Notes under the pieces: model-generated
Databases searched by the model: none
What the model saw: the letters and a program-made list of their open reading frames with translations, nothing else
What the model was told of the DNA's origin: nothing
Position numbers and translations under genes: made by a program
Origin: Eubacteriales bacterium
GTDB taxonomy: Bacteria > Bacillota > Clostridia > Oscillospirales > QAKW01
Direction of reading: 5' to 3'
Assembly (NCBI GenBank): GCA_045541555.1
Contig: JAZQJH010000010.1
Coordinates: 9,346 to 73,345, forward strand
Length of the DNA stretch: 64,000 nucleotides
Shown: positions 1-64,000 of the stretch, piece by piece
Layout of the letters: every line of letters begins with the position of its first letter
How positions within the stretch are numbered: the stretch's first letter is position 1

Positions 1-32
1 TGGCTGGACTTGATCGCATTTATGAAAAAACA

Positions 33-61
33 TTGACAAACCCGGAAAATTATGCTAAACT
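33..61 (+). promoter_or_regulatory. sigma-A-type promoter driving the leader and ATPase
   Basis: TTGACA at 33-38, a 17-nt spacer, then TGcTAAACT (extended -10) at 53-61. Confidence 0.5.
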
Positions 62-67
62 GCATAT

Positions 68-192
68 TAAGTTAAGGGAGTAGTCAGCACAGCAGTGTGT
101 GATGAAGCCAACATCATGAAGGCGGATCGTCTTCTGGCTTTGTTTTGGAATGACGAGACTTATCTGCTTTCATGCAGATAAGTCTTTTTTTT
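68..192 (+). promoter_or_regulatory. Candidate yybP-ykoY (Mn2+) riboswitch leader with a terminator expression platform
   Basis: GGGAGTAG at 76-83, GGCTTTGTT at 136-144 and GACGAGAC at 152-159 resemble the conserved yybP-ykoY segments as I recall them from the L. lactis aptamer (GGGGAGUAG, GGCUUUGUUGACAUA, GCAAGACC). The putative P1 3' strand (159-162) lies inside the 5' arm of the terminator hairpin, which is an ON-switch layout. The downstream gene is a P-type cation ATPase. No covariance-model scan was run. Confidence 0.55.
157..192 (+). terminator. Intrinsic terminator (leader attenuator)
   Basis: An 11-bp perfect stem gacttatctgc (157-167) / gcagataagtc (174-184), a 6-nt loop, and a T8 tract at 185-192. 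It sits 45 nt upstream of the ATPase start. Confidence 0.8.
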
Positions 193-237
193 ATCACAAT
201 TGTGCATACTACTTAATATTAAGACTGGAGGAAAAGA

Positions 238-2919
238 ATGAAAGAGTATTTGTCGGAAGTGCAAGAGGTCCTCGATTCGCAGAAATCTTCTGCCGAGGGT
301 CTTAGCAGCGCGGAAGCGCAAAAGCGTCTTGCAGAGATCGGCCCCAATAAGCTGGCCGAGGGCAAGAAGGAAAGCCTGATCCACCGTTTCTTTAAGCAGC
401 TGGCTGAGCCTATGACCATCATTTTGATCGTGGCGGCTTTGATCTCTGCTTTCATGGCAGTTTGGGAGAAGGAATTCCCCTCTGATGTTATCATTATTAT
501 GGCGGTGGTGCTGATCAACGCCATCCTGGGCGTTTTTCAGGAGAGCAAGGCTGAGAAGGCTATTGAGGCTCTGCAGGAGATCGCGGCAGCTACCTCTAAG
601 GTCATTCGCGACGGGCACCAGATCACCGTCCGCAGCGAAGAGCTGGTTCCCGGCGATATCATCGTCCTGGAGGCCGGTGACGCCGTTCCGGCGGATGCCC
701 GTATCATCGAATGCGCCAGCATGAAGATCGAGGAAGCGGCGCTGACCGGTGAGTCCGTCCCCGTGACCAAGGAAAGCGAAGCCCTCAAGGCCGGCGCCAA
801 TGGCGACGTAGCGCTGGGCGACCGCAAGAATATGGTCTTTATGGGCAGCACCGTCGTTTACGGACGCGGTAAAGCCGTCGTTGTCGGTACCGGAATGGAA
901 ACCGAGATGGGTAAGATTGCCGACGCTCTGGCGCAGGCAGAGGAGGGCAAGACTCCCCTGCAGATGAAGCTGGCAGGACTCAGCAAGATCTTGACCTATC
1001 TGGTTATCGGTATCTGCGTCATTATCTTTGGTGTTAACCTGGTGCGTGCGCTGATCGGCGGGGATCTCTCTGCCGCCGTCGTACTGGATACCTTTATGAT
1101 CGCGATCTCTCTGGCGGTTGCCGCCATCCCCGAGGGTCTGGCAACGGTGGTTACCATCGTGCTTTCCATCGGCGTGACCAATATGTCTAAGAGAAGCGCC
1201 ATCATCCGGAAACTGACCGCAGTAGAGACATTGGGTTGTACCCAGATCATCTGCTCCGATAAGACCGGTACGCTGACCCAGAATAAGATGACCGTCGTCG
1301 AGCATTACGGCGAGGATGAAACTCTTTTGGCTACCGCTATGTCTCTCTGCTCCGATGCTGAGCTGGATGAGGAAGCCGGCGAAGCCATCGGTGAGCCCAC
1401 CGAGTGTGCGCTGGTTAACTATGCCAATAAGCTGGGTCTTAATAAGAACGTTCAGAAAAACGAGCTGGTTCGCGTGGGCGAAGTGCCCTTCGATTCCGGC
1501 CGTAAGATGATGTCTACCGTTCATAAGGATGCAAGCGGTGGCTTGATCCAGTTCACCAAGGGCGCTCCCGATGAAGTGCTGAAGAGATGCGTGAAAGCGC
1601 TGATCGGCGGTAAGGAAGTGGAGATGACCGAGGAGATCCGCAAGGAGATCCTGACCGCCAATAAGGCGATGGCGGATAAGGCTCTGCGTGTCCTTTCCGT
1701 TGCCCAGAAGAAGCTGGATGAAGAGCCTGCTGCTTATGAACCCGAGACGGTGGAGTGCGAGCTCTGCTTTGTGGGTCTTGTGGGCATGATTGACCCGGTT
1801 CGTCCCGAGGTAAAGCCTGCTATTGATGAGTGCCGCAGCGCCGGCATCCGTGCCGTGATGATCACCGGTGACCATAAGGATACCGCCGTGGCTATCGCGA
1901 TGCAGCTTGGCATCATCGAGAGCCCCGACCAGGCTATCACTGGCGCTGAGCTGGATGAGATCTCTGATGAAGAATTTGAAGCGAAGGTAGAGCAGTATTC
2001 CGTCTACGCGCGCGTGCAGCCGGAGCATAAGACCCGGATCGTCAACGCTTGGCGTAAGAAGGGCAAGGTCACCGCAATGACCGGCGACGGCGTCAACGAC
2101 GCGCCCTCTATCAAGAATGCAGATATCGGCGTTGGTATGGGTATCACCGGTACCGACGTTACTAAGAACGTGGCCGATATGATTCTGGCAGACGATAACT
2201 TTGCCACCATCGTGTCCGCTGCTGCTGAAGGCCGCCGGATCTATGACAATATCCGTAAGGCCATCCAGTTCCTTTTGGCTTCCAACCTCTCCGAGGTTCT
2301 GACTATCTTCTTTGCCACCCTTTTTGGATGGACCATCTTCCAGCCGGTGCATCTCCTTTGGATCAACCTGATCACCGACTGTTTCCCGGCTCTTGCTTTG
2401 GGTATGGAGAAGCCGGAGGCAGACGTTATGAAGCGTTCTCCCCGCGATTCCAGAGAAGGCATCTTTGCCGGCGGCTTGGGATTCGCAGTCGGCTACCAGG
2501 GCTTCCTGGTGACCCTCATTACCCTGGCATCTTACGTCATCGGCCGCTACTGGCTGGCTGAGCTGCATCATGCTGAGGCAATTGCCCAAGGTCTTTATAA
2601 TGCTGCTGATCTGGGTACCAGCATGGCGTTCCTGACCCTCTCTATGGCAGAGATCTTCCATTCCTTCAATATGCGCTCTCTCCACGGTTCCATCTTTACC
2701 ATGAAGAGCCAGAATAAGTGGCTCTGGGGTGCCGGAATTCTCTCCTTCCTGCTGACCACCCTGGTCATCGAGGTGGACTTCCTGGCGAAGGCCTTTAATC
2801 TGGCGCATCTGGATCTGATGGAGTATGGTATTGCAATGGCGCTGGCCATTTGTATCATTCCCATCGTTGAGTTTATCAAGATCTTCTCTCGGATGCACGA
2901 TAAAAAGCGCAGCAAATAA
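238..2919 (+). CDS. P-type (P2) cation-transporting ATPase, Ca2+/Mn2+ family
   Basis: 893 aa. It has the phosphorylation motif ICSDKTGTLTQNKM, the hinge TGDGVNDAPS, TGES in the actuator domain and PEGL in TM4. An RBS ggagg lies upstream. Confidence 0.93.
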   Translation: MKEYLSEVQEVLDSQKSSAEGLSSAEAQKRLAEIGPNKLAEGKKESLIHRFFKQLAEPMTIILIVAALISAFMAVWEKEFPSDVIIIMAVVLINAILGVFQESKAEKAIEALQEIAAATSKVIRDGHQITVRSEELVPGDIIVLEAGDAVPADARIIECASMKIEEAALTGESVPVTKESEALKAGANGDVALGDRKNMVFMGSTVVYGRGKAVVVGTGMETEMGKIADALAQAEEGKTPLQMKLAGLSKILTYLVIGICVIIFGVNLVRALIGGDLSAAVVLDTFMIAISLAVAAIPEGLATVVTIVLSIGVTNMSKRSAIIRKLTAVETLGCTQIICSDKTGTLTQNKMTVVEHYGEDETLLATAMSLCSDAELDEEAGEAIGEPTECALVNYANKLGLNKNVQKNELVRVGEVPFDSGRKMMSTVHKDASGGLIQFTKGAPDEVLKRCVKALIGGKEVEMTEEIRKEILTANKAMADKALRVLSVAQKKLDEEPAAYEPETVECELCFVGLVGMIDPVRPEVKPAIDECRSAGIRAVMITGDHKDTAVAIAMQLGIIESPDQAITGAELDEISDEEFEAKVEQYSVYARVQPEHKTRIVNAWRKKGKVTAMTGDGVNDAPSIKNADIGVGMGITGTDVTKNVADMILADDNFATIVSAAAEGRRIYDNIRKAIQFLLASNLSEVLTIFFATLFGWTIFQPVHLLWINLITDCFPALALGMEKPEADVMKRSPRDSREGIFAGGLGFAVGYQGFLVTLITLASYVIGRYWLAELHHAEAIAQGLYNAADLGTSMAFLTLSMAEIFHSFNMRSLHGSIFTMKSQNKWLWGAGILSFLLTTLVIEVDFLAKAFNLAHLDLMEYGIAMALAICIIPIVEFIKIFSRMHDKKRSK

Positions 2920-2929
2920 TGAAATAATT

Positions 2930-2960
2930 CCCCCTGCTTCGGCAGGGGGATATTTTTTTG
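2930..2960 (+). terminator. Intrinsic terminator after the ATPase
   Basis: Stem ccccctgc (2930-2937), loop ttcg, stem gcaggggg (2942-2949), followed by a T7 tract. Confidence 0.85.
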
Positions 2961-2998
2961 TTCTTTTGCCGATAATAATGTGGAAAAGGGGGCAAAAA

Positions 2999-4432
2999 AT
3001 GGAATTTAAGAATAACTTTGAGGAAAATTTAAAATTATTTCAGGATGCCTTTGATAAAGACGATACCTTTAAGATGAAGTTCATCCGCAATCCGCACCAT
3101 CCGGAGCTTCAGATGGTGGCGTTGCTTTCCGGCGCCATGGTCAGCAGCGACGTCACCGATCGGGACGTGCTTTTAAGTCTGGCATCCTTTGATTTCGAGC
3201 CGACGGTCGAGGGGGCGTTGGCAGGCGGCATCGGCAACCATAGCGTAGAGGTGAGCGACGATCTACAAAAGGCGATGATCCAGATCGGTGCCGGAGATTG
3301 CGTGGTACTGGTGGGAGATGAGCCGCGGTGCATCATTATTGATGCTAAGGGGATGCCCAAGCGCGGCAACGATATTCCCGAGACGGAGATCTCGCTTTTG
3401 GGCCCTCAGGATGGATTTAATGAAAATATCATGGGCAACCTGGGACTTTTGAAAAAGCGGATCGCTACTCCGGATCTGAAATGTGAGTTCGTAACCGCCG
3501 GTAAGCGGTGTAATAATAAATTGGCCATCTGCTATCTGGACGGGGTAGTGCGCCCCGAGCTGGTGGAGGAGGTAAAGGCGCGGATCCAAAAGATCTATAT
3601 TGATTTTGTGCCGGACGGCAATGTCCTTGCGGAGTTGATTCGGGACTGTCCGTATTCGATCTTTAAGACGGTGGGCAAGACCGGCCGTCCGGACGTACTG
3701 GCATCCAAGCTCCTGGAGGGACGGATCGGTGTGATCATGGACGGCTCTCCTGTCGCCATCACCGTCCCTTATATTTTTGCCGAGGCCTTTCAAAGTCCCG
3801 ACGATTATTATCAGAGCTATCTCTACGCCAATATCGGCAGGGTACTGCGGTATCTCGGTTTTTTGATCGCCGTCTTTTTGCCGGGTTTTTATCTTTCGGT
3901 GGTCAATTTTAATCCCGGCGTACTGCCGGCGCATTGGCTTTATACGGTCCTTGCATCTTCGGAGGGGGTGCCCATCCGGACGGTGACGGAGATGCTGCTC
4001 CTCTTTTTTGCCTTTGAAATTCTCCGGGAGACCGGATCCCGAATGCCGGCGGGGCTGGGGCTTGCCTTGAACGTGGTGGGGGCGGTGATCTTGGGGGATG
4101 CGGCGGTGACCAGTAATATTGTCTCCACCCCCATGGTGATCATCGTTGCCTTTTCCGGCGTCACCGGTCTGATGGTCAAGGATCTCAAAGGACCGGTTTT
4201 TTATCTGCGGCTGGGAGCAATCCTTGCCGGCGCAGTGTTTGGCTTACCGGGGCTTGCCTTGATGGCAGTGGCGACGCTGCTGCATTTGGCGTCGTTGAAC
4301 TCTCTGGGGGTGCCCTTTCTCTATACCCTTGGCCATAAAAGCGGTTGTCAGGACACCTTTTTTCGGACGCCTTATTGGCGGATGGTCTGGCGCCAAGAAC
4401 GCTTTACCGCCAATCAAAGGAGGCAAAAATGA
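2999..4432 (+). CDS. Spore germination protein, GerA (A-subunit) family
   Basis: The track ORF 2825..4432 was trimmed to the ATG at 2999 (MEFKNNFEENL), which follows the RBS aaggggg. The upstream extension overlaps the ATPase and its terminator. GerAA-like core: GRIGVIMDGSPVAITVPYIF plus a C-terminal TM bundle. Confidence 0.85.
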   Translation: MEFKNNFEENLKLFQDAFDKDDTFKMKFIRNPHHPELQMVALLSGAMVSSDVTDRDVLLSLASFDFEPTVEGALAGGIGNHSVEVSDDLQKAMIQIGAGDCVVLVGDEPRCIIIDAKGMPKRGNDIPETEISLLGPQDGFNENIMGNLGLLKKRIATPDLKCEFVTAGKRCNNKLAICYLDGVVRPELVEEVKARIQKIYIDFVPDGNVLAELIRDCPYSIFKTVGKTGRPDVLASKLLEGRIGVIMDGSPVAITVPYIFAEAFQSPDDYYQSYLYANIGRVLRYLGFLIAVFLPGFYLSVVNFNPGVLPAHWLYTVLASSEGVPIRTVTEMLLLFFAFEILRETGSRMPAGLGLALNVVGAVILGDAAVTSNIVSTPMVIIVAFSGVTGLMVKDLKGPVFYLRLGAILAGAVFGLPGLALMAVATLLHLASLNSLGVPFLYTLGHKSGCQDTFFRTPYWRMVWRQERFTANQRRQK

Positions 4433-4998
4433 AACGATTGATAATGAAATATATGACGGTGACGGTGTTTTTAGTTGCTGCCGTTTTCGGCTCCTTTTCT
4501 ATTCCGCGCCGGGAGCTGCGCTCCACCGGACAGGTGGCAGGGATTGCGCTGGACGAGGTGGAGGGAAAACTGCGTGCAACCTTCGAGCTTTACGCCCCTT
4601 CCTTGGACGAGCCCATCGGCAAAAGCCGCCAGACGGTCGTTACCGTCGGCGAAAGTCTGCAGGAATGTATGGATCGGGCACAGCTTTCCGGCGGTGAAAG
4701 TCTTTTTGCCGACGATATTTCGGCGCTCATCCTTTCCGGTGCGGAGGATCATTTTCTGCTTCAAAAGGTTTACGAACATTATCGGCTTTTGAAAAACGAT
4801 CAGATGGATCTGCCGGTGTTCTTTACCTTCGGGCAGGATGCCGGTCGTATTTTTGAGGGGGAAGGGGCGGTGCTTTCCGGAGAATTGGCGGAGAGCGGAA
4901 AGGCATTGCATAAACTGCAGACCATTCGGGATCTGGTCAACGGCTCCGGAGAACGGGTGTTGATCCGAGGGGAGGGGTGTTATGAAATTATTTCGTAG
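4429..4998 (+). CDS. Short Ger(x)C-like protein (N-terminal half only, no lipobox Cys)
   Basis: The ATG at 4429 overlaps the gerA-family stop (ATGA). It has a signal or anchor helix and then QVAGIALDEVEGKLRATFELYAP, which resembles the N-terminal GerAC motif. At 189 aa it is about half the normal length. Confidence 0.5.
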   Translation: MKRLIMKYMTVTVFLVAAVFGSFSIPRRELRSTGQVAGIALDEVEGKLRATFELYAPSLDEPIGKSRQTVVTVGESLQECMDRAQLSGGESLFADDISALILSGAEDHFLLQKVYEHYRLLKNDQMDLPVFFTFGQDAGRIFEGEGAVLSGELAESGKALHKLQTIRDLVNGSGERVLIRGEGCYEIIS

Positions 4999-5713
4999 TG
5001 CATTACTGCTTTTAGGGGAGACTGCCGCTCTTGGCTGGTTCATTCTGCATGATCTTTCTTTTCTGGCGGTCTTGCCGATCATTCCCTTAGGGGTGTTGTT
5101 CTATTTTCTGCACCGCTTTTCTATGATCAAATGGCTGAATGGGGTGCTCTCTATAATTGCGGCGAGCTTGGCGGCGTTCACCATCAGCGTGGGCGTCTTT
5201 GACGGAAACGGATTTTTTACCCTGCTCTGCCTCATTCCGGCGGTGGCGTTATTGGCACTCAACGTGCCAAAGGCTGAGTTGGAGCGCATTTCCGGCTGGT
5301 GGCTCTTTGCTTTTTTATTGGCTTTTATCGTGATGCTTGTCGCCACCCTACCGGGTGTTCGGTGGACGGCAGAACTGCCGTCGGTCGGCAAATGGATCGA
5401 TCTTTTGATCTTTTATCTTTTGGTATTTTTGGAGCCCTTGGGAATGGGGAAGGACTACCGTGCCGCACCTCTTGCCCTGGGGATCTTACTTCTGCCCTTC
5501 AGCCTTGCCGCCTATCTTGCTTTGGGCGGCGGCGCTTTTGGCTGGGCGGAGTATCCCTATCTTTCGGTGTGGGCTGGGGTGGCGGTATCCGCCTTTCATC
5601 ATACCGAAGGGATCATTCTATGCCTCTATTATGGGGTGGGTGCTTTGCGCCTGGCGAATTTTTTGCAATCTGCCGGGGGACTTTATTGCAAAGCCCAAAA
5701 GTTTTTTATTTAA
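4982..5713 (+). CDS. Polytopic membrane protein in the ger operon (possible reduced GerAB-like subunit)
   Basis: 243 aa with about 7 hydrophobic helices. It overlaps the upstream gene by 17 nt. The function is assigned only from operon position. Confidence 0.45.
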   Translation: MKLFRSALLLLGETAALGWFILHDLSFLAVLPIIPLGVLFYFLHRFSMIKWLNGVLSIIAASLAAFTISVGVFDGNGFFTLLCLIPAVALLALNVPKAELERISGWWLFAFLLAFIVMLVATLPGVRWTAELPSVGKWIDLLIFYLLVFLEPLGMGKDYRAAPLALGILLLPFSLAAYLALGGGAFGWAEYPYLSVWAGVAVSAFHHTEGIILCLYYGVGALRLANFLQSAGGLYCKAQKFFI

Positions 5714-5736
5714 AGTTTAATGAAAAAACGACTGCA

Positions 5737-5780
5737 TAGGGAGACACTTCGTAAAGAAGTGTTCTCCCTACTTTCTTTTT
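5737..5780 (+). terminator. Intrinsic terminator after the ger operon
   Basis: Stem tagggagacacttc / gaagtgttctcccta with one bulge, followed by ctttcttttt. Confidence 0.7.
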
Positions 5781-5866
5781 ATATAAAAATTGACACTTTC
5801 GGTTTGAAAGTGTCATAGTGGGTTACATACTTTAAAATTAACCTATCTCAAAGATAAGAATAATAA

Positions 5867-6069
5867 GTGATATTGTGAGACAGGTCTCACAGTGATATTT
5901 TGCCTTTCGGCAAAGTGATATGAAAACCTATCGGTTTTCGTGATATTATATCCGCCCTTAAAACTGCCCGAAGGGCAATATAACTATGCGTAGCATAATA
6001 TAACTGCGAAGCAATATAACTCGCCTTTGGCGAATATAACTGAGGCACCTTCCTTACGGAGGGTGCCTC
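5867..6069. repeat. Motif/hairpin array: 4x GTGATAT then 4x AATATAACT, each separated by a unique perfect stem-loop
   Basis: GTGATAT starts at 5867, 5892, 5915 and 5940. AATATAACT starts at 5977, 5997, 6013 and 6033. The spacers are tgtgaga-cagg-tctcaca, tttgcc-tttc-ggcaaa, gaaaacc-tatc-ggttttc, gccctt...aagggc, atgc-gta-gcat, gc-gaa-gc and cgcc-ttt-ggcg. A closing 12-bp hairpin lies at 6042-6069. No ORF of at least 60 aa covers the region. Confidence 0.8.
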
Positions 6070-6086
6070 TAGCGGTCGTTTTTTTG
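6042..6086 (+). terminator. Possible terminator closing the repeat array
   Basis: gaggcaccttcc-ttac-ggagggtgcctc forms 12 bp with one G-U pair. The T7 tract (6079-6085) begins 9 nt after the stem, which is farther than is typical. Confidence 0.4.
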
Positions 6087-6111
6087 TTCATAAATCGTTT
6101 AAGAAAAGGTC

Positions 6112-6140
6112 TTGATTATTATAAATATCTTTAGTATAAT
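6112..6140 (+). promoter_or_regulatory. sigma-A-type promoter of lon
   Basis: TTGATT at 6112-6117, a 17-nt spacer, and TATAAT at 6135-6140. The lon ATG lies about 37 nt downstream, preceded by the RBS aggag. Confidence 0.6.
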
Positions 6141-6176
6141 TAGTCTGTATATTTATAACTATCTATAGGAGAAACC

Positions 6177-8591
6177 ATGGCAGAAATCAATATCTTTGAA
6201 AATGAACATACATTGCAGCAGCATCCGCTGATTGCATCCCGCGGCATTGTCGTCATGCCGGGTACCACCATGTCCTTCGACGTGGTGCGGGAATTTTCCA
6301 TCGCCGCAGTCGAAGCGGCAGGGAAGCAGGACGGCATCGTCATCATCGCATCTCAGAAGGACTTTTCGGTGGAGGAGCCCGGTCATCGGGATCTTTGCAG
6401 CGTAGCGACCCTGGCTAAAATTACCCAGGTGGTGCGCGTAGGCGAAGGTGCCATCCGGGTATCGGTGCGCGGTCTTTCCCGTGCGGATCTTTTGAAGGCG
6501 GAAAAGAAGTCCCGAATGTTTGTGGGCATCGTTTATCCCATTTCGGAGATCAAGGCACCGGCGGAAGCCCCCAATCGGGAAGCCTTGCTTCGTACCTTGA
6601 AAGAGACCTTTGGCGGCTATCTGACCCTCTTGCCGAAGATCAATGAGGAGCTTTCTCCGGAGCTTTTCTCGGAGCAGGATCTGGGTCGTTGTGCCGACCG
6701 CATGACCGCCCAATGCTTCTTTGCCCCGGAGCAAAAGCAGACCCTTTTGGAGCAGCTGGATCCGGTCAAGCGTTGTGAAACGCTTCTGGAGATCCTGATG
6801 CGGGAGATCGAAGTGCTGAAGATGGAGCAGGAGATCCACGCCCGTGTGCGGGAGTCCATCGAGGCCAACCAGCGCGATTATTATCTGCACGAGCAGATGC
6901 GCGTCATTCAGGATGAGCTGGGTGAGAATGAAAACGGCGACGATATCGACGGCTATTATGCCAAGATCGACGCCCTCAACGCCACCCCTGAAATTAAAGA
7001 AAAACTCAATAAAGAAGTAGAACGGATGGCTAAGATGCCGCCGATGTCCCATGAGGGTGCGGTGATCCGGAATTATCTGGATCTGGTGCTGGAGGTTCCC
7101 TTCGGCGTCTATACCGAGGAAAATTTGGATATTAAATCCGCCCGCGCGATTTTGGAAAAGGATCACTACGGTCTGGATGAGGTCAAGACCCGGGTGCTGG
7201 AATTTTTGGCGGTTCGTTCCCTCAATGCGGTGGGCGGTCAGATCCTTTGCCTGGTGGGTCCTCCGGGGGTCGGTAAAACCTCCATTGCGCGGAGCATCGC
7301 CGAGGCGACCAACCGCAAGCTGGCGCGGGTCAGCCTGGGCGGTGTCCATGATGAGGCGGAGATCCGTGGCCATCGTAAGACCTATATCGGCGCCATGCCC
7401 GGACGGATCGCGGATGCGGTCATTAAGTCCGGGAGCAGTAATCCCTTGATCCTCTTGGATGAGGTGGATAAAATGTGCTCCGATCTGCGCGGCGATCCTG
7501 CTTCTGCCTTGCTGGAGGTATTGGATAGCGAGCAGAACTGTAACTATGTGGATCATTATTTAGAGGTGCCCCTGGATCTTTCGCAGGCCTTCTTTATGAT
7601 GACCGCCAATACCTTAGATACCATCCCTCGTCCCTTGCTGGATCGTATGGAAGTGATCGAGCTTTCCTCCTATCTGGATGAGGAGAAATTCCATATTGCC
7701 AAGCAATACCTTGTTCCCAAGCAGCGTAAAATGCATGGTCTTAAAGCCAATCAGATCAAGATCAACGATGCGGCGATCCGCGCGCTGATCGATGGCTATA
7801 CTCGGGAGTCCGGCGTCCGTTCCCTGGAGCGGAGCATCGGCAAGATCATGCGTAAGGCCGCACTGCAGATCGTGGAGAACGGCAAAAAGAGTATGTCTGT
7901 CGGCGTCTCTCAATTGGAGTCCCTTTTGGGCGCTAAGAAATATAAGGACGAGCCCCTTTATGAAGAGGGCTGCTGCGGCATCGTCAACGGTCTCGCCTGG
8001 ACGGCGGTGGGCGGCGAGATGCTGACGGTGGAGGTCTCCGTCCTGGAGGGTAGCGGTAAGCTGGAGCTGACCGGTAGCTTGGGCGACGTCATGAAGGAAA
8101 GCGCCCGTACGGCGGTCTCTTACCTCCGCAGCGTGGTGGATCGGATGAACGTCAGCTATGATTTCTATAAGACCAAGGATCTGCATATCCACTTCCCGGA
8201 GGGTGCTGTCCCCAAGGATGGTCCCAGTGCCGGTATCACCATCGCGACAGCGGTCTGCTCTGCCTTGACGGAGCATCCTGCCGGCAATAAGATCGCCATG
8301 ACCGGCGAGATCACCCTGACCGGCCGTGTTCTGCCCATCGGCGGCCTGCGCGAGAAGTCCATGGCGGCTTATAAGCACGGCATTACCACCGTCTATATCC
8401 CGAAGGATAACGTCCCGGATCTGGAAAAGGTGGATGCCGCGGTGCGCGAAAAGATTAAGTTTATCCCCGTCGGTCATGCGGATGAAGTCCTGCGTGACGT
8501 ACTGGGGATCGCAGATAAAAAGAGAAAGACCTTTGTTTGCCCGCCCCATAAGGCCGGCAAAAAGGAGTCGGGTACAGAAGCATGGGTTTAA
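6177..8591 (+). CDS. lon: ATP-dependent Lon protease (LonA)
   Basis: 804 aa. It has an N-terminal LON domain, the Walker A motif GPPGVGKTS, and the catalytic-serine motif PKDGPSAGIT. Confidence 0.97.
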   Translation: MAEINIFENEHTLQQHPLIASRGIVVMPGTTMSFDVVREFSIAAVEAAGKQDGIVIIASQKDFSVEEPGHRDLCSVATLAKITQVVRVGEGAIRVSVRGLSRADLLKAEKKSRMFVGIVYPISEIKAPAEAPNREALLRTLKETFGGYLTLLPKINEELSPELFSEQDLGRCADRMTAQCFFAPEQKQTLLEQLDPVKRCETLLEILMREIEVLKMEQEIHARVRESIEANQRDYYLHEQMRVIQDELGENENGDDIDGYYAKIDALNATPEIKEKLNKEVERMAKMPPMSHEGAVIRNYLDLVLEVPFGVYTEENLDIKSARAILEKDHYGLDEVKTRVLEFLAVRSLNAVGGQILCLVGPPGVGKTSIARSIAEATNRKLARVSLGGVHDEAEIRGHRKTYIGAMPGRIADAVIKSGSSNPLILLDEVDKMCSDLRGDPASALLEVLDSEQNCNYVDHYLEVPLDLSQAFFMMTANTLDTIPRPLLDRMEVIELSSYLDEEKFHIAKQYLVPKQRKMHGLKANQIKINDAAIRALIDGYTRESGVRSLERSIGKIMRKAALQIVENGKKSMSVGVSQLESLLGAKKYKDEPLYEEGCCGIVNGLAWTAVGGEMLTVEVSVLEGSGKLELTGSLGDVMKESARTAVSYLRSVVDRMNVSYDFYKTKDLHIHFPEGAVPKDGPSAGITIATAVCSALTEHPAGNKIAMTGEITLTGRVLPIGGLREKSMAAYKHGITTVYIPKDNVPDLEKVDAAVREKIKFIPVGHADEVLRDVLGIADKKRKTFVCPPHKAGKKESGTEAWV

Positions 8592-9184
8592 ATTTGCAAT
8601 TGGTTCAGCTGCGCATCTCGGCGGTGCGTCCCAATCAGTTTCAAAACGGTCTGCCGGAGGTGCTTTTCTGCGGCCGTTCAAACGTGGGTAAAAGCTCGAT
8701 GATCAACTGCCTTTTAGGCAGAAGGTCTATGGCGCGTACCTCGGAAAAACCGGGGAAGACCGCGACTATTAACTATTATGAGATTGATAGAAAACTCTTT
8801 TTAGTGGATCTGCCCGGCTACGGCTATGCCCGGGTCTCCCAGGCAGAGAAGGATAAGTGGGCGCGCTTTATGCAGGCTTATTTCAACTATGAGAGCGATA
8901 AAAAACTGGCGATCTCCCTGGTGGATCTGCGCCATGAGCCGACGGCGACGGATATGGAAATGGCTGCCTATCTGGAAGAGGTCGGGATCCCTTATTGGAT
9001 CGTGGCGACCAAGGCGGATAAGCTTTCCAAGACGGCGGTGGCGGAGCATTTGAAAGCGCTCCAGGAAACCTACCGGGAGTATCATCCCGAGAAAATTTTG
9101 GCGTTTTCCTCCAAGACCAAGCTGGGGCGCGAGGAACTGGTTGCCCAATTGACGGAGATTGCCGAAGGAGTAGACGGTGAATAA
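8582..9184 (+). CDS. engB: Ribosome-biogenesis GTPase YsxC/EngB
   Basis: G1 motif GRSNVGKSS and DLPGYGY. The lon-ysxC adjacency matches Bacillus. Confidence 0.9.
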   Translation: MGLNLQLVQLRISAVRPNQFQNGLPEVLFCGRSNVGKSSMINCLLGRRSMARTSEKPGKTATINYYEIDRKLFLVDLPGYGYARVSQAEKDKWARFMQAYFNYESDKKLAISLVDLRHEPTATDMEMAAYLEEVGIPYWIVATKADKLSKTAVAEHLKALQETYREYHPEKILAFSSKTKLGREELVAQLTEIAEGVDGE

Positions 9185-9845
9185 TATTGTTCAAAATCTG
9201 ATGCCGCAGCTGATGAGCCTGCTTTATCTCGTCCCGGCGGTAGCTATCTCGCTGACGGTGCATGAGTACTGCCACGCCCGGATGGCGACGAGATTGGGAG
9301 ATCCCACGCCCCGTCAGGACGGTCGGCTATCCCTCAATCCCTTTCATCATATCGACCTTTTGGGCTTTGTGGTGATGCTGCTGGTGCATTTCGGCTGGGC
9401 GAAGCCGGTGCGGGTCAACCCGATGTATTTTGAAAATCCGCGGAAGGGCATGATGCTGACCGCCATTGCGGGCCCTATTTCCAATCTGATCTTATCGGTC
9501 GTATCGTCCTTGCTGTATTTTTTTAGCAGTATCTTTGGCTTGCCAAGCTTTCTGACCTTATTCTTTTTCTATATGACCCTTTTGAATATCGGTCTTGCGA
9601 TCTTCAATCTGATCCCGGTTCATCCCTTGGATGGTTCCCGGGTCGTCAGTTATTTCGCTCCCGGTTTTGCCTCTTTTATGGCGCGCAACGGCCAGACGGT
9701 GCAGTTGATCTTTATTGCACTTTTGATCCTGCCGCGGTATATCGGCATTCCGGATATTCTGGGTACGGTCATTGGGACGGTGCAAAGCGTATCGGTCAGT
9801 CTGATGATGCGGCTTTGGTCGTTGGTCTTTTGGTTTTTAGTATAA
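9177..9845 (+). CDS. Site-2 protease family (M50) zinc metalloprotease
   Basis: HExxH motif in a TM helix (VHEYCHA) and a polytopic membrane protein. The start (GTG at 9177 or a downstream ATG) is uncertain. Confidence 0.8.
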   Translation: MNNIVQNLMPQLMSLLYLVPAVAISLTVHEYCHARMATRLGDPTPRQDGRLSLNPFHHIDLLGFVVMLLVHFGWAKPVRVNPMYFENPRKGMMLTAIAGPISNLILSVVSSLLYFFSSIFGLPSFLTLFFFYMTLLNIGLAIFNLIPVHPLDGSRVVSYFAPGFASFMARNGQTVQLIFIALLILPRYIGIPDILGTVIGTVQSVSVSLMMRLWSLVFWFLV

Positions 9846-9868
9846 TTTCTTTCAAAATAGGTGGGTAA

Positions 9869-10582
9869 ATGGAACAACTGAAGTTTTCTCTGGAGGTCTT
9901 TGATGGTCCTCTGGAGCTGCTGCTGCATCTGATCTCCAAAAATAAGGTGTCGATCTACGATATTCCTATTTCGCTGATCCTGGAGCAGTATATGGAATAT
10001 ATCGAAGACCTCAAGAAGATGGATCTTGAGGTCTCCAGCGCGTTTATTGAGATGGCGGCGCAGCTGATGCTCATTAAATCCCGGATGCTCCTGCCTAAGG
10101 CGGAAGCAGACGAGGAAGATCCCCGCATGAGCCTGGCAGAAGCCCTGGCGGAATATAAGCGTTATAAGGCGGTGATCGGCTCCTTTCGTAAGAATCGGGA
10201 GGAGGCCGGCATTACCTACGTGCGCCGTACGGAACAGTTGGAGTTCGATAAAAAGCATAAGCTTTCTTATGAAACCGGCGTTCTGACGGAGGCGTATCGC
10301 AACGTTCTTCGTCGGAGCGATCGCGCCTTGCCGCCGCCCTTGAAGAGCTTTGCCGGGATCGTAGGTCATCCGGTGGCCAGTGTACCGGCGCGGATCGTCG
10401 GCGTTCTTCGTACCTTGAAGCGGCAGATCACCTGTAGCTTTCGCAGTCTTTTTAAGAGCGCCCGGACCCGCTCGGAGATCGTCGCCACCTTTTTGGCGGT
10501 GCTGGAGCTTTCCAAATCCAAGCACGTGGAGATGGAAACCCGGAGCGACGACCTTTATCTGACTTTTAAGAAAAAGAAATAG
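9869..10582 (+). CDS. scpA: Segregation and condensation protein A
   Basis: The N-terminus FDGPLELLLHLISKNKVSIYDIPIS is typical of ScpA, and scpB follows. Confidence 0.92.
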   Translation: MEQLKFSLEVFDGPLELLLHLISKNKVSIYDIPISLILEQYMEYIEDLKKMDLEVSSAFIEMAAQLMLIKSRMLLPKAEADEEDPRMSLAEALAEYKRYKAVIGSFRKNREEAGITYVRRTEQLEFDKKHKLSYETGVLTEAYRNVLRRSDRALPPPLKSFAGIVGHPVASVPARIVGVLRTLKRQITCSFRSLFKSARTRSEIVATFLAVLELSKSKHVEMETRSDDLYLTFKKKK

Positions 10583-10591
10583 GAGAGTAAT

Positions 10592-11209
10592 ATGGAACTG
10601 AACTATATGAGCGGCGCGGTGGAGTCCATCCTCTTTGCCAGCGGCGAACCCATCGAAAAGAAAAAGTTGGCGGAAGTGCTGGAGATCGAGGTGGAGCGCC
10701 TGGAGATGATCGTGGACGAACTGCGTGAAAACTACCGTGCAGACAATCGGGGCTTTGATATTCTCACCCTGGATAATACTTATCAAATGTGCTCTTCGCG
10801 TTATTACGGAGAAATTACGAAAAAGGCGTTGGATCATCGGAGAAATACGCCCCTTTCCAATGCGGCTTTGGAGATCCTTTCCATTGTGGCATATAACCAG
10901 CCGGTCACGAAGGCTTACGTGGAGCAGATTCGCGGCGTGGACTGCTTCTACGGCATCAATGCGCTGGTGGAAAAAGGCTTGATCGAGGAAAAAGGTCGAT
11001 TGGACGCTCCCGGCAGACCTTGGCTCTACGGGACAACGGCAGATTTCCTCCGTTGCTTTGGCTTGCAGTCCCTGGATCAACTGCCGGAGCTGCCGCGGCT
11101 GGAGCTGCCCGGCGATGAGGTGGAGGGTCAGCAGACCTTCGACGACGTCCTTCAGGCGGAGCAACCGGTAGAAACGGAAAATAATGTTGATTTAACGACC
11201 ATTTCGTGA
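10592..11209 (+). CDS. scpB: Segregation and condensation protein B
   Basis: AVESILFASGEPI, and the winged-helix repeat ALEILSIVAYNQPVTKAYVEQIRGV. Confidence 0.92.
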   Translation: MELNYMSGAVESILFASGEPIEKKKLAEVLEIEVERLEMIVDELRENYRADNRGFDILTLDNTYQMCSSRYYGEITKKALDHRRNTPLSNAALEILSIVAYNQPVTKAYVEQIRGVDCFYGINALVEKGLIEEKGRLDAPGRPWLYGTTADFLRCFGLQSLDQLPELPRLELPGDEVEGQQTFDDVLQAEQPVETENNVDLTTIS

Positions 11210-11247
11210 TATACTAAATTTATCATATTCCAAAGGAGCATAAAGCC

Positions 11248-11622
11248 ATGGAAAATAAAGCCCAATCTGTATTAAACGGCGCGTTGGAGGGGATTCGTAA
11301 GCTGGTGGACGTGGATACCGTCATCGGTGATGCGATCAAAGTCAACGACGATATTACTTTGATCCCGATCTCTAAGGTAACCTGCGGCTTTGCCGGCGGC
11401 GGAAGCGGTTTCGGCGGCAATCCCCAGAACGAGCATTTCGGCGGCGGTGCCGGCGGATGCGTCAAGGTGACCCCCGTCTGCTTTTTGGTCGTTCGGGGCG
11501 AGAATATCCGAATGCTCCCGGTGGCGGAGAGCAGTACCGGTGTGGATAAGCTGGTGGATCTGGTGCCCGACGTGGTGGATAAATTGACCGCCCTTGTCCG
11601 CGAAAAGAAAGAAGAAGTATAA
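11248..11622 (+). CDS. ytfJ: Sporulation protein YtfJ (GerW family)
   Basis: 124 aa with the core VIGDAIKVNDDITLIPISKVTCGFAGGGSGFGG. Confidence 0.85.
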   Translation: MENKAQSVLNGALEGIRKLVDVDTVIGDAIKVNDDITLIPISKVTCGFAGGGSGFGGNPQNEHFGGGAGGCVKVTPVCFLVVRGENIRMLPVAESSTGVDKLVDLVPDVVDKLTALVREKKEEV

Positions 11623-11629
11623 TTCGGCA

Positions 11630-11663
11630 TCACCTGCCCATATAATGGGGCAGGTGATTTTTT
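11630..11663 (+). terminator. Intrinsic terminator after ytfJ
   Basis: Stem tcacctgccc / gggcaggtga (10 bp), an 8-nt loop and a T6 tract that abuts the next ATG. Confidence 0.75.
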
Positions 11664-12764
11664 ATGCGTAAGTATCTGTCATTTTTTATAATCCTTGTCC
11701 TTTTGCTTTCGATGCCTTTTTCCTCTTCGGCTGCTGGCGGTGCTTTTTTGGTGATGGACGGCGTGACCCGGACGGTACTGGAGCAGGAAAACGGCAATCA
11801 ACGTCTGCCGATGGCCAGCACCACCAAGGTGATGACCGCCCTTGTGACCCTGGAAACGGTGAAGCTTTCGGATAAGGTGAAGATCCCCGGGGAGGCCGCC
11901 GGCGTGGAGGGCTCCTCACTCTATATAAAAGCCGGGGAGATCTATACGGTGGAGGAACTCCTTTACGGACTGATGCTTCAATCTGCCAACGATTGTGCGG
12001 TGGCGCTGGCGTGGTATGCAGGCGGAGAAAGTACTGAGAAGTTCATTAAAAAAATGAATGAGAAGGCTGCCGCCTTAGGGCTAAAAAATACCCATTTTAT
12101 GAACCCCAACGGTTTATCTGCTGAGGGACATTATACCACCGCCAAGGAATTGGCGCTGATGATGGGGGCGGCAATGGAAAACGAAGTCTTTCGTAAGATT
12201 ACCGCAACCAAGCGTTATACCGTCAAGGAACAGACTATTGTGAATCATAATCGCCTTTTGAGCCTTTATCCCGATTGCATTGGCGGTAAGACCGGCTATA
12301 CCATGGATGCCGGACGCTGCCTGGTGACGATGGCGAAGCGTGAGGGTGCGCCATTGATCTGCGTCACCCTCGGTCGGCGGGACGATTGGAATATCCATGC
12401 AGATGCCTATGAGAAGTGGTTTGCAAAAATGGAACGGGTGACCATTTCGGAGAAGGGCGGCTTCTCCGTCTCCTTGCCGGTGGCAGGGGGCGGATCGGTT
12501 CGGGCGGTGAATACCGATGAAGTATCGGCGAACCTTTTTGAGTACGATGGAGCAATCGAAAAGCAGGTGCTTTCCGCTCCGTTTCTTTATGGAAATAAGG
12601 CGGTGGGGTCGGTGGTCGGTACGGTGGAATTTTGGTATCGGGAGACCAAAGTCGGAGAAAGTCCGTTGGTTTTAGAGGAAGCGATCCAACTGCCGGTAAA
12701 AAAAGAACTCTTTATCACCCGAATATTTCGATTTTTTCGCCGAATATTCTTGAAAAAAGAGTAA
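11664..12764 (+). CDS. Serine-type D-Ala-D-Ala carboxypeptidase (PBP5/DacB-DacF family)
   Basis: Signal peptide, the SxxK motif ASTTKVMTA, SAND (SxN) and GGKTG (KTG). Confidence 0.9.
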   Translation: MRKYLSFFIILVLLLSMPFSSSAAGGAFLVMDGVTRTVLEQENGNQRLPMASTTKVMTALVTLETVKLSDKVKIPGEAAGVEGSSLYIKAGEIYTVEELLYGLMLQSANDCAVALAWYAGGESTEKFIKKMNEKAAALGLKNTHFMNPNGLSAEGHYTTAKELALMMGAAMENEVFRKITATKRYTVKEQTIVNHNRLLSLYPDCIGGKTGYTMDAGRCLVTMAKREGAPLICVTLGRRDDWNIHADAYEKWFAKMERVTISEKGGFSVSLPVAGGGSVRAVNTDEVSANLFEYDGAIEKQVLSAPFLYGNKAVGSVVGTVEFWYRETKVGESPLVLEEAIQLPVKKELFITRIFRFFRRIFLKKE

Positions 12765-12817
12765 AAAGAAGGTACAATAAAATAATAAAATATGAATTAT
12801 TGTAAAAAGGGATTATT

Positions 12818-13546
12818 ATGCAGGAAAAATTGATCAGAATTCAAAAGTATATTGCCGATTGCGGCGTCTGCTCCCGTCGGGCGGCGGAGGCCATGATCGA
12901 GCAGGGAAGAGTGACCCTCAACGGTCGTCCGGTTCACCTTGGTGATAAAACCGATGGTGCTAAGGATCTGGTTCGTATCGACGGCAAGGTGATCAAGCCC
13001 ATTACCCGGGATAAGATCACCCTGATGCTCTATAAGCCCCGCGGATACGTTACCACCATGAGTGACGAGCAGGGCAGAAAGTGCGTGGCGGATCTCATCG
13101 CCAAGGAACGGGTACGGCTTTATCCCGTTGGCCGGTTGGATAAGGATAGCGAGGGTCTTTTGCTCTTGACCAACGATGGCAATCTGGCGAATAAGCTGAC
13201 CCATCCTAAGAATAATATTCCCAAGACCTACCGCGTCATCGTCAAGGGTGCCATCAATCGGGAGCACATCAAAGCCTTTGAGCGTGGCATCTATATTGCA
13301 GAGGATGATTATACCACCCGCTCTGCGGAGATTGAAATTCTGGAGAGCAAAGAAGACCGCACCGTCTTTTATCTCACCATCTATGAGGGCAAGAACCGAG
13401 AGATCCGTAAGATGTGTGAGGCGTTGGGGTTGGAAGTTCTTCGCCTGAAGCGGGACAAGCTGGCGGCTCTTTCTATCGGTACGCTTCGCGCCGGTCAGTA
13501 TCGTACGTTGACCCAAAAAGAAATCGAGTATTTATATAGCTTATAA
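12818..13546 (+). CDS. rluB: rRNA pseudouridine synthase, RluB/RsuA family
   Basis: An S4 domain (RIQKYIADCGVCSRRAAEAMIEQGRVTLNG) and the catalytic motif GRLDKDSEGLLLLTNDG. Confidence 0.9.
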   Translation: MQEKLIRIQKYIADCGVCSRRAAEAMIEQGRVTLNGRPVHLGDKTDGAKDLVRIDGKVIKPITRDKITLMLYKPRGYVTTMSDEQGRKCVADLIAKERVRLYPVGRLDKDSEGLLLLTNDGNLANKLTHPKNNIPKTYRVIVKGAINREHIKAFERGIYIAEDDYTTRSAEIEILESKEDRTVFYLTIYEGKNREIRKMCEALGLEVLRLKRDKLAALSIGTLRAGQYRTLTQKEIEYLYSL

Positions 13547-13555
13547 GGAGCAACT

Positions 13556-14197
13556 ATGAAAAAGAGAGTTGTTGCAAGTTTAATTATACTGCTGATGATG
13601 CTTTCACTATCCTCCTGCACCATTCCCATAATTGGTGATTTTATTGAGAGCGAGGAGAGTCTGGGAAAGACCAATAATACAGCGGTCGCCATTGCCGATG
13701 CCATGAAGGACTATCTGAAGAATAAGAAGAAGGACGATGCCGCCCTTTATGGCGTAGAGCTGATCCTGAATAGTGATGGCAACGGAACGGTTCGGCTCTA
13801 CTATTCTGAAAAAGCACCGAAGGATGCCGCTTATTCGGACGTATTGGTGGCAGAGGTGGATTCCAAGACCGGGCACGTGTCGCGCTTTTCTGCGGCAAAC
13901 TATGCGAAGGATGGTCTTGCTCCGTATCAATTAGTAAAAGAGTGCGATGCCTTTGATGCCGGTACTCTGCCGATTGATAGTGAAAAAGCGATCTCCTTGG
14001 GTGTTCGCTCCTTTAGTAATGACCTGGAATTTCACTATGATTACGTCCAGATCCTTTTGAGTGCCCCTTACGGCATGGAGCAATATGAAGTGGATTTTAT
14101 CTCCATGCTCAACGATAAGGTTTATCGTTGTACGGTGGATGCGGTGAGCGGGAATGTCTTGGCGGTATCTTCCGGCGAGCTGGTCAAGGAGGGATGA
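13556..14197 (+). CDS. Lipoprotein with PepSY-like repeats (hypothetical)
   Basis: Lipobox LSLSSC. Two ...D..tG.v... segments (AEVDSKTGHVSRF and CTVDAVSGNVLAV). Confidence 0.55.
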   Translation: MKKRVVASLIILLMMLSLSSCTIPIIGDFIESEESLGKTNNTAVAIADAMKDYLKNKKKDDAALYGVELILNSDGNGTVRLYYSEKAPKDAAYSDVLVAEVDSKTGHVSRFSAANYAKDGLAPYQLVKECDAFDAGTLPIDSEKAISLGVRSFSNDLEFHYDYVQILLSAPYGMEQYEVDFISMLNDKVYRCTVDAVSGNVLAVSSGELVKEG

Positions 14198-14649
14198 TCA
14201 TGAAAAGATTATTCTTATTGATCGTGGCAGCGGTGCTGGTGCTGACCTCCGGCTGCAGCTTTAAAGTGGATCGGGATACCTTTTATCTGCCTCAGGATGA
14301 GGTGGAAAGCGTGGAAATTCAGCGCGAATATCAAAAGGAAGATCAGAGTGGTACTTATTTTGTCCATAAAGTCGTGACGGAGAAGGCGGATATGGAGCGG
14401 ATCTGCAGCATGATCCGGGAACTTCCGGTGCGCCGTATTTCGACCATGACGCCGCAACCCATTACGGAGTTTTCCATGATCATCATCATCGGCGGGAAAA
14501 GAGAGCACCATTTGATCCTGAATAAAGAGATCGCCTTTTACGATCAGGTGCCGTATGAATATGAGAAAAAAGGAACCTATCAGAAATTTGCGGATCTCTA
14601 TGATGCGTTGGGCTATCAGGAGGAAGAGACCGAACCCAATCGTTTTTAA
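14194..14649 (+). CDS. Hypothetical lipoprotein
   Basis: The track ORF 14128.. was trimmed to the ATG at 14194, which overlaps the upstream stop (ATGA). Lipobox LTSGC. Confidence 0.55.
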   Translation: MIMKRLFLLIVAAVLVLTSGCSFKVDRDTFYLPQDEVESVEIQREYQKEDQSGTYFVHKVVTEKADMERICSMIRELPVRRISTMTPQPITEFSMIIIIGGKREHHLILNKEIAFYDQVPYEYEKKGTYQKFADLYDALGYQEEETEPNRF

Positions 14650-14656
14650 TCGATCA

Positions 14657-14693
14657 AAAAGTCTTATGCTTATTCATGGGTATAAGACTTTTT
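14657..14693 (+). terminator. Intrinsic terminator
   Basis: An 11-bp stem aaaagtcttat / ataagactttt runs into a T tract. Confidence 0.65.
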
Positions 14694-14723
14694 GCATAGA
14701 ATTTGATGAAAGGAGATGGCGTG

Positions 14724-17543
14724 ATGAAAAAGTTTTTAAGCATGATATTGATCGCGGTATTCTCCTTTGTGAATACCTTTGCCTTCGTGGGATGCCGTAA
14801 AACCGAAGCGGCGGCAGGGGAGGTGCGCGCTTGCTGGGTGGCCAGCATCGGTAATATCGACTTCCCCTCCCGCATGGGGCTTTCTGTTTCCGCTCTTAAA
14901 GCGGAAATTGATGCAATTATCGATAATTGCAAGCGGTACGAGCTTAATACCATCTTTTTTCAGGTGCGCCCTAATGGGGATGCCCTTTATCGCTCGGAAG
15001 TCTTTCCGTGGAGCGTCTATCTGACCGGCACTCAGGGAAAAGCACCGGCAGACGGATTTGATCCGCTGGTTTATTTTGTGAAAAAAGCCCATCGGGCAAA
15101 GATCCAACTGCACGCCTGGATCAATCCTTACCGAATCGGCTCCGGCAAAGCGGTTTGGGAAAACCTTTCTGCGGATAACCCTGCCAAGCTTCATCCGGAA
15201 TATACCATCACTTCCGAAACGGGGGTCTATTATGATCCCGGTGTGCCCGAGGCGCGTGCCCTGATCCTTGATGGCATTACGGAACTGGTTCAAAATTACG
15301 AGATCGACGGCATTCATTTTGACGATTATTTTTATCCTTATGATCTTACCGGCTTTGACGACAGCAAAACCTACGCCACCTATGGAAAAGGTCTATCTTT
15401 GGAGGATTTTCGCCGTAAATCGGTGGATCTTCTGGTGGAGTCGGCTTATAAAAAGATCAAGTCCTTGAAGAAGGACGTGCAATTCGGGATCAGTCCCTTT
15501 GGGATCTGGGCAAATAAATGGGTGGATCCTGCCGGAAGTGATACGCGGGGAATGAGCTCCTATGCGGCCATTTTCTCCGATAGTAAAAAATGGGTGGAAG
15601 AAGGATGGCTGGATTACGTCTGCCCCCAGCTTTATTGGACGGATGAGCATCCGGCGGCACCCTATGACGTCCTGGTGGATTGGTGGGACGATCTTTGCGT
15701 ACGTAATAAAATGCCGCTCTATATCGGGCTTGCTTTCCATTACGTCGGCACCGAGGAGCCGGGCTTTGAGGACGGCGTTGTAATGGGAGAGCAGCTGCGG
15801 TATGCCTCTGCCAAGCGTAGCTATGCCGGTCATTGCTTTTTTCACTACGGAATATTGAGCCAAAATCCGAAAGGAGCGTTGGATTCCATCTTGGCCTATT
15901 ACGATAATGCAGGTACAGAGAGCGAGCAGGCGGCTCCCGCCTACCCGAAGCTCTCTATCGCTGATGAATTGAAGATCACCAGCCCTCAGAACGGCGATAC
16001 TTTTGAAAAAGGGAAGGTCTCTGTCTGCGGTACGGCGCCGATCAATGGTCAAGTTTCGGTCAATGGTGTGCAAGCCGTTGTCAGCAGTAAGGGTTTCTTT
16101 TCCGCGCACGTTCCGCTGAAGCAGGGGATGAATACCATCACCGCCCAAAGCGGAGAAGAGCGACGCACCATTCGGGTGACCTATGCCCCCAAAAAGGCGG
16201 TGACTGAGCTGAAAGATCCCTATCCGACTGGTGCGGTGCATCGTAATGCAGGGGATCTGATGACCTTTACTACGTCTGTACCTGCCGGTTCTTCGGTTGT
16301 GCTGACCAACGGAGAGATCTCTATTCCGCTTCATGCAGTGAAGGAGGGCTCCTCCTCTTATCAAGGGCAATGGATGGTGCCGTCTTTTCCTGCGGCGGAC
16401 AAGTTGATCTTGGAGAATTTTCGGTATGAAGTGACGCTGAACGGAACAGTCAAAGCCATCCCGACAGATCTAAAACTGCATCTCTATGCCGGCGGTTATC
16501 GGGAAGCAAAGATCCTAAAGGATGATGCTTATATTTTTGATGAAAGCGCCGGCGGATCCCAGATGGATCACGATCCCTTAAGACGGGGGACCCGTGTGAC
16601 GGTGCTGGGGCGTGAGGGGAGCCGTGCGCTGCTTGAGAACGGCTACTGGATCGAGCAGGAGCTTTTAGGCGATGAAGCGGTCACGCCTTCTGAACCGTCT
16701 AATTATGACTATAAGGTTTTAAACATATCGTCGAAAGATCTCTTCGGTTATTCTTCATATTGTGACGGAGAATCTTTGAAAATTACCCTTTCTGCAGGTC
16801 GTACTGCGGAATTCGAATTGGATACCGATCAACCGGAGATCCAGACTGAATTTGAGCGGAAGGCGCAAACGAGTTTGCTGAAAATCTATTCCGGACAAGG
16901 CCGCAAGATCGCCGGCTATGAGATCATTCAGCATAAAAGCCGCATTACCGTCTATCTGCGTTTTTATAGCGGCGGTCTTGCCGGGAAAAGAATCGTTCTG
17001 GATGCCGGTCACGGCGGTCAGGATAGCGGTGCTTTGGGTCCCGGAGGAGTCGATTATCCGGCAGAGAGCGATCTGAATTTATTGTTGGCCTATACGTTAA
17101 AAAAAGAATTGGAACTGGCTGGGGCCGAGGTCATCATGATGCGCGCCAAGGATGAGACGGTCTCTCTTCAAAAACGGGCGGAAATGGCTTTGGAGAATAC
17201 GCCGGATCTCTTTGTCTCGCTCCACCATAATGCCACCAATCAAACCTTGGACTATACTGCGGCCACCGGCGGTCTGATGCTTTATTCTTCGCCGCTATCT
17301 CAAAACTTGGCGTCGGCTTTGGCGGAGAATTTATGGGACGGAGTGGGCGAGAAGGCGGCGCGGTGCAAGCGCCAGAGCCTTTACGTTTGCCGCGAGACCC
17401 GCTATCCGGCGGTTTTGGTAGAGGCCGGATATCTCTGTAATCCTTTAGAATATGAACTGCTTTGCCAAGCGGATATTGCAAAGAAAATTGCAAAGAATAT
17501 TCAAAAGGGTATTCGGCACTATTTCGTTACAGTTTGTTCATGA
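14724..17543 (+). CDS. Fusion protein: GHL10 (YngK/DUF187-like glycoside-hydrolase-like) domain + SH3b-like region + N-acetylmuramoyl-L-alanine amidase (Amidase_3)
   Basis: Trimmed to the ATG at 14724, which follows the RBS aaggag. Lipobox FVGC. The N-terminal half (RACWVASIGNIDFPS ... IDGIHFDDYFYP) is YngK-like. The C-terminus (VLDAGHGGQDSGA ... SLHHNA) is Amidase_3. Confidence 0.75.
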   Translation: MKKFLSMILIAVFSFVNTFAFVGCRKTEAAAGEVRACWVASIGNIDFPSRMGLSVSALKAEIDAIIDNCKRYELNTIFFQVRPNGDALYRSEVFPWSVYLTGTQGKAPADGFDPLVYFVKKAHRAKIQLHAWINPYRIGSGKAVWENLSADNPAKLHPEYTITSETGVYYDPGVPEARALILDGITELVQNYEIDGIHFDDYFYPYDLTGFDDSKTYATYGKGLSLEDFRRKSVDLLVESAYKKIKSLKKDVQFGISPFGIWANKWVDPAGSDTRGMSSYAAIFSDSKKWVEEGWLDYVCPQLYWTDEHPAAPYDVLVDWWDDLCVRNKMPLYIGLAFHYVGTEEPGFEDGVVMGEQLRYASAKRSYAGHCFFHYGILSQNPKGALDSILAYYDNAGTESEQAAPAYPKLSIADELKITSPQNGDTFEKGKVSVCGTAPINGQVSVNGVQAVVSSKGFFSAHVPLKQGMNTITAQSGEERRTIRVTYAPKKAVTELKDPYPTGAVHRNAGDLMTFTTSVPAGSSVVLTNGEISIPLHAVKEGSSSYQGQWMVPSFPAADKLILENFRYEVTLNGTVKAIPTDLKLHLYAGGYREAKILKDDAYIFDESAGGSQMDHDPLRRGTRVTVLGREGSRALLENGYWIEQELLGDEAVTPSEPSNYDYKVLNISSKDLFGYSSYCDGESLKITLSAGRTAEFELDTDQPEIQTEFERKAQTSLLKIYSGQGRKIAGYEIIQHKSRITVYLRFYSGGLAGKRIVLDAGHGGQDSGALGPGGVDYPAESDLNLLLAYTLKKELELAGAEVIMMRAKDETVSLQKRAEMALENTPDLFVSLHHNATNQTLDYTAATGGLMLYSSPLSQNLASALAENLWDGVGEKAARCKRQSLYVCRETRYPAVLVEAGYLCNPLEYELLCQADIAKKIAKNIQKGIRHYFVTVCS

Positions 17544-17623
17544 AAAACATCGCATAAATCCTTTTCATTTCGGGATTTTCGTGGTAAAATATTTATGATT
17601 GATTATGATTTAAGGAGCAAGGT

Positions 17624-18886
17624 ATGGAATTTATTCAGCAGTCCCCCAAAAATGGCGTACTCTGTAACTATGGGATGACGGAGCATTTCAAGACCGGTTA
17701 TCTGGCGGTGGATTTTGTCATGCCGCTGACGGTGGAAAACGCCAGCGCCATGTCTTTATTGGCAGGCGTGATCAGCAGAGGATGCGCAACTTATCCCGAA
17801 ATGGATCAGATCAGCCGTTTTCTGGCCGAGAATTACGGCGCATCCTTTACGATCCAGGCAAGTAAAGCCGGTGAGCTGGAGATCCTGACCTTCGCATCCA
17901 CCTTTTTGGATAATGAATATGCCATCGACGGTGAGGATATACGGGGCGCGATTATGGGCTTTTTTAAGGAGATGATCTTCCGCCCCCTGGTTCGGGACAA
18001 CGCTTTTCTGCCGGACTATCTGGTGCAGGAGCAAAATAACCTTGTCGATAAGATTACCGGACTTTTCAATGATAAGCGTCTTTATTCCTTGGAGCGTTGC
18101 AAATCCTTGATGTGTGCTGATGAGGCCTTTGGGATCAACGAAATGGGAACCAAAGAAGCGGTACAGGAATTGGACGCCAAATCGCTTTATCGGTTCTTCT
18201 GCCGTCTGATGGATGAGGCTACTGTTGTGATCACCTACGTGGGAAAAGATCACGGCTACTTCCTTGATACACTATCGGAGCAGTTTTCTGCACGAAAGGG
18301 TGCAATGCCCACCACCATTGTCTGCGATGGCAGAGCGGCGGCGCAGGAAATCGTCGATCCGATGGATCTGAATCAGAGTAAGCTGAACCTTGGTTTCCGC
18401 TTGGGTAAGACCGCATTGGAGGACGGAGCGGCTTGCCGTCTTTTTAACGTCCTTTACGGTGGAAGTGCCACCTCCAAGCTCTTTATGAACGTACGGGAGC
18501 GGCTTTCCCTTTGCTATTACTGCTCCTCCAGTATTGACCGCTTTAAGAACGTCATGTTCGTTTCCAGCGGTGTGGAGGCGGCCAAATACGAAGAGGCACG
18601 CCAAGAGATCGAAGCCCAGCTGGCGGCGATCGCTTCCGGTGATTTTACCGATGAGGAATTGGAAAATGCAAGGGTCTATCTCATCGACAGCATGCGCGGC
18701 TTTCTTGATAGCGAGGGTGCGCTGGCATCCTTGATGGTCTCCGGCACCTTACGCGGAGCAATGAAAACGCCGGAGCAGGAGATCGAAGAAATCTCCAAGG
18801 TGGATCGGGATACCATCATCACCATCGCCAAAGAGATCCGGCTGGATACGGTTTACTTTTTGAAGGGAGTTCATAACGAGGCATGA
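17624..18886 (+). CDS. M16 (pitrilysin) family protein, non-catalytic partner
   Basis: 420 aa with an M16-like fold signature but no HxxEH motif. It overlaps the next gene, which is a catalytic M16 member. Confidence 0.7.
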   Translation: MEFIQQSPKNGVLCNYGMTEHFKTGYLAVDFVMPLTVENASAMSLLAGVISRGCATYPEMDQISRFLAENYGASFTIQASKAGELEILTFASTFLDNEYAIDGEDIRGAIMGFFKEMIFRPLVRDNAFLPDYLVQEQNNLVDKITGLFNDKRLYSLERCKSLMCADEAFGINEMGTKEAVQELDAKSLYRFFCRLMDEATVVITYVGKDHGYFLDTLSEQFSARKGAMPTTIVCDGRAAAQEIVDPMDLNQSKLNLGFRLGKTALEDGAACRLFNVLYGGSATSKLFMNVRERLSLCYYCSSSIDRFKNVMFVSSGVEAAKYEEARQEIEAQLAAIASGDFTDEELENARVYLIDSMRGFLDSEGALASLMVSGTLRGAMKTPEQEIEEISKVDRDTIITIAKEIRLDTVYFLKGVHNEA

Positions 18887-20163
18887 GTAGCATCTATACC
18901 TGCACCGCCATTGGAGAGCAATATGAGAAATTTATCCACTCCAGCGGACTGACGGTCTATTTTATGAAAAAGCAGGAAAAGGCGAAAAAGGCGGCCATGA
19001 TCGCGGCAAAGTTCGGCTCTATTAATTATACCTTTACCGCACCGGACGGACGCGAAGTGACTGTCCCAAATGGTACTGCTCATTTCCTGGAGCATAAGCT
19101 TTTTGAAGGAGAAAAGGGCAATGCCTTTGATTTCTATGCCAAAACCGGCGCAAAAGCCAACGCCTATACCTCCAATGATAAGACCGCCTATTACTTTATC
19201 TGCAGCGACCGGTTTGAGGAAAACCTGGATACCCTCCTTTCCTTTGTTACCCATCCCTATCTAACGGAAGAGAACGTGGAGAAGGAAAAGGGGATCATTG
19301 CCCAGGAAATCAAAATGTATGAAGATGAGCCTGGTTGGCAAGGCTATTTTACCATGGTTCAGGGGCTTTATCAGGAGCACCCCATCCGCCGGGATATCGC
19401 CGGAACGGTGGAGGATATTTATTCTCTTACCCCGGAAATTCTGATGGATTGCTACCGGACGTTCTATCACCCCAGTAATTTGGTGTTGTCGGTGGTGGGG
19501 GACGTGGATAAGGATGCGGTACTTTCTGCCATTGATCGCTATTTCCCCGGGAAATCCACCCTCTCTGCAGGCACCATGCCCATCACAGAGCCGGATGCTG
19601 CCGGGGAGCGGTATACCGAGAAATCCATGCTGATCTCCAAGCCCATCTTTCATCTTGGATTTAAAGATAACGATACGGACGTGGACGGTTTTGACCTCTC
19701 TAAAAAAGAGATGGAGGTTGAAATTTTACTGGAGTACCTTTTCGGAAAATCCTCGCCCTTCTATAAAGAACTGTATGAGGCCGGCGTTATCAACAGTGAA
19801 TTTGACTGCTGGTACGATCTTTCGGATTATTTCTCTTTCTGCGTCATCAACGGAGAAAGTGACCGCCCGAAGGCGGTAGAATGCGCCGCTTTTCGGCATA
19901 TTGAAAAATTGAAAGCAGAAGGGGTAGACGAAGCCCGTTTCCGTGCCATTCGCAACGGTCTTTACGGCGCATTGGTGATGGAGACCGATCAAGCGTACAG
20001 TATGGCCAACCGCATGGTTGGAAATTATCTCAACGGTGCTGAGACCTTTGATGCCATTGATGCTTTGCAAAAGATCTGCCCCGAGGATCTTCGTACCCGG
20101 GCAGAAAAAATGTTCGCCGAGGAGCGGAGCTGCCTTTCGGTGATCAACCCCAAGGAGGAATAA
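18883..20163 (+). CDS. M16 family zinc peptidase
   Basis: The inverted zinc motif HFLEH (GTAHFLEHKLFEG), in a tandem pair as with ymfF/ymfH. Confidence 0.85.
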   Translation: MSSIYTCTAIGEQYEKFIHSSGLTVYFMKKQEKAKKAAMIAAKFGSINYTFTAPDGREVTVPNGTAHFLEHKLFEGEKGNAFDFYAKTGAKANAYTSNDKTAYYFICSDRFEENLDTLLSFVTHPYLTEENVEKEKGIIAQEIKMYEDEPGWQGYFTMVQGLYQEHPIRRDIAGTVEDIYSLTPEILMDCYRTFYHPSNLVLSVVGDVDKDAVLSAIDRYFPGKSTLSAGTMPITEPDAAGERYTEKSMLISKPIFHLGFKDNDTDVDGFDLSKKEMEVEILLEYLFGKSSPFYKELYEAGVINSEFDCWYDLSDYFSFCVINGESDRPKAVECAAFRHIEKLKAEGVDEARFRAIRNGLYGALVMETDQAYSMANRMVGNYLNGAETFDAIDALQKICPEDLRTRAEKMFAEERSCLSVINPKEE

Positions 20164-20166
20164 CCC

Positions 20167-21114
20167 ATGGATTATAATACAGTTTCCTTTCCGGGGCTTG
20201 GGATCGGGGAGTTTACCATCGATCCCACAGCCTTTAAGATTACGGAGAATATTACCATCGAATGGTATGCCATAATCATTTGCGTGGGAATTCTGGCGGC
20301 GTTCTTCGCCTGTGATCGTCTTGCAAAGCGGTTTGATTTGGTGAGTGATCATATCCTGGACGTTCTGCTGGTCAGCCTGCCTGCCGGCTTTATCGGCGCC
20401 CGGGTGTGGTACATATTGGGAGATCTCCAAAACTTTGATTCCTTTATGGATATGATAGCAGTCTGGAATGGCGGATTGGCGATCTATGGCGGTATCTTTG
20501 GCGGATGTCTGGCGGCATACTTCGTCTGTCGTTTTAAAAAGATCTCCTTTCTCAATATGTTGGATCTGGCGTCAATCGGTTTTATGATCGGCCAGTGTAT
20601 CGGACGCTGGGGCAATTTTGCCAATGTGGAGGTTTTCGGTGTTCAAACCGACCTACCTTGGCGAATGGGTGTCGGCGTTGATTGCATCGCGGAATACGTC
20701 CACCCCTTGTTCCTCTATGAATCTCTTTGGAACCTCTTGGGCCTTTTGTTCATCGTGGCTTATATGGAATCCAGAAAATTTAGGGGCGAACTCTTTTTAA
20801 TGTATACCGCTTGGTATGGAATTGGCCGAGCCTGGATGGAGAATCTGCGCGATGTCACGTATAATCTTCATATCTTTGGCTTGCGAATCAATTTGGTTTT
20901 GGCAGCTTTGGCGGCGGTGGTTGCCATTGCGCTGATCATCCTGATTCGCGTCCGGAAGCCTCAGCGTTTCATGATCCAAAGAGAGATGGCGAAAAATGAT
21001 GAGAAACCGGGCTACAAACCGCAATTCGATTATGCAGTCGAGCCGGAGGAAGAACAGCCTCAAGCGGAGGAAATTACACAAATGGAGGAAGAAGAAAATG
21101 GCGAAGATCATTGA
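20167..21114 (+). CDS. lgt: Prolipoprotein diacylglyceryl transferase
   Basis: GARVWYIL, GRWGNFANVEVFG and a polytopic topology. An acidic C-terminal tail (EPEEEQPQAEEITQMEEEENGEDH) overlaps the folD start. Confidence 0.9.
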   Translation: MDYNTVSFPGLGIGEFTIDPTAFKITENITIEWYAIIICVGILAAFFACDRLAKRFDLVSDHILDVLLVSLPAGFIGARVWYILGDLQNFDSFMDMIAVWNGGLAIYGGIFGGCLAAYFVCRFKKISFLNMLDLASIGFMIGQCIGRWGNFANVEVFGVQTDLPWRMGVGVDCIAEYVHPLFLYESLWNLLGLLFIVAYMESRKFRGELFLMYTAWYGIGRAWMENLRDVTYNLHIFGLRINLVLAALAAVVAIALIILIRVRKPQRFMIQREMAKNDEKPGYKPQFDYAVEPEEEQPQAEEITQMEEEENGEDH

Positions 21115-21952
21115 CGGAAAAGCTATTGCTCAGCAGGTGCGCGGCGAGATTCGTGAAGAAACGGAAAAGCTGATCGCCCAAGGGGTTCGACCCGGTCTTG
21201 CGGTGATCATCGTAGGGGAGGACAGTGCCTCCCAGGTCTATGTGCGCAACAAGATCAAAGCTTGTGCGGAAGTCGGCTTTTATTCGGAAAACTATGAGCT
21301 TTCTGCGGATACCGCAGAAGAGGAACTGCTGGCGCTGATTCAAAAATTGAACGCCGATCCGGCGATCCATGGCATTTTGGTTCAGCTTCCCTTGCCGAAG
21401 CATCTGGACGAAAATAAAGTCATTGCGGCAATCGATCCGAAAAAGGATGTGGATGCATTCCATATTCAGAACGTGGGAAAGATCATGCTGGGGCAGTATG
21501 ATTTCCTTCCCTGCACACCGGCCGGCGTCATGAAACTGCTGGAATACAGCGGGATTGAGGTCTCAGGCAAGGATTGTGTCGTAGTGGGGCGGAGCAATAT
21601 CGTGGGCAAGCCCCAGGCGATGCTGCTGCTCCATGCCAACGGCACGGTGCAGATCTGCCATTCCAAGACAAAGAATTTGGCAGAAAAGACTGCTGCGGCC
21701 GATATCCTGGTCGTTGCCATTGGTAAAGCAAAATTTATTACCGGTGATATGATTAAGGAAGGCGCCGTCGTCATCGACGTCGGCATGGATCGGGATGAGA
21801 ACGGCAAGCTTTGCGGCGACGTGGATTTTGATTCTTGTTTTGATAAAGCCTCTTATATCACCCCCGTTCCCGGCGGCGTTGGCCCCATGACCATTACCAT
21901 GCTGCTTCGCAATACCCTTTCGGCAGCTAAATTAACGATAAAGCAGGACTAA
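21098..21952 (+). CDS. folD: Bifunctional 5,10-methylene-THF dehydrogenase/cyclohydrolase
   Basis: Trimmed to the ATG at 21098 (MAKIIDGKAIA). The protein contains VGRSNIVGKP and TPVPGGVGPMT. Confidence 0.95.
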   Translation: MAKIIDGKAIAQQVRGEIREETEKLIAQGVRPGLAVIIVGEDSASQVYVRNKIKACAEVGFYSENYELSADTAEEELLALIQKLNADPAIHGILVQLPLPKHLDENKVIAAIDPKKDVDAFHIQNVGKIMLGQYDFLPCTPAGVMKLLEYSGIEVSGKDCVVVGRSNIVGKPQAMLLLHANGTVQICHSKTKNLAEKTAAADILVVAIGKAKFITGDMIKEGAVVIDVGMDRDENGKLCGDVDFDSCFDKASYITPVPGGVGPMTITMLLRNTLSAAKLTIKQD

Positions 21953-21956
21953 AATA

Positions 21957-22676
21957 ATGAATGGAACAGTAAACGTTTTGAATAATCTGGCCTATATCTG
22001 GCCGGCGCTTTTGATGGGTGCGATCATTCCGGCAGGCGTACTGCTGACCCTCTTTTTTGGCAAAAAGAAAAAGCAGATTTCCTTTAAATCTGCTCTTTAT
22101 GGGTTCGGTACGTTCTTCGTGGTACTGGCGGCGGTGGCAGTTTTACTTCTGGTCTTTGCACAGGTCTTTTTGACCGGCGTCAGCATTTCCACTGAAGCAG
22201 ACGCAAACTCTTATATTTATATAGGCGGTGCCGTCGTATTGCTCCTTTTTTGGCTGCTTTCGGAGGTGCTCAAGGCGATCAGCTTTGATAGTGCTATAAA
22301 ATCAGAGCAGAAGGAAGAGGCCGGTCTTGCTTTCGGCAGCGGCTTTTCCTTGGCGCAAAATCTTTTGATCTTTGGATTGATCTTCCTGGGTGAGCTGGAT
22401 ATGAGCCAATCTATGGCATTCGGACTTTTAATGCTGATAAGCGGCGGGATCTATATTCTTGTTTCGGCTGTGGGATATCGGATGGCGCTGGAGAAGCAAC
22501 GTTATGCCGGTGCAGCGGTCGCGCTTTCCTATTTCGCCCTTTTTGCCGTTATGCTGATCTTTTCTAACATTTATATCACGTACGGCTGTGTAGCGGCGGT
22601 GCTGGTGTTCAATCTGATCATCGCCTATGTAACGCTGCCTCTACCCTTTAAAAAGAAAAAGGAGGGATCCGTATGA
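21957..22676 (+). CDS. Hypothetical polytopic membrane protein
   Basis: 239 aa with about 7 TM helices. No motif recognised. Confidence 0.5.
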   Translation: MNGTVNVLNNLAYIWPALLMGAIIPAGVLLTLFFGKKKKQISFKSALYGFGTFFVVLAAVAVLLLVFAQVFLTGVSISTEADANSYIYIGGAVVLLLFWLLSEVLKAISFDSAIKSEQKEEAGLAFGSGFSLAQNLLIFGLIFLGELDMSQSMAFGLLMLISGGIYILVSAVGYRMALEKQRYAGAAVALSYFALFAVMLIFSNIYITYGCVAAVLVFNLIIAYVTLPLPFKKKKEGSV

Positions 22677-23464
22677 CCGCACTCCTTTGGTATTATTTCG
22701 CGGCAATCCTGTTGCTTGCCGCGGGATTTACAGGGCTTTACCTGTATTTAAAGAAGAAGCAGAAGATCAAAGTTCACTGGGGAATGTTTTTCTTAGGGAT
22801 CATCGTGGCGGTGGCGTTATTTCTGATCATTCTTTTGCTGTTCCGCCTCACCTTTAAAACGGAATATTACTATAATACGCCCTTTTTCCGTACGTTGGTC
22901 GGCTTTGTCTTTTTGGCATTGCTGGCACTTTTGCGGATGCTGATCGTAAGATCGGCGCTTTATAACCGTTATAAAGAGGAGCAAGGGGATTCTTTTTGCT
23001 TTGGCTTCGGAGCAGCTCCGGGGCTGTTTTTAGGGATCTATTTACTGATCATGCTTCCGTTAGTGGGATTAAACGGTCTTTTCAACGGCCCTTGCCAGGT
23101 GGCGGAGGAGGGATACCTAACCTTTGCAGATAATACTATCATTACGGTATTTCGCCCGGCAGCCGGCCATCTGTCCTTTGCCGTCGCTTTTCTTGCTTTT
23201 GCAATGCTGACCGTCGCGGCAGGAGGATTTCTTCGTAAGATTTCGACTCAGCCTTATCGTACCGGCGTAATGGTGCTTTGGACAATTTTCGCCATCGCCT
23301 TGGAGGGGGCTGCGATCTTGCCGCTTCCGTTTTTTGCGATGTACGGCTTAAAGCATTGGCAGCTTGCGGTATGGGTTGCGGTTTTGGCGGCAATTCAAAC
23401 CGTTTTGGTTCGTTTTATTCCTAAAATTCAAGAAGAGTCTACTTATACGAAGCAATTTGAATAG
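22673..23464 (+). CDS. Hypothetical polytopic membrane protein (architecture similar to the upstream gene)
   Basis: 263 aa with about 7 TM helices. Its start overlaps the upstream stop by 4 bp. Confidence 0.5.
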   Translation: MTALLWYYFAAILLLAAGFTGLYLYLKKKQKIKVHWGMFFLGIIVAVALFLIILLLFRLTFKTEYYYNTPFFRTLVGFVFLALLALLRMLIVRSALYNRYKEEQGDSFCFGFGAAPGLFLGIYLLIMLPLVGLNGLFNGPCQVAEEGYLTFADNTIITVFRPAAGHLSFAVAFLAFAMLTVAAGGFLRKISTQPYRTGVMVLWTIFAIALEGAAILPLPFFAMYGLKHWQLAVWVAVLAAIQTVLVRFIPKIQEESTYTKQFE

Positions 23465-24038
23465 CAGTCGGGATCTCTTGGAAGGTGATGCCGCTTTCTG
23501 AAAGTGCGATCTGACTGACCGGTACCTCTAAAAGATCGTTGAGTGCAGTGTATTCGTCGATATACGAGGTGGCGATTCCGGCTGGTAATGTGTGGCCGGA
23601 AAAGGTGACGGTATCGACGACGAAACGTCCGTTTCCATCTTCGCCCTCGCCAATATGCCCCTTGACGGTGACGTTTTCTCCCTTAAGAACCCCTAAAAGC
23701 ATTTCAAATGGCTCTAATTCCTTGCAGACGGCGGTTAGTCTCTTGGGATCAGAAAGTGTGCCGGAAATGGCGTAATGCCCCTCACTCTCGCCGGAAAATG
23801 CGATTTCTTTGATAAAGCCCAGCTCTGAAAGGTTGTCTTCGATCAGTCGGCTGAATACCTGGTTGGAGTAATGACCGCTTGGGTTATGGGGGATTTTTAC
23901 CTCATCATCGGGGGTGGGCGCAGGGGCTTCACTTTGAGGTCGCATCATATAAAGGGTCGTCAGCCCCATCGCGAGGATCAACGCGGTGACGAAAAAAGAG
24001 GTCCATTTGATCTTGTAATAATTCCATGCTTTTTTCAT
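23439..24038 (-). CDS. Hypothetical membrane-anchored protein
   Basis: 199 aa with a single N-terminal TM helix. Its 3' end overlaps the convergent gene by 26 bp. Confidence 0.5.
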   Translation of the reverse strand: MKKAWNYYKIKWTSFFVTALILAMGLTTLYMMRPQSEAPAPTPDDEVKIPHNPSGHYSNQVFSRLIEDNLSELGFIKEIAFSGESEGHYAISGTLSDPKRLTAVCKELEPFEMLLGVLKGENVTVKGHIGEGEDGNGRFVVDTVTFSGHTLPAGIATSYIDEYTALNDLLEVPVSQIALSESGITFQEIPTAIQIASYK

Positions 24039-24081
24039 GATTGAAAACCTTTCTTAAAATGAATTGGAGGTATCTGTTGCA

Positions 24082-25089
24082 ATGAAAAATAAAAAACTGT
24101 TTGCCTTGATTGCCGGCGTTGCTTGCCTGATTATCGTTATTTCGATGATGATCGGTTCTTGCTCTAAAAAGCCGGAAGAGTCATCTCCCGATAATCCGCC
24201 GGAAACGGATACGACAGTGGATTCCACTTTGGAAAACGACAATGAAGATAAGCAACCGGCGGAGGATGAAAAGGACAATGATCCGGTAGAGGATCAGCCC
24301 GAAGAAAAAGAGCCGGAAACGGATAAAAAGGAAGAAGATCCGGTAAAGGATGAGCCGGAAAAGGACGAAAAAGAAGAAAAACCGGCTGAGGACAAAAAGG
24401 ACGAAGAACCCGAGCAGGAGGAGCCTGTCGTCAATAATACGGCAACCACCCTGGACTATACGACCAAAGAAGGGATCGAAGCCATTCTCAACGATCCTTA
24501 TATGATCTTTGTCAATCGCGATAATCGTGTTTCTAAGGATTTCGTGCCCAGCGATTTGGTGGCGTACGATGGGGGCTATAAGCTCAATCGTACCTGCTCC
24601 GAGGCGCTGAAAAAGCTGACCAATGCCGGACGAAAAGCCGGATATAATTATATTTTGTATTCCGGTTATCGTTCTTATTCAAGCCAGTATAATAAATACT
24701 ATAATAAAATTGCCTATTGGGAAGACCAGGGATATTCCAATGAAAAGGCTATTGAGCTGACCGATCAGTACTATGCACCGCCCGGTGCCAGCGAGCATCA
24801 TACGGGTTTGGCGGCGGACGTCTGTATTCCGTCCATCGTTAATAAATATGCTTGCCTGCATGAGAATTACGACCAAACCGCAGAATTTAAATGGTTTGCC
24901 GCTCATGCTCATGAGTATGGCTTTATTTTGCGCTATCCAAAAGGTGGCGAGAGCATTACCGGCTATAACTATGAGCCGTGGCACTTCCGCTATGTGGGGG
25001 TGGAGATCGCTACCGATATTTATAATCGTGGTATCACCATGGAAGAATACGTGGCAGATCTGAAAGCAAAGCTGGCTCAATTTGAATAA
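24082..25089 (+). CDS. D-alanyl-D-alanine carboxypeptidase, VanY/M15B family
   Basis: The ATG at 24082 follows the RBS ggagg. It has a TM anchor, an acidic E/K/P/D-rich linker of about 100 aa, and then SEHHTGLAADV and EPWHFRYVG. Confidence 0.85.
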   Translation: MKNKKLFALIAGVACLIIVISMMIGSCSKKPEESSPDNPPETDTTVDSTLENDNEDKQPAEDEKDNDPVEDQPEEKEPETDKKEEDPVKDEPEKDEKEEKPAEDKKDEEPEQEEPVVNNTATTLDYTTKEGIEAILNDPYMIFVNRDNRVSKDFVPSDLVAYDGGYKLNRTCSEALKKLTNAGRKAGYNYILYSGYRSYSSQYNKYYNKIAYWEDQGYSNEKAIELTDQYYAPPGASEHHTGLAADVCIPSIVNKYACLHENYDQTAEFKWFAAHAHEYGFILRYPKGGESITGYNYEPWHFRYVGVEIATDIYNRGITMEEYVADLKAKLAQFE

Positions 25090-25094
25090 TTTAA

Positions 25095-25124
25095 AAGCGG
25101 AAGGGTTTCACCTTCCGCTTTCTG
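25095..25124 (+). terminator. Intrinsic terminator
   Basis: Stem aagcggaagg / ccttccgctt (10 bp), a 6-nt loop and a short T-rich tail. Confidence 0.6.
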
Positions 25125-25168
25125 CATATTATGGAAATTACGGTGAAAAATAAGGACGAGGTGATGGA

Positions 25169-25846
25169 ATGGTCGTCAGTATCTTTCGCTGCGTGGTTTT
25201 ATATATTGCGGTTGTGTTGTCGGTGCGCATCATGGGCAAGCGGCAGATCGGGGAACTGCAGCCGTCGGAGCTGGTGATCACCATCATGCTTTCGGAGTTG
25301 GCGGCGTTGCCGCTGCAGGATCTGAATATGCCGCTCATTTGGGGAATAATGCCGATGTTTTTGATGGTGGGGTTGGAGCTTTTGATGTCGCTTTTTACCT
25401 TGAAATCCATGCGGTTTCGTGCCTTTTGCTATGGCAAGCCGGTTCTATTGATCTATCAAGGCAAGATCAATCAGTATGAGCTTTTGCGCACCCGGGTCTC
25501 CATGGAAGACATTATGGAAGCCATGCGTGGAAACGGGATCTTGCAGGTGGAGGATATTGAAACGGCAGTTCTGGAAACCAACGGTACCGTCTCGGTTATT
25601 GCAAAGCCGCAGGCGGCACCGCCCACTGCCAAGGATTTGAAGATCACGACAGAGAAAAGCGGTGGAATTCCGGAGATCTTGGTGATGGATGGGCATATGG
25701 TCAATAAAAATATAAAGAAAAAATCCTTGTCAATGGAGGATTTGACGGAAATTCTGCGCGGTTATGAGATTAAAATGGAGGACGTCTTTATGCTGACGAT
25801 GGACGAAAATAAGAAAACCTTTTTGGTGCGGCGAGAACTGAAATGA
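25169..25846 (+). CDS. DUF421 (YetF/YrbG-like) membrane protein
   Basis: The N-terminus VVLSVRIMGKRQIGELQPSELVITIMLSELAA is typical of DUF421. Confidence 0.8.
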   Translation: MVVSIFRCVVLYIAVVLSVRIMGKRQIGELQPSELVITIMLSELAALPLQDLNMPLIWGIMPMFLMVGLELLMSLFTLKSMRFRAFCYGKPVLLIYQGKINQYELLRTRVSMEDIMEAMRGNGILQVEDIETAVLETNGTVSVIAKPQAAPPTAKDLKITTEKSGGIPEILVMDGHMVNKNIKKKSLSMEDLTEILRGYEIKMEDVFMLTMDENKKTFLVRRELK

Positions 25847-26232
25847 AGCGTACCGTCATCAGTCTGACTCTTATAACGGTTTTCATTCTGGCGGTTGCTT
25901 TTGGGGATATTTACTTTATGACCGGGTATGCCGCGGGAATGAATGACCACCTGGACGCGGTGGAAAAGGCGATAAGCTTCGAGGAAAAGAAGGCTTGCGC
26001 TTTATCCATGGATGAATACTTCCGCTCTAAGGAGTTCTGGGCGCATCGGTTTGTTCCTACGGGACGGATCGAAGAACTGGAAATGCTGCTCCATAAACTC
26101 AATTCTTATATTGAGACCAAGGACGACCATGAGGTGGATGCCACAGTAGCAGAGCTGCGTGCCCGCGTTAATTTACTTTATTCCACCTCGGTTTACCATT
26201 GGCACCATCCTACGGAATTTCGCATAGAATAG
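25843..26232 (+). CDS. DUF4363-like protein
   Basis: 129 aa with an N-terminal TM helix. It overlaps the DUF421 gene by 4 bp, which is the usual DUF421/DUF4363 pairing. Confidence 0.6.
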   Translation: MKRTVISLTLITVFILAVAFGDIYFMTGYAAGMNDHLDAVEKAISFEEKKACALSMDEYFRSKEFWAHRFVPTGRIEELEMLLHKLNSYIETKDDHEVDATVAELRARVNLLYSTSVYHWHHPTEFRIE

Positions 26233-26263
26233 GGCGAGAGTATATTGGGAGAGGGGTGACGGC

Positions 26264-26419
26264 TTGAAAAAGAATCATCTTTTTAAAACGATCGCCTGCT
26301 TTGCGGCGGCTGTGGCGCTGGGGATTTTGATCCAGATTTTTCTCCCGGATATTCTGATCATTGCAATCAGCTGTGTCCTGGTATTGATCATGGGGATTGT
26401 GATTGCAAAATTTACATAA
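26264..26419 (+). CDS. Small hydrophobic protein (51 aa, two predicted TM helices), absent from the ORF track
   Basis: My own translation from the TTG at 26264, which follows the RBS gagaggggtga, gives MKKNHLFKTIACFAAAVALGILIQIFLPDILIIAISCVLVLIMGIVIAKFT. The antisense track ORF 26275..27117 looks spurious. Confidence 0.45.
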   Translation: MKKNHLFKTIACFAAAVALGILIQIFLPDILIIAISCVLVLIMGIVIAKFT

Positions 26420-26431
26420 GGAGGGAACGTT

Positions 26432-26512
26432 ATGCAGGTTGTAATTGTCAAGCCTCCGAAATTCATACGGGGCATTCTGAAACGCGTATTTAAAATCAAT
26501 AATGTGGACTGA
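26432..26512 (+). CDS. spoVM: Stage V sporulation protein M (26-aa amphipathic peptide), absent from the ORF track
   Basis: A strong RBS aaggaggg lies 6 nt upstream. The peptide MQVVIVKPPKFIRGILKRVFKINNVD has the same length and the same K-x-PKF-x-x-G-I pattern as B. subtilis SpoVM (MKFYTIKLPKFLGGIVRAMLGSFRKD, quoted from memory). Confidence 0.65.
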   Translation: MQVVIVKPPKFIRGILKRVFKINNVD

Positions 26513-26574
26513 TCGGTTCTAAACCACGGCTTTTTCTCATAGGTAATAATAAAAAAACAAAGGAGCCGTGGCCC

Positions 26575-28098
26575 ATGGAATGTAATCAGCAACAAACGAT
26601 GGTGGCAGCGACCAAAACGCTGTATGAAAACTTTATTGAGGAAAAATGTGAGAGTGACCTTCTGATTCCGGATTACTTCCCGGCCGCCGAAAAGATCATC
26701 CAATGCAATGCTGTTCCGGCATTGATCAAAAAGGAGATTGAAGGCGACCGCTTGAATTTGGAAGGGGTTTGCCGCTTTACAGTTATTTATCAAGGGGAAG
26801 AGGAAGGCGGAATTAAATCGCTCAGCGAGACAGTTTCTTTCAGCGAAAGCTTTCCGTTGAAAGAGACGGGGAATGATCCTTGGGTACAGTCGATCGTGCG
26901 CGTCGCCGGCACCTCCTGCCGTCTCTTGAATTCTCGCAAAATCAGCGTAAAGGCTACCGTATCGGTGGCACTCAAGGTGAAGGGGCAGGAGATGACCGAT
27001 ACCATCGAGGAGATGGATTGCAATGAGGCGGAAGCGTTGTTTGTTCCTGCGACGGTCTATACAGTCCTGGAGCATACAGCCGATACCACCAAGGTCCAGG
27101 GTGAGATAGAGGTACATACCGATATTCAGGACGTCTTAAAGACGGACGGCTCGGTTTGCATTAAAGATATTAAGCTCTTGCCGGGAAAGGCGATTGTTAA
27201 AGGCGTGGCAGATCTCTTTGTCCTCTTTACGCCGGAATCCGATCCATCCAAGGTAGAAAGCACCTCTACTGCCATTCCGTTCAGCCAGGTGCTGGAGCTG
27301 CAGCATACGGACGAAAATGGTCGAATGGAAGCAATTTCGTCTATTCAGAACCTCCGGACGGACGTAGAGACGGATGATAGCGGGAAAAATCGCCTGATCT
27401 CTATTACCGCCACTCTGATGACTGAGGGGGAGCTTTACGACAACCGCGAACATCGCCTTTTGATGGATGCCTATTCCAATCGGTATCCGATCCGGCTTCA
27501 AAGAGCGCCATTAACGATGGAGGAAATGACCGAGCAAGGGGAGATCAATGAGACGGTGCGTCATGAAATCCCCGTGGACGGCGGAGAGGTTGAGGTAATT
27601 CAGGCTCTGGGTACACCGATCATTCAAAAGATCACCGGGCAGGATAAAACCCTTTCCGTCGAGGGGATTTTAGATGTTTCCATGTTTGTTCGCGAGGGTG
27701 AAAACTATCGTGGGATTGACAAGGTTTTACCCTTTACACTTAAAAAAGATCTGCAGCGCTTAAGCGGCCGAATGCGTTGTGAGGTGCGGCCTTGCGTCCT
27801 TGGCATGGACTGGTCAATGAGCGGTGAAAACATCGAACTCAAGACCGAAATTGCCTGCTCAATTACAGTTTTTTCCAAAGAGACTGTTGAGGTCATCTCC
27901 GACGTGGAACTGGACGTAGAACATCCTCTGGAGCAGATGGCGCAAAAGCCCTTGGTCATTTATTATGGCGAAAAAGGGGAGCGTCTTTGGGATATTGCCC
28001 GAAAGTATGCGACTTCCGTGGCGGCTATCAAGAGCATTAATGACCTTGATCGCGACGTTCTGGATGGGAAGCAGCTGCTTCTGATCTCTGCAATCTGA
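26575..28098 (+). CDS. DUF3794-repeat protein with a C-terminal LysM domain (SipL/SpoVID-like coat morphogenetic protein)
   Basis: 507 aa. The C-terminus VIYYGEKGERLWDIARKYATSVAAIKSINDL...GKQLLLI is a LysM domain. Size and architecture match C. difficile SipL as I recall it. Confidence 0.6.
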   Translation: MECNQQQTMVAATKTLYENFIEEKCESDLLIPDYFPAAEKIIQCNAVPALIKKEIEGDRLNLEGVCRFTVIYQGEEEGGIKSLSETVSFSESFPLKETGNDPWVQSIVRVAGTSCRLLNSRKISVKATVSVALKVKGQEMTDTIEEMDCNEAEALFVPATVYTVLEHTADTTKVQGEIEVHTDIQDVLKTDGSVCIKDIKLLPGKAIVKGVADLFVLFTPESDPSKVESTSTAIPFSQVLELQHTDENGRMEAISSIQNLRTDVETDDSGKNRLISITATLMTEGELYDNREHRLLMDAYSNRYPIRLQRAPLTMEEMTEQGEINETVRHEIPVDGGEVEVIQALGTPIIQKITGQDKTLSVEGILDVSMFVREGENYRGIDKVLPFTLKKDLQRLSGRMRCEVRPCVLGMDWSMSGENIELKTEIACSITVFSKETVEVISDVELDVEHPLEQMAQKPLVIYYGEKGERLWDIARKYATSVAAIKSINDLDRDVLDGKQLLLISAI

Positions 28099-28101
28099 TT
28101 G

Positions 28102-28144
28102 AAACGTGCATTTCTGGAAATTTGCAGAAATGCACGTTTTTTTA
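28102..28144 (+). terminator. Intrinsic terminator
   Basis: A 15-bp stem aaacgtgcatttctg / cagaaatgcacgttt followed by a T tract. Confidence 0.85.
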
Positions 28145-28154
28145 TATATAATTA

Positions 28155-28183
28155 TTGATAAATCTAAATTATAGTGTTATAAT
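28155..28183 (+). promoter_or_regulatory. sigma-A-type promoter of recJ-relA
   Basis: TTGATA at 28155-28160, a 17-nt spacer, and TGtTATAAT with TATAAT at 28178-28183. Confidence 0.55.
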
Positions 28184-28213
28184 TATTATTATTTTATTTT
28201 AGGAGGCGGTATT

Positions 28214-30271
28214 GTGCGAAATTGGAAAATTAAAAAGCAAGACGAAGCAATTGTAAGCGCATTGTGCCGCGCTCTGCATTGTACCCATTATTTTGCCCGT
28301 GTTTTGATCAATCGCGGAATTGATACGGTGGAGAAGGCGCGTGAGTTTTTGCATACCGATGCCGCCGTTCTTTCGGACCCGTTCATGTTTAGGAATATGG
28401 AGGCGGTGGTTCAGAGAATCGGCGTAGCGTTACGCGGCGGAGAAAAGATTACCGTATACGGCGATTACGATGTGGATGGTATTACCGCCACCGGTCTTTT
28501 GGTTGAGGTGCTGCGCGAAATGGGCGGCAGGGTGGATTATTATATTCCCAGCCGCTTTACGGAAGGCTACGGCGTGAATTCCGAAGCGGTGCAAAAGATC
28601 GCGGATAACGGCACGACCCTGATCATTACGGTCGATACCGGAATCACCGCTGTCCAAGAAGTAGAATTCGCCAAGACGTTGGGTTTGGACGTGATCATCA
28701 CCGACCATCATGAATGTCAGGCCGTGTTACCAAATACGCTTATTATCAATCCCAAGCATGCGGAGAGCGGCTATCCTTTTAAGGATCTGGCTGGCGTAGG
28801 CGTGGTTTATAAATTGGCTTGTGCGCTGGATCGGCGCTATGGGCGAGGTGACGTAGCGGAGCGTTATGCTACTTTTGCGGCTGTCGGTACCGTTGCGGAT
28901 ATTATGCCGATGCTGGGGGAGAACCGTTATATTGTCCGGCAGGGTCTTGAGAAACTGAAAACAACGAATTGTCCGGGACTGCGTGCCATGATTGACCGCT
29001 GTGTCGGCGATCGTCCTATTGATACCTCGACGGTGGGGTTTGCCATCGCACCGCGGATCAATGCCGCCGGACGGATGGGGGATGCCTGCACCGGCGTGCA
29101 ATTACTGACCACGCGCAGTAAGGAGGATGCAGAGCGGCTGGTGAGTGAGCTTTGCAAGGAAAATAACCACCGCCAGGAAATTGAAAACCGCATCTTAGAA
29201 GAGGCGGTAGAGATGCTGGAAAAGGATCCCCGTCAAAAAGAACGGAATGCAATCGTCCTTTGGGGTGAGGATTGGCACAACGGTGTGGTTGGAATTGTGG
29301 CATCCCGTCTGAAGGATCGCTACGGAAAGCCTTGTATTCTCTTTTCAATCAACGAGGGATATGCAAAAGGCTCCGGGCGCAGCGTTCGTCCCTTTAATTT
29401 GTTTGAGGCTTTGGAGCGACTTTCCGATCGGGTAGAGAAATTCGGCGGACATGCCTTTGCTGCCGGCGTTTTGGTAGCTACCGATCGACTGGAAGAGTTT
29501 CGTGATGCATTCTGCCGTGAAGTGGATCTCTTTCTGGAAAGGGATGTGTTCGACGAAAGCATTGAGGTCGATTGTATCCTCGAGGAAGGGGATCTGACCT
29601 TGGATCAAGTGAAGGATCTGGGGCGGCTGGCGCCCTTTGGCCGCGGCAACGAAACGCCGGTCTTCTGTATGAGAAACGTTTATCTGCAGGATGCGGCGGC
29701 GACGGCGAACGGTAATCATATGCGCCTGGTCTTTCAATGCGGATATTTCCGTGTAACAGCTTTTTATTTTAATATGCCGCCCTCGTCATTCTGTTACCGC
29801 CCCGGCGAGTATCTGGACTTGGTTTTTGAGGCGGATATTAATACTTATAACGGCCGGCAGAGTGTGCAACTTTCCATCAAGGATCTGCGATATGCGGAGA
29901 AACGTTCCAAAAAGACTGCGGAAGAGTTGCGCCGAATTGAAACTGAGGCGTTGCGCCCGGAGGATATTCCGACCCGTGAGGATGCGGCGTTGCTTTATCG
30001 TTATCTTCAAAAACAAGTGCTGAATAAACCGATGTCTTTTGATTTTTATGCATTATTTGATCGGATCTTGAAAGAGCAGCATTCTGTGATTTCGGTAGGT
30101 GCATTATATTATTCTTTAAAGATTCTTGGAGAATTGGGCGTGCTGGACTATACGGCGGACGGCAATATTTTCCATAATCTTACGATCCATGGCGAAAAAA
30201 AGGTCTGCCTTGAAGATTCTGAACTTTTGAGGGAGATCAAAGGAAGGGGAGGTGTGGCAGCGTGTGTATAG
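28214..30271 (+). CDS. recJ: Single-stranded-DNA-specific exonuclease RecJ
   Basis: GTG start after the RBS ggagg. DHH motifs YGDYDVDGITA, TVDTG and ITDHHE. Confidence 0.93.
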   Translation: MRNWKIKKQDEAIVSALCRALHCTHYFARVLINRGIDTVEKAREFLHTDAAVLSDPFMFRNMEAVVQRIGVALRGGEKITVYGDYDVDGITATGLLVEVLREMGGRVDYYIPSRFTEGYGVNSEAVQKIADNGTTLIITVDTGITAVQEVEFAKTLGLDVIITDHHECQAVLPNTLIINPKHAESGYPFKDLAGVGVVYKLACALDRRYGRGDVAERYATFAAVGTVADIMPMLGENRYIVRQGLEKLKTTNCPGLRAMIDRCVGDRPIDTSTVGFAIAPRINAAGRMGDACTGVQLLTTRSKEDAERLVSELCKENNHRQEIENRILEEAVEMLEKDPRQKERNAIVLWGEDWHNGVVGIVASRLKDRYGKPCILFSINEGYAKGSGRSVRPFNLFEALERLSDRVEKFGGHAFAAGVLVATDRLEEFRDAFCREVDLFLERDVFDESIEVDCILEEGDLTLDQVKDLGRLAPFGRGNETPVFCMRNVYLQDAAATANGNHMRLVFQCGYFRVTAFYFNMPPSSFCYRPGEYLDLVFEADINTYNGRQSVQLSIKDLRYAEKRSKKTAEELRRIETEALRPEDIPTREDAALLYRYLQKQVLNKPMSFDFYALFDRILKEQHSVISVGALYYSLKILGELGVLDYTADGNIFHNLTIHGEKKVCLEDSELLREIKGRGGVAACV

Positions 30272-32427
30272 AAGAACAAAAGTTTTCTGAACTTCTCGCA
30301 TTGCTGGATGATAAAAAGTTCGATGTTGCAAAGATCGAACGTGCCTACCTGCGCGCCAAAAGCAGTCATGAGGGGCAGGTCCGCTCCTCCGGCGAGCCCT
30401 ATGTCTGCCATCCCATTGAGGTGGCCAAGCTGGTCTTTGAGTTTGGTCTTGATACCGATTCGATCGTGGCGGCTTTCCTGCACGATACGATCGAGGATAC
30501 GGACCTGACCTTTGATGCGATTAAAAAAGAGTTCGGTGAGCAATGCGCCAATCTGGTAGACGGCGTCACTAAACTGGGTCAGATTCCTTATACGACAAAA
30601 GAAGAAGCGCAGGTGGAATACCTTCGGAAGATGTTCCTTGCTATGGCGAAGGATATTCGGGTCATTCTTATCAAATTGGCGGATCGGCTTCATAACGTCC
30701 GGACACTGAGCGCAAGACCCAGAGAAAAACAATTAAAGACTGCTCGGGAGACCTTGGAGATCTATGCACCGCTGGCGCATCGCCTCGGTATGCAGAAGGT
30801 CAAGCAGGAGATGGAGGATATCTCCGTTAACTACCTGGATCCCGAGGGCTGTCGAATGATCGAAGAAAAGCTTCGGGAATTCGAGGGTCACGGTCAGGAT
30901 TTCATTGAGAATACCAAAAAGAATATCTGCGACAAGCTGGCAGAGTATGAGATCCCCTTTGAACTGACCTATCGGGTGAAGCATACGTTCAGTATCTACC
31001 GCAAGCTCTTTACCCAAAATAAGACTTTTGAAGAACTTTATGACGTTTACGCCTTTCGATTGATTGTGAATACCGTAAACGATTGTTATTATCTTTTGGG
31101 CGTGATCCACGATCTTTATAATCCCATCCCCGGGCGTTTTAAGGATTATATTTCCACCCCGAAGCCCAATATGTATCAGTCCTTGCATACGACGGTGATC
31201 GGCAAGGAGGGTATTCCCTTTGAGGTGCAGATCCGTACCTGGGATATGCATAATACCGCTGAATATGGTATCGCCGCGCACTGGAAATATAAAAACGGCG
31301 TGCAAGGCGGCAAAGCAGATATTGATGATAAACTGAAGTGGGTTCGTAATCTTTTGGAGACCCAGGAGGACGTTTCGGATACCGAGGATTTCATCAGCGC
31401 ACTAAAGATCGATCTTTTTGATGATGAGGTCTTCGTCTTCACTCCCCGGGGTGACGTGGTCAATCTTCCTGCCGGTTCTACGGTGATCGACTTCGCTTAT
31501 GCGATCCATAGTGCGGTGGGTAATAAGATGGTCGGCGCCAAGGTCAACGGTAAGATCGTCGGTCTGGAGTATAAGCCTCAGAATGGCGAGATCATCGAGG
31601 TGTTGACCACCTCATCGGCAGGGCACGGTCCCTCCAGAGATTGGCTGAAGATCGTCAAGACCAGCGTGGCGAAGAATAAGATCCGACATTGGATCAAAAA
31701 TGAGCGTCGGGACGAAAATATTGCCACCGGTACGGAAGAAGTGGAAAAGATCCTTCGCCGGAGCGGCATTCGCCTGGCAAAAGAGAATAAAGATGAAATT
31801 TTAAAGACCGTATCGTCGTTACTGCACTTCAATTCTCTTGAAGATCTGTATGCAGCGATCGGCTATGGCGGTATTCCGGTGGCTAAGGTGGAGCGGAGAA
31901 TTCGCGCCCATTGCGAGCAATTGGAAAAGGAAAACCGTCCGGTCAAGGTGGTGCCTATCTCCAAGCCGAAGGCCAGCGCCGGCGGCGTTGTGGTAGAGGG
32001 CATTGATAACTGCCTGATTAAATTCGCCAAGTGCTGTAATCCCTTGCCCGGTGATTATATCTGCGGTTTTATCACCAAGGGCTACGGCGTTTCCATCCAT
32101 AAGACCGATTGCCCCAATGCCCGGAGCGGTATGGAGGCAGAGCCGGAGCGTTGGCTTGCGGCGCGCTGGGATACGACGGAGCATAATAGCTTTACGACGA
32201 CCCTGATGATCCACGTCAAGGATTCCATCGGCGTCATGGCAAATCTGACCCGGATCTTGGCGGATATGAAGGTCAATATCCGCAGTATCGCCACCCGGGA
32301 TGAGGACATGGGGGTTTCCTTGGTGACCATCGGTATTGAAGTTAAGAGCCTGGATCACCTCAATTACATTGCGTCCAGAATTCGTAAAGATCCCGATGTG
32401 ATTGATATTCAAAGAGCAAACCAATGA
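30262..32427 (+). CDS. relA: Bifunctional (p)ppGpp synthetase/hydrolase (RelA/SpoT, Rel)
   Basis: HD domain (HPIEVA ... LHDTIEDT), synthetase domain (YRSLHT-like: YQSLHTTV), and TGS and ACT domains. Confidence 0.95.
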   Translation: MCIEEQKFSELLALLDDKKFDVAKIERAYLRAKSSHEGQVRSSGEPYVCHPIEVAKLVFEFGLDTDSIVAAFLHDTIEDTDLTFDAIKKEFGEQCANLVDGVTKLGQIPYTTKEEAQVEYLRKMFLAMAKDIRVILIKLADRLHNVRTLSARPREKQLKTARETLEIYAPLAHRLGMQKVKQEMEDISVNYLDPEGCRMIEEKLREFEGHGQDFIENTKKNICDKLAEYEIPFELTYRVKHTFSIYRKLFTQNKTFEELYDVYAFRLIVNTVNDCYYLLGVIHDLYNPIPGRFKDYISTPKPNMYQSLHTTVIGKEGIPFEVQIRTWDMHNTAEYGIAAHWKYKNGVQGGKADIDDKLKWVRNLLETQEDVSDTEDFISALKIDLFDDEVFVFTPRGDVVNLPAGSTVIDFAYAIHSAVGNKMVGAKVNGKIVGLEYKPQNGEIIEVLTTSSAGHGPSRDWLKIVKTSVAKNKIRHWIKNERRDENIATGTEEVEKILRRSGIRLAKENKDEILKTVSSLLHFNSLEDLYAAIGYGGIPVAKVERRIRAHCEQLEKENRPVKVVPISKPKASAGGVVVEGIDNCLIKFAKCCNPLPGDYICGFITKGYGVSIHKTDCPNARSGMEAEPERWLAARWDTTEHNSFTTTLMIHVKDSIGVMANLTRILADMKVNIRSIATRDEDMGVSLVTIGIEVKSLDHLNYIASRIRKDPDVIDIQRANQ

Positions 32428-32437
32428 GGAATGTATC

Positions 32438-32890
32438 ATGAGAGCAATTTGTACTGTTGTTAAAAATGCCTGTCTCCGCGTGGATGGTGAGGTCATCTCC
32501 GAAATTGAAAAAGGACTTTTGGTTTTCTGCGGATTTTCGGAGCAGGATAATAAAGAGAATATCGAAAAAGCCTTGAAAAAGGTGGCGGGTCTTCGGGTCA
32601 TGGACGATCCGGACGGCAAACTGAATTGTTCGCTGGCCGACGTGGGCGGCGAGATGCTCTTTGTGTCGAATTTCACCCTTTATGGAGATGTCCGTAAGGG
32701 TTTTCGCCCCTCATTCATCGAGAGTATGAAATACGAGCCGGCAGAGGAGCTTTATCAATATGCGCTCGCACGGCTACGGGATGAATACGGGGTGCGCGTA
32801 AAGGGTGGCGTCTTCGGTGGCGATATGAAGATCGAAGCGCTGCACGACGGGCCGATCAACATTATCATTGATAGCGAGGATCTTCAATGA
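32438..32890 (+). CDS. dtd: D-aminoacyl-tRNA deacylase
   Basis: Trimmed to the ATG at 32438 (MRAICTVVKNA). The C-terminus is FGGDMKIEALHDGPINIII. The relA-dtd synteny is retained. Confidence 0.92.
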   Translation: MRAICTVVKNACLRVDGEVISEIEKGLLVFCGFSEQDNKENIEKALKKVAGLRVMDDPDGKLNCSLADVGGEMLFVSNFTLYGDVRKGFRPSFIESMKYEPAEELYQYALARLRDEYGVRVKGGVFGGDMKIEALHDGPINIIIDSEDLQ

Positions 32891-33510
32891 GATTGACCTG
32901 TATAGAAACCGGCGCTATGCGCTGTAATAATTATCTTTTGGAAAACGAGGAGACCGGCAAAGGCGTCTTGATCGACTGCGGCGGAAGTGGAGAAGATCTT
33001 ATTCTTGCTGCCCAAAAAAACGGTGTTACGGTGGAGGCGATTCTGCTGACCCATGGTCATGCGGATCATATCGAGGGTGCGTCGCGGGTGGCAGAGCATT
33101 TCGGCTGTCCGATCTATCTTCATCAGTATGATCTTGAATATCCCGAGCGGCCGGAATTTAACCTCTCCATGCGGATCTATATGAAGCCTTTGACCTATGC
33201 GATGAAACCCATCGCGGTGCAGGATGGCGATGTCATCCAAGCGGCAGGCTTTTTGATCGAGGTAATTCATACGCCGGGTCATACCCAAGGCTGTGTATGC
33301 TATGGGGTAGAGGAAGTTCTCTTTACCGGAGATACTCTGTTCCGGGATTCTGTGGGCGGTGATTTTCCGCCTTTTGGAAATCTCGAGACGGAAATCCAGT
33401 CTATTCAGAAACGGCTTTTTACGCTGGAGGATCGCACCTGCTATCCCGGTCACGGCGCAAAGACAAGCCTTTCTTACGAAATGAAAAATAATATGTATTG
33501 CAGGATTTGA
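32887..33510 (+). CDS. MBL-fold metallo-hydrolase
   Basis: The HxHxDH motif LLTHGHADHIEG and a downstream HTPGHT. Confidence 0.85.
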   Translation: MRLTCIETGAMRCNNYLLENEETGKGVLIDCGGSGEDLILAAQKNGVTVEAILLTHGHADHIEGASRVAEHFGCPIYLHQYDLEYPERPEFNLSMRIYMKPLTYAMKPIAVQDGDVIQAAGFLIEVIHTPGHTQGCVCYGVEEVLFTGDTLFRDSVGGDFPPFGNLETEIQSIQKRLFTLEDRTCYPGHGAKTSLSYEMKNNMYCRI

Positions 33511-33511
33511 A

Positions 33512-38384
<4,873 letters not shown>

Positions 38385-38391
38385 AGAAATC

Positions 38392-38420
38392 GGGAGGCGA
38401 AAACAGCCGTTTTCGCCTCC
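38392..38420 (+). terminator. GC-rich hairpin after gatB (terminator candidate)
   Basis: Stem gggaggcgaaaac, loop agcc, stem gttttcgcctcc. On the + strand it is followed by ttcaaaaaaa rather than a T tract. The T-rich flank lies on the opposite strand. Confidence 0.4.
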
Positions 38421-38443
38421 TTCAAAAAAATATAAAAAAGTCC

Positions 38444-38472
38444 TTGACTATGAGGAATTACTGTGCTATAAT
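38444..38472 (+). promoter_or_regulatory. sigma-A-type promoter of rpmG-secE-nusG
   Basis: TTGACT at 38444-38449, a 17-nt spacer, and TGcTATAAT with TATAAT at 38467-38472. Confidence 0.65.
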
Positions 38473-38565
38473 CTTTTATACCTGCCGTAGGGCTTATTTT
38501 TTTGTGCAAAAATTTGCCCTCCAATATTAATGCAGGGAGGCCAAAAAACAGGAGGTGCCGCAAAG

Positions 38566-38715
38566 ATGAGAGTCAAGATTACGCTGGCTTGCACGGAGTG
38601 CAAACAAAGAAATTACGACACAATGAAGAACAAGAAGAACGACCCCGACAGACTGGAAATGAACAAGTACTGCAAGTTCTGCAAAAAGCATACCTTGCAT
38701 AGAGAAACCAAGTAA
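38566..38715 (+). CDS. rpmG: 50S ribosomal protein L33
   Basis: Trimmed to [49 protein letters not shown] (49 aa), with the RBS aggagg upstream. Confidence 0.95.
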
Positions 38716-38745
38716 GTTTCCAAGTTTATAAAGGAGGACGCAATC

Positions 38746-38982
38746 ATGGCAGAGAAAGCTAAAAAGAAGTCCGTCTTTTCCAGAATCGGAAACTGGTTCC
38801 GTGAAGTTCGTATTGAGATGACCAAGAGAATTATTTGGCCCACCTTTAAGCAGGTGCTGAATAATACCCTGGTGGTTATTGTATGCGTACTGGTAGTCGG
38901 TGTGTTTATCTGGATATTCGACTGGCTTTTCTTTACCGGTATTCAGGCGCTGACCAATTGGTTGGGCGGCTTGATTGGTTAA
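38746..38982 (+). CDS. secE: Preprotein translocase subunit SecE
   Basis: 78 aa with FREVRIEMTKRIIWPT and a single TM helix. The position between rpmG and nusG is conserved. Confidence 0.9.
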   Translation: MAEKAKKKSVFSRIGNWFREVRIEMTKRIIWPTFKQVLNNTLVVIVCVLVVGVFIWIFDWLFFTGIQALTNWLGGLIG

Positions 38983-39013
38983 TTTGATTTTTTCAGAAAG
39001 GGGCAGATGAGTT

Positions 39014-39535
39014 ATGGCTGATAAGGCAAAATGGTATGCAATTCATACTTATTCTGCGTATGAGAATAAGGTTGCGACCAACCTGCGCAGAATTATTGAA
39101 AACCGTAAGCTGGAAGAGGTCATTCAGGACATTTCTGTTCCCACTGAGACCGTTGTTGAAACGACCGAAAAGGGTCAGAAGGAATATGAGCGTAAAGTAT
39201 TCCCGGGTTATGTGTTGGTAAAGATGGTCATGACCGATGAGACCTGGTATATCGTCCGTAATATTCAGGGCGTTACTGGATTTGTCGGCTCTACCTCTGA
39301 GCCGCTTCCTCTTACCCAGGCTGAGATCGAAAAGCTCGGCGTGGAGAAGAGAGTGGTTCATACCGATTATAAGAAGGGCGATTCCGTACGCTTCGTTGCT
39401 TCCAACATGAGCGGTTTTGTCGGCGTGGTGGACGAGGTATATCCCGAGTCTTCCAAGTTGAAGGTGGTTGTATCCATGTTCGGGCGTGAGACCTCTGTTG
39501 AGGTTTCCTTCGAGCAGGTTGCACCTGTAGAGTAA
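39014..39535 (+). CDS. nusG: Transcription termination/antitermination factor NusG
   Basis: KWYAIHTYSAYENKV (NGN domain) and a C-terminal KOW motif (GDSVRFVASNMSGFVGVV). Confidence 0.95.
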   Translation: MADKAKWYAIHTYSAYENKVATNLRRIIENRKLEEVIQDISVPTETVVETTEKGQKEYERKVFPGYVLVKMVMTDETWYIVRNIQGVTGFVGSTSEPLPLTQAEIEKLGVEKRVVHTDYKKGDSVRFVASNMSGFVGVVDEVYPESSKLKVVVSMFGRETSVEVSFEQVAPVE

Positions 39536-39637
39536 GGCTAAATCGCACCATTGGTGCGTTTTCGCAAGTGGGAGGAGAGTACTTTTTTATCTTTCCGCTA
39601 TATTACCACATTGAAACACGAGGGAGGTGTTTGAAAA

Positions 39638-40063
39638 ATGGCTCAAAAAGTAACAGGGTTCATTAAACTTCAGATTCCGGCAGGAAAGGCAACTCCGGCG
39701 CCCCCGGTTGGCCCCGCACTGGGTCAGCATGGCGTCAACATCATGGCCTTTGCTAAGGAATTCAACGAGAGAACGAAGAATGATATTGGTTATATCATTC
39801 CGGTCGTGATCACCGTTTACGCTGATCATTCTTTCACTTTTGTTACCAAAACTCCGCCTGCTGCTGTCTTGATTAAGAAGGCGGCCGGCATCGAGAGCGG
39901 CTCCGGCGTCCCCAATAAGACCAAGGTTGCTTCTCTTACCAAGGAGCAGGTCAAAAAGATCGCTGAGCAGAAGATGCCCGATCTGAATGCAGTTGATATT
40001 GAAGCTGCAATGAGCATGATCGCAGGTACTGCGAGAAGCATGGGCGTTACCGTCGAGGAGTAA
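39638..40063 (+). CDS. rplK: 50S ribosomal protein L11
   Basis: [28 protein letters not shown]. Confidence 0.97.
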
Positions 40064-40118
40064 GCCCTTAATACTGTGGGAGGAACATTCCGTAATACCA
40101 CAAAGGAGGATTAATTAG

Positions 40119-40811
40119 GTGAAAAGAGGAAAGTCTTATATTGAAAGCACCAAGCTGATCGACTCTACCAAGCTGTATGAGGTCGAAGAGGCTATGGAGG
40201 CTGTTACCAAGGCTGCACGTGCAAAGTTCGATGAAACTGTTGAAGTGCACGTAAAGCTGGGTGTTGATTCCCGTCATGCAGATCAGCAGGTTCGTGGCGC
40301 AGTTGTATTGCCCCATGGTACCGGTAAAACCACCCGCGTCCTGGTCTTTGCCAAGAATGCAAAGGCTGAGGAAGCTCAGGCTGCCGGCGCTGATTTTGTA
40401 GGCGGTGAGGAACTCATTCCCAAGATTCAGAATGAGAACTGGTTCGAGTATGATGTAGTAGTTGCTACCCCGGATATGATGGGTGTTGTCGGTCGTCTGG
40501 GTCGTGTCCTGGGTCCCAAGGGCTTGATGCCCAACCCCAAGGCCGGTACCGTTACCATGGACGTTGCCAAGGCAATTGCTGAAATCAAAGCCGGTAAGAT
40601 CGAGTATCGTCTGGATAAGACCAATATTATCCACTGCCCGGTTGGTAAGGTTTCCTTCGGTAAGGAAAAGCTGACCGAGAACTTCAATACTCTGATGGGT
40701 GCCATCGTCAAGGCTCGTCCTGCTGCCGCTAAAGGTCAGTATGTAAGAAGCTGCGTTGTCGCTTCCACCATGGGCCCCGGCATCAAGATCAACCAGGCTA
40801 AATTTATGTAA
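40119..40811 (+). CDS. rplA: 50S ribosomal protein L1
   Basis: GTG start after the RBS aaggagg. [14 protein letters not shown] and LPHGTGK. Confidence 0.95.
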
Positions 40812-40818
40812 AAATGTC

Positions 40819-40847
40819 TTGACAATCATACTACACTGTGGTATGAT
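40819..40847 (+). promoter_or_regulatory. sigma-A-type promoter of rplJ-rplL
   Basis: TTGACA at 40819-40824, a 17-nt spacer, and TATGAT at 40842-40847. Confidence 0.6.
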
Positions 40848-40854
40848 TGTTGAG

Positions 40855-41000
40855 TCAAAAAAATATGCTTCGCAGACAGCAGGTGCCGGTTTTTGGCTTA
40901 ATATCCCGCCGAGGAGTGCTTTTGAATATCTTAGGATATCTATGCTCCCAAGCGTGTCTGCGCTCTGGGAGCATTATTTTTTGAAAATCTAATGGAGGTA
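40855..41000 (+). promoter_or_regulatory. Ribosomal protein L10 leader (autoregulatory attenuator)
   Basis: A structured 5' UTR of about 150 nt lies in the expected position. Its terminal hairpin atgctccca...tgggagcat (40942-40974) is followed by tatttttt. Assigned from position and architecture only, with no covariance-model scan. Confidence 0.55.
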
Positions 41001-41007
41001 ACAATTC

Positions 41008-41523
41008 ATGGCAAATGATAAGATCATTGCTCAGAAACAAGCAGTCGTTGCCGAGCTGAAGGAAAAGCTTCAGAACGCAGTGACCGGTGTTCTGGTAGAC
41101 TATAGCGGAATCAATGTTGCTGACGATACTGCCCTGCGTGGTAAGTTGAGAGAAGCCGGTGTTGATTATGCCGTTGTTAAGAATACCCTGACCCGTTTTG
41201 CTGCCAAGGAAGTTGGTCTGGACGAACTGTCCGAGGTCCTGAACGGCACCACCGCTCTGGCTGTTTCCAATGATGATGTTGTTGCTCCTGCTAAAGTTCT
41301 CTATGACTTCAGCAAAGAGCATGATTACTTCACCATCAAGGGCGGCTTTGTAGAAGGTAAGGTTGTTTCTGTTGCAGAACTGGAAAAACTGGCTACCATG
41401 CCCAGCAAGGAGACCTTGCTCTGCATGCTGCTCTATGCCCTCAATGGCAACGTTTCTGGTCTGGCTCGCGCTCTGCAGGCTGTTGTTGATCAGAAGAACG
41501 AAACTGAAGCTACCCCTGCGTAA
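41008..41523 (+). CDS. rplJ: 50S ribosomal protein L10
   Basis: 171 aa, with VLVDYSGINVADDTALRGKLREAGVDYAVVKNTL. Confidence 0.95.
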   Translation: MANDKIIAQKQAVVAELKEKLQNAVTGVLVDYSGINVADDTALRGKLREAGVDYAVVKNTLTRFAAKEVGLDELSEVLNGTTALAVSNDDVVAPAKVLYDFSKEHDYFTIKGGFVEGKVVSVAELEKLATMPSKETLLCMLLYALNGNVSGLARALQAVVDQKNETEATPA

Positions 41524-41561
41524 GCAATTATTAATTTAATTTTATTTGGAGGATTAAAGAA

Positions 41562-41933
41562 ATGGCTGATATTAAGAATATCGTTGAAGAAATCAAAACC
41601 CTGAGTGTTATGGAACTGGCTGACCTGGTTCATGCCATCGAGGAAGAGTTCGGTGTTTCCGCTGCTGCTCCCGTTGCTGTTGCTGCCGCTCCCGGCGCTG
41701 GCGCTGCTGCTGCTGAAGAGAAGACCGAGTTTGATGTTGTTCTGACCAACGCTGGTGCTTCCAAGATCAACGTAATCAAGGTTGTTAAGGAAATCACCGG
41801 TCTGGGTCTGAAGGAAGCTAAGGAGATGGTTGACGGCGCTCCCAAGACCATCAAGGAAGGCGCTTCCAAGGATGAGGCTGAGGAAATTAAGAATAAGCTG
41901 ACTGAAGCCGGCGCTACTGTTGAGCTGAAGTAA
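41562..41933 (+). CDS. rplL: 50S ribosomal protein L7/L12
   Basis: An Ala-rich hinge and a C-terminus [28 protein letters not shown]. Confidence 0.97.
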
Positions 41934-41948
41934 TTAAAGCTGAAAATG

Positions 41949-41979
41949 CTCCGGTCGGAATTCCGACCGGAGTTTTTTT
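41949..41979 (+). terminator. Intrinsic terminator after rplL
   Basis: Stem ctccggtcgg, loop aatt, stem ccgaccggag, followed by a T7 tract. Confidence 0.9.
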
Positions 41980-42001
41980 ACGATTGAAAGGAGTTTGCGT
42001 C

Positions 42002-42967
42002 ATGGGCGGATTGTTTTCACCTTGCAATAAAATAGGTCTTGCGCCCATGGCGGGTCCGGGTGATAGCGGCTTTCGGCGTATCTGTCGGGAGTGGGGCGCC
42101 GATTATACGGTCACCGAGATGATCAGTGCGAAAGCTATTCGATATGGTGCGGAAAAGACGGTTGATCTTGCACGCTATACGGAGGATGAAACGCCGATTT
42201 TGATCCAGCTTTTCGGTCGCGATCCTGCTGCTATGGAGTATGCGGCAAAATTTATAGACGATCAATTTCATCCTGCCGGTATTGATCTGAATATGGGGTG
42301 CCCTGCGCCAAAGATCTTTAATAACGGGGATGGAAGTGCCCTTCTAAAAGAGCCCGAGTTGGCGGCAGAGTTGGTTCGTGCCGCCCGACGTGGATGTCAA
42401 TGCCCGGTCAGCGTAAAGATGCGGGTTGGTATTGAAGCACCCGATCCCAAGATCACGGATTTTGCTTTAAAAATGGAGTCTGCCGGTGCCGCGTTTATCA
42501 CTGTCCATGGCCGTACCAGAGAGCAATTTTATGCTGGAAAGGCGGATTATTCCATGATCCGCCGTATTAAAGATGCGGTTTCGGTTCCGGTGATTGCTAA
42601 TGGCGACGTGATAGATGGTGCATCTGCTCGAAAGATCCTTGCAGAGACCGGCGCAGATGGATTGATGCTGGCGCGTGGTGCGCTGGGCGCTCCGGACGTT
42701 TTTCTTCGAATTAAGCAAGTATTTGCCGGAAAGACAGAAACTGAACTTTCTTTGAAGGAACGTTTTGAAGTCTGCCTTCGTCAGCTTCGCTATACCATCG
42801 AAGATAAAGGGGAAGAGAAAGCGTCAGTTGAATTTCGTAAGCATATGCTTTGGTATTTAAAGGGATTTCCGGGTGCCGCACCTTTTAAAGTCGCCGCCGG
42901 TCAAATTGCATCTCTGCGAGATTGCGAAAGCCTGATCGCTCAAGTTCTTGAAATGCAAAAAAAATAA
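42002..42967 (+). CDS. tRNA-dihydrouridine synthase (Dus family)
   Basis: LAPMAGPGDSGFRRICREWGADYTVTEMISA, DLNMGCP and the TIM-barrel FMN pattern. Start taken as the ATG at 42002; the TTG at 41984 is possible. Confidence 0.88.
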   Translation: MGGLFSPCNKIGLAPMAGPGDSGFRRICREWGADYTVTEMISAKAIRYGAEKTVDLARYTEDETPILIQLFGRDPAAMEYAAKFIDDQFHPAGIDLNMGCPAPKIFNNGDGSALLKEPELAAELVRAARRGCQCPVSVKMRVGIEAPDPKITDFALKMESAGAAFITVHGRTREQFYAGKADYSMIRRIKDAVSVPVIANGDVIDGASARKILAETGADGLMLARGALGAPDVFLRIKQVFAGKTETELSLKERFEVCLRQLRYTIEDKGEEKASVEFRKHMLWYLKGFPGAAPFKVAAGQIASLRDCESLIAQVLEMQKK

Positions 42968-43002
42968 GACGCTTTTGATTTCAAAAGCGGCTTGTTTTTT
43001 TA
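42968..43002. terminator. Bidirectional terminator between dus and serA
   Basis: The hairpin cgctttt...aaaagcg is flanked by a T tract on the + strand (gttttttt) and a T-rich run on the - strand. Confidence 0.6.
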
Positions 43003-43012
43003 TTTATTTTAT

Positions 43013-44167
43013 TCAGCGAATGCAACGTACGCGCAGGACGCCGTCTACTGCCTTAAGAGCTTCAATAACACGATCGCCGATGTCTTCGCTACAGTCGATC
43101 ATGGTGTAGGCGTAATCACCCTTGGACTTATTCAGCAGGTTATCAATGTTGACGCCGACGGCGGAAACAATTGCCGAAAGAGCGGAAAGCATATTGGGAA
43201 TATTGCGATGGCAGATACAGATCCGCAGGGGAGAGTTCAGTGCAGAAGAAATGTTGGGGTAGTTGACGGAATTCACAATGTTACCGTACTCCAGATATTC
43301 CTTCAATTCTTTGACTGCCATGACCGCACAATTATCTTCACTCTCGGGGGTGGAAGCACCCAGATGAGGAATAGGTATGGCATTCTTCATGGTAAGGGTC
43401 TTTTCGTTGGGGAAGTCGGTTACGTACTTTGCAACCTTGCCGCTTTCCAGAGCAACAGCCATATCCTCGTCGTTGACCAGATCGGCACGGGAGAGATTCA
43501 AGATCCGGACGCCGTCCTTCATGGTTGCGATGGTATCTTTATTGATGCTGTGCTTGGTTTCGGCGGTAAGAGGAGCGTGCAGACAGATATAGTCGCAGTT
43601 AGCGTAAACTTCGTTGATATCTGTCGCTTTTTCAACGTGGTGGTTCAGGTTCCATGCAGACTGCAAGGAGATGTAGGGGTCATAACCGAGAACCTTCATG
43701 CCTAGATGCTGTGCAGCGTTTGCAACCTGTACACCGATGGCACCCAGACCGATGACGCCCAATTTTTTTCCCATGATTTCGGGACCGACAAATTGGGACT
43801 TACCTTTTTCAACCTGCTTGGCAACGTCGTCGCCGGTCAGTCCCTTCGCCCATTCGATGCCACCGACGATGTCGCGGGAGGCAAGGAAGAGTGCGCCGAT
43901 TGCTAACTCCTTTACAGCGTTGGCATTAGCGCCGGGGGTGTTGAATACAACGATACCCTTTTCGGCACAAGCATCCAGAGGAATATTATTGACACCGGCA
44001 CCGGCACGGGCAACAGCCAGCAGGGAAGCGGGCAACTCCATGTCGTGAAGAGAGGCGCTGCGAACCAGAATGCCATCGGGGGCATCGCAGGTATCGCAGA
44101 TTTCATATTTTTGATCAAAGCCATCCAGGCCGATCTTGGCAATTTTATTTAAGGTTTGGATTTTCAT
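43013..44167 (-). CDS. serA: D-3-phosphoglycerate dehydrogenase (with a C-terminal ACT-like domain)
   Basis: NAD-binding GVIGLGAIG and a 2-hydroxyacid dehydrogenase pattern. It is coupled to serC. Confidence 0.88.
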   Translation of the reverse strand: MKIQTLNKIAKIGLDGFDQKYEICDTCDAPDGILVRSASLHDMELPASLLAVARAGAGVNNIPLDACAEKGIVVFNTPGANANAVKELAIGALFLASRDIVGGIEWAKGLTGDDVAKQVEKGKSQFVGPEIMGKKLGVIGLGAIGVQVANAAQHLGMKVLGYDPYISLQSAWNLNHHVEKATDINEVYANCDYICLHAPLTAETKHSINKDTIATMKDGVRILNLSRADLVNDEDMAVALESGKVAKYVTDFPNEKTLTMKNAIPIPHLGASTPESEDNCAVMAVKELKEYLEYGNIVNSVNYPNISSALNSPLRICICHRNIPNMLSALSAIVSAVGVNIDNLLNKSKGDYAYTMIDCSEDIGDRVIEALKAVDGVLRVRCIR

Positions 44168-45246
44168 TATTTGTTTTCCTCTTCAAATTTCTTCATAAAG
44201 TTGACCAGCGCCTCAACGCCCTCGTAAGGCATAGCGTTATAGATACTGGCGCGCATACCGCCGACAGAGCGGTGACCCTTGATGTTGACAAAACCGTTTG
44301 CTGTACACTCTGCGACAAATTTCTTATCCAGCTCTTCGCTGCCGGTCACGAAGGGAACGTTCATCAAAGAACGGGACTCGCCCATAACGGTGGGATGGAA
44401 CATCTCGGACTGATCCAGGAAGTCGTAAAGTAATTTTGCTTTCTTCTTGTTCTTTTCTTCCAGCACCTTGATGCCGCCCATATTCTCGATCCACTCCAGC
44501 ACCAGCTTCAGAATATAGATGGCGTAGGTGGGAGGGGTGTTGAACATAGAGCCATTCTCGGAATGAGTGCTATAAGTAAACATGGTGGGGGTGATGGGCT
44601 GAGGCTCAGCGATCAGATCCTCGCGGATGATGACGACTGTCAGACCGGCAGGACCCATGTTTTTTTGCGCACCGGCATAAATAATACCGAACTTGGAAAC
44701 ATCGATCTCCTCACTGAGGATGGAGGAGGACATATCAGCAACCAAAGGTACGTTGCCGGTTTCGGGCAGCTTATAGAATTTGGTGCCGTAGATGGTATTA
44801 TTGTAGCAAATATGGAAGAAATCAGCCTCGGGATCAAAATCCGCACTGTTCAATTCGGGGATATAGGAGAAGGTCTTATCCTCGCTGGAGGCAACTGCGC
44901 GGCAGGTGCCGTAGCGGCTGCCTTCTTTAAAAGCTTTCTTAGCCCACTGACCGGTAATGACGTAGTCGGCCTTGCCGCTCTTGGTCATCAGGTTCAGGGG
45001 GACCATGGCGAATTGGCTGGACGCACCGCCCTGCAGGAAAAGTACCTTATAGTTATCGGGGATGGAAAGTACTTTACGGAGTAAACTTTCCGCTGACTCG
45101 ATAATAGCTCCATATTCTTTTGAGCGGTGGCTCATCTCCATGACGGACTGACCTGAGGTACCGTAACTCGTCATCTCACTGGCAGCCTTTTCCAGAACTT
45201 CCAGAGGGAGCATGGAGGGACCTGCGGAAAAATTGTAAACTCTCAT
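44167..45246 (-). CDS. serC: Phosphoserine aminotransferase
   Basis: The N-terminus MRVYNFSAGPSMLPLEVLEKAA, and YAGAQKNMGPAG containing the PLP lysine. Confidence 0.95.
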   Translation of the reverse strand: MRVYNFSAGPSMLPLEVLEKAASEMTSYGTSGQSVMEMSHRSKEYGAIIESAESLLRKVLSIPDNYKVLFLQGGASSQFAMVPLNLMTKSGKADYVITGQWAKKAFKEGSRYGTCRAVASSEDKTFSYIPELNSADFDPEADFFHICYNNTIYGTKFYKLPETGNVPLVADMSSSILSEEIDVSKFGIIYAGAQKNMGPAGLTVVIIREDLIAEPQPITPTMFTYSTHSENGSMFNTPPTYAIYILKLVLEWIENMGGIKVLEEKNKKKAKLLYDFLDQSEMFHPTVMGESRSLMNVPFVTGSEELDKKFVAECTANGFVNIKGHRSVGGMRASIYNAMPYEGVEALVNFMKKFEEENK

Positions 45247-45284
45247 TAAAATACACCTTTCTTTCTAAAATATAATTTAGGTTC

Positions 45285-45313
45285 ATTATATTATATTTAT
45301 AATTAAAAGTCAA
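45285..45313 (-). promoter_or_regulatory. sigma-A-type promoter of serC-serA
   Basis: On the - strand: TTGACT (45313-45308), a 17-nt spacer, and TATAAT (45290-45285). Confidence 0.5.
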
Positions 45314-45336
45314 CTGATATTTCAAGAACTTCTGTC

Positions 45337-45365
45337 TTGAATAACCGTAGGATCCATGCTATAAT
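45337..45365 (+). promoter_or_regulatory. sigma-A-type promoter of the hydrogenase-sensor cassette
   Basis: TTGAAT at 45337-45342, a 17-nt spacer, and TGcTATAAT with TATAAT at 45360-45365. Confidence 0.55.
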
Positions 45366-45397
45366 TATTATAATGTTAACCTTAAAATTAAAGGAGA

Positions 45398-45760
45398 ATG
45401 AACATGAAACTTTCAAAGGTGCGCGAATTACTGGATGCAGAAGTACTCTGCTGTGAGGAAAATCTGGACGGCGAGGTAGAAAGCGCTTGCGGTTCTGATA
45501 TGATGAGTGATGTCTTGGCGTTTGTCAAGGATCATGCGGTTTTACTGACCGGTCTTGTCAATCCTCAGACGGTTCGGACGGCGCAGATGATGGATATGAA
45601 ATGTATTATCTTTGTGCGCGGCAAGCGACCGGAAGAGTCTGTGATCTCTCTGGCTGAGGATAACGGGATCATGATCATGGCTACCGACTATCGCTTATAC
45701 ACCGCTTGTGGACTTCTTTATTCCAACGGACTGTATAGTGAAGGAGTGGATAAGGTATAA
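45398..45760 (+). CDS. DRTGG domain protein
   Basis: 120 aa, with GSDMMSDVLAFVKDHAVLLTGLVNPQTVRTAQMMDMKCIIFVRGKRP (DRTGG-type fold signature). Confidence 0.7.
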   Translation: MNMKLSKVRELLDAEVLCCEENLDGEVESACGSDMMSDVLAFVKDHAVLLTGLVNPQTVRTAQMMDMKCIIFVRGKRPEESVISLAEDNGIMIMATDYRLYTACGLLYSNGLYSEGVDKV

Positions 45761-46179
45761 TGGAACCGATCGTATTTAAATATAAAGTAGACGGCGAGGA
45801 TTTCAGCAATGCTGGCGAGGCGTCTGCAGCTCTGAAAAAATCTTTGAAGCAGATGGGCTTTTCTCCCGACGTGATCCGCCGCGTCTCCATCGCGATGTAT
45901 GAGGGTGAGATCAATATGGTCATCCATGCAGAGGGCGGCGAGGCGACTGCCGAGATCACCGGCGACGCGATCCGTATTATTCTTGCAGATAAAGGGCCCG
46001 GCATCAAGGATGTGGATCTGGCCATGCGGGAGGGATACTCTACCGCACCGGACGAGGTGCGGAATCTGGGTTTTGGCGCCGGTATGGGATTGCCCAATAT
46101 CAAGAGATATTCTGATGATTTGAAGATTGACACCGTATTGGGTGTCGGGACGACCTTAACGATTACAATCAATATATGA
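45760..46179 (+). CDS. Stand-alone GHKL ATPase, anti-sigma-factor-type Ser/Thr kinase-like
   Basis: 139 aa with an N-box-like YEGEINMVIHA, G1 DKGPGI and G2 GFGAGMGLPN. It has no DHp/His domain. Confidence 0.7.
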   Translation: MEPIVFKYKVDGEDFSNAGEASAALKKSLKQMGFSPDVIRRVSIAMYEGEINMVIHAEGGEATAEITGDAIRIILADKGPGIKDVDLAMREGYSTAPDEVRNLGFGAGMGLPNIKRYSDDLKIDTVLGVGTTLTITINI

Positions 46180-46188
46180 GGTGATAGA

Positions 46189-47445
46189 ATGGATTATTTT
46201 CATTCCGTTACATTAGACCCTGACCGTTGCAGAGGCTGCACTGCTTGCGTCAAGCGTTGCCCTACGGAGGCGATCCGGGTCAAAAACGGCAAAGCGACCA
46301 TTATTAAAGAACGTTGCATTGATTGTGGCGAATGTATTCGCGTATGCCCTCATCATGCGAAAAAAGCGGTCTATGATAAGCTTTCGATGCTGGAACAGTT
46401 CGACTATAACGTGGCAATTCCGGCGCCGTCGTTATATGGGCAATTTAATAATCTTGGTAATGTGGACTACGTATTGAACGGGCTTCTTGATATCGGTTTT
46501 GACGATATCTTTGAAGTGGCCAGCGCGGCGGAATTGGTCTCGGAATGTACCCGGATCAAATTGAGTGAAGGCGGTCAGCCGCTTCCGGTGATTTCGACGG
46601 CTTGCCCTGCGGTGGTACGCCTGATCCGTGTGCGTTTCCCCAAGCTGATTCCGCATTTGCTCTGTGTCAAAGCCCCGGTGGATATAGCGGCGGATATTGC
46701 GCGGCGAAAAGCGGTGGAAAAAACCGGTCTTTCTCCGGATCGGATCGGCGTTTTCTTTATCTCGCCCTGCCCGGCAAAGGTGACGGCAATGCGTCAGCCC
46801 TTGGGAACAGATCGTTCTGACGTAGACGGCGTTTTGGCTATTTCCGATGTGTATAAACCACTTTTGGCGGCAATGAATAAGATCAAGCAACCGCAAGCCC
46901 TCTCGGAATGCGGTTTGACCGGTATTTCCTGGAGTTATACCGGCGGCGAGGCGACCGCCTTGCTACGTAATCGCTATTTGGCGGCGGATGGGATGGAGAA
47001 CGTCATCAAGATTTTGGAAGAGATCGAGGATGAGAAGCTTTCCGACGTAGATTTCGTGGAGCTGGGAGCATGCGTTTCCGGCTGCGTCGGCGGATGCCTG
47101 ACCATTGAAAACCCCTATATCGCCAAGACCCGCGTTCGGCAGCTGCGCAAATATATGCCGGTAGCCGGCAACCATTTGAAGGATTATGATCTGCAACTGG
47201 ACGATTATCTTTGGCATAATCCCATTACTTACGATCCCGTTCTCCAATTAGATCAAGACCTTAAAAAAGCAATGCTGAAAATGCAGGAGATCCAAAGGAT
47301 AGAGGAAGAACTGCCCGGTATTGATTGCTCCGCCTGCGGTTCACCGTCCTGCCATGCTTTTGCGGTGGACGTGGTGCAGGGTACGGCTAAAATGTCGGAC
47401 TGTCTGATCATCTTAAAAAATCGATTAAAGGATATTATGGAATGA
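46189..47445 (+). CDS. Sensory-type [FeFe]-hydrogenase homologue (HydS-like, group D architecture)
   Basis: Two N-terminal ferredoxin CxxCxxCxxxCP motifs. The H-domain motifs are STACPA (L1), SPCPAK (L2) and ELGACVSGCVGG (L3), and the C-terminus carries CSACGSPSCx16C. Confidence 0.75.
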   Translation: MDYFHSVTLDPDRCRGCTACVKRCPTEAIRVKNGKATIIKERCIDCGECIRVCPHHAKKAVYDKLSMLEQFDYNVAIPAPSLYGQFNNLGNVDYVLNGLLDIGFDDIFEVASAAELVSECTRIKLSEGGQPLPVISTACPAVVRLIRVRFPKLIPHLLCVKAPVDIAADIARRKAVEKTGLSPDRIGVFFISPCPAKVTAMRQPLGTDRSDVDGVLAISDVYKPLLAAMNKIKQPQALSECGLTGISWSYTGGEATALLRNRYLAADGMENVIKILEEIEDEKLSDVDFVELGACVSGCVGGCLTIENPYIAKTRVRQLRKYMPVAGNHLKDYDLQLDDYLWHNPITYDPVLQLDQDLKKAMLKMQEIQRIEEELPGIDCSACGSPSCHAFAVDVVQGTAKMSDCLIILKNRLKDIME

Positions 47446-47780
47446 TGAAAGTGCATGAGCTTGCCAAGGCCTGCGGCTTTGGCTATTATTCCGGGAAAGA
47501 CGTTGAGGATCGTGAAGTGGGCGGCGCCTATTGCTGCGACCTGCTTTCCTGGGTCATTGGACGTGCCGGTGAAAATGACGCACTGGTTACGGTAATGTCT
47601 AATCCCAATGTAATGGCGGTGGCGGTGATGGCGGATCTGCCCTGCGTCATTTTAACCGAAGGGGTTCGTCCGGACGATAACGCACTGGATAAAGCGGTTG
47701 CGAACGGTATTATCGTCTTATCTTCGGAGGAAACCACCTATAAAACAGCTCTTAGAATTCATGAGGCATTGAGTAAATAA
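47442..47780 (+). CDS. DRTGG domain protein (second copy)
   Basis: 112 aa, with CCDLLSWVIGRAGENDALVTVMSNPNVMAVAVMADLPCVILTEGVRP. Its start overlaps the upstream stop by 4 bp. Confidence 0.7.
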   Translation: MMKVHELAKACGFGYYSGKDVEDREVGGAYCCDLLSWVIGRAGENDALVTVMSNPNVMAVAVMADLPCVILTEGVRPDDNALDKAVANGIIVLSSEETTYKTALRIHEALSK

Positions 47781-47790
47781 AGGAGACGGC

Positions 47791-48528
47791 ATGATGGAAT
47801 TGCGTTATGATCTGCATATTCACTCGGCACTCTCTCCCTGCGGGGACGAGGATATGACGCCGAATAATATTGTGAATATGGCCAAGATCTGCGGTTTAGA
47901 CGTGATTGCGGTATCAGATCATAACACTGCCGGAAACGTGGCGGCTGTCATGGAAGTGGGGAAGGAGATCGGTGTGACGGTCGTCCCTGCCATGGAGCTG
48001 GAAACGGCAGAAGAAATCCATGTGCTTTGCTTGTTTCCAACGCTTGACGCGGTGCTGGCTTTTGAAAAAGAGCAGGTGGTGCCTGCTTTGCCGCCGATTC
48101 AAAATGACGCCCGGATCTTTGGCGAGCAGTTATTGATGGATGCTGCGGATCAGGTCGTCGGAAAAGAAGATCGCTATCTTATCAATGCGACCGCGATCTC
48201 GTTGGACGGGCTTCCGGATCTGGTGGCGTCCTACGGCGGAATTGCTATCCCGGCGCATATTGATAAGCAGACCAAAAGCTTGGTGGGTAACTTCGGTATG
48301 GTCGGGGACTATATGGGCTTTCACTGCTTTGAACTCTCGCGGAATTTGCCGGAGGATTTCATTATTGCAACCCCCGGTCTTGGTAAGCGTCCTTATCGGT
48401 ATATTCACGATTCAGATGCCCATTATCTGCAGGATATTGGCGAACATTCCGGCGATAATCTTCTGGAATTACCGGAAAATTCTGCGGGAGCACTCATTCG
48501 ATATTTGAGTATCGAGAAATTAGGTTAA
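47791..48528 (+). CDS. PHP-domain metal-dependent phosphoesterase
   Basis: YDLHIHSALSPCGD and AVSDHN motifs. Confidence 0.8.
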   Translation: MMELRYDLHIHSALSPCGDEDMTPNNIVNMAKICGLDVIAVSDHNTAGNVAAVMEVGKEIGVTVVPAMELETAEEIHVLCLFPTLDAVLAFEKEQVVPALPPIQNDARIFGEQLLMDAADQVVGKEDRYLINATAISLDGLPDLVASYGGIAIPAHIDKQTKSLVGNFGMVGDYMGFHCFELSRNLPEDFIIATPGLGKRPYRYIHDSDAHYLQDIGEHSGDNLLELPENSAGALIRYLSIEKLG

Positions 48529-48644
48529 TTCCGCGAAAAAAATAGAAAAAACTGTGGAAATTAAAAAAATAATATGTTAAAATTAATATGTTTGTAAAGT
48601 TGGATATTACTGCTTTGCAGTTTCATTACTAAGGAGGATAAAAA

Positions 48645-49139
48645 ATGAGCAACAAGTGTCCCGTTCCATTCAAGGGAACAAAAGAGCAAGAGCAGCAGTT
48701 GCGTGAAGTGATTGCGAAACACAAGGATCAAGACGGTCCTCTGATGCCGGTTCTCCAGGAAGCCCAGGAGATCTATGGTTATCTGCCCATCGAGGTGCAG
48801 AAGATCATTTCCGAAGGTCTAGACATTCCTTTGGAGCACATCTACGGCGTAGTTACCTTCTATGCGCAGTTCTCGCTGGCTCCTAAGGGTGAGTATAAGA
48901 TCGGTGTCTGTCTTGGTACGGCCTGCTATGTTAAGGGCTCCGGTGACATCCTGAATAAGATCAAAGAAATCATCGGAATCGATGTGGGTGAGTGTACCCC
49001 CGACGGTAAGTTCTCTCTGGAGGCCACCCGTTGCATCGGTGCTTGCGGTCTGGCTCCTGTCATGACCATCAACGAAGACGTTTATGGTCGCTTGGTCGTA
49101 GGTGATATTCCCGACATTCTGAAGAAGTATATGGCCTAA
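48645..49139 (+). CDS. NuoE/HndA-like [2Fe-2S] subunit of the bifurcating hydrogenase
   Basis: Thioredoxin-like 2Fe-2S cysteines (CLGTAC ... CIGACGLAP). Confidence 0.9.
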   Translation: MSNKCPVPFKGTKEQEQQLREVIAKHKDQDGPLMPVLQEAQEIYGYLPIEVQKIISEGLDIPLEHIYGVVTFYAQFSLAPKGEYKIGVCLGTACYVKGSGDILNKIKEIIGIDVGECTPDGKFSLEATRCIGACGLAPVMTINEDVYGRLVVGDIPDILKKYMA

Positions 49140-49143
49140 TTCC

Positions 49144-49695
49144 ATGAAGGAATTATCGCTCAATATACTGGATATTACTTATAACTCCATCAAAGCAAAA
49201 GCAGAATTGATCGAGATCACCGTTTCGGAGTCGATGGCAAAGAATACGGTTGAGATCGAGATTAAGGATAACGGCTGCGGTATGGACGAAGATTTTTTGC
49301 GGAACGTGACGGATCCCTTCGTCACCACCCGGACCACCCGAAAGGTGGGGCTTGGAATTCCGCTCTTTAAGCAAAGTGCCGAGGATGCAGACGGCAGCTT
49401 CTTGATCCGATCAAAGGTCGGGGAGGGGACTGTGATTTCCGCGTCTTATCGGTTGGATCACCTGGATCGCGCCCCTATCGGGGATATGTCCGGGACGATC
49501 GTCAGCCTGATTCAGGCCAATGATCAGATCCATTTTGTTTATCACCATCATACCGATCGCGGGACGTTCGTCCTGGATACCGATGAGCTGCACGCCCAAT
49601 TAGGGGACGTACCGCTTTCGGAACCTGCCGTGCTGAGCTGGATCGGAGAATATATCAACGAGAATTTGGATGATATTCAAGGAGGAAAAATATAA
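49144..49695 (+). CDS. Stand-alone GHKL (histidine-kinase-like) ATPase encoded inside the hydrogenase operon
   Basis: LNILDITYNS (N-box), DNGCGM (G1) and GLGIPL (G2). It has no phosphoacceptor domain. Confidence 0.75.
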   Translation: MKELSLNILDITYNSIKAKAELIEITVSESMAKNTVEIEIKDNGCGMDEDFLRNVTDPFVTTRTTRKVGLGIPLFKQSAEDADGSFLIRSKVGEGTVISASYRLDHLDRAPIGDMSGTIVSLIQANDQIHFVYHHHTDRGTFVLDTDELHAQLGDVPLSEPAVLSWIGEYINENLDDIQGGKI

Positions 49696-50070
49696 ATGAA
49701 ATCTTTAGCTGAATTGCAGGCAATCAAAGAAAAGATGCAGAATAAGGTCAATCTGCGCGCAAGCGAGGATGGCAACACCATTCGTGTCGTTGTCGGTATG
49801 GCTACCTGCGGTATTGCAGCAGGCGCTCGCCCCGTTTTGAATGCCTTTTTGAAGGAGATCGAGGATCGTCGCCTCGGCAACGTGATCTGCACCCAGACCG
49901 GTTGTATCGGCATCTGCCAGTATGAGCCGGTTGTCGAGATCACCACGCCCGACGGTACTAAGACCACCTACGTTAAGATGAACGAAGATAAAGTGGCTAA
50001 GGTAGTAACTGAGCATATTGTGAACAACAAAGTCGTTCAGGAATTCACCATCGGCGCTTTTGAGAAATAA
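49696..50070 (+). CDS. HndB-like thioredoxin-fold [2Fe-2S] ferredoxin subunit
   Basis: 124 aa with the MATCGIAAGA ... TGCIGICQYEP cysteine pattern. Confidence 0.8.
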   Translation: MKSLAELQAIKEKMQNKVNLRASEDGNTIRVVVGMATCGIAAGARPVLNAFLKEIEDRRLGNVICTQTGCIGICQYEPVVEITTPDGTKTTYVKMNEDKVAKVVTEHIVNNKVVQEFTIGAFEK

Positions 50071-50085
50071 GGGGGATTTTAGACA

Positions 50086-51879
50086 ATGATTAGAAACCAT
50101 ATTTTGATTTGCGGCGGTACAGGCTGTACGTCCTCCGGCTCTCTGAGCATTATGGAGGCCCTGAACGCCGAGCTGGAAAAGAATAATCTCCAGGATGAGG
50201 TCAAAGTCGTTATGACCGGTTGCTTCGGTCTTTGCGCTTTGGGTCCCATCATGATCGTGTATCCCGAGGGCTCTTTCTACAGCCGTATTGATGCCGAAGC
50301 GATCCCCGAGATCGTTTCCGAGCACATCATTAAGGGTCGTATCGTAAAGAAGTATCTCTACAGCGAAGTAGCTGAGATGGAAGAGAAGGGTGTACATGCT
50401 TCTCTGAACGATACCAATTTCTATAAGAAGCAGAAGCGTGTTGCTCTCCGTAACTGCGGTGTTATCAATCCCGAGGTAATTGATGAGTACATCGCTTATG
50501 ACGGTTACCAGGCTTTGGGTAAGGTTCTGACCGAGATGAAGCCTGCTGACGTCATCCAGGTGATCAAGGATTCCGGTCTTCGTGGCCGTGGTGGCGGCGG
50601 TTTCCCCACCGGTCTGAAGTGGGATCTGGCTTCCCGTACTGTTGCAGATGTCAAGTATGTCTGCTGTAATGCCGACGAAGGCGACCCGGGCGCATTCATG
50701 GATCGTTCCATCCTGGAAGGTGACCCCCACGCCGTCATCGAGGCTATGGCAATCGCCGCTTATGCAGTAGGCGCTTGCAAGGGCTTTGTTTATATCCGTG
50801 CAGAGTACCCCATCGCCGTAAACCGTCTGCAGATCGCCATCAATCAGGCGCGTGAATACGGTTTGCTGGGCGAAGGCATCTTCGGCACTGACTTCAATTT
50901 TGATATGGAGATCCGTCTGGGCGCAGGTGCATTCGTCTGCGGTGAGGAGACTGCTCTTATGACCTCTATCGAGGGTAACCGCGGTGAGCCTCGTCCCCGT
51001 CCTCCTTTCCCCTCTGAAAAGGGTATCTTCGGTATCCCCACCATGAACTGTAACGTTGAGACCTATGCCAACATTCCTCAGATCATTCTGAATGGCGCCG
51101 AGTGGTTTGGTTCCATGGGTACCGAGAAGTCCAAGGGTACCAAGGTATTTGCTTTGGGTGGTAAGATCACCAATACCGGTCTGGTAGAGATCCCCATGGG
51201 TACTACTTTGCGTGAGGTAATCGAGGATATCGGCGGCGGTATTCCCGATGGTAAGAAGTTTAAGGCGGCTCAGACCGGCGGTCCTTCCGGTGGTTGTATC
51301 CCGGCTTCCTTGATCGACACGCCCATCGACTATGATAACCTGATCGCCATCGGCTCCATGATGGGTTCCGGCGGTCTGATCGTCATGGATGAAGACAACT
51401 GTATGGTTGATATTGCGAAGTTCTTCCTGGAGTTCACTGTGGATGAGTCTTGCGGTAAGTGTACTCCCTGCCGTATCGGTACCAAGAGAATGCTGGAGTA
51501 TCTGGATAAGATCACTTCCGGTAAGGCTACCATGCAGGATCTGGACGATCTGGAGCAGCTTTGCTACTACATTAAGGCAAACTCCCTCTGCGGTTTGGGT
51601 CAGACTGCACCTAACCCGGTTCTTTCCACTCTGCGTTACTTCAGAGATGAATATGAAGCTCATATCCTTGAGAAGCGCTGCCCCGCCGGCGTATGTAAGG
51701 ATCTGATGCGCTATGAGATCACCGAGGATTGTAAGGGTTGTACCCTTTGCGCCCGGAACTGCCCTGTTAACGCCATCACCGGCACTGTTAAAAATATGCA
51801 CACCATCGATCAGGATAAGTGCATTAAGTGCGGTGTCTGCGTAAGCAAGTGTAAGTTTAAGGCTATTATCCGGAAGTAA
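50086..51879 (+). CDS. NuoF/HndC-like NAD(P)H-binding flavoprotein subunit (FMN, Fe-S)
   Basis: An N-terminal 2Fe-2S domain, GRGGGGFPTGLKW (FMN/NADH site), SCGKCTPCR, and two C-terminal ferredoxin motifs. Confidence 0.93.
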   Translation: MIRNHILICGGTGCTSSGSLSIMEALNAELEKNNLQDEVKVVMTGCFGLCALGPIMIVYPEGSFYSRIDAEAIPEIVSEHIIKGRIVKKYLYSEVAEMEEKGVHASLNDTNFYKKQKRVALRNCGVINPEVIDEYIAYDGYQALGKVLTEMKPADVIQVIKDSGLRGRGGGGFPTGLKWDLASRTVADVKYVCCNADEGDPGAFMDRSILEGDPHAVIEAMAIAAYAVGACKGFVYIRAEYPIAVNRLQIAINQAREYGLLGEGIFGTDFNFDMEIRLGAGAFVCGEETALMTSIEGNRGEPRPRPPFPSEKGIFGIPTMNCNVETYANIPQIILNGAEWFGSMGTEKSKGTKVFALGGKITNTGLVEIPMGTTLREVIEDIGGGIPDGKKFKAAQTGGPSGGCIPASLIDTPIDYDNLIAIGSMMGSGGLIVMDEDNCMVDIAKFFLEFTVDESCGKCTPCRIGTKRMLEYLDKITSGKATMQDLDDLEQLCYYIKANSLCGLGQTAPNPVLSTLRYFRDEYEAHILEKRCPAGVCKDLMRYEITEDCKGCTLCARNCPVNAITGTVKNMHTIDQDKCIKCGVCVSKCKFKAIIRK

Positions 51880-51893
51880 AGGAGAGGAGAAGA

Positions 51894-53651
51894 ATGCAAA
51901 TGATTAACTTAAAGATCAATGGCACTCCGGTCAGCGTTCCTGCCGGTACGACTGTTCTGGAGGCTGCCAGACAAATGAATATTGATGTTCCCACTCTGTG
52001 CTTCCTGAAAGAGATCAACGCCATCGGCGCTTGCCGTATCTGCGTTGTGGAGAATAGAGTGAACGGCGTCGGCCGTTTGGTTGCCGCTTGTGTATTCCCC
52101 GTGGCCGAGGGCATGGATATTTATACCCATAGCCCCATGGTTCTGAAGGCAAGAAAGCAGACCTTAGAGTTGATTCTTTCCAACCATGATAAGAGATGTC
52201 TCTCTTGTGTTCGTTCCGGCGATTGCGAACTGCAGCGTCTTTGCAACGAGTACAAGGTAGAGAAGGAAAATGCATACGAAGGCGAAGTCGGTTGCTATGA
52301 TATCGACAATTCTGCCGCTCATATGTATCGCGATAATAATAAGTGTATCCTCTGCCGTCGTTGCGTGGCTGTCTGCGATAAGTATCAGTCTGTTGCCGTG
52401 ATCGGTGCCAACGAAAGAGGTTTCGCTACTCATATCGGTTCTGCTTTTGACGATGGTTTGGGCATGACCTCCTGCGTCAGCTGCGGTCAGTGTATCGTTG
52501 CTTGCCCCACCGGCGCGCTGGGAGAGAAGGACGACACCGATAAGGTTTGGGAAGCACTTGCTGATCCCACCAAGCACGTGGTGGTTCAGGTTGCGCCCTC
52601 TATCCGTGTGACCTTAGGTGAAGCTTTCGATATGCCTGTCGGCACCAACGTCGAGGGTAAGATGGTTACCGCTCTGAAGAAGCTGGGCTTTGATAAGGTA
52701 TTCGATACCAACCTCACTGCCGACCTGACCATCATGGAAGAAGCCAATGAGCTGATCGAGCGCGTCCAGAACGGCGGCGTTCTCCCCATGATCACCTCTT
52801 GCTCTCCCGGCTGGGTTAAGTTCTGCGAGCACTATTTCCCCGATATGATCCCCAATCTCTCTTCCTGTAAGTCTCCTCAGCAGATGTTTGGTGCTATTAT
52901 TAAGACCTACTATGCCGAGAAGAATAATATCGATCCTAAGGATATTGTCAGCGTATCTGTCATGCCCTGTACCGCAAAGAAATTTGAGGTCGGCCGTGAG
53001 GATCAGAGCGCTGCCGGCGTTCCCGACGTTGATATTTCTATCACCACCCGTGAGCTGGCCAGAATGATCAAGAGAGCCGGTCTGTTCTTCACCAAGCTGG
53101 AGGATAGCGAGTTCGATCATCCTCTGGGTGTTGGCTCCGGTGCCGGTCTGATCTTCGGTGCTACCGGCGGTGTTATGGAAGCCGCTCTGCGTACCGCGGT
53201 TGAGAAACTGACCGGTAAAGAGCTGGGCAAACTGGAGTTCACCGACGTTCGCGGTACTGCCGGCATCAAGGAAGCCGCTTATAAGGTTGGCGATCTGGAA
53301 GTGAAGGTTGCCGTTTGCTCCGGTTTGAAGAATGCGAAGGAACTGCTGAAGAAGGTTCAGGCCGGCGAAGCCGACTATACCTTTATCGAAGTGATGGCAT
53401 GCCCCGGCGGCTGTGTCAACGGCGGCGGTCAGCCCTTCCAGCCAGCTTCCGTCAGAAACTATGAGGATCTGCGTGCACTGCGTGCAAAGGCTCTTTATGA
53501 TACCGATGCTGCTATGACTCTCAGAAAGTCTCATGAGAACCCTGTTATTAAGGAACTCTATGAGAATTATTTGGAGAAGCCCGGCAGCCATAAGGCTCAT
53601 GAACTGCTGCACACCTCCTACGTGGCCAGAAATAAGTTTGGCGAACAGTAA
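51894..53651 (+). CDS. hydA: [FeFe]-hydrogenase catalytic subunit (HydA/HndD, M3-type, group A3-like)
   Basis: An N-terminal 2Fe-2S domain and 3 accessory Fe-S motifs. H-domain motifs: L1 TSCSPGW (variant), L2 MPCTAKKFE and L3 EVMACPGGCVNGGGQP. Confidence 0.92.
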   Translation: MQMINLKINGTPVSVPAGTTVLEAARQMNIDVPTLCFLKEINAIGACRICVVENRVNGVGRLVAACVFPVAEGMDIYTHSPMVLKARKQTLELILSNHDKRCLSCVRSGDCELQRLCNEYKVEKENAYEGEVGCYDIDNSAAHMYRDNNKCILCRRCVAVCDKYQSVAVIGANERGFATHIGSAFDDGLGMTSCVSCGQCIVACPTGALGEKDDTDKVWEALADPTKHVVVQVAPSIRVTLGEAFDMPVGTNVEGKMVTALKKLGFDKVFDTNLTADLTIMEEANELIERVQNGGVLPMITSCSPGWVKFCEHYFPDMIPNLSSCKSPQQMFGAIIKTYYAEKNNIDPKDIVSVSVMPCTAKKFEVGREDQSAAGVPDVDISITTRELARMIKRAGLFFTKLEDSEFDHPLGVGSGAGLIFGATGGVMEAALRTAVEKLTGKELGKLEFTDVRGTAGIKEAAYKVGDLEVKVAVCSGLKNAKELLKKVQAGEADYTFIEVMACPGGCVNGGGQPFQPASVRNYEDLRALRAKALYDTDAAMTLRKSHENPVIKELYENYLEKPGSHKAHELLHTSYVARNKFGEQ

Positions 53652-53657
53652 TGTTAT

Positions 53658-53687
53658 AAAAAGCCCCCTCGTTGAGGGGGCTTTTTT
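53658..53687 (+). terminator. Intrinsic terminator after hydA
   Basis: Stem aaaagccccctc, loop gttg, stem agggggctttt, followed by a T tract. Confidence 0.9.
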
Positions 53688-53784
53688 AAATTTTTACATA
53701 TTATTTACCATTTCACTATTCCCAAAAAAGAAAAAATAGTTTATAATGTATATATTGTATTTTAATTACACGGAGGTATAACCC

Positions 53785-55323
53785 ATGGGTAAAGGGCAAC
53801 GGGTTCGTGCTGCCAGAGCAGCCGAAAAAGAAGAAAAGAAAGTTCTGCTGGCTAAGAAGGCTAAAAAAGCGAAGGCGACCAAAATCGCAACCTCGATCAT
53901 CGCCGCTGTTTTGGCGGTCTGTATCTTAGGCGGTGTGATCTATCATACGGTTTATAGTACGGCGTATAATAAGGGTACGGTCCAGCGCGACACGATCGTT
54001 TTGCAGTCTGAAAACTATAAAGTTGATGCTGCAATGATGTCTTATTTCTTCTATACGCAGTATAATAATTTTGCGAATACTTATTCCTCTATGCTCTCTT
54101 CCATTGGCTTGGATACCGCTAAGTCTTTGAAGCAGCAAAAATCTGTATTCGGCGATGATCAGACTTGGTATGAGTATTTTGCTGCTCAGGCCGGTAGCCA
54201 GGCTAAAGAATTGGTCTATCTTGCTGAAATGGCAATTAAAGACGGCATGAGCCTGAATGAGGAAGACAAGAAGAGTGCCCAGGAAACCATCGACGCATAT
54301 TATGAAGCGGCAAAAGAAAATAAAATGGACGAAAAAAAGTTCTTGAGCGCAGTCTTCGGTACCGGCGTGAATGAAAACGATGTTCGGAAATGCTTGGAGC
54401 TTTCTCTTTTGGCGGATAAATATCGCGAAAAGTACGTTGATTCCTTGGACTATTCTGACGCCGATCTTGAAGCGTTCTATAAAGAGAACATGGATAGTTA
54501 TCGCTACGTCGATTATTATAGCTATGCAGTTGAAGCGGCTGATAATGAAGACGAGTCTACCTTCGCAGCAGCCGAGAAGAAAGCAAAAGAACTGGCGGCA
54601 GCCAAGAGTCCGGAAGAATTCTCCACTTGGGTCGAAAAGGATTTCCGTGCCGAAAATCCGATCAGTGATGATTATAAAGAGGATGAACTGAAAGAGGATC
54701 TGGAGTCTACTTTGAAGGGTCTTTCAAATACGCAGATTACCTTCATCAAGGACGATGAGGCATCTAAGTGGCTCTTTAATACCGGAAAAGTTGGCGAGAC
54801 CTACATCGCAGACGATAAATCCGGCACCTACACTGTTTATTATCTTACTGCTACTCCTTATCGTGATGAAAGCGCTACCCGCACCATCCGCGATATTATC
54901 CTGACGACCGAAAATTATAAAAAGGACGAGCTAAAGACCACCGCAGACAAGATCGTCGAGGAAATGAAGAAGGCCGGACTGACCGAGGAAACCTTCAAAA
55001 AGTATGCGGCTGAGTATAGTGAGAATACCGCATCCTCTGCAAACGGCGGTCTTTGCGAGAACTATAAAAAGTCTTCCTATGAAGGTACTATCGGCGATTG
55101 GGCATTTGACGCTAAGCGTCAGGCCGGCGATTTCGAGGCATTTGCTATCGAAGACGGTTATGCGATCTGCTACTATGTGGGCGAAGGCATTGCCGCTTGG
55201 AAGTCCGATTGTATTTCCGATAAGCAAGATGCTGATTATCAAAAATCTTATGAAGAATGGACAAAGAACATCACTTTGACCGAAAATGAAAAGGGCTATA
55301 ATAAGATTCCTGATAACATTTAA
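53785..55323 (+). CDS. Membrane-anchored SurA/PrsA-like chaperone with a degenerate parvulin-like C-terminal domain (tentative)
   Basis: A basic N-terminus plus one TM helix. The C-terminus RTIRDIILT...SANGGLCENYKKSSYEGTIGDWAF resembles the PpiC pattern. Weak assignment. Confidence 0.4.
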   Translation: MGKGQRVRAARAAEKEEKKVLLAKKAKKAKATKIATSIIAAVLAVCILGGVIYHTVYSTAYNKGTVQRDTIVLQSENYKVDAAMMSYFFYTQYNNFANTYSSMLSSIGLDTAKSLKQQKSVFGDDQTWYEYFAAQAGSQAKELVYLAEMAIKDGMSLNEEDKKSAQETIDAYYEAAKENKMDEKKFLSAVFGTGVNENDVRKCLELSLLADKYREKYVDSLDYSDADLEAFYKENMDSYRYVDYYSYAVEAADNEDESTFAAAEKKAKELAAAKSPEEFSTWVEKDFRAENPISDDYKEDELKEDLESTLKGLSNTQITFIKDDEASKWLFNTGKVGETYIADDKSGTYTVYYLTATPYRDESATRTIRDIILTTENYKKDELKTTADKIVEEMKKAGLTEETFKKYAAEYSENTASSANGGLCENYKKSSYEGTIGDWAFDAKRQAGDFEAFAIEDGYAICYYVGEGIAAWKSDCISDKQDADYQKSYEEWTKNITLTENEKGYNKIPDNI

Positions 55324-55332
55324 GTAAACTAT

Positions 55333-55368
55333 AAAAAACAGAGAGCTGATCAGCTCTCTGTTTTTTTA
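55333..55368. terminator. Bidirectional terminator
   Basis: The palindrome acagagagc-tgatca-gctctctgt lies between an A5 run and a T7 run. The last codons of the - strand gene fall within it. Confidence 0.8.
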
Positions 55369-56009
55369 TGCCATTTAATTTTATAACTGATCCAGTAAAG
55401 CGGGACTGAAAGAACTAATGACCCGAAAACATCCAGGATCGAATGTTGCTTAACGAATACGGTGGAAAGGCAGATCAATACGGTTAGGATCGTTGCGGTG
55501 TGGGCAGCCCAGGAATGTTTTCTGCACCACTCATTCTTGGCTAAAGCAATATTCATACCGATGGAATTGAGGCAATGAATACTGGGGAAAACATCGTGGG
55601 GGGTATCGCCGGCTTGCAACATCTCCAGTGCTTCAATCAGGAAATTGTTTCTGCCGAGAGTATCGTAATCAATGCGCAAGGTTTGGTAGTTGGGAAAGAT
55701 CATATAAATGATCAGACAGGTTGTCATTCCAATATAGAGGAATGCACACATCCGCAGAAAGTCCGTCCGATTATTGAAGAAGAGAAAGATATAACCGACG
55801 GCGATATAGGCAAACCATAAAAAATAGGGGATGACAAATAGCTCACAGAAGGGAATCAGATCGTCGATGTGGCTATAGATCTCTGTAATATTGGAACGCT
55901 GGGGTGTAAACATGTTCAGCCAACCGAACCATGGCATATAGAGTAAGAAATAAAGCACCATGATCGCGTGACCGTACTTGGATTGAAATAATGATTTGAT
56001 TTTCGACAT
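55350..56009 (-). CDS. PAP2-superfamily membrane phosphatase/phosphotransferase-like protein
   Basis: FPSIHC and VKQHSILDV, matching the PAP2 C2/C3-like PSxH and HxxxD motifs. Start taken at MSKIKSLF (56009). Confidence 0.6.
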   Translation of the reverse strand: MSKIKSLFQSKYGHAIMVLYFLLYMPWFGWLNMFTPQRSNITEIYSHIDDLIPFCELFVIPYFLWFAYIAVGYIFLFFNNRTDFLRMCAFLYIGMTTCLIIYMIFPNYQTLRIDYDTLGRNNFLIEALEMLQAGDTPHDVFPSIHCLNSIGMNIALAKNEWCRKHSWAAHTATILTVLICLSTVFVKQHSILDVFGSLVLSVPLYWISYKIKWHKKTES

Positions 56010-56017
56010 AGCGCACC

Positions 56018-57037
56018 TCAATTGAATTTATAGACTTTTTGCACGACTCGATAGCCGGCAATAGTTAGGGTGCGGATGAACTTATTGGTATATGCATAGA
56101 AGCCTGCAAGGGAACGATAACGCAGATGCCCGTAAATATAGGGATGCTGCTCCTTGAGGTACTTCCAATATGCTTTCAGCTTCTCCATGGCTTTCGGAGA
56201 GCCGTCTAAGGTCAGCATCAAGGCGGAAATCAGTACCATGACGCTGGCATAATGGAGCATATATTTATAAAGCTTGGGTCTGGATTGCCGGATTTTGGGA
56301 AGATCATGCTTTTCAAGGATCAGCTTGGATACTTTGATCTGCTGATCTACCCGCTTTATCATCACCTTTTCATTGACCGACTGATCTGCACGACCAATGA
56401 AGTAGCGATAAAAATCCGTATCGCAGTAATAAATCGAATTTACTAAAGGCAGAGGAGAGTAAAGGAAAATATTATCCACATAGAAGGTATGGAGAGGAAT
56501 TTGAAGATTACTCTCTCGCACCAGCTCTGTGCGGTAAAAGACCGAATGCATGATCATATACCGCGTCATATCAAAGGCACCGCATTCCGACCAGGTGAAT
56601 TCCCGGTCTCTCGGGAAGATGCCACGATAATGAATGGTGTGGGTGCTTCTCTGTTCGTGCTCGTAGACGTAATTGCAAACAATAAGATCGATGAGGTTCC
56701 CACGATCCATAAAGCTTTCGATCAGTTTTAAGATGCGCTGGAGAGAGTCGGCATCCGCCCAGTCGTCTGAGTCAACGACCTTATAATAAATGCCCTCCGC
56801 TTCGGAAAGACCGGCCATGATTCCGGAACCGTGTCCGCCGTTTTCTTTATGTACGACCTTCACGATACCGGGATACTTTGCTTGATATTCATCGGCAATC
56901 TCACCGGTACGGTCAGAGGAGCCGTCGTTGACGAGGATGATCTCCACTTTATCGCCGCCGGTAAGCAAGGATTCCACGCAACGATGCATATAACTTTCGC
57001 TGTTGTAACACGGAACAGCAAAGGATATCAGTTTCAT
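56018..57037 (-). CDS. Family 2 glycosyltransferase
   Basis: SFAVPCYNSESYMHRCVESLL ... ILVNDGSSD ... VDSDDW (DxD). Confidence 0.88.
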   Translation of the reverse strand: MKLISFAVPCYNSESYMHRCVESLLTGGDKVEIILVNDGSSDRTGEIADEYQAKYPGIVKVVHKENGGHGSGIMAGLSEAEGIYYKVVDSDDWADADSLQRILKLIESFMDRGNLIDLIVCNYVYEHEQRSTHTIHYRGIFPRDREFTWSECGAFDMTRYMIMHSVFYRTELVRESNLQIPLHTFYVDNIFLYSPLPLVNSIYYCDTDFYRYFIGRADQSVNEKVMIKRVDQQIKVSKLILEKHDLPKIRQSRPKLYKYMLHYASVMVLISALMLTLDGSPKAMEKLKAYWKYLKEQHPYIYGHLRYRSLAGFYAYTNKFIRTLTIAGYRVVQKVYKFN

Positions 57038-57097
57038 TTTGATTCTCCTTATTTTTATACATGATCATGAAGATTCTAACATATTTTGTCTTTAAAA

Positions 57098-58162
57098 TCA
57101 AGGTTGACCAAAAACATTGTTGATTAATTTTTCTTTAAGTTGATTTGATTTTGAAAAGTCGGTGCCTTGGGCATATTCTTTTTCGGTTTCAAGGTGCAAA
57201 GCTCTTGCTTCACTCAGTTTTTCGGTGGCAAGATTGAGGATTTCACGTTCAATTCGCTTAATGAATGCCAGTTTGTTTTTGTGTTCATCAAGATAAGCTT
57301 TCTCCATCATGCCTTGGAGGTTAATCTTACGTATAACGCTTTCCTCGGGAAAGTCCAAGGGGAAAAGACCGTCGCGGGTGACGATGGAGAGATTGGCATC
57401 GGGTACGATCAAATGCTGCAGACGCGATTCACCAAATAAAGGATGATAGCAGTTGATATGATCGATTCCATTTTCGGTCAGATGTTGCTCTAAAATAGAA
57501 AGCATGATGTGGCTGACCATCCAGCGATCCTCTAAAATAATGATGTTTTTTCCCAAATGCAAAAAGGTGTCGCAGAACGTGATGCGTCCGTCGGGAGAGA
57601 TTCCGGATAAAAAACGTTTTTTAATACAGGCTTCACGGTCAAGATTTTCCCAGAGCGCGTTTTGGCGGAGCAGTTTATCTGCGGTTTTCTTTATTTTGGG
57701 GATGGATAAGTATTTTTCCAATGGTGAAAAAACACCTTCCTGGATGGATTTTGCGCTTTTTAACAGAGCATAGCAGCTTTTGTAGACGGATTTTTTTGCG
57801 TCGATCTTCTGAATGATCGCAGTTTTGTTCATGTTTCGAGGATCCCATCCGATTCCAAGATCGATGATATTTCCTCCTATGCCCGGATAAATCGGTTCAT
57901 GGCTATGGGGGGCGGTAGCGTCGATGATAACCGCATTTTGTTCCGGAAGGACAATGCCATCGAGACTCGCAGGATCGCCCGAGCAATAAATGAGCTCGGC
58001 GTTTTCGGCTCGCTCTGCTAATTGTTTGAGGAGGGTGCTTTTTCCGCAGCCGGGACCACCTTTTATGTAATAGACCTGTTGCTTCTTTTCATCAATAAAT
58101 GAATGGAATAAGGAATAAAATCCTTCGCCGCTATTGGCGGCGCAAAAAGTTTTGAATTTCAT
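57098..58162 (-). CDS. Uncharacterised P-loop NTPase
   Basis: Walker A GGPGCGKST near the N-terminus and a Walker-B-like VIIDATAPH. I do not recognise the rest of the protein. Confidence 0.6.
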   Translation of the reverse strand: MKFKTFCAANSGEGFYSLFHSFIDEKKQQVYYIKGGPGCGKSTLLKQLAERAENAELIYCSGDPASLDGIVLPEQNAVIIDATAPHSHEPIYPGIGGNIIDLGIGWDPRNMNKTAIIQKIDAKKSVYKSCYALLKSAKSIQEGVFSPLEKYLSIPKIKKTADKLLRQNALWENLDREACIKKRFLSGISPDGRITFCDTFLHLGKNIIILEDRWMVSHIMLSILEQHLTENGIDHINCYHPLFGESRLQHLIVPDANLSIVTRDGLFPLDFPEESVIRKINLQGMMEKAYLDEHKNKLAFIKRIEREILNLATEKLSEARALHLETEKEYAQGTDFSKSNQLKEKLINNVFGQP

Positions 58163-58206
58163 ATGATCACCTCCTTTTATCTTATGTTTTTCTCCTTTTC
58201 TCGTTC

Positions 58207-58236
58207 GTATAAGAGCGGCGAAAGATGGAAATAATG
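58207..58236 (+). promoter_or_regulatory. Forespore (sigma-F/sigma-G-type) promoter candidate for sigG
   Basis: GTATA at 58207-58211, a 15-nt spacer, and GGAAATAATG at 58227-58236. This matches the Bacillus sigma-F consensus GYATA-15-GGnnAnAHTR as I recall it. Confidence 0.45.
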
Positions 58237-58260
58237 AGGATAAAAGGAGATGGCGATAAG

Positions 58261-59028
58261 ATGCATAATAAGGTCGTGATCAGTGGTGTAGACACTTCAA
58301 AACTACCGATTCTATCGAATGATGAAAAGAACGAATTACTGCGAAGAATCAAAGCCGGTGATAAAAAGGCAAAGGATCAATTTGTGGAGGGGAATCTTCG
58401 TCTGGTACTATCCTTGGTTCAGCGGTTTTCAGGTAGAGGAGAGAGCATGGATGATCTTTTTCAGGTGGGGTGTATTGGCTTGATCAAAAGCATTGATAAC
58501 TTTGACATCAGTCTTGGCTTACGGTTCAGTACCTATGGTGTGCCAATGATTTTAGGGGAGATCCGGCGGTATCTCCGCGATAATAATATGGTTCGGGTCT
58601 CTCGCTCCACAAGAGATCTTGCATATCGTGCACTGACAGTAAAAGAGCGGTTGGCGAATGAAAAAAGCAGGGAGCCGACAGTCGCGGAGATTGCCAAGGA
58701 ATTAGAGGTGCGCAAGGAGGAGGTGGTGATGGCGCTGGAGGCGATCGTCGATCCGATCTCACTCTTTGAGCCGGTTTATTCAGATGGGAACGACGCAATT
58801 TATGTCATGGATCAAGTGAGTGACGGTCGCGGCGGAGACGATTGGCTGGACGAGATCTTGATCAAAGATGCCATCAAAAAACTGCCGGAGCGTGAAAAAA
58901 ATATTATTGAACTTCGTTTTCTGGATGGAAAAACGCAGATGGAAGTGGCAGAAGAGGTGGGGATTTCGCAAGCGCAGGTTTCCAGATTGGAAAAGGGGGC
59001 AATGGAACGGATCAAGGGGCAACTGTAA
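58261..59028 (+). CDS. sigG: Sporulation sigma factor sigma-G
   Basis: Trimmed to the ATG at 58261. The N-terminus ISGVDTSKLPILSNDEKNELL and the regions GNLRLVLSLVQRF, DDLFQVGCIGLIKSIDNFD and PMILGEIRRYLRDNNMVRVSRS parallel B. subtilis SigG closely. Confidence 0.88.
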   Translation: MHNKVVISGVDTSKLPILSNDEKNELLRRIKAGDKKAKDQFVEGNLRLVLSLVQRFSGRGESMDDLFQVGCIGLIKSIDNFDISLGLRFSTYGVPMILGEIRRYLRDNNMVRVSRSTRDLAYRALTVKERLANEKSREPTVAEIAKELEVRKEEVVMALEAIVDPISLFEPVYSDGNDAIYVMDQVSDGRGGDDWLDEILIKDAIKKLPEREKNIIELRFLDGKTQMEVAEEVGISQAQVSRLEKGAMERIKGQL

Positions 59029-59080
59029 CGGCTGCCCCTTGAATTCATATTATAGAAGAGAACGACAGGAGGGAGTATAG

Positions 59081-59668
59081 ATGCTGGTAAAGGTATTGGA
59101 TGAAAATCGGGTCAAAATCCTGATGGAAGATCAGGATATTGATTTTTATGGTCTACCGTTTGAAAAGATCAATTATGATGATCCGCTTTCCCGTACGTTT
59201 ATTTATGAACTGATACAAAAGACTTATGATGAGACCGGCGTTAATTTTCAGGACTGTCGTGTGATGATCGAGGTCGTACCCGGTGTGTCTCGCACTTATT
59301 ATATTTTGCTGAGCAAAATGGATGCAGACGGACTGGAGAAAATTGAATTTGATAAGGCAGACCGAACCGATGTTGAGGTGTATATTTTCAGATTGAATTG
59401 CGGTGCGGATGTTTTGAATTTGATCGATAAATTAGAACGTTACAGACCGGAACGAAGTGAATTGTATTACTATGGGGATTGCTACTATTTTGTTCTTTCA
59501 TTTCCAAGCTATCTGACGGCAAGACCGGAGTTTTCATTGTTTTTAATGCAGCTTGAAGAATATGGTGGACGCTGCCGCTACCATTATTGCAACGAATCGT
59601 TGCTTCGGGAATGGGGAAGGCTTCTCCTGGGGCCGGATGCTTATAAAGTCTTAAAAGGGAAGGGTTAA
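59081..59668 (+). CDS. MecA-like adaptor protein (tentative)
   Basis: The N-terminus MLVKVLDENRVKILMEDQDIDFYGLPFEKINYDDPLSRTF resembles the MecA N-terminal domain pattern. Confidence 0.4.
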   Translation: MLVKVLDENRVKILMEDQDIDFYGLPFEKINYDDPLSRTFIYELIQKTYDETGVNFQDCRVMIEVVPGVSRTYYILLSKMDADGLEKIEFDKADRTDVEVYIFRLNCGADVLNLIDKLERYRPERSELYYYGDCYYFVLSFPSYLTARPEFSLFLMQLEEYGGRCRYHYCNESLLREWGRLLLGPDAYKVLKGKG

Positions 59669-59670
59669 GT

Positions 59671-60336
59671 ATGTTTTTATATGAAATGCATTGTCATACG
59701 TCGGAAGGGAGTCGATGTGCGTCTGTTTCCGGCGAGGAATTGGCGCCGCTCTATGCAAGCAAAGGTTACCGCGGCGTTGTGGTGACAGATCATTTTTACG
59801 GTGGAAATACTGCGGTCGAGCGAGATCAGTCTTGGGATAGATGGGTGAATGGTCTTGCCAAGGGATACGAGGCAATGAAGAGATCCGGCGAGCGGCATGG
59901 ACTTCAGGTGTTTTTTGGCTGGGAGTTCCATGATAATGGGACGGAGTTTCTGACCTATGGGTTGGATAAAGAATGGTTGCTGGCACATCCGGAATTGAAG
60001 AATATTGATCTGGAGCACTATTGTGAGATGGTGCGAAAGGATGGCGGTATTTTAATTCATGCCCACCCTTTTCGGCAGAGGGACGCAAGGAAGACGATAC
60101 GTCTATTGCCCGGACTGACCGATGGGGTAGAGACGGTAAATAAATGTAATCAACCGAAGGCAAATTTTTTAGCCGATCAATATGCAGAGAATTTTGGTTT
60201 GATGAAGATTGGAGGTACAGATCTCCATAATCAATCGCATTTTTCGACACTTGGCGGCGTGGCGATGCCCTTCGAAATCAAAGAAATCAAGGAACTATTT
60301 GAAGAGGCGCGAAAGAAAACGATTCGCATCTTATGA
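59671..60336 (+). CDS. PHP-domain metal-dependent phosphoesterase
   Basis: MHCHTSEGSRCA, VVTDH and IHAHPFR. Confidence 0.75.
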   Translation: MFLYEMHCHTSEGSRCASVSGEELAPLYASKGYRGVVVTDHFYGGNTAVERDQSWDRWVNGLAKGYEAMKRSGERHGLQVFFGWEFHDNGTEFLTYGLDKEWLLAHPELKNIDLEHYCEMVRKDGGILIHAHPFRQRDARKTIRLLPGLTDGVETVNKCNQPKANFLADQYAENFGLMKIGGTDLHNQSHFSTLGGVAMPFEIKEIKELFEEARKKTIRIL

Positions 60337-60380
60337 AATGCCCGGAAAGTAATTTTACTTTCCGGGCATTTTGGCTTTTC
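60337..60380 (+). terminator. Intrinsic terminator
   Basis: A 14-bp stem aatgcccggaaagt / actttccgggcatt followed by ttggcttttc. Confidence 0.75.
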
Positions 60381-60438
60381 GGATAATTCAACTTTGATTT
60401 TAGTTGTTCATAGAATGAAGGGATAAGGAGATGATTAA

Positions 60439-60624
60439 ATGGAACTTCCGGTGAAGAGCGCAACCTATGCAATGAAAGGGAAGCAATTATTGAATCAATA
60501 CGGAATTCGCTCCTATGTTGGAAAACGAAGTGGAGATTCCGGGTGCTATTACTATCTGAATATTGCCGAAAAGGATTTAGCATATGCCCGTCAGGTTTTA
60601 GCGAACGAAAATATTATAAAATGA
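60439..60624 (+). CDS. Small DUF3343-like (putative S/Se carrier-like) protein
   Basis: 61 aa, immediately upstream of a class V aminotransferase. The internal SGCYYYL resembles the conserved Cys segment. Weak assignment. Confidence 0.4.
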   Translation: MELPVKSATYAMKGKQLLNQYGIRSYVGKRSGDSGCYYYLNIAEKDLAYARQVLANENIIK

Positions 60625-60645
60625 TTGATCTGAATTGAGGGATGA

Positions 60646-61779
60646 ATGATGATTTATTTTGATAACGGCGCGTCTTCGCATCCCAAGCCGCCGTCTGTTG
60701 TGAGAGCGATGGCGGGGTGGCTGCAAAAAAACGGCGCAAATCCCGGTCGAAGCGGTCATAAAATGTCGATGAATGCAGCGGAATTGGTTTATAATACCCG
60801 AGTTGCCATGGGAAATCTTTTTGGGGTTGATAAGCCTGAAAATGTGGTGTTAGTTCCCAATGCGACCTTTGCCTTGAATACGGTTTTGCTGGGCCTTTTC
60901 GAAAAGGGCGATCATGTGATCACCACAGATTTGGAGCATAATAGTGTTCTGCGTCCCTTGTGGCATCTGCAAAGTAAAGGGGTAGAGGTGACTGTTGTAC
61001 GGGTGGACTTTGAGGATGATGAGCGTACTTTGGAGCGGATCTTGAAAGCAATCCGTCCGAAAACCAAGGCAATAATATGCACACATTGCTCCAATATATG
61101 CGGTCGTATTCTGCCTGTTCAGCAACTGGCGGAACGAAAGCCAGGGGCGGTTTTGCTGATCGTGGATGGTTCGCAAGGCGCCGGCACATTACCGATAAAC
61201 ATTGTGAAAAGCGGTATTGATTATTATTGCGCCCCCTCTCATAAAGGTCTTTTGGGTCCCCAAGGAGGCGGGATTATTTTAATCAATAATCGCTCTCCGC
61301 GTCCGTTGGTTTTTGGCGGAACCGGGACGGAAAGCTTCAATCCTGAGCAACCGGCAGAACTTCCGGAACGCTTGGAAAGCGGCACTTTGCCGACACCAAT
61401 CTGCGCCGGAATGCTGGCGGGTGCACAGTATATCGATGAGATGGGGCAAGAAAAGCTTCATTCTCATAAAAGAGCATTGACCGATTATGCTTATGAGCAG
61501 CTTGCTTGTGTCCCGGGAATTGAACTGTATATGCGCCCCTATTCAAAGCATTGTATCGGGGTTATCCCGTTTAATCTTTCAGGGCGACATTCCGGTGATG
61601 TGATTTCCTATTTGAACGAGAAAGAAATCTATGCGCGCGGCGGCATTCATTGTGCACCGCTCTTCCATCAACGGATGGGAACAGAGAAGCGCGGAATGGT
61701 ACGAATCAGCTTTGGCTGTTTTAATCATGATCGGGAAGTGGATCAATTGGTGCGAACTCTTAAAAATTTTACAAAATAA
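60646..61779 (+). CDS. Class V aminotransferase-fold PLP enzyme (cysteine desulfurase/selenocysteine lyase-like)
   Basis: IYFDNGASS, the PLP-lysine segment SHKGLLGPQGGG, and the C-terminal segment ARGGIHCAP with a Cys. Confidence 0.85.
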   Translation: MMIYFDNGASSHPKPPSVVRAMAGWLQKNGANPGRSGHKMSMNAAELVYNTRVAMGNLFGVDKPENVVLVPNATFALNTVLLGLFEKGDHVITTDLEHNSVLRPLWHLQSKGVEVTVVRVDFEDDERTLERILKAIRPKTKAIICTHCSNICGRILPVQQLAERKPGAVLLIVDGSQGAGTLPINIVKSGIDYYCAPSHKGLLGPQGGGIILINNRSPRPLVFGGTGTESFNPEQPAELPERLESGTLPTPICAGMLAGAQYIDEMGQEKLHSHKRALTDYAYEQLACVPGIELYMRPYSKHCIGVIPFNLSGRHSGDVISYLNEKEIYARGGIHCAPLFHQRMGTEKRGMVRISFGCFNHDREVDQLVRTLKNFTK

Positions 61780-61851
61780 AATAGAAAAAACTATTTATTT
61801 TACTAAATAGTTATGTTATAATACAATAGAGAAATAATTTTCGGGAAAAGA

Positions 61852-62697
61852 ATGGAGACGCCGATGTTTGCTGATTTTTTTGATCATGTGGTAAATGTGA
61901 TCCGGACCATCCAATTTAAAGATTGTATCGACATCCTGGTTGTCGCTTATCTGATTTACAGTGTTTTGAACTTTATTAAGCAGACGAGAGCCGGGCATCT
62001 TTTGCGTGGTCTGGCGGCGTTGCTGATCCTTATCGTGCTGGCAGAGGTGCTTGAGTTGAGCGCGGTGGGTTATCTGATGAATAATGTCCTGCAGTTGAGC
62101 TTTATTACTATCATTATCGTTTTTCAGCCGGAACTTCGTTCTTTGCTGGAAAAATTGGGGCGGATCAATCTTTCCAAGGTACTTCCGTTTTCCAAAGGCC
62201 TTGATAGTGAAAAAGAGCGGATCACCTCCGGGATCGAGGGCATCTGCGATTGCTGCTCGGATCTTTCTAATCGAAAAATCGGCGGCTTGATCGTCCTGGA
62301 ACGGACGACTAAGCTGGGTGATGTGGAGATGACCGGCATCAGCATGAATTGCGATCTCTCTGCGCAGGCCTTGGTGACTATCTTTTTCCCCAATACGCCG
62401 TTGCATGACGGTGCAGTGTTTATCCGCGATTTTCGAATTGTTTCCGCCGGTTGCCTGCTGCCGTTGAGTCAGCGTCTGGAGATCAGCAAGGCTTTGGGTA
62501 CTCGTCACCGCGCTGCAGTGGGTCTGAGCGAGATTTCGGATGCTTTGGTAGTGGTCGTCTCGGAGGAGACCGGAAAGATTTCCTATGCTTCCAATGGCGA
62601 GATCCATATCGGGGTTTCCTCGGATGAATTGCGCAGTGTCTTGATGGATACGTTCCTCTCTGATAAGGAAAAGAAAACGGCGGAGGTGGAAGCATGA
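61852..62697 (+). CDS. cdaA: Diadenylate cyclase CdaA
   Basis: Three N-terminal TM helices, and a DAC domain with DGAVFI and GTRHRAAVGLSE...VVSEETGKIS. Confidence 0.95.
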   Translation: METPMFADFFDHVVNVIRTIQFKDCIDILVVAYLIYSVLNFIKQTRAGHLLRGLAALLILIVLAEVLELSAVGYLMNNVLQLSFITIIIVFQPELRSLLEKLGRINLSKVLPFSKGLDSEKERITSGIEGICDCCSDLSNRKIGGLIVLERTTKLGDVEMTGISMNCDLSAQALVTIFFPNTPLHDGAVFIRDFRIVSAGCLLPLSQRLEISKALGTRHRAAVGLSEISDALVVVVSEETGKISYASNGEIHIGVSSDELRSVLMDTFLSDKEKKTAEVEA

Positions 62698-63935
62698 ACT
62701 TGATTAAAGATAAACTCCTGCATTTTTTGCGTTACAATTGGCCGATTAAGCTTCTCTCTTTTTTTCTTGCCATCGTTCTTTGGTTTATTATTTGCGAGTA
62801 TGTGGATCCCGATACAGATACCAACGTCAATAATATCAGCATTGCGATGCAGTATGAAGGCTCTGTCCCTCAAAAAGAGGGACTTGGCGTAATGACGTTG
62901 ATTGAAGAAACGGTTTCCGTTCGCGTCAGCGGCTCGCGTGATACTATCGCTTTGATGAATCCCAATAAGATTACGGCATCGGTGGACATCAGCAATGTGA
63001 CCCGAAGCGGGGAATACGATCTTCCCGTAAAGATCGACCTGGGCGGGCAAAACCTGAAGCTGATCGACCAATCGGTGGACACCGTAAAGGTCAAATTTGA
63101 TACGAACATTGTATCCAGCGTCAAGGTGAACGTGGAGGTCAAAGGCGGTGTGGCCGAGGGCTTTATTAAGGAAGATCCAACCATGCTCAATAACTTTGTG
63201 ACAGTGACCGGACCGAAGCAGATTGTGGATACGATCGTATCTGCCGATATTGAGATCGTGCAGGACGTTTTTAAAGAGACCAACACTTTTAGCTGTGCAT
63301 ATACGTTGGTTGACAAGGATAAAAATCCTGTCCCGACGACCTTTTTACAGGTGGATGTTGAAAAGGTGGACGTGACCGTTGCGGTCGTGAAGGAAAAGAC
63401 GGTTCCCCTTAAAGTCAGCGTAGTGAATACGAGCGGTGGTACCGACGCTTCTTTTTGCACTGCCAAGGTTCAACCAGAGAGTATCACCATTACCGGCAAT
63501 GCAGAGGTGTTGGATTCGATCAATGCAATTGATCTTGGCGTCATCGACGTGGCGGAAAAGACAGAGAATTTTGAAACCAGTATTGCGGTTGTTTTGCCCA
63601 ATGGTGTCAAGAACGTCAATAACATTGAGACAGTCAAGGTTTCTGTCGCTTTCAACGATGTGCAGACCCGTACGATTAAAGTGACAAATCTTGCGCTGGA
63701 TAACCTTCCGGACGGAACCCATGCGGCGATCTCCGAAAAGAGTTTGACCATCAAGGTTCGCGGTATTGCAGACGATCTGAAGAAGCTCAGTGCAGAAAAT
63801 GTTTCGCTGGTGGCGGATGTTCGCAGTCAGGTTCTTCCTGAGGGGACGAATCGTTTGAATGCGGTAGCAGTATTTCCGGATGATCTGAAGGTCGGCGCGG
63901 TCGGTAAATATCAGATGACGGTTGTGGTTTCATAA
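62694..63935 (+). CDS. cdaR: CdaA regulatory protein CdaR (YbbR-domain repeats)
   Basis: An N-terminal TM helix followed by four YbbR-like beta-rich repeats. It overlaps cdaA by 4 bp. Confidence 0.85.
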   Translation: MNLIKDKLLHFLRYNWPIKLLSFFLAIVLWFIICEYVDPDTDTNVNNISIAMQYEGSVPQKEGLGVMTLIEETVSVRVSGSRDTIALMNPNKITASVDISNVTRSGEYDLPVKIDLGGQNLKLIDQSVDTVKVKFDTNIVSSVKVNVEVKGGVAEGFIKEDPTMLNNFVTVTGPKQIVDTIVSADIEIVQDVFKETNTFSCAYTLVDKDKNPVPTTFLQVDVEKVDVTVAVVKEKTVPLKVSVVNTSGGTDASFCTAKVQPESITITGNAEVLDSINAIDLGVIDVAEKTENFETSIAVVLPNGVKNVNNIETVKVSVAFNDVQTRTIKVTNLALDNLPDGTHAAISEKSLTIKVRGIADDLKKLSAENVSLVADVRSQVLPEGTNRLNAVAVFPDDLKVGAVGKYQMTVVVS

Positions 63936-63939
63936 AAAG

Positions 63940-63979
63940 TGATCCGACCTTTGCAGAGGCGTGGAGGTCGGATCATTTT
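63940..63979 (+). terminator. Intrinsic terminator after cdaR
   Basis: An 11-bp stem tgatccgacct / aggtcggatca followed by tttta. Confidence 0.65.
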
Positions 63980-64000
63980 ACTTTATATGTTTCAAAGAAA

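Follow-up and report, generated by a model that had tools for sequence, protein, structure and literature searches.

Gut-1 (RF01706) was described as a set of four GUGAAAU-like heptamers separated by three co-varying hairpins, of gut-bacterial source and with no fixed gene downstream (Weinberg et al., 2010, PMC2864571). Rfam has listed it since 2010 as "from human gut only", an orphan without organism, partner or function, and the Rfam curators rate it as certainly RNA on the basis of covariation. As described, Gut-1 consists of one arm; the account includes no second arm, long-range helix, link to tRNA genes or protein partner.

Two other systems include proteins of the S23p/Avd family. Intervening sequences (IVS) of 23S rRNA with an S23p ORF, as in Coxiella, are small, sporadic, horizontally spread elements with an attached PF05635 gene; they lie in stable-RNA operons and have inverted-repeat termini (PMC4990558), which form a continuous 28-bp stem. 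In DGRs an Avd-family gene stands beside a hairpin/cruciform with a variable GC-rich stem and a sense-strand 5'-GRNA loop, and exchange of this loop for CTTT leads to loss of function (PMC3240598). The Avd protein forms a pentameric barrel that resembles S23 proteins, carries positive charge and binds RNA (PMC10053308). Mini-hairpins of the type GCGNAGC or GCGNNAGC, at the G4, ssiA and N4 sites, act singly in priming or as promoters on the single-stranded DNA of phages or plasmids (PMC13037366).

We compare with these systems an intergenic block upstream of lon, found in a 64-kb stretch of DNA that was analysed as a whole and is called the window below.

Organization of the block

The block extends from about 5783 to 6078, is non-coding and measures approximately 300 bp. 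Its neighbours are those given in the original prediction, a GerA-type operon upstream and lon, then engB, downstream. The ger-type operon ends in a + strand terminator at 5737-5782, an interrupted hairpin with a U-rich tail (inverted repeats I8 and I11, then CTTTCTTTTTAT), which has an orthologous hairpin in a related locus, L039, and belongs to the flank, outside the element. The ancestral flank on the other side, also outside the element, comprises a T tract and the lon promoter (6079-6140, + strand; TTGATT-17-TATAAT at 6112-6140), and in alignments corresponds to what comes right after the upstream terminator in relatives without the block.

Four exact copies of GTGATAT had been reported, followed by four of AATATAACT, and both sets are present, with + strand starts at 5867, 5892, 5915 and 5940 for the former and at 5977, 5997, 6013 and 6033 for the latter. 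GTGATAT alone is unremarkable in the window (9 observed, 6.8 expected). AATATAACT occurs in the 64 kb in these four copies only, where 0.32 are expected, and four or more were found in 0 of 100 shuffles. The first set constitutes arm A (5866-5947, + strand), which is the second arm in the Gut-1 orientation and has hairpins at 5875-5890, 5899-5914 and 5922-5939. The other set constitutes arm B (5977-6041, - strand), Gut-1 proper, which reads as four copies of GUUAUAU on its own strand; its hairpins at 5985-5997, 6005-6013 and 6021-6033 have the + strand loops GTA, GAA and TTT. The sequence GCGAAGC is present at 6006-6012. The spacers are all perfect palindromes, as had been noted, but the pairing proposed for the centre of the block, gccctt/aagggc, needs an 11-nt loop. 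A better central hairpin is tgccc-GAA-gggca at 5965-5977, which abuts the first heptamer of arm B and has a counterpart at the same position in all relatives. The linker at 5945-5956 contains part of a fifth heptamer and repeats the sequence of a hairpin arm, and can pair with 6029-6040, which comprises the 3' arm of the hairpin at 6021-6033 and most of the last heptamer.

The outer hairpins have the dimensions first reported, 10 bp at 5791-5815 and 12 bp, including one U.G pair, at 6042-6069. The 10-bp hairpin lies beyond the second arm and is conserved in L039. Read on the - strand it resembles a terminator, with AUUUUUAUAU after it; read on the + strand it overlaps a promoter-like TTGACA-18-CATAGT (5790-5819). 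An AT-rich leader or trailer of 50 nt (5816-5865) separates it from the first heptamer, and the last 27 nt or so of this segment are conserved in L039 and L165. The 12-bp end hairpin is GC-rich and occupies the position of the tRNA/rRNA operon terminator hairpin in relatives; the window and L039 sequences diverge right after it. The T7 tract said to follow it exists (6079-6085) but begins 9 nt past the stem, so that this is not a canonical terminator, and a terminator scan of the window makes no call there. The folding check gave a region that folds far better than shuffled sequence (z = -7.5 on the + strand, -8.9 on the - strand).

Relationship to Gut-1 and distribution of the arrays

The block had been thought to match no known ncRNA family. 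Both half-arrays nevertheless match Gut-1, on opposite strands and just below the curated gathering score of 50 bits: in a 601-base search, arm B scores 46.8 bits on the - strand (5973-6042, E = 4e-8) and arm A 39.6 bits on the + strand (5865-5951, E = 3e-6). A scan of the whole 64-kb window at the gathering threshold yielded no Gut-1 match, and other known RNA families, which gave weak chance matches only, were rejected. Both arms have the Gut-1 layout of four GUGAAAU-type heptamers and three hairpins, with the variants GUUAUAU and GUGAUAU. Two-armed relatives pass the cut-off with 54-80 bits, always with the tRNA-proximal arm in the tRNA sense, and the second arm is visible in the flanks of the original Gut-1 seeds BAAZ01000095 and BAAZ01025322. 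The block is a stray copy of an extended, two-armed form of Gut-1 and not an unknown class.

True hairpin-spaced arrays account for 67 of 120 pattern hits in genomes, mostly of gut Clostridia and also of Akkermansia, as against 3 of 120 in IMG/VR, and a phage origin was rejected on this evidence. The arms are always convergent (++++----) and are inverted copies of each other. Single-armed Gut-1 arrays also occur, without a partner arm and followed by sense-strand terminators. There are three heptamer types, which switch in both arms at once; even the orthologous loci L054 and L071 differ in this way. Selection had been proposed from the contrast between fixed motifs and stems that share only their pairing, and the relatives bear this out: the heptamers stay fixed rather than drifting like the stems, whose sequences are wholly different in some 70 related loci and whose pairs number 710 Watson-Crick against 15 others (4 G.U, 11 A.C).

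The elements are located just after tRNA or rRNA operon terminators and are co-directional with the upstream operon. A same-sense tRNA gene lies directly upstream of 12 of 30 genome elements and of 22 of 30 protein-anchored loci; the anticodons of these genes are highly diverse. One element (L105) occupies the end of an rrn operon. The end hairpin has the standard A/U-flanked form of a terminator in about two-thirds of the relatives. A conserved position upstream of lon, which had been suggested as a test, was refuted by seven relative loci, with Lon 82-94% identical, in which the gene order is kept and the block is missing. These syntenic relatives show the block to be an accessory insert, and a conserved lon leader or regulator was rejected.

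Two classes of repeats call for comparison. REP/BIME sequences are extragenic palindromes with many copies per genome and a conserved palindrome sequence. The arrays resemble them in having palindromic units in intergenic gaps at operon ends, and inverted pairs, but are low in copy number (one in the 64-kb window, one to three loci per assembly among scan hits), their palindromes all differ from one another, and the linker is the conserved part. On these grounds a REP/BIME-type repeat was rejected; no RAYT-type gene was seen among the array neighbours. A CRISPR array, for which the criterion was repeats of 23-50 bp, non-palindromic unique spacers and cas genes or a leader, was also rejected, since the repeats are 7-9 nt, the spacers are palindromes of 7-18 nt and there are no cas genes among the neighbours.

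A long-range helix competing with a local hairpin

The pairing of 5945-5956 with 6029-6040 forms a 12-bp long-range helix, P-long, that competes with the local hairpin at 6021-6033. In the family as a whole, 95.2% of cells in P-long are paired, with double changes in 7 of 12 pairs, and the first hairpin is 99.4% paired, with double changes in all 5 pairs. Both competing structures thus show compensatory changes, at values reached in 0 of 500 shuffles. The two non-Watson-Crick pairs of P-long in the window are G.U on the - strand and A.C and C.A on the + strand. The covariation indicates that the element has a conserved structural toggle between P-long and the local hairpin, which is new to Gut-1. 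Site-specific inversion between the P-long repeats was rejected; the segment was never seen inverted in any array.

A candidate protein partner

In the usual form of the element the array is directly followed by a gene for a 115-aa four-helix-bundle protein of the S23p/Avd family, which matches TIGR02436 and PF05635, as well as PDB 2rld (E = 1e-21), an entry with five chains. In a tblastn search of about 2 Mb of DNA, every match of this protein adjoined an array. In the reciprocal test, an array preceded the start codon at 19 of 21 loci with at least 60% identity and at 13 of 18 with 50-60% identity; pooled, this gives 32 of 39 loci at 50% identity or more, and 0 of 34 below 50%. The array lies 12-75 nt from the start codon, with 134 and 198 nt in two loci, and the protein clade tracks the heptamer type. 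Among genome array loci the gene is adjacent at 11 of 67, and adjacency is the rule in one protein subfamily; the 64-kb window holds neither a four-helix-bundle (PF05635) gene nor a tRNA gene. One Avd/S23p-like subfamily is, on these sequence associations, the first candidate partner for Gut-1.

The top 25 families for 107 neighbour ORFs included no reverse transcriptase, integrase, Y1/HUH or TnpB, ten neighbour ORFs scanned singly had none of these domains, and genes for reverse transcriptase, integrase or HUH nuclease were absent within 3.5 kb of the arrays. DGR, retron or transposon cargo was rejected for want of such domains among the neighbour ORFs; a DGR was taken to require a reverse transcriptase together with template and variable repeats.

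The arrays share with 23S IVS a PF05635 gene attached to a small, sporadic element, location at stable-RNA operons, and inverted repeats. They differ in that they come after tRNA/rRNA operons, behind tRNA or 5S genes, and not inside helix 25 or 45 of 23S rRNA; in the array loci the protein gene lies outside the inverted arms, and the arms are interrupted rows of heptamers and hairpins instead of a continuous stem. The window copy is without the ORF and stands between protein-coding genes. With the DGR hairpin the gene-bearing relatives have in common an adjacent Avd-family gene, an upstream GC-rich stem that is free in sequence but paired, a sense-strand G..A loop and a terminator-like position. 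The DGR has one hairpin, whereas the arrays have seven to eight, with shorter stems and a conserved heptamer between them, no reverse transcriptase accompanies them within 3.5 kb, and the window has the hairpins without the gene. CsrB/RsmZ and the TRAP-binding trp leader are multi-site protein-binding RNAs with repeated short motifs. The arrays are like these in presenting closely spaced identical motifs, single-stranded in those RNAs, with hairpin spacers and a putative oligomeric protein partner, but they contain no GGA and no GAG/UAG, have a complementary second arm, and this candidate partner belongs to another fold family.

Strand and the nature of the element

The hairpin loops are strand-polar, of the form c-GNA-g or c-GNNA-g, and their polarity is mirrored between the arms. 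The closing pair is C-G in 172 of 214 hairpins, and many of the tetraloops are not GNRA. This rule for loop and closing pair fits DNA mini-hairpins better than RNA (PMC13037366), and it is the feature that the arrays share with the priming and promoter signals named above, for which no array or heptamer is known. On the presumed (- strand) RNA the first arm would bear the less stable UNC loops.

Attempts to read the strand from wobble pairs were uninformative, both for the stems, with 4 G.U against 11 A.C, and for P-long, in which G.U at pair 1 (15 sequences) is offset by C.A at pair 2 (13). Promoters gave no answer either: those predicted ahead of arm A are weak and vary in position, strong ones on the opposite strand are those of tRNA genes, and the central divergent promoters (TGaTATTAT / TATAAT) fit the U-type centre only and not the A-type. 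At A-type loci the array fills the gap from a strong terminator to the protein gene's own promoter, and has no promoter of its own. In the window the clues conflict: the - strand is indicated by the G.U pairs of P-long, the + strand by the U.G pair in the end hairpin and by the promoter-like sequence at 5790-5819. Covariation cannot tell RNA from DNA. Mini-ORFs starting from the GUG of each heptamer were rejected, as the spacings are not multiples of three; by inspection, so was pairing to the 3' end of 16S rRNA or to tRNA loops, with matches of at most 5 nt and a heptamer that varies.

Discussion

The reading that we tentatively favour makes the block an orphan copy of a selfish module, which would display its heptamers to an Avd-like pentamer, most likely here in the form of RNA. 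The module would be a small accessory, probably selfish, non-coding two-armed form of Gut-1, in which each arm presents the same heptamer four times (GUKAWAU when read on that arm's strand) between short, very stable, sequence-free clamp hairpins, and in which P-long could close the first arm at the cost of the first hairpin. Its usual place is just past the hairpin that terminates a tRNA or rRNA operon, immediately upstream of the S23p/Avd gene. The heptamers, single-stranded or extruded between the clamps, would make a multivalent platform for a pentameric nucleic-acid-binding protein. Of the earlier suggestion of a protein sponge or operator array, the idea of a platform for a binding protein gains support from the genetic link to a family of nucleic-acid-binding pentamers. 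For the window copy the protein is assumed to act in trans from elsewhere in the genome, because the window has no gene for it and only 11 of the 67 genome loci have the gene adjacent. The likely form here would be a - strand RNA ending at the terminator-like hairpin 5815-5791; this strand is preferred because of the direction of Gut-1, the tRNA and the protein gene in relatives. We infer that the protein binds the heptamers and that RNA is the active form, and consider a DNA-hairpin version of the same platform nearly as likely. Several observations tell against the RNA form. With both arms on the same RNA, one would display GUKAWAU and the other its complement, and one RNA-binding protein cannot read both; the stems lack G.U pairs and strand bias; the loops are polar and mirrored, with the weaker ones on the first arm; the C-G closing pairs suit DNA mini-hairpins better; and there is no consistent promoter.

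Among the rival explanations, that of an element acting as DNA deserves serious attention but is on balance doubtful. Its mini-hairpins would be extruded or formed on single-stranded DNA, and structure and heptamer together would be a landing or recognition site for Avd-linked machinery rather than a small RNA, comparable to the hairpin/cruciform that marks DGR target sites or to the terminator-stem targets of group IIC introns. The essentially Watson-Crick, strand-symmetric stems and the mirrored loop polarity favour it, as does the absence of an own promoter in the terminator-to-promoter gap of A-type loci. The loop forms, the many non-GNRA tetraloops and the C-G closing agree with the literature on DNA mini-hairpins (PMC13037366; PMC3201870), and beside the protein gene the G..A loops are on the gene's sense strand, as in DGRs (PMC3240598). 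The presence or absence of the element among close relatives and its position just after terminators also fit, as does a direct repeat of about 95 bp in L288 and L289 that ends within hairpin loops and flanks the second arm and the protein gene. Such a role is harder to reconcile with the lack of reverse transcriptase, integrase or HUH nuclease genes within 3.5 kb, with stems of 4-8 bp, short for cruciform extrusion, with the sense-strand terminators of single-armed arrays, as transcripts would have, and with the curators' rating of Gut-1. More speculative, and unlikely, is the proposal that Gut-1 "RNAs" are extrudable DNA mini-hairpin arrays serving as the ends or landing pads of a tiny Avd/S23p-dependent selfish element that homes past tRNA/rRNA terminators, the window block being a solo footprint. 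Such an element would be an RT-less or trans-served cousin of DGR target recognition and 23S intervening sequences.

The original prediction also included a ladder, in which the heptamers of arms A and B on one RNA strand pair in nested order to give a rod of stacked four-way junctions, either a scaffold or an RNase III-type processing stalk like the stems of 23S intervening sequences. The pairing it cited, 7 of 8 positions with one G.A mismatch, is correct in all four rungs; the complementarity itself follows from the presence of the same heptamer in both orientations. It extends to all three heptamer types, inner rungs are 92-96% Watson-Crick, the window junctions have no unpaired bases, and there are elements elsewhere with S23p-type genes and an RNase III stem made by their terminal inverted repeats (PMC4990558). 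We regard the ladder as improbable all the same: covariation specific to partner heptamers is lacking, only one of five informative elements pairs best in the nested order, and first-arm deviations (GUU, GUUCUAU, ACG) are never compensated. All four window rungs contain G.A (+ strand) or U.C (- strand), mismatches are frequent in outer rungs, the outer rung is excluded by P-long, which compensatory changes support far better, and single-armed arrays have no partner arm. Energies are not decisive, since ladder, beads and P-long lie within 4 kcal/mol of each other and far above the minimum-free-energy fold; the ladder gains 3.7 kcal/mol over unpaired beads but falls 17.6 kcal/mol short of that fold. 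It is less probable again that the arrays are functionless selfish or mutational by-products, harmless in terminator-proximal gaps. Quasi-palindromes would be kept perfect by template-switch correction, which predicts perfect stems without G.U intermediates, as found, and the sporadic distribution and the missing partner gene at the window copy are in keeping with this; such by-products would hardly have invariant heptamers, a change of type in all eight copies together, a 4+4 architecture fixed across phyla and two conserved competing helices. Least probable of all is a two-way fail-safe barrier to transcription, in which polymerase arriving past the primary terminator would run into the row of small hairpins that each arm forms, and the neighbours, here lon and the ger operon, would be insulated from read-through of strongly transcribed tRNA/rRNA operons. 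The arms are convergent, the elements always lie just past a terminator hairpin and co-directional with the upstream operon, and a simple terminator scan flags several units within the window block, but the heptamers are U-poor, a terminator has no need of an invariant GUGA, most relatives manage without the element at the same locus, and the three heptamer types, P-long and the tie to a protein subfamily are left unexplained.

For the window itself the significance of the favoured reading, an orphan copy of a two-armed Gut-1 module, is modest, the block being an accessory insert and not a conserved lon regulator. For the family it is greater. Gut-1 is now placed in named gut lineages, the motif as described is half of a larger two-armed element that has a conserved structural toggle, and this element is tied to tRNA and rRNA operons at their 3' ends. 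It is also linked to one Avd/S23p-like four-helix-bundle subfamily, in a family whose non-DGR members are without a known role. These findings make the motif experimentally approachable. Since its strand-polar loops follow the rule of DNA mini-hairpins, the possibility arises that a curated "RNA" family may really be a DNA-structure element.

A two-armed variant of Gut-1

The array between the GerA-type operon and lon, which is followed by engB, is a real, selected element, and a new two-armed variant of the known but unexplained Gut-1 family. GTGATAT starts at 5867, 5892, 5915 and 5940 of the window, in arm A (5866-5947, plus strand), and AATATAACT at 5977, 5997, 6013 and 6033, in arm B (5977-6041), as originally reported. 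The latter motif is found only at these four sites in 64 kb (expected, 0.32), while GTGATAT on its own is not rare in the window and the non-random part is the arrangement. All of the spacers are indeed perfect palindromes. The central hairpin is present, but is better drawn as tgccc-GAA-gggca (5965-5977) than as first proposed; the 12-bp hairpin at 6042-6069 also stands, but the T7 tract said to follow it begins 9 nt beyond the stem. Compared with shuffled sequence, the region is much more stably folded on either strand (z = -7.5 and -8.9).

The original prediction could name no ncRNA family for this region. A permissive Rfam scan gave two matches to Gut-1 (RF01706), 46.8 bits on the minus strand over the AATATAACT arm and 39.6 bits on the plus strand over the GTGATAT arm, both below the family's cut-off of 50 bits. 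Since these lie on opposite strands, the arms are versions of a single unit type in inverted orientation. The Gut-1 family dates from 2010, when it was put forward as a candidate sRNA known only from human-gut metagenomes and was given no function. The complete two-armed layout is already visible in several members of the published seed alignment when flanks are included, and two-armed relatives score 54-80 bits, above the cut-off, for the arm nearest the tRNA when it is read in the sense of the tRNA. The sole Rfam match above threshold in the window is a ribosomal protein L10 leader (RF00557, 55.8 bits) at 40852-40987 on the plus strand.

Read in the Gut-1 sense, which is the window's minus strand, the element consists of an end hairpin; a first heptamer (heptamer 1) that deviates in every case, as GUUAUAU, ACGAAAU or AUGAAAU; three further heptamers with hairpins between them; a half heptamer, GUKARGG; 10-12 nt complementary to heptamer 1 together with the 5' side of the hairpin next to it; and a second set of four heptamers, the complements, with longer hairpins between them. 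There are three heptamer types, GUGAUAU with AUAUCAC, GUGAAAU with AUUUCAC, and AUGAAAU with AUUUCAU, and the eight copies switch from one type to another as a set, as they do even between two orthologous loci (L054 and L071).

When one genome per species was scanned for the pattern, at least 120 loci matched. Among the 120 matches listed, 67 are true hairpin-spaced arrays, nearly all from gut Clostridia (Oscillospiraceae, Acutalibacteraceae, Ruminococcaceae, Christensenellaceae and Lachnospiraceae), with a few from Akkermansia. Single arrays have the classical Gut-1 form, four heptamers and a degenerate fifth followed by a terminator; in two-armed elements the arms are convergent in every case. 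Close relatives of the window copy are found at locus L039 and on a 4-kb IMG/VR contig (L165). An A-type two-armed element adjoins a tRNA gene on a contig labelled Bacteroidaceae (L002, 1580-1790), reflecting horizontal spread or else a misbinned contig. Locus L113 (4186-5243) has two near-identical two-armed copies approximately 700 bp apart, the second preceded by a duplicate of the terminator and CCAG tRNA end and followed by a tRNA-like 3' fragment. An Akkermansia MAG (L005) has three further Gut-1 matches at 2312-3306.

Genomic setting

Lon homologues outline a clade of uncultured Clostridia. In seven related loci (Lon 82-94% identical) the gene order is gerA, gerAC, a 244-aa gene, sometimes ThuA, lon and engB, and the 102-150 bp before lon are taken up by a terminator, a T tract and the promoter of lon, with no array in any of the seven. 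Conserved placement upstream of lon, which the original prediction proposed to look for, was thus not borne out. The T tract at 6079 in the window corresponds in alignment to the one directly after the terminator in these relatives, so the block is an insertion in the lineage of the window rather than a lon regulator. When window positions 5713-6177 are compared with these loci, five of the seven (L121, L123, L125, L127 and L128) have a ThuA-family gene between the 244-aa gene of the ger operon and lon, where the window has the hairpin-repeat block; L122 and L124 have neither. The lon promoter region (6112-6140 and 6114-6163), which is conserved where relatives lack the element, contains an inverted repeat of 15 nt (6114-6128 with 6149-6163) and an imperfect direct repeat of about 31 nt (6109-6139 and 6143-6173), and could be an operator.

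Elsewhere, a tRNA gene with its A/U-flanked terminator hairpin immediately precedes 12 of the 30 two-armed elements from genomes; the relative orientation is constant and the anticodons are varied. One element (L105, 2046-2853) stands at the very end of an rrn operon, after 23S, 5S, tRNA-Lys, tRNA-Glu and tRNA-Asn. There is no tRNA gene in the 64-kb window, and its end hairpin stands at the position of the relatives' tRNA-operon terminator.

Structure and nucleic acid

The mini-hairpin stems, unrelated in sequence, comprise 710 Watson-Crick, 4 G.U, 11 A.C and 31 other pairs. A long-range helix, P-long, joins the linker after arm A to the outer end of arm B (5945-5956 with 6029-6040). In 31 sequences 95.2% of its cells are paired, with both sides changed in 7 of 12 pairs; none of 500 shuffles reached the observed values, and slid controls were 35-47% paired. 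A competing local hairpin that shares the same 5-nt arm is 99.4% paired, with all five pairs doubly changed, so that two mutually exclusive pairings are conserved. The suggestion that the heptamers of the two arms pair in nested order as a ladder of stacked junctions is not supported. Its rungs are 96, 94, 92 and 82% Watson-Crick from inner to outer, which reflects nothing more than the shared heptamer; nested order is best in one of the five elements in which the choice of partner makes a difference, and deviations of first-arm heptamers are never compensated. In the window, all four rungs contain G.A, and the ladder is better than unpaired beads by only 3.7 kcal/mol.

The array may act as RNA or as a DNA mini-hairpin element. 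Sense-strand terminators, which argue for RNA, follow single arrays and several two-armed ones; that of the window is the hairpin 5815-5791, then AUUUUUAUAU. At loci L288 and L289 the last heptamer is just 16 nt before the next gene's start codon, so the arm there must either be transcribed or contain the promoter. The loops point to DNA. They are strongly polar, TNC or TNNC on the strand that gives GTKAWAT for the heptamer, with a closing C-G pair in 172 of 214 hairpins; opposite-strand loops are thus c-GNA-g or c-GNNA-g (triloops in 113 of 214). This is the "mini-hairpin DNA" consensus, whose stability is far greater in DNA than in RNA (PMC13037366; PMC3201870). The two arms show the loop polarity in mirror image, and a single transcript therefore cannot have the stable loops in both. 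Wobble pairs in the stems and P-long give no strand signal.

Linkage to a four-helix-bundle protein

The commonest Pfam family among 107 flanking ORFs is PF05635, the 23S rRNA intervening-sequence protein. By tblastn the gene was found at 11 loci, one in Akkermansia, and every match in the approximately 2 Mb searched adjoins an array. The encoded protein has matches in TIGR02436 ("four helix bundle protein") and in PDB 2rld, whose entry has five chains. Avd of DGRs, in the same family, forms a pentameric, positively charged, RNA-binding barrel. Reciprocally, upstream arrays were sought at metagenome loci that encode relatives of the protein, and were present in 19 of 21 loci with at least 60% identity to the query protein, in 13 of 18 at 50-60% (and three more by eye), and in none of 34 below 50%. 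The gap from array to start codon is mostly 12-75 nt (134 and 198 nt at two loci), protein clade matches heptamer type, and the order tRNA, terminator, array, gene holds in 22 of 30 protein-anchored loci. No reverse transcriptase was found near them.

In L288 (1285-1500 and 1860-1960), and likewise in L289, a direct repeat of about 95 bp flanks the second arm and the four-helix-bundle gene. The repeat takes in the 3' half of the tRNA terminator hairpin and the first arm as far as the loop of that arm's fourth hairpin; each of its two junctions falls within a hairpin loop, and the arrangement resembles a scar left by recombination or integration. In L033 (972-1048) six GTGAAAT heptamers lie 46 nt past the stop codon of a four-helix-bundle gene, and their constant 7-nt spacer, gagcaat, is non-palindromic, so the heptamer occurs there without clamp hairpins. 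In L005 (6171-7100) a four-helix-bundle gene that shares 52% identity with its Clostridia counterpart precedes three tandem modules of approximately 240 bp, each with both heptamer orientations.

The evidence best fits a small accessory module that sits behind stable-RNA operon terminators and travels with an S23p/Avd-like gene; the window array is an orphan copy of this module. The family, its covariation, its setting and its linkage to the protein gene are shown by the analysis. The module recalls the selfish 23S intervening sequences that carry S23p ORFs (PMC4990558), and the hairpin/cruciform adjoining avd in DGRs, with its variable stem and sense-strand GRNA loop (PMC3240598). Heptamers displayed between clamp hairpins, in RNA or DNA, might bind the pentamer, presumably in trans at the orphan copy; that they form a multivalent platform for it is a possibility to which we give somewhat less than even weight. 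The display reading of the original prediction is strengthened, and a candidate protein partner that can be tested is now available for it.

What the first reader, a model, noticed from the sequence alone, without database searches (positions are those of the whole stretch)
45337..48528. Five-gene signalling cassette (DRTGG, GHKL kinase-like, sensory hydrogenase, DRTGG, PHP) with no recognisable output domain, upstream of a bifurcating hydrogenase operon
Five tightly coupled genes follow one sigma-A-type promoter. In order they encode a DRTGG protein, an anti-sigma-type GHKL Ser/Thr-kinase-like ATPase, a sensory-type [FeFe]-hydrogenase homologue, a second DRTGG protein and a PHP phosphoesterase. 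The cassette ends 116 bp before the hndA-like, hndB-like, hndC-like and hydA structural genes.

The logic resembles a partner-switching module. It has a kinase, a candidate phosphatase and two small candidate substrate or antagonist proteins, all gated by an H2-sensing H-cluster protein. The cassette contains no STAS domain, sigma factor, DNA-binding domain or response regulator, so the phospho-acceptor and the regulatory output are not evident.

To my knowledge the signalling mechanism of such cassettes has not been worked out. The hfs genes of Thermoanaerobacterium are a related but differently built example.
Basis: partly seen in the sequence, partly recalled or inferred. Interest (0 to 1): 0.7.

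Follow-up and report, generated by a model that had tools for sequence, protein, structure and literature searches.

The report
Hydrogen-sensor gene cassette beside a hydrogenase operon
This is a real, very widely conserved gene set built around a slow "sensor" hydrogenase next to the genes of an NADH/ferredoxin-linked hydrogenase. The gene arrangement was already in the literature, but how the hydrogen signal is passed on is still unknown, and comparison with other genomes gives new, testable leads.

Summary
Five tightly packed + strand genes encode DRTGG, a SpoIIAB-like GHKL ATPase, a group D (M2e, TamHydS-type) [FeFe]-hydrogenase, a second DRTGG and a PHP phosphoesterase. They lie 116 bp upstream of a HydABC-type operon.

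The arrangement is not new. M2e "sensory" hydrogenases next to kinases and bifurcating hydrogenases were described in 2010-2012. Papers up to 2026 still call the signalling unknown.

In other lineages this gene directly follows PHP, even where no hydrogenase genes are present, so the system probably has six parts.

Further findings from about 170 related loci:
- DRTGG1 and GHKL1 occur as natural fusions.
- In 29 of 80 metagenomic loci HydS is absent and a CBS pair is fused to GHKL1 instead, which points to a swappable input.
- Rex is translationally coupled to the module in three different architectures.
- DRTGG has the HprK-N/AF1212 fold, not STAS. The PHP protein resembles nucleotide or nucleic-acid phosphoesterases, not protein phosphatases.

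It therefore resembles a partner switch in logic only. Best reading: an H2-responsive ATP-dependent switch that controls the NuoEF-type hydrogenase. The acceptor and the output are unproven.

The parts
45337..45365 (+). sigma-70-type promoter-like site (TTGAAT-17-TATAAT, TG extension) in front of the cassette
   Evidence: sequence read. This is a consensus match only and is not verified.
45404..45760 (+). DRTGG1, a small single-domain DRTGG protein (118 aa; alternative start 45398). It carries an invariant C-G-S-D-M-M-S-D-V-L-A-F loop.
   Evidence: - Pfam PF07085, 34.3 bits.
- Orthologues are 118 aa and 69-100% identical, including in Coriobacteriia.
- AF2 model pLDDT 87.4; the invariant loop is the least confident region.
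- Foldseek: 2IOJ TM 0.81; HprK/P N-domain E 5e-4.
- D32 and S35 are invariant in 16 diverse representatives.
45760..46179 (+). GHKL1, a SpoIIAB/RsbW-like GHKL ATPase or Ser/Thr-kinase-like protein (139 aa)
   Evidence: - Pfam HATPase_c_2, 40.9 bits.
- NCBIfam spIIAB E 3.4e-13, below the cut-off.
- Best PDB matches are SpoIIAB and RsbW.
- N, G1 and G2 boxes are invariant.
- Fused to DRTGG1 in P0420 and P0461.
- Fused to a CBS pair in 29 metagenomic loci.
46189..47445 (+). HydS, a group D (M2e) putative sensory [FeFe]-hydrogenase (418 aa)
   Evidence: - Pfam: two Fer4, Fe_hyd_lg_C and FeS.
- H-cluster cysteines C139, C194, C295 and C299 are present.
- TACP replaces TSCCP, so the proton-relay Cys is absent.
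- SPC replaces MPC.
- The C-terminal Cx2Cx4Cx16C motif (C380, C383, C388, C405) is invariant.
- These are the features that PMC8163306 gives for M2e.
47442..47780 (+). DRTGG2, a paralogue of DRTGG1 (112 aa) with the same D-L-L-S-x-V motif
   Evidence: Pfam PF07085, 37.4 bits. It is 31% identical to DRTGG1, E 1e-13. The motif is conserved across lineages.
47794..48528 (+). PHP-family metal-dependent phosphoesterase (244 aa; alternative start 47791)
   Evidence: - Pfam PF02811, 27.8 bits.
- Invariant H8, H10, C16, D42, H43, E68, H76, H155, D208 and H210.
- AF2 model pLDDT 93.3.
- Foldseek: EndoQ TM 0.70, BAD_1165, RNase AM, Cv1693.
48529..48644 (+). 116-nt AT-rich spacer with a weak promoter-like site (48555-48583) and no terminator-like site
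   Evidence: No Rex-box-like site with 3 or fewer mismatches was found.
48645..49139 (+). HydC (NuoE-like 2Fe-2S subunit)
   Evidence: Pfam 2Fe-2S_thioredx, 169 bits.
49144..49695 (+). GHKL2, a stand-alone histidine-kinase-type ATP-binding domain with a roughly 80-aa C-terminal extension (183 aa). It is a probable sixth component of the sensor system.
   Evidence: - Pfam HATPase_c, 55.8 bits.
- Present in every adjacent hyd operon.
- Directly follows PHP in L021, L081-83, L087, L088/89, L090 and L092.
- Stays with the DRTGG and PHP genes where no hydrogenase genes are present (L088, L092).
49696..50070 (+). HydD/HndB-like thioredoxin-like 2Fe-2S protein
   Evidence: Weak Pfam 2Fe-2S_thioredx match and NCBIfam fdxn_Clost E 1.9e-11.
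50086..51879 (+). HydB (NuoF-like FMN/NADH subunit)
   Evidence: Pfam Complex1_51K 151 bits and NADH_4Fe-4S 124 bits.
51894..53651 (+). HydA, the catalytic [FeFe]-hydrogenase
   Evidence: NCBIfam NF040763 (NADH-dependent group A6), 900 bits against a cut-off of 765.
53658..53686 (+). intrinsic-terminator-like hairpin that ends the ten-gene unit
   Evidence: 13-bp stem, 7 GC pairs, followed by a T run.

Best explanation
The cassette is the hydrogen-sensing control unit of the adjacent HydABC-type NADH/ferredoxin-linked [FeFe]-hydrogenase.

What the sequence and comparison show:
- HydS is a group D (M2e) hydrogenase of the TamHydS type. It has an intact H-cluster site but lacks the proton-relay cysteine.
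- It is flanked by a SpoIIAB-like GHKL ATPase, two paralogous DRTGG proteins and a PHP phosphoesterase.
- A second GHKL ATPase lies in the hyd operon.
- Across phyla these six genes travel together and sit in or next to NuoE/NuoF-type operons.

What is inferred:
1. HydS reports H2 by a conformational change to GHKL1. GHKL1 is held by DRTGG1 acting as an N-terminal adaptor domain, much as the HprK N-domain sits on its kinase.
2. In a parallel family the HydS gene is absent and a CBS pair is fused to GHKL1. GHKL1 is therefore the transducer, and HydS or CBS is the exchangeable input.
3. GHKL1 uses ATP to phosphorylate or lock a partner. The best candidate site is the invariant Asp-x-x-Ser loop shared by both DRTGG proteins.
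4. The DRTGG2-PHP-GHKL2 arm reverses or reads that state.
5. The output is not a dedicated DNA-binding protein. It is either direct control of the NuoEF (HydBC) module of the enzyme, or modulation of the redox repressor Rex, whose gene is translationally coupled to the module in three different architectures.
For: - Domain and motif assignments.
- Published biochemistry of the TamHydS homologue: low turnover, high H2 affinity, CO tolerance and an H2-induced structural change (PMC8163306; PMC13104023).
- Conserved five-gene order in 80 species loci. The hyd operon lies downstream in 21, divergent upstream in 24, and interleaved in 1.
- The cassette sits inside the hyd operon in Atopobiaceae.
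- DRTGG1::GHKL1 fusions: P0420 on 10 contigs read, from ENA, JGI and Logan assemblies, and P0461.
- Input swap: 24 HydS-type against 29 CBS-GHKL1-type loci in one metagenome scan. Pfam confirmed the CBS pair on five of them.
- PHP-GHKL2 adjacency in L021, L081-83, L087, L088/89, L090 and L092. The six genes occur without hydrogenase structural genes in L088/89. L092/93 carry a four-gene core (DRTGG1, DRTGG2, PHP, GHKL2) plus Rex.
- Rex is coupled to the module in L084-86, L092-93 and L099.
- D32 and S35 are invariant in diverse DRTGG1 proteins, and DRTGG2 shares the motif. In the AF2 model this is a low-confidence loop, as expected of a partner-binding or modified segment.
Against: - No phosphorylation, interaction or regulatory effect has been shown for any of these proteins. 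No genetic data on group D cassettes were found.
- DRTGG is not a STAS fold.
- The nearest structural relatives of the PHP protein act on nucleotides or nucleic acids, not on phosphoproteins.
- In TamHydS the C-terminal cluster is not reduced by H2, so even the first signalling step is unclear.
- 18 of 64 loci have no hyd operon within the flanks.
- Neither Rex nor a Rex box is found in this window.
- The DRTGG motif is kept in the L092 variant, which lacks GHKL1. It cannot therefore be only a GHKL1 substrate site.
Confidence: 0.55

Rival explanations
1. A classical partner-switching module. GHKL1 phosphorylates the free DRTGG proteins as antagonists, PHP dephosphorylates them, and unphosphorylated DRTGG releases a target held by GHKL1.
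For: - GHKL1 is closest to SpoIIAB and RsbW.
- Two small paralogous proteins carry an invariant Ser in a strand-loop-helix position.
- A phosphoesterase is encoded alongside.
Against: - No STAS fold, no PP2C, and no sigma factor or other sequestered target in about 170 loci.
- DRTGG1 is covalently fused to GHKL1 in some lineages. That fits an adaptor domain better than a freely exchanging antagonist.
- The motif persists where GHKL1 is absent.
Confidence: 0.2
2. Not signalling at all. The GHKL ATPases, the DRTGG proteins and PHP would be assembly, repair or quality-control factors for the NuoEF-type iron-sulfur/flavin module. HydS would be a low-activity auxiliary hydrogenase or a scaffold.
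For: - GHKL ATPases include chaperones.
- The module sits inside structural operons, including non-hydrogenase NuoEF/HdrA-like operons.
- GHKL2 is encoded between structural subunits in this window.
Against: - GHKL1 belongs to the anti-sigma kinase branch, not the Hsp90/MutL branch.
- A CBS pair is a typical ligand-sensing input.
- Coupling to Rex and the hydrogenase-free variants argue for regulation.
- TamHydS has sensor-like kinetics.
Confidence: 0.12
3. A nucleotide-based rather than phosphoprotein-based switch. PHP would hydrolyse a nucleotide or an oligonucleotide-like ligand, or a nucleotidyl-protein bond. DRTGG and CBS would be the ligand-binding parts, as in CBS-pyrophosphatases.
For: - The structural neighbours of the PHP protein are EndoQ, RNase AM, pAp phosphatases and Pol III PHP.
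- DRTGG and CBS form the nucleotide-regulated insert of CBS-PPases (3L2B and 3L31 hits).
- CBS is fused to GHKL1 in many loci.
Against: - No cyclase, nucleotidyltransferase or other ligand-producing enzyme is encoded in the module.
- GHKL domains transfer or hydrolyse the gamma-phosphate of ATP.
- DRTGG has no demonstrated ligand (own knowledge).
Confidence: 0.1

Closest known systems
Group D (M2e) putative sensory [FeFe]-hydrogenase clusters: TamHydS of Thermoanaerobacter mathranii; Cthe_0335, Athe_1292, Csac_1857, TTE0887, Teth39_1463, Cphy_3798
   Same: - The domain layout matches: two 4Fe-4S clusters, the H-domain, Cx2Cx4Cx16C and no PAS.
- The active-site substitutions match: the proton-relay Cys is lost and Met353 becomes Ser.
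- The position matches: upstream of a trimeric or tetrameric bifurcating-type hydrogenase with kinase-like genes between.
- The gene-number spacing in those genomes (sensor at n, the hydrogenase genes listed at n+5 to n+7) fits the ten-gene layout here.
   Different: This instance is from an uncultured gut Clostridia lineage; its best relative is an 83%-identical roe-deer colon MAG. The published descriptions mention only a 'histidine/serine kinase' (and, in T. mathranii, an 'AraC' neighbour). In the literature I could search they do not discuss the DRTGG pair, the PHP protein or the second GHKL.
Group C (M2f) sensory systems: T. maritima HydS, R. albus HydS, T. saccharolyticum HfsB with HfsC
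   Same: These also have a slow H-cluster protein with a C-terminal 4Fe-4S site. They are encoded near catalytic hydrogenases, and Ser/Thr kinase or phosphatase genes accompany R. albus HydS and T. saccharolyticum HfsB. A role for Rex has been proposed in R. albus.
   Different: Group C proteins carry a PAS domain and pair with Hanks-type or PP2C-type enzymes. Here there is no PAS, and the partners are GHKL, DRTGG and PHP proteins.
SpoIIAB-SpoIIAA-SpoIIE and RsbW-RsbV-RsbU partner switching
   Same: GHKL1 is the same kind and size of protein as the anti-sigma Ser kinases. The overall logic of a kinase plus a phosphoesterase plus small partners is similar.
   Different: There is no STAS, no PP2C and no sigma factor. 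One small partner is fused to the kinase in some lineages.
HPr kinase/phosphorylase, and the CBS-DRTGG-CBS regulatory insert of CBS-pyrophosphatases
   Same: The DRTGG1 model superposes on the HprK/P N-domain (E 5e-4) and on the CBS-PPase DRTGG domain. A DRTGG-like domain N-terminal to a kinase, and DRTGG combined with CBS, both recur in this family.
   Different: The kinase domain here is GHKL, not P-loop. No pyrophosphatase is involved.
HoxBC-HoxJ-HoxA regulatory [NiFe]-hydrogenase of Cupriavidus necator
   Same: In both, a hydrogenase is used as an H2 sensor that controls hydrogenase genes through an ATP-dependent kinase (as summarised in PMC5707799).
   Different: The metal site is unrelated. 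HoxJ is a PAS histidine kinase with a response-regulator output; here there is neither.

Membership tests
Group D (M2e) [FeFe]-hydrogenase (TamHydS type) | [quoted passage not shown] | tested here: met
   Fer4 twice and Fe_hyd_lg_C at 103.8 bits. C139, C194, C295 and C299 are invariant.
Group D (M2e) [FeFe]-hydrogenase (TamHydS type) | Proton-relay Cys (CpI C299) absent; Met353 replaced by Ser or Thr | tested here: met
   S136-x-A138-C139-P140 (TACP) and S192-P193-C194 are invariant in 13 sequences. The criteria come from PMC8163306.
Group D (M2e) [FeFe]-hydrogenase (TamHydS type) | C-terminal Cx2Cx4Cx16C cluster motif and no PAS domain | tested here: met
   C380, C383, C388 and C405 are present, PF04060 scores 47.2 bits, and there is no PAS hit.
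Group D (M2e) [FeFe]-hydrogenase (TamHydS type) | Phylogenetic placement with TamHydS, separate from groups A, B and C | not tested
No solved structure of a close relative exists (best PDB hit E 6e-21, to group A enzymes).
Group D (M2e) [FeFe]-hydrogenase (TamHydS type) | H2 binding with slow turnover (sensor-like kinetics) | not testable with these tools
   This is known only for TamHydS.
Partner-switching module (RsbW/SpoIIAB type) | HATPase_c_2 Ser kinase / anti-sigma factor | tested here: inconclusive
   The domain and the ATP motifs are present. The spIIAB and RsbW equivalog scores (49.7 and 27.4 bits) are far below their cut-offs of 135 and 145.
Partner-switching module (RsbW/SpoIIAB type) | STAS-domain antagonist carrying the phospho-serine | tested here: not met
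   There is no STAS hit. The DRTGG1 model matches AF1212, the CBS-PPase DRTGG domain and the HprK N-domain, not STAS.
Partner-switching module (RsbW/SpoIIAB type) | PP2C (SpoIIE/RsbU) phosphatase and a sequestered sigma factor | tested here: not met
   A PHP protein takes the place of PP2C. No sigma factor was found in the cassette or recurrently in the flanks.
Two-component system | DHp domain with a phospho-His, plus a receiver-domain partner | tested here: not met
   GHKL2 is a bare catalytic domain. The only well-conserved His in its tail is replaced by Asn in L088. No receiver domain is present.
HydABC-type NADH/ferredoxin [FeFe]-hydrogenase (the neighbouring operon) | HydA with N-terminal 2Fe-2S/4Fe-4S domains, a NuoF-like HydB and a NuoE-like HydC | tested here: met
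   NF040763 scores 900 bits against a cut-off of 765. Complex1_51K, NADH_4Fe-4S and 2Fe-2S_thioredx are all hit. Bifurcation itself cannot be tested here.
PHP protein phosphatases (CpsB/YwqE type) | Fold and active site closest to the PHP tyrosine phosphatases | tested here: not met
   The metal ligands are intact. However, the 35 Foldseek matches with E <= 1e-3 are EndoQ, BAD_1165, RNase AM, PsfC, TM0559, Cv1693, BVU_3505 and Pol III/PolC. CpsB and YwqE are not among them.

The most novel reading that the evidence does not exclude
DRTGG1, GHKL1, DRTGG2, PHP and GHKL2 may together form a so far undescribed, phylum-spanning signal-transduction system. It would be neither a two-component system nor a partner switch. 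It would be dedicated to NuoE/NuoF-type flavin-based electron-bifurcating enzymes, including hydrogenases and HdrA/GltD-linked complexes. It would take exchangeable inputs: a group D HydS for H2, or a CBS pair for adenylates. It would act post-translationally on the NuoEF module or through Rex.
Probability: 0.35. Interest if true: 0.8.

Novelty: new member of a known kind. Interest (0 to 1): 0.55.

Why it matters
Electron-bifurcating hydrogenases set the H2 and redox balance of fermenters in guts, rumens and digesters. Nobody knows how cells sense H2 through [FeFe]-type sensors.

The biophysics of TamHydS is advanced, but its signalling partners have not been identified. The comparative picture found here names concrete partners and experiments:
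- six co-travelling genes;
- kinase-adaptor fusions;
- exchange of HydS for CBS as the input;
- coupling to Rex.

If confirmed, it would also add a new class of regulator for bifurcating enzymes in general.

Tried and rejected
- **Rex box in the window.** There is no site with 3 or fewer mismatches upstream of DRTGG1 or NuoE, and no rex gene in the 64 kb. Sites with at most 1 mismatch exist in some relatives (L029, L036, L055, L074), but chance hits are common in AT-rich spacers.
- **DRTGG as an L7Ae-like RNA binder.** The phmmer hit to YbxF had E 0.14 and Foldseek did not reproduce it. Dropped.
- **DRTGG as a STAS analogue by fold.** Rejected.
- **H-box-like motif (H-x-D-R-x-P) in the GHKL2 tail as a phospho-His site.** The His is Asn in L088 and the Arg is variable. 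Rejected.
- **Other long DRTGG1 hits.** P0374 (SPOR), P0403 (ArgJ) and P0486 (peptidase M3) look like gene-call or assembly chimeras rather than informative fusions.
- **A conserved sixth neighbour in the 18 loci without a hyd operon.** None was found.
- **RNA elements.** There are no Rfam or tRNA features near the cassette.
- **Papers not held.** Calusinska 2010, Poudel 2016 and Zheng 2014 could not be read. Statements about them rest on citing papers or on my own knowledge.
- **Searches that failed.** The source-genome look-up with P0241 found nothing.

Full report
**What is in the window**

Ten + strand genes run from a promoter-like site at 45337-45365 to a strong terminator-like hairpin at 53658-53686. 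The first five are the reported cassette:
- DRTGG1, 45404-45760. One search lists the ORF from 45398, but orthologues are 118 aa.
- GHKL1, 45760-46179.
- HydS-like, 46189-47445.
- DRTGG2, 47442-47780.
- PHP, 47794-48528.

They are separated by -1, 9, -4 and 13 nt. After a 116-nt AT-rich spacer with no terminator-like site come NuoE/HydC, a second GHKL ATPase (49144-49695), an HndB-like 2Fe-2S protein, NuoF/HydB and HydA. No STAS, sigma, HTH or receiver domain is hit. HydA matches NCBIfam 'NADH-dependent [FeFe] hydrogenase, group A6' at 900 bits against a cut-off of 765.

**What the hydrogenase homologue is**

It has these features:
- two N-terminal 4Fe-4S motifs;
- the four H-cluster cysteines;
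- TACP in place of TSCCP, so the proton-relay Cys is lost;
- SPC in place of MPC, so Met353 becomes Ser;
- a C-terminal Cx2Cx4Cx16C motif (PF04060);
- no PAS domain.

Land et al. 2020 use exactly these features to define the M2e subclass, or group D, whose only characterised member is TamHydS (PMC8163306). TamHydS has low turnover, high H2 affinity and CO tolerance, and is proposed to be a sensor. A 2026 paper shows that H2 does not reduce its C-terminal cluster, and states that the signalling route is still open (PMC13104023). No close relative has a solved structure.

**Is the arrangement known?**

Yes. Carere et al. [quoted passage not shown] They list Athe_1292, Csac_1857, Cthe_0335, Cphy_3798, TTE0887 and Teth39_1463. 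In each case the hydrogenase genes they list as the trimer begin five genes from the sensor gene, at n+5 to n+7, which fits the layout seen here (PMC3561251). They cite Calusinska 2010 for the general observation.

Full-text searches for DRTGG with hydrogenase, for PHP with bifurcating hydrogenases, and for the locus tags found no functional study. They also found no discussion of the DRTGG or PHP genes. The cassette itself is another instance of a described kind.

**Conservation**

A scan of one genome per species returned 80 loci with HydS 52-83% identical, mostly Oscillospirales with some Lachnospirales. The closest is a roe-deer colon MAG.
- The order DRTGG1-GHKL1-HydS-DRTGG2-PHP is kept in essentially all of them.
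- Of 64 loci with enough flank, the hyd operon lies downstream on the same strand in 21, divergently upstream in 24, and interleaved in 1. It is absent within the flanks in 18.
- Those 18 share no other recurrent neighbour.
- DRTGG1 is remarkably conserved, at 69-100% identity among the best 120 clusters, some of which are from Coriobacteriia.

**The individual proteins**

*GHKL1*
- Its nearest relatives are SpoIIAB and RsbW, although its scores are far below the equivalog cut-offs.
- Its N, G1 and G2 boxes and an STA lid motif are invariant.

*DRTGG1 and DRTGG2*
- They are paralogues, 31% identical with E 1e-13.
- They share a D-L-[LM]-S-x-V motif.
- In 16 representatives that are only 29-46% identical to the reference sequence, Asp32 and Ser35 are among just seven invariant positions.
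- The AF2 model of DRTGG1 has pLDDT 87.4. This invariant stretch lies in its least confident loop.
- The model matches AF1212 (TM 0.81), the DRTGG domain of CBS-pyrophosphatase and the N-domain of HPr kinase/phosphorylase (E 5e-4). It does not match STAS.

*PHP*
- It keeps a full set of metal ligands, with Cys16 in the place where I recall a His in YcdX-type PHP proteins (own knowledge).
- Its model has pLDDT 93.3.
- Its structural neighbours are EndoQ (TM 0.70), BAD_1165, RNase AM, Cv1693 and the polymerase III PHP domain. The CpsB/YwqE protein phosphatases are not among them.

**Leads from more distant relatives**

A full HMMER search of 1.84 billion representative proteins with DRTGG1, followed by context look-ups, gave four results.

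1. *Natural DRTGG1::GHKL1 fusions exist.* They are P0420, with 10 contigs read that carry it, from ENA, JGI and Logan assemblies among others, and P0461. The two proteins therefore work as one unit. This resembles the N-domain plus kinase layout of HprK/P.

2. *The second GHKL ATPase belongs with the sensor genes.*
   - It directly follows PHP in L021, in Atopobiaceae (where the whole cassette sits between hydC and GHKL2), and in L087 and L090.
   - It also follows PHP in L088/89, a contig that carries PorV and a C25 peptidase and is probably from Bacteroidota. There DRTGG2-PHP-GHKL2 and DRTGG1-GHKL1-HydS lie together with no hydrogenase structural genes nearby.
   - In L092/93 the set is reduced to Rex-DRTGG1-DRTGG2-PHP-GHKL2, with no HydS, GHKL1 or hydrogenase.

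3. *The input is exchangeable.* In a metagenome scan of 80 loci, 24 are HydS-type. In 29 the HydS gene is missing and GHKL1 carries an N-terminal CBS pair instead; Pfam confirmed this on five of them. These CBS-type modules sit in NuoE/HndB/NuoF operons. Some of these operons have a true HydA (L099). Others have a NuoF::GltD fusion and an HdrA-like protein of about 1100 aa (L135, L111, L104).

4. *A rex gene is translationally coupled to the module.* Its stop codon overlaps the next gene's start in L084-86 and L092-93. It lies upstream in L099. That makes three different architectures. Rex is not adjacent in the 80 genome loci or in this window. No convincing Rex box is present here.

**Most likely mechanism**

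*Shown:* the composition, motifs, folds and co-inheritance described above.

*Inferred:*
- HydS is the H2 input to GHKL1, because a CBS sensor fused to GHKL1 takes its place in the sister family.
- DRTGG1 is the adaptor domain of GHKL1.
- DRTGG2, PHP and GHKL2 form the opposing or read-out arm.
- The invariant Asp/Ser loop of the DRTGG pair is the best candidate for the modified or contact site.
- The target is the NuoEF (HydBC) part of the enzyme or Rex-dependent transcription, because these are the only constant genomic partners.

I put about 0.55 on 'an H2-responsive, ATP-dependent regulatory switch for the HydABC-type enzyme'. I put much less on any particular acceptor.

*Rivals:*
- A true partner switch with free DRTGG antagonists: 0.2.
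- An assembly or quality-control role: 0.12.
- A nucleotide-ligand switch, suggested by the relatives of the PHP protein and by the CBS/DRTGG link: 0.1.

**Comparison and novelty**

- It works like a partner switch or the HoxBC-HoxJ sensor only in outline.
- It fails the membership tests for partner switching (no STAS, PP2C or sigma factor) and for two-component systems (no DHp or receiver).
- It meets every sequence-level test for group D HydS clusters.
- The window instance is therefore a new member of a known kind.
- What appears under-described is the wider six-gene module, its CBS-input sister family, its presence in non-hydrogenase NuoEF operons, and its coupling to Rex. These would matter if confirmed, and they make the open question of [FeFe]-type H2 sensing directly testable.

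Noticed in passing
window 49144-49695: A second, stand-alone histidine-kinase-type ATP-binding protein lies between hydC and the HndB-like gene. It has a distinctive DPF-TTRTTR-x-VGLG lid and a conserved D-x-x-P-x-G-[DN] motif in a roughly 80-aa tail with no Pfam match.
   Followed up: yes
L096-L175 (for example L135:9296-10294, L165:2090-3046): A sister family of the module has no HydS gene, and GHKL1 carries an N-terminal CBS pair. It sits in NuoE/NuoF operons, some of which encode a NuoF::GltD fusion and an HdrA-like protein of about 1100 aa instead of HydA.
   Followed up: partly
L092:7360-10031, L093, L084:7372-8813, L099:15-782: A rex gene lies immediately upstream of the module in three different architectures, and is often translationally coupled to it. 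One is a minimal Rex-DRTGG1-DRTGG2-PHP-GHKL2 set with no hydrogenase genes.
   Followed up: partly
L081:237-4573: In the Atopobiaceae contig a second NuoE-NuoF-Fer2-GltD-like cluster lies directly upstream of the hyd operon. It has none of the DRTGG, PHP or GHKL genes.
   Followed up: no
window 43013-45313 (- strand): Divergent from the cassette are serC-like (44167-45246) and D-3-phosphoglycerate-dehydrogenase-like (43013-44167) ORFs; this reading is from the translations only. A strong promoter-like site lies at 45313-45285 (11 of 12 matches). The 150-nt spacer therefore holds two back-to-back promoter-like sites.
   Followed up: no
window 40852-40987: This is the ribosomal protein L10 leader (Rfam RF00557, 55.8 bits). 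It is the only Rfam match in the window, and no tRNA genes were found.
   Followed up: no
window 53785-55323: A 512-aa ORF lies just after the hyd terminator. It has a Lys/Ala-rich N-terminus and a predicted membrane anchor. It was not analysed.
   Followed up: no
window 45398 vs 45404; 47791 vs 47794: The first in-frame ATG is probably not the true start for DRTGG1 or for PHP. Orthologues are 118 aa and 244 aa.
   Followed up: yes
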